Source: a virus (taxonomy: Duplodnaviria; Caudoviricetes). From it: a DNA stretch of 39,901 nucleotides. Positions within the stretch are counted from its first letter, which is position 1; every line of letters starts with the position of its first letter. Positions 1-39,901 of this stretch are shown here, piece after piece. The DNA lies in the IMG/VR virus record IMGVR_UViG_3300036821_000055, positions 1-39,901 of that record, one strand, 5' to 3'. Below the pieces are notes generated by a model that saw only the letters and a program-made list of their open reading frames with translations, did not search any database and had not been told where the DNA came from. A program made the translations under genes and the position numbers.

Positions 1-645
1 ACCCAGATGCTGCTGGGTGAAGCGGCCGGTGTGACCCAGCACGTCGCCGGGCTGCGGCGGGTTGGTGATCAGATCCACGTCGGGGCAGGTGGCCATCGCG
101 GCGGCCGGGCCTCCCGGCCCGAGCGGCACCGCCAAATCCATGTGCCAGGTCGGCTCCAGCGGGGTGCCCCCGGTTTCGATGGTGGAATTCTGATCGGGCG
201 GCACCACATCGCAGGTGGGAGTGATGATCGGGCACGGGCCGGGCGGCCCGGGGGTGCCCAGCATGACCCGCCGCCACGCCGTCCCGTACCACACGTAGGC
301 GCTGGCGCCGATGATCGCGCCCGACGCGGCGACGTCGTCGAGCAGCCAAAATTTCCCGATGTCGGCGACCGTGTTGGTCAGCGTCTGCGGCAGCTCGGCG
401 GGGGTATCCACGGTGGCGTCGGGCACCAGGTGCAGCGCGAACGCGGCCGGGCCGGGCGGCCCCTGCGGGCCCTGGATCGCCGGGAACACCATCGACCCGA
501 TGTCCCCGTAAATTTCGTAGGTCCCCGAAAACGGGGACACCGTGTCGGGGGGAATCACGCTGCCGAATAGGTAGGTGCCGACGAGGTAGGACGCGAGGTA
601 ACTTTCGTCGCCGGGGGCGGGCACTGTGGGAACGGTGACGGTCAT
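1..645 (-). CDS. Minor tail protein, 5' part (runs off the window); paralog of the 659-2503 protein
   Basis: Not in the ORF track because it has no stop in the window. ATG at 645 translates MTVTVPTVPAPGDESYLASYLVG...GPQGPPGP...LTNTVADIGKFWLL...AYVWYGTAWRRVMLGTPGPPGPCPIITP, with collagen-like GPxGP segments typical of mycobacteriophage minor tail proteins. Confidence 0.85.
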   Translation of the reverse strand, partial: MTVTVPTVPAPGDESYLASYLVGTYLFGSVIPPDTVSPFSGTYEIYGDIGSMVFPAIQGPQGPPGPAAFALHLVPDATVDTPAELPQTLTNTVADIGKFWLLDDVAASGAIIGASAYVWYGTAWRRVMLGTPGPPGPCPIITPTCDVVPPDQNSTIETGGTPLEPTWHMDLAVPLGPGGPAAAMATCPDVDLITNPPQPGDVLGHTGRFTQQHLG

Positions 646-658
646 CGTCGATACCCTT

Positions 659-2503
659 CTACGCGGTTCCGGGTTGGGCGATCAGCGCGAGCCCACCGGC
701 GATGTTCGCGTCGGCCCCGTTGGTGTGGCCGGTGTAGACGTAGTTGGCGCCCTTCACCGTTTGGTTTTGGTAGCCCGACGCCTGCTCGAGGGTGGTCTGC
801 GTGGATGTCCACGGGGTGGAGGGCAGCACACTCATGCCGCCGCCGGCCGCGACCAGCCCCAGGATCAGCGCGTTGTCGACACCGGTGGGGCCGAACTGCC
901 CCGAGCTGTAACTGGTGGCGCCCGCGGCGCCGGCGGCGTAGCTCGTCATGTTGACGGCCGGGTCGCCCAGCCCGTTGACTTCGATGGCCTGCCAGCCCCA
1001 GAAATCCCCGTCCCCGCCGCAGGACAGGGCCACCGCGCCGGGTGTGGCCGGACAGTTGGGCAGCACGAACGCGGCGATCCAGTAGCCGCCCGCGCCCAGC
1101 GTCCCGCCCGGGCCCTGCTGGGCGTTGGTGCCGCCGTTGTTCCACACCGCGGCCGTATTTTTGACGACGGCGGTGTCCAGTGTCGGAGGGTTGCAGGTGA
1201 CCAGCCCGGCGTGGCTGAACCCGCCGACCAGCACGACCACGGTGTTGCCCTGGGTGACCGGGCTCGGAAACGTCGGGAAGTTGTTGTCGCAGGTTTGGAT
1301 GACGGTGATCGGGCCGCCCTCAGGGGGTGCCGGTGGCGGTATCGCGGCGCCCGGCTCCTGCTCCATCGGCAGCACCTCGATGAACAGCTGCGAGTTCTGC
1401 GGGTCGTACCAGTACAGGCCGAACTCGCCGTCGTTCCACAGGTTCACATACAGGGTGGCCGGGTGACCGGGCGGGATCACCGCGTACCCGTTGGTCGGGG
1501 TGATCGCCCGGGTTTTATCCGACGTGGTGGAGTAGTGCGGGTAGATGTTGCACTCGCCGATGGTGGTGCCCATCCCCCGGGCCACCATCATCCCGGTGAC
1601 GGGGTCGTTGAGCAGCACCCGCGCGCCGACCCGGAACGGGTCGCCGGAGATCATGATGCCGCCCTCCCCCATGTGCCCCCACACGATCGGGCTCCACGGG
1701 ACCGACTGCGCCGGGACGGTGAACTGGCCCACGGTCTGCTCCTGGGAAAACCCGGTGAAACCCCAGAACGCGGACTGCGGCACCGAGTAGGTGCGCGGCA
1801 GCAGGTTGCCGATACCCTGGGGTTCCCACACCGCCACCCCGCCTTCGGTGTATTCGCCGGTGAACGTGATCAAATCACCGGACACGACCGTCGACAGATC
1901 CACGTTGACATCGGGGAACAGGTACAGCGCCTGGCTAGGCCCCTCCGGTCCGGGCGGCGCGGCGAGGGCAAACAGCCAGTCGGGGTCCAGCCGCGGCCCG
2001 AACGTGCGGACATAGGATTTCAGGTCCGGGTCGATCAACTCCACTTCGGGGGTGATCCGCGGCACCGGGCCGGGCGGCCCGAACGCGCCCATCATCATCC
2101 GCCGGTAACTGGACCCGTACCAGATGTAGGCCCACTGCGCGATGACGGTGCCCTGGTTGTCGTACTCCCTGAAGATGTAGTACTTGCCGATGTCGGCCGC
2201 GGTGTTGGTCAACGGTTTCAGCAGCGACGGGTTGGCGATCGTCGGGTCGATGAGCTGCCGGGTCTGGAAGCTGATCTGCCCCGCCGGTCCCTGATCCCCC
2301 GCCAGCTGGGAGGTGTCTAGGTCGCCCTGATCGGCCATGATCTGCAGCTTGGCGGTGTATCCGCTGGGGGTGTCGGGCATGGTGGTCGCCGCGGACACGT
2401 CGACCTTGATCACCGCGTGCCCCAACGGCACCAGCTCCCCCACGTTGGGGGCCTGCGTGGGCGGCGGCGCCAGCGGGTCGGTGAACATGAAATTGGTCAT
2501 CAC
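659..2503 (-). CDS. Minor tail protein with a C-terminal beta-rich domain (possible receptor binding)
   Basis: Start is GTG 2503 or ATG 2500, overlapping the upstream stop (the ORF-track extension to 2842 is spurious). Has LTNTAADIGKYY...YIWYGSSYRRMMMG and GPPGP motifs; lies downstream of the baseplate genes. Confidence 0.85.
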   Translation of the reverse strand: MMTNFMFTDPLAPPPTQAPNVGELVPLGHAVIKVDVSAATTMPDTPSGYTAKLQIMADQGDLDTSQLAGDQGPAGQISFQTRQLIDPTIANPSLLKPLTNTAADIGKYYIFREYDNQGTVIAQWAYIWYGSSYRRMMMGAFGPPGPVPRITPEVELIDPDLKSYVRTFGPRLDPDWLFALAAPPGPEGPSQALYLFPDVNVDLSTVVSGDLITFTGEYTEGGVAVWEPQGIGNLLPRTYSVPQSAFWGFTGFSQEQTVGQFTVPAQSVPWSPIVWGHMGEGGIMISGDPFRVGARVLLNDPVTGMMVARGMGTTIGECNIYPHYSTTSDKTRAITPTNGYAVIPPGHPATLYVNLWNDGEFGLYWYDPQNSQLFIEVLPMEQEPGAAIPPPAPPEGGPITVIQTCDNNFPTFPSPVTQGNTVVVLVGGFSHAGLVTCNPPTLDTAVVKNTAAVWNNGGTNAQQGPGGTLGAGGYWIAAFVLPNCPATPGAVALSCGGDGDFWGWQAIEVNGLGDPAVNMTSYAAGAAGATSYSSGQFGPTGVDNALILGLVAAGGGMSVLPSTPWTSTQTTLEQASGYQNQTVKGANYVYTGHTNGADANIAGGLALIAQPGTA

Positions 2504-3171
2504 GTCCCCCCGGGGCAGGTCGGGTTGTCGCAGAGCTGGTTGGTGAGCTCCGCGCCGCAGAACCGGCACACCCATTCCTCGGTGATCGTCGGGGTCACCG
2601 ACCACGGCGGCGGCAACTGCTGGCCCGGGTCCCCGTCCCGCATCGCCGCGAGCCGGCGGGTGTCCGGCGGCAGCTTCGGGTCGTTCGAGCGGTGCTCGGG
2701 CGCCAGGTCGCCGAGCGCGTCGTCGGCGGCGCGGGCATCCACCCAGGCGTAGGCGCCCTCGTAGCAGCCCGGCGCGTGGTAGGCGCGTTTCTTGATGTAG
2801 GCGTGCGCGGAGCGCCGGAACCCGGCCAGCGCCAGCGTCCACGCGATCGCCACCTTCGGCTGGGTCATGTACATCCCGGACAGGTCCACCACATGCCCGT
2901 CGGGGTCGTTCGGGAAATCCAGCGACTCGTAAATTTCGAGGTAGGCGGCCTGAACTTTCAGCATCTCCTGGGCTCGTTTTTTGTCGGCGCCGGTCAGCCC
3001 GGCCTGCTCGATGGTTTTGTGGGTCAACTCGCCGCGCTCACCGAACTGCAGCAGCGGCGCCTTACCGGTGTAGGCGGCGGCCTCGGCCGGCGTCGGGGTG
3101 TAGCGTGACCCGGCCCGGCTGCGCATACCGGGGTCGCGCGGCTGGCCCTCCACGATCCTGCGCTCAGGCAT
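2500..3171 (-). CDS. Mycobacteriophage gene-29-like (DUF2744-like) tail-region protein with a C-terminal Cys cluster
   Basis: AGGAG RBS before ATG 3171 (alternative start 3186). IAWTLALAGFR...IKKR motif and position after the hub protein; ends CRFC...CDNPTC. Confidence 0.65.
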   Translation of the reverse strand: MPERRIVEGQPRDPGMRSRAGSRYTPTPAEAAAYTGKAPLLQFGERGELTHKTIEQAGLTGADKKRAQEMLKVQAAYLEIYESLDFPNDPDGHVVDLSGMYMTQPKVAIAWTLALAGFRRSAHAYIKKRAYHAPGCYEGAYAWVDARAADDALGDLAPEHRSNDPKLPPDTRRLAAMRDGDPGQQLPPPWSVTPTITEEWVCRFCGAELTNQLCDNPTCPGGT

Positions 3172-3182
3172 GATGTCGCTCC

Positions 3183-5165
3183 TCATGCTTCAAAGAGGGT
3201 CCCCTCCCCGGCGATTTCGGAGATCAGGCTGTACACCGAGCCGATCGTCTTGAACGCGGCGGCGAACGGGTCGGACTTGTGTTTGTCCTCCCCGATTTTC
3301 AAGGACACGGTCATCGGTTTATCCCAGGACCATTCCCGTTTGATCCCGTACACGTTGTCGACGTAGATGATCCCGTCCTGCTCGAACCCGACCCGGTCGC
3401 CCAGGAAATAGTCGTAGTCGGCGATCCACGGGGTGCCGTCGATGGCGTCGGCTTTGAACGCGGCGAACGCCCTGGTTTTCCAGTTGCCGTCGCGCAGCGT
3501 CAACACCGACGCCAGCGTGTAGGCGGTGCCGGAGCCTTTCTCGAAATGCTCCTGCCACGCCACGTCACCGGAATACAGGGCGCGTATCGGGTCGGTGAAC
3601 CGCTGCCACGCCAACAGCACATTGTCCAGCTGGCCCTGATAAAGATTGTCCAAACCCGCCCCGATCGGGGCGGCGCCCGTAGACCCGAATATGCCGTAGA
3701 CGATGACTTCCTGGATTTGGGACAGCCCGTAGCGGATCGCGAACGTTTGCGCTTGATTGACCAGGACCGGGGATTTGGAGCCCGTCATCACCGTTTTCGG
3801 TGACCCTTTATGCCACGTCAAATCCGAGTTGATGATGCCGTTGTAGGTGCCGTCCCACCAGATCACGATCGGCGGGGCGGGGGCCACATCGAGCAGCCCC
3901 TGGATCAGGGTGGTTTGGTCGACGCCGGCCGCGTCCTGGATCGGTTCACCGTTGAGGACCTGCCCGGGGTCGTAGGTCTGCCCGGTGGACAGATTGATGG
4001 TGATCGGGGTGATCAGGTCGTCGAGGGTGACCGCTATCGTGGACAGCAGCCCGTCCAGCGCGGTCCCGGTCGGGCCGGTGATGCCGTCCTTCTGCTCGAA
4101 GGAGAACACGCAGCAGTTACGGATCGGCGCCGACAGCTGGTCGAGGCCCTGCTCCAGGGCCGACAAGTCGATGCCCAGCAGGGACCCGACCAGTTCGGGG
4201 ACCACGTTGAGCAGGTTCGCCAGCTCCACGTTGGGCGAATCGGGGTCGGTGGTCAGATAGGTGTAACACCGCATGATGCACCCGGCGTCGGTGAGCACAT
4301 CCTTATACGCGTCATGCCACGGGAGCCAGGTCGCGCCGATCGCCGACCAGCGGGACTGATCCAACACCGGGTCGACGAACGCCACCTGGATCGGCCACGC
4401 GGTGGGCAGGAAATTCTCGACCGCGTCCACGCCGAGCGGGTTGATCCAGCCGGCCGGGTTGAACACGTTGGTGATCGTCGACCACACCGGCATGAACAGG
4501 CGACCCAAATTGATGAACGACGTCAACGCGCAGATGGTGCGCACCGGGCCGGGCAGCACCCACATTCTGGGTAGCTGCACTTCCGGCGGGAAGATCGGGT
4601 TGGCGGCGATCAGCAGCCGCTTGCAGTGCTCGAAAAAACTCAGCGCGGTCAGCTCGATCGAATGAACACCTTTGTCGTCTTTCTTAATGTGAATCTCAGT
4701 CACTTTTCCCCCCCACCGCTTTCGCCAGTCTTGCTGGGTGGGGATCGGGTCGATCAGCAGATGCAGGTCGGAGATCAGCTTCGTCTGGTTCGTCATGTAG
4801 TCGGTCAGCCAGTTGTCGTAGCAGATTTTCACCGTGCATTTACCGGTGTCGTCCATCAGCTCTTCCATGGACACGTCGATTTCGCCGTCGAGTTCCTGCA
4901 TCACGTCCAGGTTGTTGTCGGCCAGCCGGATCAACGGTTTCTGATGCGCCGCGGCCAGGGTGGTCAGCCGCACCCCGTTGAGGTAGGTGGCGGCCTGCGC
5001 CGGCTGGGTCACCGGGTCGGGCACCGCCGGCACCCCCGCCGTCGGCAGGTACTGGTCCGCCCAGGAGGTCAGTTTCATCCCCGCCGCGCTCTGGGTGGGC
5101 AGGATTCCGAGTTCGGAAAGCAGCTGGCTCACGGCGTCACCGCCTGGGTGTCCATTTGTGGACAC
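3183..5165 (-). CDS. Minor tail protein, baseplate hub (Gp37-like family)
   Basis: 660 aa; RWGGKV, ANPIFPPEVQLPRMW, GSKSP and DYFLGDRVGF motifs are typical of the second mycobacteriophage minor tail gene after the tape measure. Confidence 0.88.
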   Translation of the reverse strand: MSTNGHPGGDAVSQLLSELGILPTQSAAGMKLTSWADQYLPTAGVPAVPDPVTQPAQAATYLNGVRLTTLAAAHQKPLIRLADNNLDVMQELDGEIDVSMEELMDDTGKCTVKICYDNWLTDYMTNQTKLISDLHLLIDPIPTQQDWRKRWGGKVTEIHIKKDDKGVHSIELTALSFFEHCKRLLIAANPIFPPEVQLPRMWVLPGPVRTICALTSFINLGRLFMPVWSTITNVFNPAGWINPLGVDAVENFLPTAWPIQVAFVDPVLDQSRWSAIGATWLPWHDAYKDVLTDAGCIMRCYTYLTTDPDSPNVELANLLNVVPELVGSLLGIDLSALEQGLDQLSAPIRNCCVFSFEQKDGITGPTGTALDGLLSTIAVTLDDLITPITINLSTGQTYDPGQVLNGEPIQDAAGVDQTTLIQGLLDVAPAPPIVIWWDGTYNGIINSDLTWHKGSPKTVMTGSKSPVLVNQAQTFAIRYGLSQIQEVIVYGIFGSTGAAPIGAGLDNLYQGQLDNVLLAWQRFTDPIRALYSGDVAWQEHFEKGSGTAYTLASVLTLRDGNWKTRAFAAFKADAIDGTPWIADYDYFLGDRVGFEQDGIIYVDNVYGIKREWSWDKPMTVSLKIGEDKHKSDPFAAAFKTIGSVYSLISEIAGEGTLFEA

Positions 5166-5190
5166 CCCCGAGTTTCTGCAGCTAGAGCCA

Positions 5191-6345
5191 TTACCGGCTC
5201 CGCTTAAAGCGTTGCGGGACTATCGCGACGATCGCCCCGTTGGGGTCGGAATGCCCGACGGTCAGGTTGACCACGGTCTGCGGCGGGATCGCGAACATGA
5301 ACTTCCCGTTCCAGGTCAGCTGCAGCGGCAGCCCCTGATTAGCGATCCCGGACAGGAAGAAGTCGAGGATCTGTGACTGCCGGATGATGTCGTAGATCAG
5401 GTTGTCGGTGGGGTCATTCGCCGCGGTCAGGGTCCGCTTGGACGGTTCGGTGTCGCACATGTAGGTGCCCACCGACGCTTGGGTGTTGGGCAGGGTGACG
5501 AGCCGGGTGGAGTCGTTGTCCTGCACGATCGCCTGCCCGGGCGAGGACACCAGGAAGGTGGCGTAGGAGGGCAGATCACTGCGGTTGGCGATCGGCAGGG
5601 TGCCCCAATAAAACACGCCGACCCCAAGGATTTCGTCGATCACCTCGATGACCCCCGACAGGATCCCGCCGCCCTGCGGCGCCGATCTGGGGCGTCCCGC
5701 GTTGATCGACTGGAACGTCTTGTACAGCGCCGGTTTCGTGAAGTAGGGCCGCGCCGCCAGCCAGGTGATGTCCCACTGCGACGCGTTGTTGCCGAACGCG
5801 GTGGAGTCCATCTTCTGCGGGGATTTCACCGTTTCGTGCGGGCGGACCGGGATCCACCGCCACCCCGAGTAGCGGGTGTAAACCCCCAGCCAGCCGTCGT
5901 TGGCTTCATCCTGGCACGCCCACCAGTGATCCTCAGCCAACCGGTACTGGTATTCGGTCATCGGCGGGGTTTGGGAGCCGATGATGACGCCCAGGTCGAA
6001 TTCGCGTTCGGGGATGTTTTGCCGGTCGATGGTGGCCCCGAAAATGTAGGGGGAGTTGACCAGCACCTGTTTGAACGGCCACTGCTGGTCGCCCTGCAGC
6101 TGGCTGGCCAGGCGCACCCCTTCGCGGCCTTTGGCGGGGCCGGCCAGGTTGAACATGCGGGTCAGGTCCGGGGACAGGTAAACGACTTTGGTCATCATGC
6201 CGCGCACCGGCGGCGGCAGCTGCATGAAGGAGACCGGTTCGACCAGTTCGGGAAGATACGCCGTCGAGGTGCTGCCCTGCGGGAAGGTGACGAGCGGGCC
6301 GGTGACCACCCGCGGGGCGACGGTGGGGGAGCGGGGGACTTTCAT
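5191..6345 (-). CDS. Minor tail protein, distal tail (Dit-like)
   Basis: 384 aa immediately after the tape measure; FNLAGP...EGVRL and GWLGVYTRYSGWRWIPVR motifs. Confidence 0.85.
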   Translation of the reverse strand: MKVPRSPTVAPRVVTGPLVTFPQGSTSTAYLPELVEPVSFMQLPPPVRGMMTKVVYLSPDLTRMFNLAGPAKGREGVRLASQLQGDQQWPFKQVLVNSPYIFGATIDRQNIPEREFDLGVIIGSQTPPMTEYQYRLAEDHWWACQDEANDGWLGVYTRYSGWRWIPVRPHETVKSPQKMDSTAFGNNASQWDITWLAARPYFTKPALYKTFQSINAGRPRSAPQGGGILSGVIEVIDEILGVGVFYWGTLPIANRSDLPSYATFLVSSPGQAIVQDNDSTRLVTLPNTQASVGTYMCDTEPSKRTLTAANDPTDNLIYDIIRQSQILDFFLSGIANQGLPLQLTWNGKFMFAIPPQTVVNLTVGHSDPNGAIVAIVPQRFKRSR

Positions 6346-9300
6346 GGCTGCGGCGCTCCGCCCGACAACTGCGGAGCGCGGTTGAAGTCGTTGTAGGAGG
6401 ATTGGACGAATTTTTTGGCGTCGTCTCCCGGTTTCGGATCAAGGTTCTGGGTGAGGTTCAAGGTGGGGCCGCCGCCGCCGCCCAGGTTCAGCCCGGTCAT
6501 CGCCCCGGTCTGCGGCGCGCCCTGGCTGGCGCCCAGCCAGGAGGTGACGTTCGCTAACGGCGCCGGGCCGAGCCTGCCTTCGGCGCGGGCCTGCAGGATC
6601 GCGTTGCGGGCCGGGTGCATCAGCTCGTCCATGATCCCGGCGAACCCGCCGCCACGCCCGGGCGCACCGCCGGGGCCGCTGGGCGCGCCGCCGCCGGTGG
6701 TGCCGAACGACTTCTTCAGCCCCTGCAGCAGCCCGAAGATCCCCTCCCCGCCGCCGCCGCCCGACCCGGGGGCGGCGTTACCCTGCTCATCACCGCCGTA
6801 CGGCTCCCGCGGCGGCCTGTAGCTCGCGGCGGGAGCACCGAACACGTCGGTGGAACCCGGGTAGCGCCAGTCCGGTCCCGCCGGCCCGGAAGGACCGGAC
6901 CGCCCGGCGCCGGGCGTCGCCTCGGGGGTAGCGACCCCACTTTGGGATTCTTGTGGGTTCGCGTCGCGAAGGATCGGCAGCCCCTGCCGCTGGGCGAGGT
7001 CCCTGCTCACGACGATCGGCGCGCCGGTTGTTGATCTCGCTATGACGTTATCCCCCCCACCAACAAATCCAGGCGGCGGCGGCGCCGCCGACGGCGATGG
7101 TGACGGTGCCGGTGACGCAGACGGACCAGCTCCTTGAGGCGCCACCGGGGTGACCGGAACCACCTGCTGTCCACCGCCGGGAGGTGACGCCTCCCACGGT
7201 TGAAATCCCGGCGCCGGCGGTCCCTCTTTGAGTACAGGTCCCTGTGGGCTCTGCTCGTAGTGGTGGCCCGGCGGGACATCCATCGCCCCCGGCGGTTTCT
7301 GCGGCCCCGGCGCCGGCGGCGGCGGCGCCCCCGTTATCTCCTTACCGGTGGTCGGGTCGAATTCCCGGCCGGGGATTTGTTTGCCGCTGGCATCCGCCAG
7401 ATACCGGTGCCCGTCCTTGAATATCCAGCTGGCCCCACCGTGCGTTTTCGGGTCGAGCGGGCCACCTCCCTGGTCGCCCTGGTCGGCGGGTTTCCCGGCC
7501 GCCGCCGCCGCCGCGGCTTTCCCTCCCGGCGATTGGGGCGGGAACCACTGCTTGAGCTTCGCGTCGTAGACCCAGTCGTCCTTCCACTTGTACTTGTAGC
7601 CCGGATTGGGGGCGTCCTTCTCGCCCGACGGTGTGGTGTAGACCCCCTGCGCGTCGGCCTGCGCCCCGGGCTGACCCGGCCCTGGCGCCTGCCCCGGCGC
7701 TCCCGTCGCAGCACCCAGACCACTCACGCCGAGACCCGAGACAGCAGCCGCGCCAGTCGGGGTGCCGCCCTGCTGGTCGCCGATCTGGTTGAGCAGGTTC
7801 AAACCCCACGACGCGCCGCCGGCGAATAGTTTCCAGATGCCCCACTGCCACGGCGGTTTGGCGAACACATCCCCGAACCCCAACTCCTGGGCCATGCCCT
7901 TGATCAGACCCGCACCCATCGCCGCGGCGTTCTCGTCCGGGGTGACCTTCTTGGATTCCTTCGGCGCCGCCTCAATGTCCAGGTTCTGTTTGATTCTGTT
8001 GTCCTCAAGGTCCTGGTTGGCCTTGGTCAGCGCCTTGCTGGTTCGGGTCTCGTCGGCGAGCGCGGCGTTGTACTCCTTGGTGGCTTCCAACATGGCGCCG
8101 CGTTCCATGAACTCCTGTTTCAACTTCGGATCGGCCAGCACCGGCGCCGTGATCGACTCCGGCAGCGCCCCCGGTGTCAGCAGCTTGGTCATCTTGTCCT
8201 GGGCCGCCGCCAGCCGACCCGCCGCCGTGGCGTGCTCAAGTTCAAGCTGATGGACGTTGGTCAGGTCATTAGCGCCCGTCTGCAGCGCCTTACGGTATTT
8301 GTCGATCCAGTCGTCGAGCTTTTTCCGTTCGCCAGCACTCAAACCCAGACCGGCGCCTCGGTCGGGGAAATCGAAGCTGAACTGGACCAATCCCCAAGGA
8401 GTTGGGATCGCGCCGGGGGTGCCGGCGGGCACTATCAGCTTTTCGATCCCCGGCGGGGGCGGTTCCGTCACGGGAGCGGGGCCGTCGCCGCCCACCGGGC
8501 CGCCGAACGGGGAGGGCACGACCCCGCCCATCTGCGAGGCGATTCCGCCCATCTGCAAACCCAGCGCCGACGACAGCCACGCCGGCAGGATGCTCTTGAG
8601 CCGGGCGCGCACCGCCGCCCAGCTGAACCCGCCGCCACCCGTCGCGGTGCTGGCGCCGTACGTGCTGGTGCTGGTGGCGGAAAAACCGGAGCCCCACGCC
8701 GCACCGCTGCCGGCACCGGCCGAACGCATCGCCGACGCGAAGGTGCGCAGCCGGTTGGTTTGCTCCGGGGTGTAGGACGCTCCGCTCATGTCCTGGTTCG
8801 CGCCCACCGGCCACCAGTCGATGCCGTGGTTCTTGCCGCCGTGCTCCTGATGCCCCGCGTAGGTGGTGCCGAAGACGCCGTATTTCGCGCCGAGCTCGTG
8901 CACCCAAGCAGGGAAGCCGCTCATGGCGGGACTGTGCAGCTCGCTACCGACTGGCACACCATAGGGTTCGCCGCTGGGGCCGGTCTCGAACGAGGTGTGC
9001 ACGTGGCCGTGATGCCCGGACCAGTCGGCGTTGTAATACTGCGGCTGGGTGGTGCCGGGCCCGACCGCCCCATACGGTGCGGCCTCACCGTAATACTCCT
9101 GGGTCCCCGGCGGGTTGTAGATGACCTGCAACACCCCGGTCTGCCCGCCGGCCGCGCGCCGCAGCAGCTGGCCCTGGTTCATGGCGTGCAGCAGGCCGGG
9201 CGGGGCGGCGCCGGGCGGGATGACCCGCTCCCCGGGCTCGGTGATGATCGGGATACCACCCGCGGCCATCCCGACACCCATGATCTGGTCGATGACGTCG

Positions 9301-12300
9301 CGGTACTGCGCGGAGCGGTGCCGGTTCATGATGAAGGTGCCCGGCGGCACGTTCATCGGCACACTGTCGCGGCCCGGCCAGTGCACACCCTTGATGTGCC
9401 CGCCGTCGGCTTTTCCTTCCGGGTGCAGCAGGTTCTCCCAGAAACCTTTGTGCCCCGCGTCGCCGCCGCCTTCGGGGGTTTGGAAGCCCAGCTCCCCCAA
9501 CAGCCCTTTAAGGAACCCCGCCAGGACATCCGTGTGCGGCATCCCGCCTTCGGCCATGTGCTTCCAGAACGTGGCCGACGTTCCGGGCAGCCCCACATGC
9601 GGCGCCAGATGGGACGGCTCGTGATAGGACAGTGATGTTTTCGCCCCGCCGTGCAGCGGCCCCTCACCCAGCCCGCCGCCGGCGAAGCCGAACAGCTTCC
9701 GCAAAGATTTCCAGTGCCGCTCGCCGACGATGCGCTCCAGCAGCTGCCCGGCCGCGCCGCCTTGCTGATAGCCCACCGGGCCGCCGGCGCGCCAGTAGTT
9801 GTGGCCGTAGGAATCCCGCTGGCGCTGCCACGCCGCCCACGCGCCGCTCGGGGTGCCGTAGCCGTGCCCACCCTGTGCCGTGGGTTGGAGAATGTAGCGC
9901 ATGGCGGCGACGGCCTGCGTGTAGGGGTCAGCCGAAGCCGTCATACCCACTGTGGGCCAGGTGGTGGACAGGAATTGGAAGATCCCCCTGGCGTCGGAGT
10001 CGGGTCCCATCGTGCCGCGGCCCGGGTCCCAGGTGTCGTTCTCGTGGTTGACCAGCGCGACCAGCGACGGCCATTCGGAGTCAGGGAATCCCGCCTCTTT
10101 GAACGCCTGGTATATCGCGTTGTGCACCGCGGGCGATCCACCGCTGTAGGCGGCGGGCGGCGCGGTGGCCGACGCGGTGTGATACTGCGTCGGCGCCCGG
10201 GGCAGCGACACGATCTGCGGACCCTCCGGGTCGCCGCCGTCGGCCATCCCGACCAGCCCGCCGGACGCATAGTTGCCGTGAGCCTGCCAGTACTGCCACG
10301 CCGACGATGGCGACCCGCCCCGGCGGGCCTTGACGTAGTTCAGCATCGCCGCGATCTGCTGATACGGGGTCAGCGCCTGCGCTGCGGCGACGCTGGTGAC
10401 CTGCGGGAACGGGCCGTAGGTGCGGTAGTTGGACAGGGTCAGCTGGCCCAGCCCGACCGAGTTGTCACCGGACTGCGCGTTGATGTCGGTGTAGTTGGTG
10501 TTGGTCGGGTTCCAGCTGGATTCCCTGCTGATGATGTTGGACAGCGGCGCGAATTCGCTTTGCGGGAAACCACCGGCCAGCATGTGCTTCCAGTAGGACG
10601 CCGACGTTCCCGGCAGCCCGACATGCGGCGCCAAATGGCTCGGCTCGTGATAGGACAGCGACGTTTTCGCGCCGCCATGCAGCGGCCCCTCACCGAGCCC
10701 GCCGCCGCCGGCCATCTGAACGAAGCCGCCGGTCACCAGCGCCTGCATCGCCTGATCCTGAACGGGTCCGCCCGGCCCAGCGGCCGGCGACGCGCCGGCG
10801 CCGCCGGGCAGCGTCTCACCCGGCTGCAAGGACAGCTTCACCGGGATGTCGAGGCCCTCGCTGCCCTGAAACTTCGACGGGATACCCACCCCGTCCATCA
10901 CATCCGACGCGCTCTTACGGTCGGCGTCCTTCACGTCCAGGTTGGTGGGCAGCGACACCCCCGGCTGGGTGACACCCGCCTCAACCACATCGCCCTGATA
11001 TTTGTCGGGGATACCGGCCCGGCCCATCGTGTCGGCCTCGGTCATCGGCTGCGGGCTCACCACGTTGATCCCCGCCGGCAGCGCGATCTGCCCGCCGGCG
11101 CCGCCCTGCATGTTCGCCGGGACCCCCGCCATGTCCAGCACAGTGCCGCCGGCCTCGAACGCCTGCGCGTTCATCCAGTCCAACGTCGAACCGAACCGCT
11201 GCGACGCGGCCAGGTTCATCACCTTCTCACCCGCGGTCGCCCAGATCGGCACCCGGTCGGTGCCGCCCGGACCGCCCACGGTGCCGCCGTGCTGGAAAAC
11301 GCTCCATCCCGGCGCCAGCCCCAACAGATGCTGCTTGATCTGCTCCGCGAGGTACGCCCCCAACACCTGCGGGCCGGCCTCCAGGGATTCCAGCCAGCCG
11401 GGACCGCCGGGCTCCCCCGGCTTCGGCTCGGGCGGCTTGGGGCCCTCGCCGGGCTTCGGCTCTCCGACGGGCGCACCGGTTTCCGGGTCAAATTTGTATT
11501 TCAGGTGCAAGATGCCGTCCGGGCCCAACAGCTGCGCCAGCTCCGGCGGCATACCCAGATGGTTCTGGACGTATTCCTGGATGCCCTCCACCGGCGGGCC
11601 CTCGACGGTGAACTTGATCTTCCCGCCGAACTTGCCGAACGCCTCCGGGCCGAGCCGGGTGGAAAGGTACTGCTCCAAAACCTCCAAATCGTGCTGGCTG
11701 GCGGCGGCGAACCCGTGGATCTTGCCCTGCGGGTCGATGTCGGCCTTGATGTGCATCGCGTCGAGTTCCGCCCGAACAGCCTCGATCGCTTTTGCGCGTT
11801 CCTCGGGAGCGGCCTCGGGGGCGATCACCAAGTCCTCGCCGACCCCCTTCAACGTGTCCTGAATCTTGGACACCTCGCCCGGCTTCATCGACACATCGAC
11901 GCGGAACGCCGACCAGATCGCCCCCGCCTCTTTGCTGTGCTCGATGAGCTGGCCCAGCGGTCCCTCGAGGCCCTCAATCTTGTGGCCCAGAAAGTCCACG
12001 ACATCCGCGGCGGCATTGAAACCCGGGGTCATATCGGTGTCGCGCAGGTGCTGCAGGCTCGGGCGGGCCGCGTTCGCGGCCTCCTGAATGTCTTTGAGCG
12101 CACCCAGCCCGGGCTGCAGAGCTTCCAGGAAACCCCGCGACAGGGGCTTGGTCCACACCAGCAGCCCGGCGACGTTGGAGTTGACTTGCTGGATGACGTC
12201 GACTGTCAGGTCTTTGATGAATTCGATCGCGGGACCCATGATCCGCAGCGCGCTGGCCATGAACCCGGCGATCTTGGCGCCCCATTCCAGCAGCTTCTCC

Positions 12301-14882
12301 CCGATCCCCCCGATCATTGCGATGAATGTGGCCTGATGTTTCTGCAGCCAGTCAGTCAGGTGCTGGCCGGTCTCGGTGAGTTTGCCGACCAGCGCCTCCC
12401 CCAGCGGCGCCAACGCGCCCTGCACCGTATTGGACAGCTGCTCCATGACGTCGCTGAGGTCCTTGGTGACGTTCAGGGCCGCCTCGAACGGCTCGGTCAG
12501 GGCCCTGGCGTTCTTGTTGAACTGGTCGACCAAGGCTGCGTGGGTGGGAATGATGCCGTGCTCGATCTGGTGCACGAAGTTCTCGGCGGCCTTGGCCCCC
12601 AAGCCGAACGTCTCCACGAACGCGGTGGCGCCCGCGCGCCCCTCCCTGGTCGCCAGGTCGTAGGACTGCACGATCGCGACCAGGTCCTCCATCGGCATGT
12701 GCGCCGCGTTCAGCTGCTCGGTCAGGTGGCTGAACGCGAACGAGTAGCGGCCCAGCGCCGGCTTGCCCAGCTCCTTGTTGAGCTCGCCCATCATCAGCGC
12801 GCTGTCCTGGGCGTCGAGGCCCAGCGACTGGAAAGCCGGCGACATCAGGTCCAGGTCGCGCAGCAGCTCGTTGATGTCGGCGCCGGTCATCCGGGCGATG
12901 TTGACGAACTTGATCAACAGTCCGTTCATCTCTTCGGCGGGCACGTTGAACGAGTTGAACGCCGCGGTCAGGTTGTCGACGTTGATCTTGGTGTCACCTA
13001 AAAGCTCGTTGCCCTCGGCCAGGGTGGTCGCCAGCTGGGTCAGCTGGTCGCGGGTCAGGGTCGCACCGCTGGCCATGTTCGTCAGCCGCTGCGACAGTTC
13101 CCCCACCACGCTGGCGACATCCTTGAAATGCACCAGGTCACCGGACGACGCGATGTCACGCACCACATCCAGGTAGTCCCGCAGATGCTCAATGCCCAGC
13201 GTCTGCCCGGCGATGGTGCGCGCGGTCTCCTGCCAGGCGTTGCCGATGCCCATCAGCACGTTGGCGAACTGCCCGGCGATCGACGTGTACGCTTCAATGC
13301 CGGCGAATACGCCCTCAATCGCCTGCTGGGCCTCCTGGCCGACCGCCTTGAACGCCTGCCCGATGATCGGGATGTGCCCGACCGTCATGTCGATGCCCGT
13401 GTTGATCGCGGCCAGCGGGGTTTCTATCGCCGCCTTCGTGGTCTGGCTGATCACCCCGAACGCCGCCTGGAAGTCAGGCACCTTGCCCTGAACCACCGCC
13501 GCGAAGGCGCCCATCGCGGTCTCGGCGGCGTCCTTGGCGACGTTGCCCCACGTCTTGAACTCCCTGTTCACGAACTCGAAGGCGTGCTGCATGTTGTCGA
13601 CCATGATCTTGGCGACCACCGCGGAAGCCTCGGCCAGCGGCAGCACCCACGCCGCGGCCGCCGCTCTGGCCGCCCCGCTCGCGGCCGCCTCCCCAGCCGC
13701 GCCCAGCCCGGGGAGCTCTTTGCTCGAATAGACCTGGGCACCCGGACCCATCTGCGCGGTCACTTCGGCGAGTTTCAGCACTTCGCCGCGCAGCTCGCTG
13801 ATCTTCTCGACGCCGCTCTGCGCGCCCTGGCTCAACTGCGCGAACAACCGCTGGAAACCGGGAAGGATCATCCCCGCCACCGACGATAAATCCTGTATAG
13901 CCGGGTGGCTGCGCAGCCTGGCGCCGAAACCACCACCGAGCGCATCCGCCATCTGCGTGCCGATGTAGCCGAACCGTTGCGTCCACTCCGGTGCGAACTG
14001 CTCGAAGCGCATCTGAGAATTGATCTTCGGCAGCGCCTCCCTAAACGACTGCCCGTAAATCTCCGACGCCGCGTCACCTGCCTGGCCCCACAGAATCTTC
14101 AGCGTGTCCATGAACTGCGCGTAGTCGGCGATCATCCCCTGCGCGCGTTCCTGGAAACCGTAAGTGAGGCTCGCGGTAAACGACTCGTTCGCCATCCGGC
14201 CCATCCGGCTGAACTGGTCGGTGTACATCGGCGCCAGCTGCTCGAACCGCTGAACCGCCAGGAACTCCTGCGCCCGCTCGGAGAAGCCCTTGCCGAACCC
14301 GGCCCCGCCCTCCTCCCCCGCCCTGATCAGCTGCGGCGTGGTCGCGGTCCCCACCATCTGCGCGACCTCGCGGAAGCTGCCCGCCATCTCCCCGCCCAGG
14401 GTGCTGCGGAAAGTCCTGCCCATTTGACGGGCACCCTCATCGAACTGCACCCGCATCGCGTCGCCGGCGGCTTTGACCTGCTCGACCAGCGGCCCCCGGA
14501 TCGCCGCCACCTCCGGCGCGACATCAGACGTCAACGCCTTGGCCATCATCTGACCGATGTTTTGACGGCTGATCTCCGAACCGAAAGCCCGGGCGTACAT
14601 CTGCGCGGCTTCCCGCGCCGCCGATTCAGCCGCCGCGGCGCTGGCCATCGCCGACGTGAACGCGCCCTGCAAACCGGAAATCTGCGCGCCCGCCGACCGC
14701 ACCGCCTGACCCATGCTCGCCGACAACGCCGCGCTCATCGGCGCGGCGACAGACTCATTGAAACTATTGGTGAACCCGACCGCGGCTTGGCGGCCGATCT
14801 CCTCCATCTGCCGGTAAATACCGGCAGCAGACGCCGCTACATCAACCCACGAAACGCCCTCACCAGCACCCGGCGCGGACAT
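6342..14882 (-). CDS. Tape measure protein with two lytic-transglycosylase-like domains and a motif-3-type hydrolase domain
   Basis: 2846 aa; Ala/Gly-rich helical N-terminal part; follows the tail chaperones; IISRESSWNP...GLGQL and LVNHENDTWDP...GIFQF motifs; TYAGHQE...NHGIDW motif. Confidence 0.95.
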   Translation of the reverse strand: MSAPGAGEGVSWVDVAASAAGIYRQMEEIGRQAAVGFTNSFNESVAAPMSAALSASMGQAVRSAGAQISGLQGAFTSAMASAAAAESAAREAAQMYARAFGSEISRQNIGQMMAKALTSDVAPEVAAIRGPLVEQVKAAGDAMRVQFDEGARQMGRTFRSTLGGEMAGSFREVAQMVGTATTPQLIRAGEEGGAGFGKGFSERAQEFLAVQRFEQLAPMYTDQFSRMGRMANESFTASLTYGFQERAQGMIADYAQFMDTLKILWGQAGDAASEIYGQSFREALPKINSQMRFEQFAPEWTQRFGYIGTQMADALGGGFGARLRSHPAIQDLSSVAGMILPGFQRLFAQLSQGAQSGVEKISELRGEVLKLAEVTAQMGPGAQVYSSKELPGLGAAGEAAASGAARAAAAAWVLPLAEASAVVAKIMVDNMQHAFEFVNREFKTWGNVAKDAAETAMGAFAAVVQGKVPDFQAAFGVISQTTKAAIETPLAAINTGIDMTVGHIPIIGQAFKAVGQEAQQAIEGVFAGIEAYTSIAGQFANVLMGIGNAWQETARTIAGQTLGIEHLRDYLDVVRDIASSGDLVHFKDVASVVGELSQRLTNMASGATLTRDQLTQLATTLAEGNELLGDTKINVDNLTAAFNSFNVPAEEMNGLLIKFVNIARMTGADINELLRDLDLMSPAFQSLGLDAQDSALMMGELNKELGKPALGRYSFAFSHLTEQLNAAHMPMEDLVAIVQSYDLATREGRAGATAFVETFGLGAKAAENFVHQIEHGIIPTHAALVDQFNKNARALTEPFEAALNVTKDLSDVMEQLSNTVQGALAPLGEALVGKLTETGQHLTDWLQKHQATFIAMIGGIGEKLLEWGAKIAGFMASALRIMGPAIEFIKDLTVDVIQQVNSNVAGLLVWTKPLSRGFLEALQPGLGALKDIQEAANAARPSLQHLRDTDMTPGFNAAADVVDFLGHKIEGLEGPLGQLIEHSKEAGAIWSAFRVDVSMKPGEVSKIQDTLKGVGEDLVIAPEAAPEERAKAIEAVRAELDAMHIKADIDPQGKIHGFAAASQHDLEVLEQYLSTRLGPEAFGKFGGKIKFTVEGPPVEGIQEYVQNHLGMPPELAQLLGPDGILHLKYKFDPETGAPVGEPKPGEGPKPPEPKPGEPGGPGWLESLEAGPQVLGAYLAEQIKQHLLGLAPGWSVFQHGGTVGGPGGTDRVPIWATAGEKVMNLAASQRFGSTLDWMNAQAFEAGGTVLDMAGVPANMQGGAGGQIALPAGINVVSPQPMTEADTMGRAGIPDKYQGDVVEAGVTQPGVSLPTNLDVKDADRKSASDVMDGVGIPSKFQGSEGLDIPVKLSLQPGETLPGGAGASPAAGPGGPVQDQAMQALVTGGFVQMAGGGGLGEGPLHGGAKTSLSYHEPSHLAPHVGLPGTSASYWKHMLAGGFPQSEFAPLSNIISRESSWNPTNTNYTDINAQSGDNSVGLGQLTLSNYRTYGPFPQVTSVAAAQALTPYQQIAAMLNYVKARRGGSPSSAWQYWQAHGNYASGGLVGMADGGDPEGPQIVSLPRAPTQYHTASATAPPAAYSGGSPAVHNAIYQAFKEAGFPDSEWPSLVALVNHENDTWDPGRGTMGPDSDARGIFQFLSTTWPTVGMTASADPYTQAVAAMRYILQPTAQGGHGYGTPSGAWAAWQRQRDSYGHNYWRAGGPVGYQQGGAAGQLLERIVGERHWKSLRKLFGFAGGGLGEGPLHGGAKTSLSYHEPSHLAPHVGLPGTSATFWKHMAEGGMPHTDVLAGFLKGLLGELGFQTPEGGGDAGHKGFWENLLHPEGKADGGHIKGVHWPGRDSVPMNVPPGTFIMNRHRSAQYRDVIDQIMGVGMAAGGIPIITEPGERVIPPGAAPPGLLHAMNQGQLLRRAAGGQTGVLQVIYNPPGTQEYYGEAAPYGAVGPGTTQPQYYNADWSGHHGHVHTSFETGPSGEPYGVPVGSELHSPAMSGFPAWVHELGAKYGVFGTTYAGHQEHGGKNHGIDWWPVGANQDMSGASYTPEQTNRLRTFASAMRSAGAGSGAAWGSGFSATSTSTYGASTATGGGGFSWAAVRARLKSILPAWLSSALGLQMGGIASQMGGVVPSPFGGPVGGDGPAPVTEPPPPGIEKLIVPAGTPGAIPTPWGLVQFSFDFPDRGAGLGLSAGERKKLDDWIDKYRKALQTGANDLTNVHQLELEHATAAGRLAAAQDKMTKLLTPGALPESITAPVLADPKLKQEFMERGAMLEATKEYNAALADETRTSKALTKANQDLEDNRIKQNLDIEAAPKESKKVTPDENAAAMGAGLIKGMAQELGFGDVFAKPPWQWGIWKLFAGGASWGLNLLNQIGDQQGGTPTGAAAVSGLGVSGLGAATGAPGQAPGPGQPGAQADAQGVYTTPSGEKDAPNPGYKYKWKDDWVYDAKLKQWFPPQSPGGKAAAAAAAGKPADQGDQGGGPLDPKTHGGASWIFKDGHRYLADASGKQIPGREFDPTTGKEITGAPPPPAPGPQKPPGAMDVPPGHHYEQSPQGPVLKEGPPAPGFQPWEASPPGGGQQVVPVTPVAPQGAGPSASPAPSPSPSAAPPPPGFVGGGDNVIARSTTGAPIVVSRDLAQRQGLPILRDANPQESQSGVATPEATPGAGRSGPSGPAGPDWRYPGSTDVFGAPAASYRPPREPYGGDEQGNAAPGSGGGGGEGIFGLLQGLKKSFGTTGGGAPSGPGGAPGRGGGFAGIMDELMHPARNAILQARAEGRLGPAPLANVTSWLGASQGAPQTGAMTGLNLGGGGGPTLNLTQNLDPKPGDDAKKFVQSSYNDFNRAPQLSGGAPQP
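9555..9682. repeat. Copy B of a ~130-bp internal duplication in the tape measure gene
   Basis: Encodes GGGLGEGPLHGGAKTSLSYHEPSHLAPHVGLPGTSATFWKHM; near-identical to 10581-10710. Confidence 0.95.
10581..10710. repeat. Copy A of a ~130-bp internal duplication in the tape measure gene
   Basis: Encodes GGGLGEGPLHGGAKTSLSYHEPSHLAPHVGLPGTSASYWKHM; differences from copy B are mostly at third codon positions. Confidence 0.95.
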
Positions 14883-15298
14883 CAGATCGTCCTGACCCTC
14901 GTCGCACCCGGCTTAGCCTTCGCCGCCTTCGCATACCGCGCCTTATCCCGCCGGTCGGCCTCCTCCCAGGTGATCACCTCAGCCGGGAAGAACCGCGTCG
15001 ACGCCGTCGGATCATCGGGCCGCTGCGCCACACCGGGCCGCGGATACGGCTCCCCCAGCGTGGCGACCCCCGCCCGCAGCTCCTGCTGATTCGCCAACAG
15101 GTGATCAGTTTTCGTCCACCCGTCATCCAGCCAATGCCGCACCGACGACCCCGGCGGCGCGCCCACCACAATCGACACCATGTCGGCTAACGACAACGTC
15201 GTGAACATGTCGTCGGTGCGGTAGCCCAACGCGATCACATCGCGGACCAGGGCGTGCCAGCACTCGCCCACGACGTGTGCCAGCATCAGGATTCCCCC
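14882..15298 (-). CDS. Tail assembly chaperone, post-frameshift (gpT-like) segment
   Basis: The -1 frame reads GILMLAHVVGECWHALVRD...WTKTDHLLA...PYPRPG, typical of mycobacteriophage long chaperone C-termini. Confidence 0.85.
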   Translation of the reverse strand, partial: GGILMLAHVVGECWHALVRDVIALGYRTDDMFTTLSLADMVSIVVGAPPGSSVRHWLDDGWTKTDHLLANQQELRAGVATLGEPYPRPGVAQRPDDPTASTRFFPAEVITWEEADRRDKARYAKAAKAKPGATRVRTI

Positions 15299-15846
15299 GG
15301 CGGCCCCACTTGCGTCTGCGGTTGCACAGCCGGCGTGAACCAGCCCGTGAAAAACCTGGCCTGCTCCGCGTCGGGCAAAAGCGCCACCCGCTCCTGGACC
15401 GGGTCGGGCACCTTGGCGAGATCCATCCATTCGAAACTCTGATTAAGCTGATCGGATTTACGCATCTTCCACAAAAAGTGATACGTCGGCCGCACCGTCG
15501 TGATCAGCGGAAACACGATCGGCTCATCCCCCGCCGGCGTCCCCGCCACCGGGGTGAACACATACAGCTCCGCGTCGGTGTACCGATCCCCCTCACTACC
15601 GTCGGCGTTGAAATGCACATACGAATGCACCCACCGCGACTTCACCGGCTCCGGCGTCGTCGTCGGCACAAACTCCGCTGGCGGCGGCACATCCTCACGC
15701 GGCGAACTCAACTCCGGCGGCGGGAACGGCACCAACTCCGGCGCCGCCCCGTTAACCGAAGAACCATTCGTGCCAACACGTTTCGCCGGTGGCCGCTTCG
15801 CCGTCGCCTTACGTGCCGGCGGCTTACGCTTAACCGTCGTCGTCAC
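15286..15846 (-). CDS. Tail assembly chaperone (gpG-like)
   Basis: Lies between major tail and tape measure; ends FFTGWF...PPGES at the slippery site. Confidence 0.88.
   Translation of the reverse strand: MTTTVKRKPPARKATAKRPPAKRVGTNGSSVNGAAPELVPFPPPELSSPREDVPPPAEFVPTTTPEPVKSRWVHSYVHFNADGSEGDRYTDAELYVFTPVAGTPAGDEPIVFPLITTVRPTYHFLWKMRKSDQLNQSFEWMDLAKVPDPVQERVALLPDAEQARFFTGWFTPAVQPQTQVGPPGES
15292..15298 (-). other. Programmed -1 frameshift slippery site GGGGGAA
   Basis: Minus strand reads CCG GGG GAA TCC TGA at the end of the chaperone gene, and the -1 frame stays open to 14882. Confidence 0.85.
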
Positions 15847-16442
15847 GTCGTGATGCCGTCATTCCAGTACTCATACGCGTGGTTGTTGTACAAGTCGGGG
15901 AACGGACGCAACGTCAAATCGTAAGACGCCAACTCCTTGTGCACCCACTTCAACGGGCCCACCAACGTGATCCGCCCGTAAGGCACCACCAGCCGCATCG
16001 ACATCTTCAAGTAGTAGGCGTCAATCACCCACGACCCGTAATCCAACAGCTGCGCGTTCATCTTCGAGGAGATCAACGTGCCGGTCGACGCGGTCGGCGG
16101 GGTCACCGTCACGTTGTCCTGACCGTGAGCCGCCTTCTGGACGTCGGCATTCATTAGCTGAAGCAGCTTGAACTTCAACGTGATCCCGTACTTGTCCTGC
16201 AAGATCGCGATCAAGTCACCGCCCCAGTCATTCACTTCGGTGTTGGGGCGTTCCTCAGTACGGTCGACACCATCAACCGACACGCGGCCCAGCGTGATGA
16301 ACGCCGGATCGAGCGCGGTGGTGGCATCAGTGGGAAGCGTGGTGCCCAAAGGTGCGACGAGCACGCCGCCAGTCACTTTAGGACTGGGCGCGGCAATCTC
16401 CTGAGCAACGCTAACGATCGTGGGTGGCAATACAGTCGTCAT
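15843..16442 (-). CDS. Major tail (tube) protein
   Basis: AGGAGGA RBS before ATG 16442; GGVLVAPLGTTLPTDA...LGRVSVDG...DWGGD motifs of actinophage tail tube proteins. Confidence 0.93.
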   Translation of the reverse strand: MTTVLPPTIVSVAQEIAAPSPKVTGGVLVAPLGTTLPTDATTALDPAFITLGRVSVDGVDRTEERPNTEVNDWGGDLIAILQDKYGITLKFKLLQLMNADVQKAAHGQDNVTVTPPTASTGTLISSKMNAQLLDYGSWVIDAYYLKMSMRLVVPYGRITLVGPLKWVHKELASYDLTLRPFPDLYNNHAYEYWNDGITT

Positions 16443-16476
16443 CTGATGTCCTCCTGCTAGCGGGGATGACGACGCG

Positions 16477-16516
16477 ATAATGAATCGGCCACGGCAACTA
16501 ACCGCGCAGGACACGC
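16477..16516 (-). promoter_or_regulatory. Putative late promoter for the major tail operon: GCGTGTC-N27-CATTAT
   Basis: Same motif and spacing as upstream of the capsid gene. Confidence 0.6.
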
Positions 16517-16533
16517 CGAGGCGCTCTTTCATG

Positions 16534-16547
16534 TACTATTCATTGCC
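16534..16547 (+). promoter_or_regulatory. Putative -10 box TACTAT for a leaderless HNH transcript
   Basis: TANNNT 8 nt before ATG 16548 with no RBS; GACAC 19 nt upstream of the box. Confidence 0.45.
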
Positions 16548-17165
16548 ATGGCAAACAGCGAAAACTGCTGCGTACCAGGTTGTTTCAAGCCAAGCCGTCG
16601 GCGCGGTTTTTGCGGGATGCATCACTCCCGCGTCCTCAGGTACGGCTCCCCCGGGCCCGCGAGAATGATTGGCAAGTGGGCGAGCCTGGAGGATCGGCTG
16701 ACCAACGGCGTCGCGATGGGCGGTGTGCCCGAGCACAACCCGGAATTAGGGCGGTGTCATCTGTGGTGCGGCACCATCAACAACCACGGCTACGGCACCA
16801 TCGGGGACGGCTACAAGGTGTTGAAGGTGCACCGACTGGTGTGGGAGCGGACGTACGGGCCGATCCCCAAGGGCCGCCAGATCGACCACCGCTGCTTTGT
16901 GCGGCATTGTGTGCGCCCCGATCATCTGCGGCTGGCGACGAACAAGCAGAACCAGGAGCACCACAACGGCCCGAGCCGCCGCAGCAGTTCGGGTGTGCGC
17001 GGCGTGTACGCGAACCATAATCATTGGATGGTTAAGGTCAGGCACTACGGGAAGCTGATCTATTTCGGGACCTACCGCACACTGGAGGAAGCTGAGAAGG
17101 TGGCGGTCGCGCGGCGTAATGAGTTGCATACTCATAACGACGCCGATCGAAGGGAGGCGTCGTGA
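16548..17165 (+). CDS. HNH homing endonuclease with an AP2-like C-terminal domain
   Basis: CHLW...GYG...VHRLVW...IDHRC...CVRPDHL...N HNH core; SGVRGV...W...YFGTY..LEEA AP2-like tail; N-terminal C-x4-C...C-x2-H. Confidence 0.93.
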   Translation: MANSENCCVPGCFKPSRRRGFCGMHHSRVLRYGSPGPARMIGKWASLEDRLTNGVAMGGVPEHNPELGRCHLWCGTINNHGYGTIGDGYKVLKVHRLVWERTYGPIPKGRQIDHRCFVRHCVRPDHLRLATNKQNQEHHNGPSRRSSSGVRGVYANHNHWMVKVRHYGKLIYFGTYRTLEEAEKVAVARRNELHTHNDADRREAS

Positions 17166-17356
17166 AGATCACCGTGGCGGTGGAGATTGGTGAGCGGACC
17201 GTCGTCGAGCAGATGACCACCAAAGAGGACTTCCGGGGGGACTACCGGGCGGCGATCACCGAGGCGGTGACCCGTATCGAGCTGTCCACGTTCGGCCCGC
17301 AAATGGCTGAGGGCAACTCCTTCGACGAGCAGTTGAAGATGCGTCCCCAGTCTTAG
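17162..17356 (+). CDS. Small hypothetical protein coupled to the HNH gene
   Basis: GTGA overlap with the HNH stop, GGAGG RBS, 64 aa. Confidence 0.65.
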   Translation: MKITVAVEIGERTVVEQMTTKEDFRGDYRAAITEAVTRIELSTFGPQMAEGNSFDEQLKMRPQS

Positions 17357-17919
17357 CGGCGCCGGGTGGGGGTGGAGGCGTTGGGTGTCCGTGTCTGGAC
17401 ACCGGGGGTCGGTGGTGGGGCTGCGGGTGTGACTAGCCGCGGCGCGAGGGCGCCCACCGGTAGGGGTGGTAGTCCGGGGATGCGCCAGGTGACCATGGCG
17501 CGGTAGCGGGTCATGTTGACGTAGGGGTCGGCTTTGCGGACGACGTTGCCGGTGCAGCGGGAGTAGGTGATGTACCATTCGTCGCCGTTGGGCATGGGTT
17601 GGGTGTAGCCGGCGGCGTCGGCGCCCCAGGTGAGGGCGTCATTGATGAGTTGTTCGGCCAGGTATTCGTCGGTGTTGTTGGCGTAGGCGTGCAGGATGAT
17701 GGCGACGTCCCAGAGTAGGAGTTCGCCGCGTAGAGTGCCGCCGCCGGCTTCGACGCGGAGGAACCCGTTGATGGTGTCGGCGGTTTTGGAGGGTTGCGGC
17801 GCGCGGGTGGAGCATGGGGTGGGTGCCACCAGCGGGCCGAAGTACGCCTTGGCCAAGGCTTCGGTGGGAGGTGGGCGGACGGCGGCGCGGGGCCGGATCA
17901 GGTTAGGCGGCTGGGTCAT
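17353..17919 (-). CDS. Tail terminator
   Basis: Position before the major tail; FLRVEAGGG...LHAYA...DP..NMTRYRAMVTW pattern. Confidence 0.8.
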   Translation of the reverse strand: MTQPPNLIRPRAAVRPPPTEALAKAYFGPLVAPTPCSTRAPQPSKTADTINGFLRVEAGGGTLRGELLLWDVAIILHAYANNTDEYLAEQLINDALTWGADAAGYTQPMPNGDEWYITYSRCTGNVVRKADPYVNMTRYRAMVTWRIPGLPPLPVGALAPRLVTPAAPPPTPGVQTRTPNASTPTRRR

Positions 17920-17921
17920 AG

Positions 17922-18467
17922 TTATTCCAAGGTGAATCCGGTGGGCAGTTCGGCGTCGCCGGCGTCGACCGGTTCGGCGGGTGCTTCGGCCTCGAGTTCG
18001 GCTTCCACGTCGTGTTCGACGAAGGCGTAACTGCTTTCGCCGCCGGATTTCCAGTAGTGCGAGGGCAGCGGGTCAGACCCCACCGACGACAGGGCTTTCC
18101 ACAGGGTGGTGTTCCAGTTGTTGTCGAGTTGCGCTTTTTTGTTGCCGGTTTTGACGCGGCCGCGGGCGCGGATGTTGTCGGGGTTGGTGGAGTGCACCCA
18201 CACGTATTCGGCGCCGGGGACGATCGACATCGAGTTGGCCGCGTCGGCGAGTTCCTGGCCGCGGTCTTCGACCGCCGCCTCGATTTCGGGGTTGCGCATG
18301 ATCCGGCGGAACACGTCGGGGTCGATCCACAGGTAGATGCCCAGCCCGACTTCGATTTTTTGGGGGAGCCGCTCGGAGGGGCGCTGGTCTTCCAGGTCGG
18401 CTTCCAGACCCTCCGAGGTGGGGTCGGATTCGTCGCCCCACGCGGCGACCGGCTCGAAGGAGGTCAT
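17922..18467 (-). CDS. Neck / tail-completion protein (HK97 gp10-like position)
   Basis: FRRIMRNPEIEAAV...RARGRV...TLWKAL; lies between stopper and terminator. Confidence 0.65.
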   Translation of the reverse strand: MTSFEPVAAWGDESDPTSEGLEADLEDQRPSERLPQKIEVGLGIYLWIDPDVFRRIMRNPEIEAAVEDRGQELADAANSMSIVPGAEYVWVHSTNPDNIRARGRVKTGNKKAQLDNNWNTTLWKALSSVGSDPLPSHYWKSGGESSYAFVEHDVEAELEAEAPAEPVDAGDAELPTGFTLE

Positions 18468-18889
18468 CAGGTGACTCGCTTAAGTTTGACCAGGCCGCCC
18501 GCCCAGTCCAGCAGGGACGCCCACGGTCCGACGCGTTCGTCGGAGGGGTCGCCGTCGACCCAGTAGGCGACGCCGGTGTCTTCGATCCAGTTGCCGTCAC
18601 CATCTAATTCGGGGTCGAGGATGATTTGGTCGGAGGCTTTGTAGAGAGTGGGGTTGTTGCAGGCCATGTGCAGGATCGTTTCGATGCGTTCAGCGAATTC
18701 GGGTCCCATCACTTCGCGGGAGGAGCCGCGCCGCCCGAACTGGGTGATCGAGTAGACGTGACGCACCACCGGGGGGTCTTCGACGAGGGGGTAGTTGCCG
18801 TGTTCGTCCTCGTCGGCGCCGGTGTCGATCCAGCGGGCGATGTGCACGACCGGCCACGGTGACGGGATCAGCCCCGCAGCGAACGTCAT
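18467..18889 (-). CDS. Head-to-tail stopper
   Basis: DEHGN, YWVDGDP and VKLKRVT motifs plus gene order. Confidence 0.8.
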   Translation of the reverse strand: MTFAAGLIPSPWPVVHIARWIDTGADEDEHGNYPLVEDPPVVRHVYSITQFGRRGSSREVMGPEFAERIETILHMACNNPTLYKASDQIILDPELDGDGNWIEDTGVAYWVDGDPSDERVGPWASLLDWAGGLVKLKRVT

Positions 18890-18890
18890 G

Positions 18891-18977
18891 TCACGGCCTG
18901 AACCGCCACACCGCCAGGAACAGCAGTTGCACGATCTGCAGCACCAGCACGATGATCAGGATGGTGTGGTCGTCCAT
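18891..18977 (-). CDS. 28-aa single-pass membrane microprotein
   Basis: MDDHTILIIVLVLQIVQLLFLAVWRFRP; fills the gap between adaptor and stopper almost exactly; GGAGG upstream. Confidence 0.6.
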   Translation of the reverse strand: MDDHTILIIVLVLQIVQLLFLAVWRFRP

Positions 18978-19601
18978 TCAGATCACCCCTCCTATCCGGT
19001 AGTTGGCCAGCCGGTTTTTCTGGTTGACGCTCAGGTTGGCGCCGAAGTCGGCGCCGGGTGACAGCCGGAATCCGGGGGTGGCGATTTCTCTGATGACGCC
19101 GGGGCTGGTGGGGAACATCAGCGTCGAGGTGGCGAGTTCATAGGCGACTTCTTTGATGACGTTGGGCACCTCGTCGTAGCCGTGGTTGAACGTCACCGAG
19201 GCGATGCCGGCCTGCCACACCGGCAGGAAGTAGGGGTCGTTGCCGTAGTAGTAGCCGGAATACACGTCGCCCCACAGCGGGAAACCGGACCGCTGTATCC
19301 AGCCCTCCTGATCCCAGATGTAGTCGGTGGCCGGGTCCAGCACGCACGGATCGTCGCTTTTCGGGAACACGGTCACATTGGCTACGTCGGTGACGTATTT
19401 GCTGGGCAGCATGATGATGCCTTTGGCGCCGATCTCCAGTTGCGGCTCGGTCACCGTCAGGTTCGGGTACAGGTGCCAGCCGCAGTAGACGCGGATCGCG
19501 TCCCCCGCGACCTTCAAAAACCAGTCGGGGTCTTTGCTCTGAAAGGACTGCCAGTCGGGATCATTCGGGTCCAGCAGATCCGGTGGCTGCGGAGCCGACA
19601 C
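18978..19601 (-). CDS. Head-to-tail adaptor
   Basis: AIRVYCGWHLYP, LPSKYVTDV and VTFNHGYDEVP motifs typical of actinophage adaptors. Confidence 0.88.
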   Translation of the reverse strand: MSAPQPPDLLDPNDPDWQSFQSKDPDWFLKVAGDAIRVYCGWHLYPNLTVTEPQLEIGAKGIIMLPSKYVTDVANVTVFPKSDDPCVLDPATDYIWDQEGWIQRSGFPLWGDVYSGYYYGNDPYFLPVWQAGIASVTFNHGYDEVPNVIKEVAYELATSTLMFPTSPGVIREIATPGFRLSPGADFGANLSVNQKNRLANYRIGGVI

Positions 19602-19606
19602 CAGGT

Positions 19607-20131
19607 TTATCCCTCCGCTTGTTGGACCAGGGCGATCAGTTCGGCTTTACGCGCGCTGGACGGATATTCGACGCCGAGCGCGTCGAGCTGGTCTTTCAGT
19701 TCGGCGACGGTGAACTCCCCCAGCTCCTCGGACTCCTCCTCAGCCTCCGGCTCCGGCTCGGGCTCGGCAGGTTCGGGCTCCGGTTCGGGTTCGGGCAGCG
19801 CCTCCTCGGGTTCAACAACCTCCGGCTCGGGGGCGCCCTCCAGCTCGGTGTAGCGGCCCGGTTCCACCGGAAAATCCGACTCCACCTCGATGATCACGTC
19901 GTCGACGTCGCCGCCCAGCGCGGCGGCGAGCTCGGCCAGATGCTCGGGCACCTCGGTGCCGGTGGCCTCGAACAGCGCCACCGCGTCCTTGATGGCTTTC
20001 GCTGACGCCGCCGCCGGATCACGCACATAGATCATGCCTTCCGGCGCCGGCGGCACCCGGCCCGCCGTGCCCAATTCCGGCCCGTAGGGGTCACCTACGG
20101 GCGCGGTCTTGGACTGTCGCCCTACGGCCAT
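19607..20131 (-). CDS. Acidic head-associated protein with a C-terminal HeH/LEM-like motif
   Basis: Follows the capsid gene; PE repeats; FTVAELKDQLDALGVEYPSSARKAELIALV. Confidence 0.75.
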   Translation of the reverse strand: MAVGRQSKTAPVGDPYGPELGTAGRVPPAPEGMIYVRDPAAASAKAIKDAVALFEATGTEVPEHLAELAAALGGDVDDVIIEVESDFPVEPGRYTELEGAPEPEVVEPEEALPEPEPEPEPAEPEPEPEAEEESEELGEFTVAELKDQLDALGVEYPSSARKAELIALVQQAEG

Positions 20132-20136
20132 CAGAT

Positions 20137-21588
20137 TCAGAAGGTCGGGGCGGTCAGGCCGGTGATCTCAACCACCGACTGCGGGTAACGACCTGCACTA
20201 AACGCCAGGTAGTTGTAGATCTGCAGCAGCACGGTCAGGTTGTTGGCCCTGGTTTCCGGCAGCACCCGGGCGCGGATCCCGGACTCCCACAACACCAGAT
20301 CGGACGCGCGGAGCACGTAGACGATGTCGTTGGTGCCCGCCGCCGTCCCGGCTCCCGACGTGGTGGAGATGTTCGGGTCGGTCACCACCGGCAAACCGTG
20401 CATCTGACCGACCACCTGCTGAGACGCGACGTCGGACAGGATGCCCGCCGCGTTGAACGGGTTATTCGCAGACGGCAGGAACAGCGGCCGCTGCTGACCA
20501 TCCAACAGGGACAGGAACCAGCCCCACCGGCGAGGATGCATCACGATCACCTCGGGCGGCAGGAAGCGGGTCGTGTGCACCGTTTGGATCGCGTTGGCGA
20601 TCGCCGAATACACACCCTGAATGGTGACCGCCGACGCCGGGACGGTGCCGATACCCGGGGTCAAGTTCACGCCCAGTACCTGCCCGGCGGTGCCGGAACC
20701 CTGAATGACCTGCTGGTCGGTGGTGGCGGCGTGCGCGGCGACCAGGTCGCGGAACACCACGTCGTCGAACGCGATCGGGGACTGGTCGATCAACTGGATC
20801 GAAACCCCCTGCGCGCCAGCGATTGTCCGCACCGGAGCGTTGATGAAGGTGTCGGTCAAGTCGATCTCGGCGACCGGGGTGTTGTCGGCGGTCTGCACAC
20901 CCACCGACGTCCCAGTTAACAACTTAGGTATGTTAATTGAATCTGTCCCCCCGGGCAATGGTTGCCGTTGCACCAGGTTGGCGAACGCGCGGCCGGGGCG
21001 GGCCAGCTCTACATATTGGTCCATGAGCCATGCCGGTGGCACTGCGTAGCCGCCGGCGCCGTCGATGCGGGAGATGTCGCGGTATTCCTTGTAGTCGTCG
21101 AGGGTGGCGACGTCTTGGGCGTGGCGGTACAGCCGGTCGCGGCACTCGCCGGTGGCGTCCATGTTCAGCGAGTACTTGATCAGGTCGTGAATGTAGGACC
21201 GCTGCCGGTTGCCCTGCTGGTAGATGGCCTGCTCTTTGACGGAGACGAGGCTGTTGGTGGCTTTGCGGATACCGGCCAGGTTTTTGGCGATCTGCCCGGA
21301 TCGTTCCACCTCGGAGCGGATCTCGTCGATGCGCTCGTCCAGGCCGACTACTTCGGCGCCTTGGCGCTTCATGTCGCCCATGTATTTGCGGTATTCGGAG
21401 AGTTCCTCGGGTTCGAGGTCTTCGCGGGCCTGCTCTTTGGCGAGCAGCAGCACCGCTTCGGCTTTCTGCTGGGAGCGGGCGCGTGTCTCGGCGGTGGCTT
21501 CGCGGCGCTTGATGAGTTGCTGGAGGAATTCCTCCAGTTGGCCGCTGGCTACCGAGGTGTCGGCGCGGCTTTCAATCATGTCGGTCAT
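20137..21588 (-). CDS. Major capsid protein (HK97 fold) with an N-terminal delta domain
   Basis: AAGGA before ATG 21588; coiled-coil N-terminus; GGYAVPP, IQGSGTAGQVLG, VMHPRRW and GLPVVTDPN motifs. Confidence 0.95.
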   Translation of the reverse strand: MTDMIESRADTSVASGQLEEFLQQLIKRREATAETRARSQQKAEAVLLLAKEQAREDLEPEELSEYRKYMGDMKRQGAEVVGLDERIDEIRSEVERSGQIAKNLAGIRKATNSLVSVKEQAIYQQGNRQRSYIHDLIKYSLNMDATGECRDRLYRHAQDVATLDDYKEYRDISRIDGAGGYAVPPAWLMDQYVELARPGRAFANLVQRQPLPGGTDSINIPKLLTGTSVGVQTADNTPVAEIDLTDTFINAPVRTIAGAQGVSIQLIDQSPIAFDDVVFRDLVAAHAATTDQQVIQGSGTAGQVLGVNLTPGIGTVPASAVTIQGVYSAIANAIQTVHTTRFLPPEVIVMHPRRWGWFLSLLDGQQRPLFLPSANNPFNAAGILSDVASQQVVGQMHGLPVVTDPNISTTSGAGTAAGTNDIVYVLRASDLVLWESGIRARVLPETRANNLTVLLQIYNYLAFSAGRYPQSVVEITGLTAPTF

Positions 21589-21795
21589 GACGAAAATCCT
21601 TGAGAGAGGCCCCATTTCAGGGCGTTGAGAACATGGGAAAATCGCGAGGCGTCTAATGGGGCGCGTTGCAATCGCGCCGCTGCGGCTCGCAAACGGTTCG
21701 GGTCGCGCTAGCCGCCGCCGTTGCCTCGGATCGCGATGTCGTCGGCCCGGTATCGGTGTCGGTCGCTAGACGCGGCGCGCCGTTACTGCAGCCAG

Positions 21796-21835
21796 AGGAT
21801 AAACCGATATTTTCCATGGCCGAGACGCGACACGC
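21796..21835 (-). promoter_or_regulatory. Putative late promoter for the capsid operon: GCGTGTC-N27-TATCCT
   Basis: Motif and spacing shared with three other late-gene starts. Confidence 0.6.
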
Positions 21836-21839
21836 GGAG

Positions 21840-21862
21840 TTGTCGGTGCTGAGTTCTACACT
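21840..21862 (+). promoter_or_regulatory. PafBC / RecA-NDp-type DNA-damage promoter
   Basis: TTGTCGGTG-CTGAGTTC-TACACT matches tTGTCRgtg-N8-TANNNT exactly and ends 8 nt before ATG 21871. Confidence 0.75.
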
Positions 21863-21870
21863 CCGAGGCA

Positions 21871-22359
21871 ATGGGTGGTCGCCGGGGTTCCCCTCAGGAA
21901 CGGTTCTGGACGAAGGTGGACCGGAACGGTCCGGTCCATCCGGTGCTCGGGACGGCGTGCTGGATGTGGACCGCCGCGTGCAATCAGTACGGCTACGGGG
22001 TTTTCCTTGAACGCAAGGGTAAGAACTGGCTCGCTCACCGCTTTGCGTATGAGTCGATGACCGGGAAGATTCCCGACGCGCTGCAGCTTGATCACCGCTG
22101 CCACAATCATGCCTGCGTGAATCCGGCGCACCTACGAATTGCGACCAACAAACAAAACAACGAGCATCGCCGCGGTGCCAACTCAAATAATCACAGCAGC
22201 GGTGCCCGCGGTGTCACCTGGGACGCTCGCCGCCGGAAATGGATGGCAAAAGTAGAACACGACGGCCGACATTACTATGCGGGCCGATTCGGCACCGTGG
22301 CTGAAGCGGAACGGGCCGCTGCGGCACTGCGTGCCGGCCTGTTCACGCACGCCGATTAG
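21871..22359 (+). CDS. HNH homing endonuclease with an AP2-like C-terminal domain
   Basis: RFWTKV...CWMW...GYG...AHRFAY...LDHRCHNHACVNPAHL...N; SGARGVTW...W.A.V...GRF.T..EA. Confidence 0.93.
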   Translation: MGGRRGSPQERFWTKVDRNGPVHPVLGTACWMWTAACNQYGYGVFLERKGKNWLAHRFAYESMTGKIPDALQLDHRCHNHACVNPAHLRIATNKQNNEHRRGANSNNHSSGARGVTWDARRRKWMAKVEHDGRHYYAGRFGTVAEAERAAAALRAGLFTHAD

Positions 22360-22532
22360 TCGGTTTCGGCTTGTTCGTCGGCCTCGTCGGCGGCTTCTTC
22401 GGCGGCGGCCTCGTCGCGTTCGCGGGCCAGTTCGGGTTCCAGCGCCGGGTCGGCTTCGAGGCGCTCCTCCGGGGTGGGGACCTGCGCCTCGACTTGGGCG
22501 TCGAGTCCGCCTTCGCCGGTGTTCTCGGTCAT
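22356..22532 (-). CDS. 58-aa highly acidic protein
   Basis: Below the ORF-track cutoff; AAGGAC RBS; MTENTGEGGLDAQVEAQVPTPEERLEADPALEPELARERDEAAAEEAADEADEQAETD. Confidence 0.65.
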   Translation of the reverse strand: MTENTGEGGLDAQVEAQVPTPEERLEADPALEPELARERDEAAAEEAADEADEQAETD

Positions 22533-22546
22533 GTCCTTTGTCCCTT

Positions 22547-24226
22547 CTAGCTGGCTTTGGGTTGCATGGTGTCGGCGAATCCGGCTTCACGCAGGGCGCG
22601 CAGCCCGTCGGTGACGGTGAATTTCTCGCCGGGTTCCCCGGTCATGGCGCGCAGCTCGGCCAGTTTGGCTGATACGTCACCGGCCGGTGGGACGTCGCCT
22701 TGCAGTTCGCCGATTTGGCGGCGCGCCCTGGACAGCAGTTTGCGTAGCTCGTCGTTGCCTTCGGCGAGTTTGTAGCAGGCCGCGATGGTCGATTCCAGCG
22801 CCGCCGCGAGCCCCAGGTCGAAGCTCAGCTCGGACTCGTGTTCGCCCTCGTCCTCGTCGTAGCCGCCGATGGCGCCTTGCGCGTCGGTGCCTTCGTAATC
22901 GCCCATCTCGTCGCCGGCGTCGGGGAAATCGGCGCGGCCCTCATCGTCATCGTCGTCGTCGTCGCCGCCGAAGGGTTTGGCTTTCTTGCCGCCGAAGTTC
23001 CCTGCCCGCGACATCGTCGATTCGTCGTCGTCCCGGTTGTCGTCGTGGTCGTGGTCGGGATTGTCGCAGTTGGGATCGTTGCACTCGGCCATGGCGTGGG
23101 TCTCCTTGTCGTAGTCCTCTTCATGCGGGTCGATGGGGTATTGGTTGGGGTTCCACACATACGGGGCGCCCTTGAACGCGCTGCCGCGGCTGGTGGAGGG
23201 CAGCGGCACCCGCGACCCGTCCTCGAGGACGGCGACCAGGGTGGTGCCGCCGGCCGCGTTGGGTTGCAGGTCGATGTGGTCGACGTTGGACAGCGTCGCC
23301 GCCGCTTTGGATTCGTCGCCGACCTTGATGCCGAACTTCTTGGCGGCCGAACGGATCTTGCCCAGGATCGCGCTCTGCTGCTCGCTGGAGTAGCGGCCCT
23401 TGTTCTGCGCGAAGCGGGCCAGCGCGTTACGCACCCGGGCGGCGCTGTTGAGCGGGTAGCGTTTCACCCCGTTGCCGCCCTTGGCGGGTTTACCCGCGTT
23501 GTCCAGGTAGCCGGGGTCGGCGAAGTTGGACACGTCGGCGTACTTCTTGGGTTTACTCCCGCCGTCGGCGGCCCGCAGCACCGCCATCGCGCGGCGCACC
23601 TGCTCGCGGTCCATCTTGCGCAGCTCCATCAGGTCGTCGTTGGACAGCTGCGCCAGCGCCGACACCGCCTCGCTCGACAGCATCGCCGCCGTGTTGGGGT
23701 TCATCCCGTAATTGACCACGGACACGTCCCCTTTCTGCAGGTTGACCTCGGTGATGGTGCGGTTGGTGTAGGACGAATCCCACTCCTGGTCACGCACCCG
23801 GAACGCGAACGACATTTCGTCCATGTCGCCGCGGCGCATTTTGGGCATCAGCCGCTGCACATCCGGGTCCGAAGGGTCCAGGCTGGCGCGCACCAGCAAT
23901 CCATGCGAATCCACCTGCAAATGCAGGGTGCCCGATTTGGTGCGCGCCAGCGGCAGACCCTCATGGTTGAGCAGCAGCTGCACATCCGGTGTGGCGCCCA
24001 GCGTCCTGTCGAACGCCCGGGAGTGGATGGTCTCCACCCAGCCGCCGGCCGCCGGCCCGCCGTACACGTCGTACGGACTGAACGTGGCGGCATACCCCTC
24101 CAGCACGACCTGCGGGGCGGCGCCGTCGGTGCGGTACTCGAAGCGCAGCGGGGTGGCCAGGCGCCGCTGCTCGCGCACGTCGATGATCTTGGCGCGGGAA
24201 CTCAAATCAATGACACTGGCGGTCAT
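22547..24226 (-). CDS. HK97-family prohead protease fused to a DUF6582-like domain and an acidic scaffold-like tail
   Basis: LEGYAATF, LLLNH, MSFAFRV and DVSVV protease motifs; FADPGY...KRYPL...VRNALARF; AGGAGGAG RBS. Confidence 0.9.
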   Translation of the reverse strand: MTASVIDLSSRAKIIDVREQRRLATPLRFEYRTDGAAPQVVLEGYAATFSPYDVYGGPAAGGWVETIHSRAFDRTLGATPDVQLLLNHEGLPLARTKSGTLHLQVDSHGLLVRASLDPSDPDVQRLMPKMRRGDMDEMSFAFRVRDQEWDSSYTNRTITEVNLQKGDVSVVNYGMNPNTAAMLSSEAVSALAQLSNDDLMELRKMDREQVRRAMAVLRAADGGSKPKKYADVSNFADPGYLDNAGKPAKGGNGVKRYPLNSAARVRNALARFAQNKGRYSSEQQSAILGKIRSAAKKFGIKVGDESKAAATLSNVDHIDLQPNAAGGTTLVAVLEDGSRVPLPSTSRGSAFKGAPYVWNPNQYPIDPHEEDYDKETHAMAECNDPNCDNPDHDHDDNRDDDESTMSRAGNFGGKKAKPFGGDDDDDDDEGRADFPDAGDEMGDYEGTDAQGAIGGYDEDEGEHESELSFDLGLAAALESTIAACYKLAEGNDELRKLLSRARRQIGELQGDVPPAGDVSAKLAELRAMTGEPGEKFTVTDGLRALREAGFADTMQPKAS

Positions 24227-24243
24227 TTCTCCTCCTGTGCTGG

Positions 24244-25587
24244 TCAGCTTCTCACCCGTACGCGTTGCCCGTTGCGCGGCGCGCCGCGCGGCCGGCCCGC
24301 GGGTTGCTCCTCACCGTCGCCGTTTTCGCCGCCGCCGATCGGCGGCATCGGGAACGTGCCCGGCTTGTCCAGCGGCGGCGGCGGGTTCATCACACCCGGC
24401 GGGGTGCCCAACGGCACCATCGTCCCGGGATGCAGGATCACGTCGCCGCCGTCGACCGGGTCCATCTCCTCCTTCGCGCGGACCTCGTTCGTGGAGATCC
24501 AGCCCGCCCCGGTGGACCCGCCCACCGCGTCCTTGTACGCCTTGAAGCGGGCCTCGATGTCGCCGCGCAGCAGCGCGTCGAAGTCGAACCGCACGTACTG
24601 CCCGCCGGGCAGGCAATTGCTGATGACCGATTCGATGCAACCCGTCCACGACCGGAACGTGTACGTGATGGCGCCCAACGTGATCTGCTCTACTCCAGTT
24701 CCCCATGCCGTCGTTTCTTTCGTGTCTCCGATCAGGATCGGCGGCACACCGAACATGATGCAAATCTCGGAACGCTGAAACTGCCTGGTAGCCAAGAACT
24801 GTGACTCGTCGGGGCTGATCGACAGGTTCTTCCAGGAAAACCCGTTGGTCAGCACCGCCGGCAGCCGCCGCCCACCGTGGCTGGAGATCCAATTCTTTTG
24901 CTGGCGCTCAACCGTTTTCTCGTCGAGGTCCTGCTCGGTCATCAGCAGCCCGGTCGGGTTGGCCGACTCCTTGAAGTAGCGGTAGCCGTATTCCTCGGAC
25001 GCCAGGCTCATGCCGATCGCGACCGCGGCCTGCTTCACCGGGGACAGACCCCACGGTTCGCCGGGCATGGTGAACCGGCGGATGTGCAGCATGTCGGCGG
25101 GGTTGACCTGTTCACCCATGATCCGGTAGATCGGGTCGAACCACATGAGGATGTCCGGGCGGCGCTCCAGGAACACGACGTCGGGATGCAACGGGAGCAG
25201 GCTGGTGGGGTAGTTCATCCGGTCCCGGCTGGTGATCAGGTGATAGGAGTTGCCGCGCAACGCCATCGACGCGACGACCATCCACTTCCACTGGAACAGA
25301 TCGAAACCCGGGAACGGTTCACGCAGAAGCACCGGCTGCGGTTTGACCTCCTTGGGGATGCCTTTCGCGTCCCGCTTGTACGCCTTCCAGGGTAGACTTG
25401 CTATTGTGTCGGCCAGCAGCCGCACGCAGGCGTACACCGTCATGTTCGCCATCGCGCGGTGCACCCCGACGAAGTCGTCGATCACCCCGACCGCGGGGGG
25501 CGGCACAAACGAGGAGGTCTGCAGGGTGCGCTGCTCACCGTTGGCGCCGAGGCGGCCGCCGCGGTAAAGACTGGCCAGGATACTCAT
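24244..25587 (-). CDS. Portal protein (HK97 family)
   Basis: VYACVRLLADTIASLP, LRGNSY, GLSPV, SQFLATR, FGVPP and STNEVR motifs. Confidence 0.95.
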   Translation of the reverse strand: MSILASLYRGGRLGANGEQRTLQTSSFVPPPAVGVIDDFVGVHRAMANMTVYACVRLLADTIASLPWKAYKRDAKGIPKEVKPQPVLLREPFPGFDLFQWKWMVVASMALRGNSYHLITSRDRMNYPTSLLPLHPDVVFLERRPDILMWFDPIYRIMGEQVNPADMLHIRRFTMPGEPWGLSPVKQAAVAIGMSLASEEYGYRYFKESANPTGLLMTEQDLDEKTVERQQKNWISSHGGRRLPAVLTNGFSWKNLSISPDESQFLATRQFQRSEICIMFGVPPILIGDTKETTAWGTGVEQITLGAITYTFRSWTGCIESVISNCLPGGQYVRFDFDALLRGDIEARFKAYKDAVGGSTGAGWISTNEVRAKEEMDPVDGGDVILHPGTMVPLGTPPGVMNPPPPLDKPGTFPMPPIGGGENGDGEEQPAGRPRGAPRNGQRVRVRS

Positions 25588-25703
25588 TCCTTTTCCGCCA
25601 CGCTCTCGTCGATGATCTCGCTTACATTTCGCTGAGGAAACATACGGGCCAGAACCATCAGCTGCTCCACCTCTTCACGACTGAAGCTCATACCGCTCGT
25701 CAT
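25584..25703 (-). CDS. 39-aa hypothetical protein
   Basis: ATGA overlaps at both ends; MTSGMSFSREEVEQLMVLARMFPQRNVSEIIDESVAEKE. Confidence 0.5.
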   Translation of the reverse strand: MTSGMSFSREEVEQLMVLARMFPQRNVSEIIDESVAEKE

Positions 25704-25915
25704 TTCCGCAGCCGCTTTTCAACCTTCTTCATCTCGGCCTCCTTCAGGCGTTCGATCAGCATGTCGTTGAACCGGGCCACCCTGGCCCCTGCCACCTCGG
25801 GCGGGACGCCATTGGCAACGACCGCCTCTACCGACTGCAGGCCCGTCTCATCAAAAAGGGCGCGCAACGCATCCCAGTCGGTCACAGCGCCTCCAACCAA
25901 TCCTTCATGTGCCAC
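25700..25915 (-). CDS. Hypothetical protein
   Basis: 71 aa, packed between neighbours on the operon strand. Confidence 0.55.
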   Translation of the reverse strand: MAHEGLVGGAVTDWDALRALFDETGLQSVEAVVANGVPPEVAGARVARFNDMLIERLKEAEMKKVEKRLRK

Positions 25916-25917
25916 AG

Positions 25918-26289
25918 CTAGCCCCGCATCGTTTTGGAGGTGGCCGCGCCGAGCAGTATCAGCGCGACACCCAGGATGATCAGCCCGACGTAGGGGGCGA
26001 TCAGCCAGCCCCCGACGCTGATCGCGGTGATCCCGGTCAGCTCGAGCACGGTGGAAAACATTTCGGTCCAGTCCCGGCCCGGCTCCGGGGGCAGGTTCTT
26101 TTGGGTGACGACCGGCGCTGCCGGAGCCGGGGCGGGAGACTGGGGTTCGTCGGGTTTACCGGGTTTGTTCATCTGGTCGAGCAGATCCTGCTCGGTGACG
26201 GTGTCGTCGCGGGCGTCGGCGTAAAGTTTGCCGCCGCCGCCGAACCGGAACACGTTCGTCGGGAACGGGCGATTAGGGGAATCGTTCAT
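25918..26289 (-). CDS. Two-TM membrane protein between terminase and portal
   Basis: C-terminal hydrophobic hairpin VLELTGITAISVGGWLIAPYVGLIILGVALILLG; GGAAGGA RBS. Confidence 0.8.
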   Translation of the reverse strand: MNDSPNRPFPTNVFRFGGGGKLYADARDDTVTEQDLLDQMNKPGKPDEPQSPAPAPAAPVVTQKNLPPEPGRDWTEMFSTVLELTGITAISVGGWLIAPYVGLIILGVALILLGAATSKTMRG

Positions 26290-27898
26290 CGGTTTCCTTC
26301 CGCCACGCGTCCAGCGTGTCGTCGTCGGGCCACTCCCACACCGTGGGCGGCCCCGGGATGGGTGGCGGGTTGTTCAGCAGCCACGCCGCCCCGGCCACCG
26401 CGACCAGCGGGGCGGCGTCGACCGGGGAATTCCGCCGGGAAAAGAACCAGGCGTCCCCGGAGTTGGAGGACACGGTGGAGGCGGCGGCCCGGTCCAGCAC
26501 CGACGCGGGCCGGTGTTTGATGGCGCCGTTGACGATGCCGTCGTAGAACTCGCCCGCCCCGCTGGATAGTTGGGCCACCGGCGCGCCCCACTCCACCACA
26601 TCCACACCGGCGGCGCGCAGCTCGTCGATCATCGACGACGCCGGCGCCCCGGTGCGCTGCACGCACAGCCCGGCGAACTTGGTTTTGCGGGCCGCCACCC
26701 ATTCGGGCACCCAGTCGGTGCCCTTCGGCGGGGTTTTCAGGACTTCAACGTGAATCTTCCCGTCGGCGCGGCGTCCCGCCATCCCGATGTAGGCGCGGGT
26801 GCGGTGATAGTTGACGTCCAGGCAGATGTAGGCCGGCTCGTCGTCGGCGCGCGCCGACTCCTTGTCCACCGTGTCGGCCCACGCTTGGGCGGGGATGATG
26901 CCCGGCTGCAGTGAATCCACCCACTGGCACAGGTATTCGGTTTGGAAGCCGGCCATGTCCCCGGCTTCCATCGTTTCCAGCTTGCCCATCAGGTCATCAA
27001 GGCAGAAGTCGTTGAGCAGGCCGAGCGCGGGCTGCGCCAGATGCCAGTAGACGGGGTCGCGGGGATCCACGTCGTCGGGCACCGACCATTCGAAGAACCC
27101 GGTGCGGGTGTTGCCGGTGTGCCGGGTGACGATGGCCCGGATCGCGGTTTCCCGCACGCTGCGCAGCACCACACTGGTCAAATCACCGGCGTTGGAGGTG
27201 ACCAGCAGCTGGCTGCATGAGCGCACCGAGGTGGTCGGTTCGATGGCGCGCCACGCGTCCCACGTTTTGTGGGTGCGCAGCTCGTCGAGCCACGCGAAAT
27301 CCACCGGCAGGCTCCGGCCGCCTGAGGAGTTGGCGGTCACCGCCCGCCACAACCTTCGCCCGGTCAGGATGGCGCGGTGCTTGCCGTTGGTGACGGCGTG
27401 GTTGATCAGCTCCGGCGCCAGCAGCGGATGATCCCGCATCTCGTCGACGCAGTCTTTCAGGGTGGCTTCGGCGTATTCGAGGTTCTGCGCGGCGACGACG
27501 GCGAGTTTCGCGGCGGGCCAGTTGCGGTCGCCGTGACCGGCCTGGTCCATGAACAGCCGCCACAAGCCGAGCCCGCGGCCCCATTTGGTTTTCCCCTGCT
27601 GCCGCCCGACCAGCACGATCAGGGTGTGGAACCGGAACCCGGTGTTGTTGGCGCGTTTCTCCAAACCCCGGTAGTACAACCATTTCTGCCAGGGCAGCAG
27701 ATGCCAGCCCAGGATGACCTCGAGGAAGTAGCAGCACAGCGGACCCCAGGTGGTGTCGTCGGGGCGGTTGATGCCGTCGGCGGGGCCGGCCCTGATCCCG
27801 TATTCGGCGGTCGGGTCGGCGTGCTCCGGCAGTGGCGGGGTGAAAACCCGGGGCAGGGTGGACCCGATCCGGGGATCCAGTTCCAGGGCGGTGCTCAC
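26273..27898 (-). CDS. terL: Terminase large subunit
   Basis: LLPWQ, Walker A GRQQGKT, Walker B AWLDELR, TSNAG, FEWS, TEYLCQW and nuclease CLDV motifs. Confidence 0.95.
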   Translation of the reverse strand: MSTALELDPRIGSTLPRVFTPPLPEHADPTAEYGIRAGPADGINRPDDTTWGPLCCYFLEVILGWHLLPWQKWLYYRGLEKRANNTGFRFHTLIVLVGRQQGKTKWGRGLGLWRLFMDQAGHGDRNWPAAKLAVVAAQNLEYAEATLKDCVDEMRDHPLLAPELINHAVTNGKHRAILTGRRLWRAVTANSSGGRSLPVDFAWLDELRTHKTWDAWRAIEPTTSVRSCSQLLVTSNAGDLTSVVLRSVRETAIRAIVTRHTGNTRTGFFEWSVPDDVDPRDPVYWHLAQPALGLLNDFCLDDLMGKLETMEAGDMAGFQTEYLCQWVDSLQPGIIPAQAWADTVDKESARADDEPAYICLDVNYHRTRAYIGMAGRRADGKIHVEVLKTPPKGTDWVPEWVAARKTKFAGLCVQRTGAPASSMIDELRAAGVDVVEWGAPVAQLSSGAGEFYDGIVNGAIKHRPASVLDRAAASTVSSNSGDAWFFSRRNSPVDAAPLVAVAGAAWLLNNPPPIPGPPTVWEWPDDDTLDAWRKETDERFP

Positions 27899-28134
27899 CG
27901 GGGCCGCCCCAGCTTCGCCTCGACCAGCCAGCCCGGCGGCACCCGAAGCTCATAGGTCGGGTCGCCGAGGGACGCCCAGTGCAGGCCCGGGCGGGTGTCC
28001 GTGTCCGGACACCCGCAGGTGTGACCGAGGCGGCAGTCGATCGCGTCGGCGACGGCTTCGCTAATTAGCCGGCGCAGCGGTTTCGACAGCAGCCCGTACA
28101 GGGCTTCGGCGGCGTCGCACAATAACTTCCGCAC
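27895..28134 (-). CDS. Hypothetical protein, probably leaderless
   Basis: 79 aa; GTGA overlap with terL; GTG lies 6 nt after a putative -10. Confidence 0.6.
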   Translation of the reverse strand: MRKLLCDAAEALYGLLSKPLRRLISEAVADAIDCRLGHTCGCPDTDTRPGLHWASLGDPTYELRVPPGWLVEAKLGRPR

Positions 28135-28140
28135 GGGGTG

Positions 28141-28204
28141 ATCGTCCCGTGATGTTTACCGTGGCTAACTGCGACACGCCGCAAAATTAGTTCGCGACAC
28201 GCCG
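28141..28204 (-). promoter_or_regulatory. Putative late promoter GCGTGTC-N26-GACGAT with a tandem CGGCGTGTCGC repeat
   Basis: GCGACACGCCG direct repeat at 28171-28181 and 28194-28204 in an AT-richer intergenic gap. Confidence 0.55.
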
Positions 28205-28310
28205 AGCGAAATCCCACACCTCTGTATTGGCAATTATTTTCGGCTGCGTTTCACCGCGGCCACCAGGAAGATCAGCAGCACCGCCGCGGCGATCACCCCG
28301 ACCGCGAAGT

Positions 28311-28766
28311 TCATCCCGACATTTGATCACGTTGCGCGCGGTAACGGGCCAGCTCGTCAGCCGGCTCGGCCTGATCCAGTTCGTTGTCGCCCATCGGGGG
28401 CAGCGGGGACCGCGCATCCGCGTCGGCGAGCCCGTACACGTCGGCCTGTTCGCGCAGCAGCCGCCGGGTGACTTCGATGGCTTTCAGGTCGCCGTCGTTG
28501 ACGTGCTCGAACGCCGCCCGCACCAGCTGTTCCAGCCGGGCCAGGTAGATGATCATGGCGTTTTCGTTGCGCAGGACGTGGTCTTTGGTGGCGCGGTCCA
28601 GCTCGCGTTTGATGATGCCGTTCACGGTGCGCTCAGCCAGTTTGACTTGCGGGCGGGCGGCGATGGCGCGCTGGGGGTAGCCGGCCAGAAACAGGTTGAG
28701 GATCACCTGGTTGCGCGCTTCGCGCTGCGCGGCGGTGGTCGGGATGCGCCGCGGTTTACGGGCCAT
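28311..28766 (-). CDS. Probable terminase small subunit (N-terminal HTH)
   Basis: AGGAG RBS before ATG 28766; RNQVILNLFLAGYPQRAIA HTH, GDLKAIE...YGL, DELARYR; upstream of terL. Confidence 0.75.
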   Translation of the reverse strand: MARKPRRIPTTAAQREARNQVILNLFLAGYPQRAIAARPQVKLAERTVNGIIKRELDRATKDHVLRNENAMIIYLARLEQLVRAAFEHVNDGDLKAIEVTRRLLREQADVYGLADADARSPLPPMGDNELDQAEPADELARYRAQRDQMSG

Positions 28767-28777
28767 GATATTTCTCC

Positions 28778-29542
28778 TCACCGGCCGATCGGGAAGCCGT
28801 ACGTGCTCAGTGGGCGGCCCCCGGCTTCGCCCTCTTGGCGCAGCCGCAGAACTTCCCGCATCAGCCATTGTCGCCCGTTGGCGTTCTGATAGGGCGTCAT
28901 CAGCGCCTCGTTGCGGGTGATGTCGCGATCCCAGCCGGGGGAATCAGCTTTCGCGCCGCCGTAGCTGGCGGCGTTGGTGTTGTGCTCGAACGCGTACACC
29001 GGCCCGTGCAGCCGTTTGACCTGCGACAGGGTGGACACGATGGCGGTGAACGCGGTGTCCTCCCAGCCCCAGCCGATGAACTCGGGCGGCTGCCCGCCCA
29101 GGCGCCAGAACTCTCGGCGGGTGGTGATCAGGCAGCCGCCGACCCCGGCGATGCCGTCACCGTCCCAGGTGTTGAGGATCGGCACGCCCGCCAACCGCCG
29201 AAACGGGGTGTGCAGATACTCCGGTGAGATGATCCGGTACTGGTCGAACGGCCAGCACACCCCGCTCGGGTCGGCGACCGCGGCCCGCACATTACCGACT
29301 TCCGGCACCGTGTCCGCGTCGCAGATGACCACCACATCGGTTGTCGCCTGGTGCACCGCGTTGTTCCGGGCCTGCGCCAGCGAGAAGATTTCGGTGTCGG
29401 AGTCGGCGGTGATGACCGGCCAGCGGGGAAAGTATTGCGCCCAGAACTGCATCACCCTCTCGAACAGCGGAATCCGCGACGGCGACGCTCGCCACGGAAC
29501 ACACACACTTGCCCGGGGGCGTCTAGGCATCGTCGTCCTCAT
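28778..29542 (-). CDS. Glycosyltransferase (GT-A, GT2/GT7-like)
   Basis: VCVPWR, FSLAQARN, DxD motif VICDAD, GG..EFIGWGWED. Confidence 0.9.
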   Translation of the reverse strand: MRTTMPRRPRASVCVPWRASPSRIPLFERVMQFWAQYFPRWPVITADSDTEIFSLAQARNNAVHQATTDVVVICDADTVPEVGNVRAAVADPSGVCWPFDQYRIISPEYLHTPFRRLAGVPILNTWDGDGIAGVGGCLITTRREFWRLGGQPPEFIGWGWEDTAFTAIVSTLSQVKRLHGPVYAFEHNTNAASYGGAKADSPGWDRDITRNEALMTPYQNANGRQWLMREVLRLRQEGEAGGRPLSTYGFPIGR

Positions 29543-30170
29543 GCACGTATTTGAACCGTCCCGCCCCGGCCCGGGCCCGCCACACCGATCTGATGGTGGG
29601 CACGTGGACCAGCCTGTGCCCCGCCGCCATCAGCGCGAAGCACTCGTAGATGTCTGCACCCCAGTGCGCGTAGGCGCCGTTGGGGTAGGGGTGGGCGCGC
29701 AGCGCCTCAACGCGCGCCGCGAACACCCCGCCCTGGATGTGGATTTCGGGCAGCGACGCGTCGAAACCCATGTTGGTCGGCGGTCCGGCGCCGGCGATGG
29801 TGCCGGTCATGGCGACGGTGTCGTCGGCGAGCAGCGGGGCGATCAGGTCGGCCAGCCAGCTGCGGTCGTAGCTGTGCCCGTGGTTGGTGCACACATACGC
29901 CAGGTAGGGGCGGCTGGCGAGTTTGATCGCGACGTTCATCGCCGGCCCGAAGTACAGGTTCTCCCCGTTTTGCCAGCAGTAGTAGTGATGTTCGACGCGG
30001 CTGCGGGCCACCGCCTCGGCGAGCCAGTGACACGGCTGTTCGCTGTTGTCGATGACGATCAGCTCGGCGTCGAAGGCGCGCAGCGCGGGCATCAGGTCGC
30101 GGGTCAGCCGGATCAGCGCCTTGTACTCGTTGTTGTAGGCGATCATCACCGCGGAAACCCCGACCGTCAT
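29523..30170 (-). CDS. Glycosyltransferase family 2-like
   Basis: VSAVMIAYN, LIVIDNS, ENLYFGPAMN, WLADL, HIQGGVF, WGAD; the usual DxD site reads CTNH. Confidence 0.8.
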   Translation of the reverse strand: MTVGVSAVMIAYNNEYKALIRLTRDLMPALRAFDAELIVIDNSEQPCHWLAEAVARSRVEHHYYCWQNGENLYFGPAMNVAIKLASRPYLAYVCTNHGHSYDRSWLADLIAPLLADDTVAMTGTIAGAGPPTNMGFDASLPEIHIQGGVFAARVEALRAHPYPNGAYAHWGADIYECFALMAAGHRLVHVPTIRSVWRARAGAGRFKYVHEDDDA

Positions 30171-30688
30171 TTGACCGCCAGCGCGTAGATGTCGGTGGGC
30201 ATGTAGGTGTAGATCGTGCGGTCCCCGAACGGCCCCAGCCACGTGTTCAGCTCCTCGGGGCTCACGTTGCGGTAGAACTCGCCGGCACGCAGCACCCCGC
30301 CGTCAACCGCCGAATGCGGCGCACGGCCGGTCGTGGCGGTGGTCACGATGAACACCCCGCCCGGTGCCAGCAGCCGGTGCGCGTTGGCGCAGATCGCGCC
30401 GGCCTCGTCGGTGTGCTCCAGCGTCTCGCAGCACACCACGGTGTCGACCGGTGTGAACGGCAGCCAGTCCAGCACCTTGGGGAAGTTCGCGGCGTCGGCG
30501 ATCACATCGACGTTCGGGCCCTCGGCGATGTCCACCCCGAGGTAGCGGGCGTCACCGAACAGTGGGCGCACCGGCCCCGAATACGGCCAGTTCCCGGCCA
30601 CCGTGCGGGCGCCGAGCTCGACCACCGACTGCCGCGGCGGCAGCCCCCGCACCGTGGATTCGACGAACTTGTATGCGCCCTCATGCAT
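30167..30688 (-). CDS. Class I SAM-dependent methyltransferase
   Basis: VVELGAR, YLGVDI..GPNVD, DTVVCCETLEH and LAPGGVFIVT motifs. Confidence 0.92.
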   Translation of the reverse strand: MHEGAYKFVESTVRGLPPRQSVVELGARTVAGNWPYSGPVRPLFGDARYLGVDIAEGPNVDVIADAANFPKVLDWLPFTPVDTVVCCETLEHTDEAGAICANAHRLLAPGGVFIVTTATTGRAPHSAVDGGVLRAGEFYRNVSPEELNTWLGPFGDRTIYTYMPTDIYALAVK

Positions 30689-30689
30689 G

Positions 30690-30932
30690 TCAGCGCCCGA
30701 CTACCCGGGCGGCGCCGCAGAACACGCAGCCGCCCTCGGCGAGGAATTCGTGCGGGCATTCGGCGCTGACCGGGGTGGGGATCAGGCCGCGGTAGCTCTC
30801 GCAGCGGCATCGCCTAAACCCGGTGTAGGTTTCCTCCATCTGCGACCAGTCGGTCAGAATCCGCACCCGGCATCCCCGGTCGGTGTGCAGGTTGTGCTGG
30901 TTGACGTCGTGCCCGCAGTTCAGGCATTTCAC
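30690..30932 (-). CDS. Cys/His-rich small protein, probably leaderless
   Basis: CLNCGH...H...C, CRC, CPH...CVFC; GTG lies 7 nt after a putative -10. Confidence 0.7.
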   Translation of the reverse strand: MKCLNCGHDVNQHNLHTDRGCRVRILTDWSQMEETYTGFRRCRCESYRGLIPTPVSAECPHEFLAEGGCVFCGAARVVGR

Positions 30933-30939
30933 GAGGTTT

Positions 30940-30978
30940 ATTGTCGGCCCGACCCGCGCGCCGACCTCGGCGACACGC
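30940..30978 (-). promoter_or_regulatory. Putative late promoter GCGTGTC-N26-GACAAT
   Basis: Fills the short intergenic gap ahead of the methyltransferase-GT-GT-terS operon. Confidence 0.6.
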
Positions 30979-31182
30979 TTACGTCAGTGGCCCGCTGCGG
31001 CAATCCATAGCTAGCCGGTGGCCTAGCCAGAGCATCCCTTGGCAGGTGCAGGGGTTGTCCGCTTCCCGTGGAAAATGGCACTTCATACCGTGATGGCGGG
31101 CGGCGAAGTGACCGCAATCGTCACAGATGCCGCCAGGACCGGTGTCTTGCAAACTAGCTACAGCTTCGGCGGTCGTGGTCAT
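30979..31182 (-). CDS. Small Cys/His zinc-binding-like protein
   Basis: ATGA-coupled start at 31182; CDDCGH...H...C...CTC. Confidence 0.7.
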   Translation of the reverse strand: MTTTAEAVASLQDTGPGGICDDCGHFAARHHGMKCHFPREADNPCTCQGMLWLGHRLAMDCRSGPLT

Positions 31183-31385
31183 TTTTCGGTTTCGATCGTC
31201 CCGAACGCCGGGAAGCTCGGCTTGTTCTGCCGTGCCGTCTCGGCCAGCACGTACTGGTAGTGTTCGCAGTCCGGGGAGCACGGCTGAAACATGAACGCGT
31301 CGTTGCCCATCCAGTCCACGCCGATCGCCATTTCGCAGCCGCAGGGCAGCTTCTCGTGGTTACGGACTTCTTTGAACGTTTTCAT
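31179..31385 (-). CDS. Hypothetical protein
   Basis: 68 aa; LPCGC...PCSPDC. Confidence 0.7.
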   Translation of the reverse strand: MKTFKEVRNHEKLPCGCEMAIGVDWMGNDAFMFQPCSPDCEHYQYVLAETARQNKPSFPAFGTIETEK

Positions 31386-31815
31386 TCTTACTGCGCTCTT
31401 TCATCGCGGCTAAAAACTTGCGGACCTGATCCTCGCGTTTGCGTTTCATGCAATCCGCGCAAAGATCCCCCACGGTCGGCCGCCAGCACGACTGACAGTC
31501 ACTCAGCGGCAGCGGGGTGTACGTCCACGACGTGAAGTCGTCCGGGGTGTAGGTCCGCGTGAACAATGGTGGGTGGGGCGGCTCACCCACCGGCATCGGG
31601 TCACCGAGGGCAGGCACCGAGTAGGGCCGCGGCGGCAACCAGATCGGCTGATCCCGGACCAGCGGCGAGTAATCGGCCGGTTCCTGCGTCCATTCGTTGA
31701 ACCGGGACAATCCCCGCCGCACCCTGCGACGGGTCTCAGGAGCGACCCACCACACGGTGACCGCCGCCTCCACCGCCAGCACCAGCCACTGCCACCACCA
31801 CCCGTGCCACGTCAC
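31360..31815 (-). CDS. Membrane-anchored protein with a C-terminal CxxC pair
   Basis: GTGA-coupled start at 31815; Trp-rich hydrophobic N-terminus; CQSC...CADC. Confidence 0.65.
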   Translation of the reverse strand: MTWHGWWWQWLVLAVEAAVTVWWVAPETRRRVRRGLSRFNEWTQEPADYSPLVRDQPIWLPPRPYSVPALGDPMPVGEPPHPPLFTRTYTPDDFTSWTYTPLPLSDCQSCWRPTVGDLCADCMKRKREDQVRKFLAAMKERSKNENVQRSP

Positions 31816-32477
31816 GGCTGACTCCACTCGTTGCAGTGTCCCAGCGGCACCGCCGGGGTGTCCCAGTTCTCCCGCGTCCCGTAACTCCACGCCCGCCGGA
31901 TGCTGCGCGGCTGCCCGGGCGGATGCCCGATCGGTTCGGCGTCGGCGTGGTTGACCAGCGACGGCACCGTGTAGCAGATTTTCACGCCCCAGTCCTGCGC
32001 CCAGCGGGAGATCCGCAGCGGCAGTTCGCCCATGCGCGCCGTGATGGTGGGCAGCATGTCGGCGATCAGGCTGGTGCGGATGACGTAGCCGACCGACCCG
32101 ATCAGGCAGTCCGCGGTGATCCACGCGTAGTTGTGCCGGGCCGCCACAATGGTCGCCGCCCGGATCTGGCGCTGCGGCTGACCGGACGGGTTCCCGGTGC
32201 CCAGATACAAGCCCACAATCAAGCCCGGCGTGTGCGCCAGGGCGTGTTTCACATGAAACCGGAAGTCGTCGACCGGTTCGGCGTCGTCCTCGAGGATCAC
32301 GCACCAGTCGAAGCCGGTCAGCGCGAGTGTTCGCAGCACCCGCAGGTGGTTGCCCTCGCATCCCAGGGTGCCGTTGTCGAAGCTGACCAGGTTCGCGTTC
32401 ACGTCGACCCGCTCGGCGAGCTCGTTCGCCGCCTTGCGGCGGGACTCGTGGGCGACCACGGCGACACCGATACTCAC
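31812..32477 (-). CDS. Glycosyltransferase (mycobacteriophage GT-A type)
   Basis: VVAH..R, LGCEGNH, ILEDDA, LYLG and YTVPSLVNHAD motifs. Confidence 0.85.
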   Translation of the reverse strand: MSIGVAVVAHESRRKAANELAERVDVNANLVSFDNGTLGCEGNHLRVLRTLALTGFDWCVILEDDAEPVDDFRFHVKHALAHTPGLIVGLYLGTGNPSGQPQRQIRAATIVAARHNYAWITADCLIGSVGYVIRTSLIADMLPTITARMGELPLRISRWAQDWGVKICYTVPSLVNHADAEPIGHPPGQPRSIRRAWSYGTRENWDTPAVPLGHCNEWSQP

Positions 32478-32483
32478 GGTCGG

Positions 32484-32777
32484 TCATTCTGCGTGCCGGT
32501 CGGCGAACACATGCCAGATCAGTCCCGACGGGGTGACGACGGTGCCGATGAAATCCATCCCCATCGGGCCGGGATCGGGCATCGGGTTGCCGGTGCCGAC
32601 GACGTAGATCGTGCGGGTGATGTCCTGCGCGCCCGTCCTCGCTACCGTCCACAGGTCGATGCCGTGATCGGGCACTTCGCGGGACTGCGCCACCGACAGG
32701 ATGCGTCCCGGCGCGGGCACTTCGAGGTACTGCAGATCGGTGATGCCGATCGACCAGCGCAGAATACGTGATGTCAC
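32484..32777 (-). CDS. Conserved small phage protein (DUF7352-like)
   Basis: GTGA-coupled; ILSV...LW...R.IYVVGTG...FIGTV...WHVF pattern recognised from memory. Confidence 0.65.
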   Translation of the reverse strand: MTSRILRWSIGITDLQYLEVPAPGRILSVAQSREVPDHGIDLWTVARTGAQDITRTIYVVGTGNPMPDPGPMGMDFIGTVVTPSGLIWHVFADRHAE

Positions 32778-33412
32778 GCCGCCACCGCCGCCGGGGGACG
32801 CCGCCCTTGATGCACGTTGGCGACCCGGCAGAACGCGCGCTCGTCGGTCATCAGCGCCAGCAGCTGGCTCAAATGCACATCGGCCTCCGGCAGCCAGGTG
32901 CTGTACATGTCGGGGTGCGCGCACAACCGGCCGCCCACCGTGCCGTCCGGTTTGATCCACTCGATGTTGCCCGCCACGCCCCGGTTGACCCGGTACAGGG
33001 TGCCGTGCGAGCCGATTATCTCGAAGCTGCCGACCAGCCGGTAACGCTGCACCTGCTCGGGCGGCAGCATCGATTCGAGCAGCGCGGCGGCGCGGTCCTG
33101 GGCGGCGGTGCGGGCCACCGCACGCTCATCACGTGCGGCGCGCAACGCTTCAGCCCCCGGCCCGGCCCGGCCGCCGCCCGCCCCACCATCGCTGATCGTA
33201 ACGCCGCCGCCCCAGGTCAGCGGCAGGCCGTTGTAGGTCATCACGTGCCACCCGCCGTCACCACCGCTGCCGCTCGTGTTGTTCGACGTCCACCGATTCT
33301 CGCGAGGCCACCAATCGGAGGTGGTGGTGGAGGTCAGCCACGTCGCCGACACCACGTACTGGTGCTCCCAATCGTCGTTGATGACATTGCCGCCCCAGTC
33401 GTGGATCGGCAT
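32774..33412 (-). CDS. Hypothetical protein, partner of the GG-terminated protein; single core Cys in LCAHP
   Basis: TAATG coupling to the upstream gene; Trp/Thr-rich low-complexity N-terminus, then a compact domain GSHGTLYRV...GNI...LCAHP...D..LSQLLAL.TDE. Confidence 0.8.
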   Translation of the reverse strand: MPIHDWGGNVINDDWEHQYVVSATWLTSTTTSDWWPRENRWTSNNTSGSGGDGGWHVMTYNGLPLTWGGGVTISDGGAGGGRAGPGAEALRAARDERAVARTAAQDRAAALLESMLPPEQVQRYRLVGSFEIIGSHGTLYRVNRGVAGNIEWIKPDGTVGGRLCAHPDMYSTWLPEADVHLSQLLALMTDERAFCRVANVHQGRRPPAAVAA

Positions 33413-33642
33413 TAGCCACCGACGGTCTGCCGGGTGGCGATGATCCGCTCCGCGTGCGGGTCGAACTCGCGCAGCTGCTCGGCGCGTGACCCGTCGGCGC
33501 GGGTCTTGTAGATCAGCATCTTCTTGTCCTTGGCGGCCTTGAACGCCTTACGGGCCATCTCAACCTCGTCGGGATCGCTCGGGTTCCACTCGATGCGGGT
33601 GTCACCGGTCCCGTCCAGCACAGACAGCGAATTGGTCATCAT
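33412..33642 (-). CDS. 76-aa protein ending in Gly-Gly; possible beta-grasp / ubiquitin-like
   Basis: Strong AAGGAAAGGA RBS; ends RQTVGG-stop; fold inferred from the sequence pattern only. Confidence 0.7.
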   Translation of the reverse strand: MMTNSLSVLDGTGDTRIEWNPSDPDEVEMARKAFKAAKDKKMLIYKTRADGSRAEQLREFDPHAERIIATRQTVGG

Positions 33643-33889
33643 TTTCCTTTCCTTGGCGCGCGATTTCCTCTTTCCAGGCCGCCAGCGCGGCATCAACTTC
33701 GGTCTTGCCCGTCTCGGCTTTGAACAGATCGGCGAGCATGTGGAACATCTCCTGCCGGTCCAGCGCCTCGACCGTCTCGTCCTCGATGTCGGGCGGGTCC
33801 GGCACGTTGGTGCCGCCCTTGACCACCTGCAGAATCCCCATCGCCCCGGCGGCGATCGCCATCACGTCACCCACGTAGTCGTCCTTCAT
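33602..33889 (-). CDS. Hypothetical protein
   Basis: AGGGG RBS before ATG 33889; 95 aa. Confidence 0.65.
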   Translation of the reverse strand: MKDDYVGDVMAIAAGAMGILQVVKGGTNVPDPPDIEDETVEALDRQEMFHMLADLFKAETGKTEVDAALAAWKEEIARQGKENDDQFAVCAGRDR

Positions 33890-33982
33890 GAACCGCCCCT
33901 TTTTCCCTCGTAGCCGTATCAATGTGGTTTCCCCTTCCCCGTTATTTTCCCTGCGCGGCGCGCAGAAGTTCCACAACAGCCC

Positions 33983-34174
33983 TCATGACCATGTCTTCCC
34001 GCAGTTGCACTCGTAATGCGGGTCGGGCCGCTGGAAGGTGTCCTGCTTGAACACGTTGATCAGCGGCTTACCCGCTTTGTCCCTGAACACCGTGTCGGGC
34101 CACAACCGCGGGTGATAGACGACGTAGTGCCCCTTGACGTACTGGTGCCACAACCGGTCAACGAAGCCGATCAT
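33983..34174 (-). CDS. Hypothetical protein
   Basis: 63 aa, ATGA-coupled; H...CNCGKTW. Confidence 0.65.
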   Translation of the reverse strand: MIGFVDRLWHQYVKGHYVVYHPRLWPDTVFRDKAGKPLINVFKQDTFQRPDPHYECNCGKTWS

Positions 34175-34539
34175 GACAGTAACGCCGCCGCGCGGCGCGC
34201 GATCTCGTCGGGACCGACCGGGGTGTTGGGGCGGTGCGGGTCATCGAAGCAGACACCGCCGACTTTGAACCATTCGCGGCGCTCATGGTCCTCGCACTCC
34301 CGCAGGATGACGTCGCTGATCACCCGGTAGAAGTCACGCTCACCCAGGCCGGGCGGCACCGTGTAGGAACCGTCCACGGTGGCAACGTATTCGGTGCCCT
34401 GCCGATCACCGCGGCGCTGCCAACCCCAGGCGTCGGCGTAGGTGAAGTGGATGCCGAAAACGCGGCCGTGCATGCTCAGGTGGTAACCGGGTTTGTAGCT
34501 GGCCTGCGCCAGCCAGTCCCGGTAGTTGGTGTCGGTCAT
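34171..34539 (-). CDS. Conserved phage hypothetical protein
   Basis: ATGA-coupled start at 34539; YKPGY...E.HE.REWF..GG...DPH. Confidence 0.75.
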   Translation of the reverse strand: MTDTNYRDWLAQASYKPGYHLSMHGRVFGIHFTYADAWGWQRRGDRQGTEYVATVDGSYTVPPGLGERDFYRVISDVILRECEDHERREWFKVGGVCFDDPHRPNTPVGPDEIARRAAALLS

Positions 34540-34862
34540 TGCACCGAGTCGATCTGCCGCTGCACCCACATCTGCGCGTAGGCAACCCCGTCCTCGTCGG
34601 GCAGGTCCGGGTTGTCGATTTCGAGGATTTTGTTGGCCTTGGCGAACCAGCCGTCGGCGATAGCCGGGATGGCGATGCGCCGCCACGAGATCGGCCCCAG
34701 GATCGCGGTCAGGGTGGTGATGCGTTCCCCGATGGATTCGCAGCCGATCGTCCACACCGTGTACGGGCCGGCGTTCGCCATGCGGTGCGCGTCGCGCAGC
34801 TGGCCCCACAGCCATTCCAGCTCGAAGTCCGCCCACGCCCGCAGCGCGGCGTCGTCGGTCAT
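34536..34862 (-). CDS. Hypothetical protein, first gene of the leftward operon
   Basis: AAGGGG RBS before ATG 34862; 108 aa. Confidence 0.7.
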   Translation of the reverse strand: MTDDAALRAWADFELEWLWGQLRDAHRMANAGPYTVWTIGCESIGERITTLTAILGPISWRRIAIPAIADGWFAKANKILEIDNPDLPDEDGVAYAQMWVQRQIDSVQ

Positions 34863-34891
34863 AATCCGATTCCCCTTCTCGTGGTCCCATG

Positions 34892-35010
34892 ATGGTAACG
34901 GTAAACCGTGGGATACGCGCGGATATCCCCGAGAAATCCCGAAAAGTTGTGAATTGAGCTGGGAAACACGGGAAACCGTAGCAGGGTTTGCCGTTACCGC
35001 GTTGTAGGCT
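34892..35010. promoter_or_regulatory. Divergent control region with a 14-bp inverted repeat
   Basis: GGTAACGGTAAACC (34894-34907) and GGTTTGCCGTTACC (34985-34998), one mismatch; TACCAT on minus at 34892-34897; GGGAAAC twice. Confidence 0.6.
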
Positions 35011-35379
35011 GTGCCGGTGGCCGACCCGGACAGCACGTTTGGTGTGGTGGTGGTATGCGGGTTCTTCGCCTGGATGTTGATGGGCTGGCTGGCGGTGGAC
35101 TGGTACATGTGGCACCACGTGCCCAGGCCCTGCGTGCACCGCGTCGCCTGGGATGGCGTTTATCACGGCGGCGAGACACCTGACGGTGTGCCGCCGATCC
35201 CGCCGCTGTTTCGCCGACCCGAGCCGGTCGCGGGCCGCGTCGATGAGTACGGCCGGTACGAGACCATCTACCGGGTCACAAGCCTGCCGCAGTACCCGCT
35301 CGATTTCGGTGAACCCACCTGGGGCGGTGAGATGGTACGCACCATCCAATCGCAGCTCTACAACAACAGGGAGATATGA
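35011..35379 (+). CDS. Membrane protein
   Basis: N-terminal TM segment FGVVVVCGFFAWMLMGWLAV; ends 1 nt before the methyltransferase start. Confidence 0.65.
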   Translation: MPVADPDSTFGVVVVCGFFAWMLMGWLAVDWYMWHHVPRPCVHRVAWDGVYHGGETPDGVPPIPPLFRRPEPVAGRVDEYGRYETIYRVTSLPQYPLDFGEPTWGGEMVRTIQSQLYNNREI

Positions 35380-35380
35380 C

Positions 35381-36208
35381 ATGGCTGAGCACATGCGGGT
35401 GTGGAAAGCCGACGACCCGAACAGCCCGTTCGCGTCCGGTGGGGCGTTCCAGTTCACCGTCCAAGACGCCGACGAGCTCGTCAAGGAGGCATCCGAGAAT
35501 TTCGTGCACCACCAGGGCGAGGCGTGGAAACAGGTGCGGCGGTGGGCCGACGACCAGATGGAGCTGATCGAGGTCGAGGAGGGCGGCTCCCCCAACGGGC
35601 CCGGCGCCAGCCTGTCGCTGACCGAGAACCTGCGCAAGGAGCTGCCCAAGCTGTGGGCGCGGCACAACATCAAATCGGTGTGCGACGTGGCGTGCGGCGA
35701 CTGGAACTGGATGCGGTATGTCGACCTGTCCGGCATCACCAACTATTTCGGCTGGGACATCGACCCCGAACTCATCACCCGCTGCCAGAAGCGGGTGGGG
35801 AAGCTGCTGACACCGGACGGATACAAAGACGGTGGGGGTGGCTGGCCGAAGCCGTTCCCGCACACCTGGTTCGAGGTCCGCAACATCATCGACACCAACT
35901 TCCCCAACGTCGATTGCATCCTGGCCCGCCACATCCTGATGCACCTGCCCAACGACTACATCACCGCGGTGCTGGACAAGATGCGGGCCAGCCACGCCAA
36001 ATACCTGTTGACCAGCAACTTCCCCGACGCCACCAACGACTTCGTGTACGACCCCACCCGCTACGCGTGGATCGGCTACATGGAGCACCCCGTCAACCTG
36101 GAGGAACCACCGTTCGACCTTCAGGGCCGCCTCGACGCGATCCAGGAGGCCACCGGCCCGGCCGGGGTGCTCACCAGCCCGCACGAGCTGGTCCTGTACA
36201 AGCTATGA
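35381..36208 (+). CDS. Class I SAM-dependent methyltransferase
   Basis: GGAG RBS; NGPGAS..TENLR, IKSVCDVACGDWNWM, YFGWDI, DCILARHILMHL and KYLLTSNF motifs. Confidence 0.9.
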   Translation: MAEHMRVWKADDPNSPFASGGAFQFTVQDADELVKEASENFVHHQGEAWKQVRRWADDQMELIEVEEGGSPNGPGASLSLTENLRKELPKLWARHNIKSVCDVACGDWNWMRYVDLSGITNYFGWDIDPELITRCQKRVGKLLTPDGYKDGGGGWPKPFPHTWFEVRNIIDTNFPNVDCILARHILMHLPNDYITAVLDKMRASHAKYLLTSNFPDATNDFVYDPTRYAWIGYMEHPVNLEEPPFDLQGRLDAIQEATGPAGVLTSPHELVLYKL

Positions 36209-36372
36209 GATTCAGCTCAACCCAGGTGCAGGCGATGATCGACACCATCGGCCTGCACGAATCGGACGGCAACGGCTTCTGCTGCAATCACGACTGCCAG
36301 CACTGGCCGCTGGAAAGCCCCTGGCCCAATCATGTGGCGACACAGGTCGTCAAGGTGTTGGAGCAGCTATGA
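36205..36372 (+). CDS. Small His/Cys protein
   Basis: ATGA-coupled; 55 aa; H...CC..DC...H. Confidence 0.65.
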   Translation: MRFSSTQVQAMIDTIGLHESDGNGFCCNHDCQHWPLESPWPNHVATQVVKVLEQL

Positions 36373-36506
36373 AACCGCTCGACGATTACGTGAACTGCGC
36401 CGACTGCGGGCAGGCCCGCCAAACCCGCGTCCTCAACGCGCACGGTGTGTGCCCGTGGTGTCTGCTGACGGTGATCCTGACCCGACCCAACCCGTACCTG
36501 AAATGA
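36369..36506 (+). CDS. 45-aa CxxC-CxxC microprotein
   Basis: ATGA-coupled at both ends; CADC...CPWC; below the ORF-track cutoff. Confidence 0.65.
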   Translation: MKPLDDYVNCADCGQARQTRVLNAHGVCPWCLLTVILTRPNPYLK

Positions 36507-36748
36507 TCCGCTGCACCGACTGCAACCGGCGATGCGGGCGCAGCTTCTACATCGACTGGCGCTACCCCGGCGCGCAGGTCTGCGACGACTGCGTGACAGC
36601 CCGCCGCGACAGCAACCCGACCTGGTTCTGGATCGGCATGGAAACCCGCTACGAGGTGCCCAACGTGGGGTCGATCCTGATCGGCACCATCGGCATCTGC
36701 CTGGGGATCATCACCATCGTGCTGCTGTGCTCCGGGCGGCTCGGATGA
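36503..36748 (+). CDS. Zn-finger-like protein with a C-terminal TM segment
   Basis: CTDC...CDDC, then ILIGTIGICLGIITIVLL. Confidence 0.65.
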   Translation: MIRCTDCNRRCGRSFYIDWRYPGAQVCDDCVTARRDSNPTWFWIGMETRYEVPNVGSILIGTIGICLGIITIVLLCSGRLG

Positions 36749-36984
36749 TCATCGGGCTGTTGGTGCTGGCGTCGATCACCCTGGCGGTGCTGGCCGGGAT
36801 TGTGTGGATTCTGTCGAACATCCGCGACGACCAGATGGTGATCCGGCACTTCATCGCCCACGAGGTCCGCGCCAAACGCGCCGCGCAGGGCGCCCCGACC
36901 GACGCAGCCGGGTTTGAGGAGTGGCTGCAAAACCATCCCGACCGCCCCCACCGCGACGACCCGCCCGCCGGAAGGATCACATGA
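36745..36984 (+). CDS. Membrane protein
   Basis: ATGA-coupled; N-terminal TM segment. Confidence 0.7.
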   Translation: MIIGLLVLASITLAVLAGIVWILSNIRDDQMVIRHFIAHEVRAKRAAQGAPTDAAGFEEWLQNHPDRPHRDDPPAGRIT

Positions 36985-37130
36985 TGAGGGTCTCCAAAAC
37001 CAACCAGGAGAACGCGATCGCGCGCTCGGCTGCCGCCAACGAGGCCCGCCGCGCCCGCGAACGCACCATCGTCGACTGGGACGAGGCCATCGCCCGGCTG
37101 CGTGACATTCTCGACGGCCTCTACCGGTGA
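36981..37130 (+). CDS. Small helical hypothetical protein
   Basis: ATGA-coupled, AAGGA RBS, 49 aa. Confidence 0.65.
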   Translation: MMRVSKTNQENAIARSAAANEARRARERTIVDWDEAIARLRDILDGLYR

Positions 37131-37319
37131 CCGACCGCCAGCAGTTGACGCGCGTCAACCGGTTCTGGCTGCCGCTGTGCGCGGTGACGCTGATCATCAC
37201 CGCCGGCAATCGCCACCTGCCCGGCCGCCAACGCCCAGTTCACCCAGTCATGCACAAACCTGTGGCTGCGGCGGATGCTGCAACGCCGCATCGCACGGTC
37301 AGTCGGGCCAGACACCTAG
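37127..37319 (+). pseudogene. Probably frameshifted secreted small protein
   Basis: Removing one base near 37205 joins WLPLCAVTLIITA to AIATCPAANA-QFTQ (signal peptide with an AxA site) and restores high GC3 codons; stop at 37317-37319. Confidence 0.45.
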
Positions 37320-37652
37320 CCGCCACACGTCGTCGTCACGCCCGAACGTGTGGACGTGCGGGATCGTCAGGTCGGTGAGCTGCCACACCGCAGTCCACCG
37401 TTCGGTGCCGTGATGTTCGTAGCGCAGATGCCCGCGCATGTAGACCAGCCCTTCGACGGGGATCAGCTTCCAGACGCCGACGTCGAGGTCGGCTTCGGCT
37501 GGTTCTACACCGGGTCGGCGCGCGGTGTTCACCGGGCCGTACAGGAACAACCCGTCGATCATCCGTTCCAGGAACCACAACCTGGGCCGACGTTCGGGTG
37601 AACCCTGGAAGATGTAGCCGACGAACTCGTCATCGCCGAGCCGCGCACTCAT
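37299..37652 (-). CDS. Hypothetical protein ending in WPD
   Basis: 117 aa, ATGA-coupled. Confidence 0.7.
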   Translation of the reverse strand: MSARLGDDEFVGYIFQGSPERRPRLWFLERMIDGLFLYGPVNTARRPGVEPAEADLDVGVWKLIPVEGLVYMRGHLRYEHHGTERWTAVWQLTDLTIPHVHTFGRDDDVWRLGVWPD

Positions 37653-37900
37653 TCGCTATCCAACTCGGCCGCCCCAGCCAGCCTGCGCGCCTCGGCGTAG
37701 CGGGCCCGGTGGTGCAGTTCCATCCGCGCACCCCGGCGCGGCACACCGACCGTGACACAGGACGCGCCGGGCCGGGCGTGACACGTCGGGCATTGCGCGG
37801 TGCGGGCGTCCGCATAGCTGATGGTGGGCTCGTCCCACCACACATCCTCGGGCCGTCGCCGGTTCTGCCGGGCGGTCAGTCCGGCCACGCCGCCCACCAC
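37649..37900 (-). CDS. Zinc-finger protein (CxxC..PG..C...H..R)
   Basis: CPTCHARPGASC...HHRAR; start uncertain. Confidence 0.7.
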   Translation of the reverse strand: MVGGVAGLTARQNRRRPEDVWWDEPTISYADARTAQCPTCHARPGASCVTVGVPRRGARMELHHRARYAEARRLAGAAELDSE

Positions 37901-38292
37901 GCGTTCAACCCGACGTCGAACTCGCCGATCCGGTAGATGATGCGCCCGCTGGTGGTGTCGAACGTGAGCAGCGCCCCGTAGAAGCAGTTGTTGCCGGGCA
38001 GCGCCAGATACCCCTTAGCCTGGCAGCACCGCCCGGGCGGGCACGGCTCCCACGGCTGCCAAGCCAGCGTGACGCCCGGATGGATGCTTAACGGGTTGTG
38101 CACGATCTGGTGCAGCAGCTCATCAGCGACCAGAATCTTGGGGTCCGGTCCCGCGACGACGAACAGCTCACCGAGCAGCGGATCATTGCGCCGGTCGATG
38201 CCCAGCTCAAGATTCCCGCCGGGAAGATGCCGGTCGTTCCATACGCATTTCAGCCCGTCCAGCGGCGGTCCCACGTTGCGCAGGTGGATCAC
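37876..38292 (-). CDS. Hypothetical protein ending in WPD
   Basis: GTGA-coupled start at 38292; DPKILVADELL...GALL...IIYRIGEF...WPD. Confidence 0.7.
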   Translation of the reverse strand: MIHLRNVGPPLDGLKCVWNDRHLPGGNLELGIDRRNDPLLGELFVVAGPDPKILVADELLHQIVHNPLSIHPGVTLAWQPWEPCPPGRCCQAKGYLALPGNNCFYGALLTFDTTSGRIIYRIGEFDVGLNAWWAAWPD

Positions 38293-38549
38293 CGCACAGG
38301 CTCCCACTGAGGCAGGCCGAACGCTGCGCCATCGCATTCAAGGATGGCGACCACCCACCATTTACGGCCCCCATCCATTTCAGCCATCACATGATGGCCG
38401 TCCACACACAGCCGATGAAATCCGGCGATGTGCGTCCAATGATCTATCCACGGGATCGCCAGTAACTCGTCAACCGTCTCGGCTTCGGTGTCGTCACCCG
38501 GCTCGTCGTCCACGGTGAAGAACGCGGGCCGATACCGCCTGACCCTCAT
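38289..38549 (-). CDS. Hypothetical protein
   Basis: ATGA-coupled start at 38549; 86 aa. Confidence 0.7.
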   Translation of the reverse strand: MRVRRYRPAFFTVDDEPGDDTEAETVDELLAIPWIDHWTHIAGFHRLCVDGHHVMAEMDGGRKWWVVAILECDGAAFGLPQWEPVR

Positions 38550-38767
38550 CGCTCCACATGCCTGCCCGGCACCACGGTGCGGTGCATCGCGTCGACCTCC
38601 AAGGCAGACAACACATCCCACACGTCGGCCACCGTCGCAAGGAAATAGGCGCAGAATACGCAGCCGCACGTCTCGTGGAAGAAGTGACACGCTGGCCCGC
38701 TCACCGCGGGTGGCGCCATGAACTCCTGGGTCCAATCCCAGTAGTCGGCCTCCGAATCGCCGGTCAT
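38546..38767 (-). CDS. Hypothetical Cys-containing protein
   Basis: ATGA-coupled; C...CGCVFC. Confidence 0.6.
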   Translation of the reverse strand: MTGDSEADYWDWTQEFMAPPAVSGPACHFFHETCGCVFCAYFLATVADVWDVLSALEVDAMHRTVVPGRHVER

Positions 38768-38871
38768 CGTCGTCTGCCCCAACTAGAGCCCAACACGCAG
38801 GCGATCGGCGTCGCGATCATCAGCCACGTCGCCCACGCCAGCCACCAATACCAGGCGACCCCGCCCATCAC
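38764..38871 (-). CDS. 35-aa membrane microprotein
   Basis: GTGA-coupled; WYWWLAWATWLMIATPIACVLG followed by RRR. Confidence 0.55.
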   Translation of the reverse strand: MMGGVAWYWWLAWATWLMIATPIACVLGSSWGRRR

Positions 38872-39008
38872 GGCTCCCCGGGGCCGGGCCGGGCCGTAGC
38901 GTCGGGGTCGGGCACCACAATCCAGTTCAGCTGATGCCCATTGCTGCACACCCAATCACCGCCCTCGACGACGTGGAACTCATCCGCATCGCACTGATCG
39001 CAGCGCAT
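38868..39008 (-). CDS. 46-aa zinc-ribbon microprotein
   Basis: MRCDQCDADEFHVVEGGDWVCSNGH...; below the ORF-track cutoff; fills the gap between neighbours. Confidence 0.6.
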   Translation of the reverse strand: MRCDQCDADEFHVVEGGDWVCSNGHQLNWIVVPDPDATARPGPGEP

Positions 39009-39011
39009 CCG

Positions 39012-39296
39012 TCACCGCCCGATCATCGCCGCCGACTCGGCGAACGGGTGCATCGCGAGGCGGGCCACCAGCCGGGCCAGCGCCTTCTCCCGCTGCGAAT
39101 ACCCGGCGGGCGGCTCGACCAGGCACGCCGACAACACACCCTCGGACACCTCATCCAGCAGCGCCGGCACGCTCATCACCTGCGTGCGGGCGTCGTGGAG
39201 CTGGTTGTGCGCCTCGGCGTACATCAACGCCGACGCCTTGTCGACGTCGCCGTCCAGCAGCGCCGCCGTCACCATCTCCGATGTTGTTTTCACCAT
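39012..39296 (-). CDS. Hypothetical protein
   Basis: AAGGGA RBS, 94 aa. Confidence 0.7.
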   Translation of the reverse strand: MVKTTSEMVTAALLDGDVDKASALMYAEAHNQLHDARTQVMSVPALLDEVSEGVLSACLVEPPAGYSQREKALARLVARLAMHPFAESAAMIGR

Positions 39297-39308
39297 GGTT
39301 TCCCTTCA

Positions 39309-39518
39309 TCATCTTGGTGGCGCTTGGGTGGTAATGAAACGTTGAATCTCATCGAGGGCCGCCCGGTAACCGTTCCAGTAGTTCAGCAGCCGCTCCGTAT
39401 CGGTGAACACGGGGACCGTCCTCGCCTTGAACGGCAGGTCATCAATCGACCGCAGCGCCCGCTCCGAGCGTCGATGCATGTCCGCCAACTGGTCGGCTAG
39501 CCCGCCGGCATCCGCCAT
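39309..39518 (-). CDS. Hypothetical protein
   Basis: GAGGAGG RBS, 69 aa. Confidence 0.65.
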   Translation of the reverse strand: MADAGGLADQLADMHRRSERALRSIDDLPFKARTVPVFTDTERLLNYWNGYRAALDEIQRFITTQAPPR

Positions 39519-39880
39519 TCGTCGTCCTCCTCACCGCCGTAGGCCCACCACGGGCGCATCCCCGCGGTCAGATCGGTGACCGCCTCAGCGTGACCCTTGA
39601 CCGCTTCAGCCTCGGTGCAATACCGCATCATGTGCTCATCGAACTCGCCGCCGAAGATCATGGTTTCGAAGATCACCGGCCGGTAGTTGTCGGGATCGCC
39701 GAAATTGAAGCCGTGGTCCATGCCCAGCCACACCGTGGAAATCTTGGCCTCCCCCACGGTGTCCTCCCCGACCCGCACGTAGGAGTTGGGGCCGTAATGC
39801 CCGTCCGGGTCCAGCCCGCGTTCCCGCAGCTCACCCCACCGCCGTATCGAGATCGGTTCACCCTGCCTGTCGAAATGCAT
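39497..39880 (-). CDS. Conserved phage hypothetical protein
   Basis: ISTVWLGMDH...FETMIFGG...RY.T..EA..GH pattern seen in many phages. Confidence 0.75.
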   Translation of the reverse strand: MHFDRQGEPISIRRWGELRERGLDPDGHYGPNSYVRVGEDTVGEAKISTVWLGMDHGFNFGDPDNYRPVIFETMIFGGEFDEHMMRYCTEAEAVKGHAEAVTDLTAGMRPWWAYGGEEDDEWRMPAG

Positions 39881-39901
39881 GGCGTGCCCCAGACTCGGGT
39901 C

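Follow-up and report, generated by a model that had tools for sequence, protein, structure and literature searches.

The bacterial ubiquitin-like (Ubl) conjugation systems compared here are host defence operons, nearly all of them with an E1 of their own, as far as the accessible parts of the cited sources describe them. Bil and Bub operons encode an E1 and a peptidase, and Bub uses Ser/Tyr oxyesters (PMC11601596, accessible text). All five operon types 6a-6e centre on an E1-like enzyme, which a JAB usually accompanies, and the accessible portion of their description contains no two-gene unit of a Ubl and an E2 (PMC1779556). E2-only CBASS dispenses with the E1: in the parts of the reports available, unaided, the Serratia E2 cleaves off E407 or a fused protein to form the G406-C101 thioester (10.1101/2022.05.25.493364; PMC12948482), a reaction for which a leaving residue after the reactive Gly and an essential His are needed (10.1101/2022.05.25.493364). 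A further point of reference is provided by the sulfur carriers MoaD, ThiS and CysO (PF02597), which are activated by MoeB, ThiF and MoeZ (PF00899). Here we describe a two-gene unit, largely phage-borne, in which a small Gly-Gly-ended protein is coupled to a partner with a conserved Cys.

The unit lies in a 39.9-kb linear virus fragment, 38% complete, the whole of which (39,901 nucleotides) was analysed and is referred to as the window; its sequence is present in four soil DNA runs, with no RNA run among the matches listed. Gene families for portal, prohead protease, capsid and Sipho_Gp37, glycosyl- and methyltransferases, weak matches to tail-tube and Phage_gene29 proteins and the high GC content suggest that the virus is an actinobacterial siphovirus. 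A 541-aa ORF at 26,273-27,898 (minus strand), which lies just upstream of the portal region and has the Walker A/B-like motifs GRQQGKT and AWLDE, looks like the large terminase; it has no NCBIfam match, and PF03354 is without a match in the whole record. Three glycosyltransferase-like genes and a methyltransferase occupy 28,781-32,477 (minus), immediately upstream of the packaging genes, and a second methyltransferase lies on the strand opposite to this cluster (35,153-36,205, plus).

Small minus-strand genes surround the pair itself, which lies upstream of the packaging genes and overlaps a DUF7352 gene downstream and an unknown 95-aa ORF upstream. An earlier note on this DNA had described a 76-aa ORF ending in RQTVGG, a 212-aa partner with a Cys and a TAATG overlap between the two genes, all of which we confirm, on the minus strand (Table 1). 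The second ATG is at least as likely to be the start of the small gene, since most close homologues are 75 aa long and begin with MT. GC3 is 0.88 in both reading frames, and a promoter scan gave no signal above shuffles.

Table 1. Coordinates of the gene pair and its features within the window
Feature	Position	Strand	Details
Small Gly-Gly-ended protein, predicted divergent beta-grasp	33412..33642	-	76 aa (75 aa from second ATG, 33639); ends RQTVGG, then stop
Purine-rich RBS-like stretch	33643..33654	-	AAGGAAAGGAAA; then ATG ATG
Gly75-Gly76 codons	33415..33420	-	Last Gly in 143/143 aligned rows, penultimate in 138/143
TAATG stop/start overlap coupling both genes	33410..33414	-	Junction GGC TAATG
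Partner gene	32774..33412	-	212 aa; contains GNIEWIKPDGTVGGRLCAHP; single lysine K154
Partner N-terminal arm, approximately residues 1-74	33191..33412	-	Thr/Ser/Trp/Gly-rich, no lysine
Partner C-terminal domain, residues 94-212	32777..33133	-	Two helices, four-strand meander, long helix; weak E2/RWD-like match
Cys164, end of strand 4, presumed catalytic	32921..32923	-	83/84 and 125/126 rows
Asp178	32879..32881	-	82/84 rows

We read the small protein as a divergent beta-grasp outside any named Ubl family. Its AF2 model (pLDDT 89) has predicted strands at residues 4-10, 13-19, 43-47, 54-56 and 66-70 and a helix at 24-39, corresponding to the order beta-beta-alpha-beta-beta-beta. Nearly all of the 48 Foldseek rows shown were beta-grasp proteins (PB1, SUMO, ubiquitin, RA and bacterial Ubl), the best with E 6e-3 and TM of about 0.45. 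In VIA, protein L ranked first (Z 5.2), ubiquitin-like and PB1 domains reached Z 4.0-4.6, and chain C of the Bub structure 9eav was matched with Z 3.7 (rmsd 3.9, 63 residues aligned). The beta-grasp topology proposed in the earlier note is thus supported by the AF2 strand order and by both structural searches, although all scores are weak. No convincing family was found for the small protein or the partner in Pfam, PHROG and NCBIfam scans, profile searches of PDB sequences gave no credible match for either, and member-wise Pfam scans (143 small proteins, 84 partners) returned scattered weak matches only.

A profile built from 14 close homologues matched, at a cut-off of E <= 0.001, 1,739 representatives of clusters at 50% identity. 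Among the best 150 of these, 138 end in GG, 7 carry GG followed by an extension of 1 to about 140 residues, and 3 end in SG or AG; the remaining two are a PG-plus-tail form and a false positive. By comparison, the fetched loci, family members included, contain 15,861 stop-to-stop frames, of which 362 end in GG; the GG end of the family is thus far above chance. The last Gly is the invariant one in the 143-row alignment, as expected if the terminal carboxylate is activated.

The tail also resembles that of the sulfur carriers. Pro occupies position -6 in 115 of the 138 GG-ended family tails and in 7 of 12 PF02597 (ThiS-family) carriers from four pair-holding host genomes, and tails such as LVPQIAGG, FFPPAAGG and LVPPVAGG in the family are alike to the host carrier tails ILPAVAGG, FFPPVTGG and ILPQIAGG. 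This likeness is consistent with the borrowing of a host MoeB or MoeZ for activation. The body of the small protein, in contrast, is far from MoaD/ThiS (Z 3.6 to MoaD; Atlas score 0.76), for which reason host MoeB might reject it, and none of the 143 members matched PF02597 at E <= 0.1.

Several unusual forms of the small gene were encountered. One variant (P0150) continues in frame for ~140 residues after GG, another (P0102) has a tandem two-domain form, and a long open frame ending in LSGG (L210:3481-4311) is followed directly by a partner. In Virus Rctr197k (KX853510.1; L143:11800-14974), the N-terminally extended homologue Rctr197k_113 ends in STIPG and two partner paralogues lie downstream, the region being flanked by two annotated CRISPR arrays and transposase-like genes.

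The C-terminal domain of the partner was modelled at pLDDT 96, with two helices and a four-strand meander that ends in Cys164 and leads into the long helix. Foldseek against the PDB gave no match (best E 0.3). In VIA, run over 48,161 chains, an RWD domain was the top match (Z 5.2, rmsd 3.5, 94 residues aligned), and the first 6 and 23 of the best 50 rows in all were RWD, UEV, E2 or FANCL entries by title, whereas MoaE, ThiG and rhodanese were not represented among these 50. Lower-scoring matches included the E2-CBASS entry 8hsb_B (99 residues aligned at rmsd 5.0, Z 3.2) and chain D of Bub 9eav (85 residues at rmsd 4.4, Z 3.0), and three E2 entries ranked first in a second structural look (Z 2.9). 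VIA's own bar for unrelated best hits, a Z of about 8, is above all of these scores. What speaks for an E2-like fold is therefore the enrichment and its agreement with the beta-grasp small protein: the two models, independently, fall on ubiquitin-system entries, including two chains of Bub 9eav. The predicted fold of the partner domain is thus, weakly, E2/RWD-like.

Conservation in this domain is concentrated on a few positions. Across 84 aligned partners, Cys164 is present in 83, Asp178 in 82 and His166 in 66; among 126 pairs less than 80% identical to each other, counted with profiles built partly from the same loci, the Cys occurs in 125 and a His at Cys+2 in 85. None of the 84 members matched the Pfam families UQ_con or Prok-E2 at E <= 0.1. 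In canonical E2 enzymes, the Asn of the HPN motif precedes the catalytic Cys by about 8 residues. The order in the partner is G-N, 15 residues, then C-x-H-P, with Asn149 lying 15 residues ahead of Cys164, and the HPN mapping fails because the His-Pro comes after the Cys. Of the E2-like partner postulated in the earlier note, the structural part gains from the VIA enrichment for RWD, UEV and E2 entries and loses from the missing Foldseek match, while the likeness of its N-I...DG...LC spacing to HPN...G.IC is unsupported.

Some covalent chemistry at Gly76 and Cys164 is quite probable, although we infer every chemical step. The opposing reading is that the two proteins merely bind each other, for example as effector and regulator, with a Cys that is structural or metal-binding; as a variant, the T/W-rich arm, for example, might self-assemble or a hydrophobic arm might anchor the module in the membrane. 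The weak fold scores agree with such a non-covalent module, as do the best fold matches of the partner, RWD domains, which are non-catalytic E2-fold domains according to the accessible text of PMC1779556, and the few small proteins that end otherwise, STIPG in Rctr197k_113 among them. However, it leaves the joint conservation of a free Gly and a lone Cys over 126 divergent pairs unexplained, and a metal site would have to be formed with neither a second conserved Cys nor an invariant His, both of which are missing from the 84 partner rows; we consider it quite unlikely.

The N-terminal arms of the phage partners are rich in Thr, Ser, Trp, Tyr, Asn and Gln and poor in lysine. Lysine is absent from 50 of the 78 arms of at least 40 aa (with boundaries set automatically), and in the 22 loci below 52% GC it accounts for 10.1% of the residues in the domain but for 1.2% of those in the arm, with Arg, Asp and Glu at 4-5% of the same arms. 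The depletion is thus not due to GC bias, as it persists in these low-GC loci. In this respect the arm is reminiscent of lysine-depleted stretches of some E3 ligases, where they limit self-modification; such regions are also common in actinobacteria and their phages, for reasons described as unsettled in the accessible part of the source (PMC13696103). The arm may also be merely a polar low-complexity segment.

Linkage between the two genes was assessed from both sides. Starting from the small gene, with a pattern that required a GG-stop and a set that holds a few duplicates, the partner was found downstream in 77 of 80 flanked phage loci, and the 3 misses end at a contig edge; 21 more loci were short of flank. 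The reverse search used a pattern blind to both the Cys and the GG and yielded 49 loci, all true partner matches and 16 of them already in the earlier set. Leaving out 4 without upstream DNA, a Gly-ended ORF lay upstream in 45 of 45 evaluable loci (42 GG, 1 SG, 2 AG), and 44 of these ORFs match the small-protein profile, the exception being a 112-aa ORF ending in LVGG (L214). A related-locus search started from the single partner sequence gave no matches. Duplications often copy both genes, as in three pairs at L049, two at L065 and five in genome G002; uneven arrays also occur, with one small gene and three partners at L162 and one and two at L072, and a solo small gene was seen once (L014/L140). 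Small-protein and partner trees are correlated (mirror-tree r = 0.40, shuffled maximum 0.19), which is expected from linkage alone and is not taken as evidence.

No third gene is shared to a similar extent. After antisense shadows of the pair had been set aside, no other family was found in more than 11 of 89 loci. Neither neighbour clustering over these loci nor a Pfam scan, which covered 130 of 166 candidate neighbours, disclosed a recurring E1, peptidase, synthase or cyclase or a recurring target or unfoldase gene, and there was no CD-NTase among the 130 scanned phage neighbours. In 9 of the 89 loci, several of which are related phages, a member of an unnamed 127-aa family, encoded in the window at 39,497-39,880 (minus), is found no more than 6.5 kb from the pair. 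A single-domain AAA ATPase adjoins the pair or lies within ~1.5 kb of it at four loci (L001:3461-4930, L053:3801-5381, L055:7500-9086 and L162:303-1787); it was rejected as a third conserved gene, the family being present in 7 of 50 records only, and in this subgroup it could be an unfoldase for tagged proteins.

An E1 was sought in whole phage records as well. The window record, itself a 38%-complete fragment, has no ThiF/E1 match. Among the 50 longest of about 95 distinct carrier records, ThiF was matched in 3, one of them among the 26 near-complete ones, and on inspection none is the E1 of the pair. Two of the matches belong to separate operons 25-28 kb away from the pair, in which JAB is also weakly matched; the third gene looks similar to a sugar epimerase. 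The two separate operons, in the large phages of L165 (G024) and L166 (G028), the latter with a small ORF ending in TKGC, are presumably phage-borne PRTRC/Bub-type systems. Prok-JAB exceeded the cut-off in 1 of the 50 records, ~2.4 kb from the pair with three genes between. This phage (G035:C1; L168, L010) has two pairs, at 70,600-74,200 and 47,100-47,800, of which the canonical one is that close to the JAB, while in the divergent one the small protein ends in GGC and the Cys register of the partner is doubtful. The absence of E1 and JAB genes remarked on in the earlier note is accordingly borne out, with no true E1 in 26 near-complete carrier phages, and so are the GG end (138 of 150), the Cys (125 of 126) and the gene linkage (77 of 80 and 45 of 45) on whose conservation its proposal turned.

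The mechanism that fits best is conjugation activated by a host E1 and carried out by a minimal E2/E3-like partner, to which we give close to an even chance. It is favoured by the invariant free Gly, the MoaD-like tail, the lone Cys on a putatively E2-like scaffold, the strict pairing and the lack of a private E1. In the first step, a host enzyme of the MoeB/ThiF type would adenylate the small protein at its free Gly76; transfer to Cys164 of the partner would then give a thioester, and the partner would finally attach the small protein to a lysine of the target. Selection of the target or location could be the task of the variable N-terminal part, in which case one protein would act as both E2 and E3. 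For the phage, the likeliest purpose would be the modification of a host or phage protein during infection.

An activating enzyme might not be needed at all. In an E1-free transpeptidation, Cys164 would attack a peptide bond near the tail end, release the last residue or residues, form the thioester without ATP and ligate the tag to lysine. Serratia E2-CBASS sets the precedent, with 8hsb_B among the fold matches of the partner (Z 3.2); carrier phages have no E1; a His two residues past the Cys is found in 85 of 126 pairs; and GG-plus-extension forms occur without a neighbouring JAB. Yet 138 of the best 150 small proteins have a free GG end and hence no leaving residue, the His is absent from 41 of the 126 pairs, and it is the last Gly, not the penultimate, that is invariant. 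We rate this reaction as unlikely, and host-E1 activation remains our preferred reading.

The earlier note took the pair to be phage-encoded, which holds for most of the family. The Atlas clusters of the small protein are 71-83% viral, and the phage pairs sit among variable accessory genes. Cultured phage collections, in contrast to the size of the family (1,739 clusters), have almost none: tblastn against INPHARED gave no match with the window proteins or L050 and, with other members, only Virus Rctr197k and one uncultured phage, and a BFVD match to Agrobacterium phage Atu_ph07 (E 0.013) is absent from the tblastn matches listed. Bacterial genomes also carry the pair, which is therefore not phage-only. 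In two Alphaproteobacteria MAGs, 5 and 2 linked pairs, respectively, lie next to IS elements and ordinary genes, and eleven Bradyrhizobium plasmids match the partner, the sole query in that search; these plasmid copies constitute cultured material for experiments. Among 401 sampled actinobacterial genomes, from the phylum to which the Pseudonocardiaceae MAG G004 belongs, 29 match the partner, a tally that includes G004 and the unpublished G136, whose locus was left out of the analysis. At 18 of these loci that were examined, the small gene was recognised by profile in 12 and by inspection in 5; L230:1054-1827 encodes a partner in which Ser takes the place of the Cys, and upstream of it no GG gene was detected. 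Many chromosomal partners begin, on inspection, with a hydrophobic and possibly membrane-spanning segment in place of the T/W arm (L134, L138, L218-L221, L233-L236).

Chromosomal copies occupy fixed sites in two groups, one between thiD and ilvD and the other between SCP2 and glyoxalase genes. Within the thiD group, some genomes encode a tail that stops at GG, whereas in others 1-9 residues follow the GG, implying that a host peptidase or the partner itself trims the tail. The position directly after thiD and single loci beside moeA and near a class-V aminotransferase would suit a sulfur relay, in which host MoeB/MoeZ-rhodanese thiocarboxylates the small protein and the partner Cys receives or hands on the sulfur as a persulfide, conjugation being secondary. 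Urm1 is a precedent for a sulfur carrier with secondary conjugation, and the MoaD/CysO-like tails point the same way. On the other side, neither the 130 phage neighbours nor neighbour clustering yielded a recurring sulfur-using synthase, the predicted partner fold resembles E2/RWD entries, with no MoaE, ThiG or rhodanese among the 50 best rows, and chromosomal neighbours vary between groups (SCP2/glyoxalase, uvrD, lysR, IS elements). A sulfur relay thus appears rather unlikely.

The same distribution bears on a counter-defence decoy, the other option raised at the outset, in which the small protein occupies, and the partner Cys drains, the E1/E2 of Bil or type II CBASS. Predominantly viral clusters, an accessory-gene setting and paralogue arrays suggestive of diversification are compatible with such a role. 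A pure decoy is, however, weakened by the chromosomal copies, since several of the 29 actinobacterial genomes have the partner at fixed sites among housekeeping genes, and a sink needs no strict one-to-one pairing with a GG protein of its own. What survives of the decoy proposal is, in our view, distinctly improbable.

Taken with the preferred host-E1 reading, these data permit a broader proposal, which we put forward tentatively and hold to be plausible, if somewhat short of an even chance. A minimal E2/RWD domain of ~110 residues with a relocated Cys would be the whole ligase of a very large two-gene Ubl family, which would use a host sulfur-carrier activating enzyme or none, pick targets through swappable arms, spread with phages of soil and sediment and become domesticated on chromosomes. 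If true, a two-gene phage version would put Ubl conjugation on the virus side and show how little machinery suffices. Bacteria would have a Ubl conjugation system that is encoded by viruses, and this system would be an extant example of the transition between MoeB/MoaD sulfur chemistry and E2-based tagging; the long-standing evolutionary question of whether a sulfur-carrier-activating enzyme can feed a stand-alone E2 would become directly testable with two small proteins.

In the literature searched, consisting of main texts with few subscription journals covered, the pair is undescribed, and its relation to known systems can be stated as follows, within what the accessible parts of the sources report. 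Like Bil (BilABCD) and Bub, it combines a free-standing, predicted Ubl with a terminal Gly and a putative E2-fold protein, the 9eav chains being weakly matched (PMC11601596), but it has a Cys, no linked E1 or JAB and no sequence-level match to these systems, and it is largely phage-borne. With the Serratia CdnG-E2 type of E2-only CBASS it shares a stand-alone Cys-containing protein, here with a putative E2 fold, a Gly-ended partner and the lack of an E1 gene; there, however, a CD-NTase serves as donor, a residue follows its Gly, and the His is indispensable (10.1101/2022.05.25.493364; PMC12948482), whereas here the donor would be a 75-aa protein with a predicted beta-grasp and a free GG end, and the His is not always kept. 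In operon types 6a-6e, too, divergent E2-like proteins, among them one whose Cys is followed by a conserved His, lie next to small Gly-ended Ubls (PMC1779556). MoaD, ThiS and CysO have in common with the small protein the beta-grasp, which is predicted for the latter, the GG and closely alike last eight residues; they differ in that none of 143 members matches PF02597, no synthase recurs as a neighbour and the fixed partner is weakly E2/RWD-like. RWD and UEV domains (GCN2, RWDD1/2, FANCL, Tsg101) are the best structural neighbours of the partner domain and are without a catalytic Cys, whereas the partner keeps its Cys in 125 of 126 pairs. As compared here, the pair would work like Bil, Bub or E2-CBASS, but it is outside each of them by operon content.
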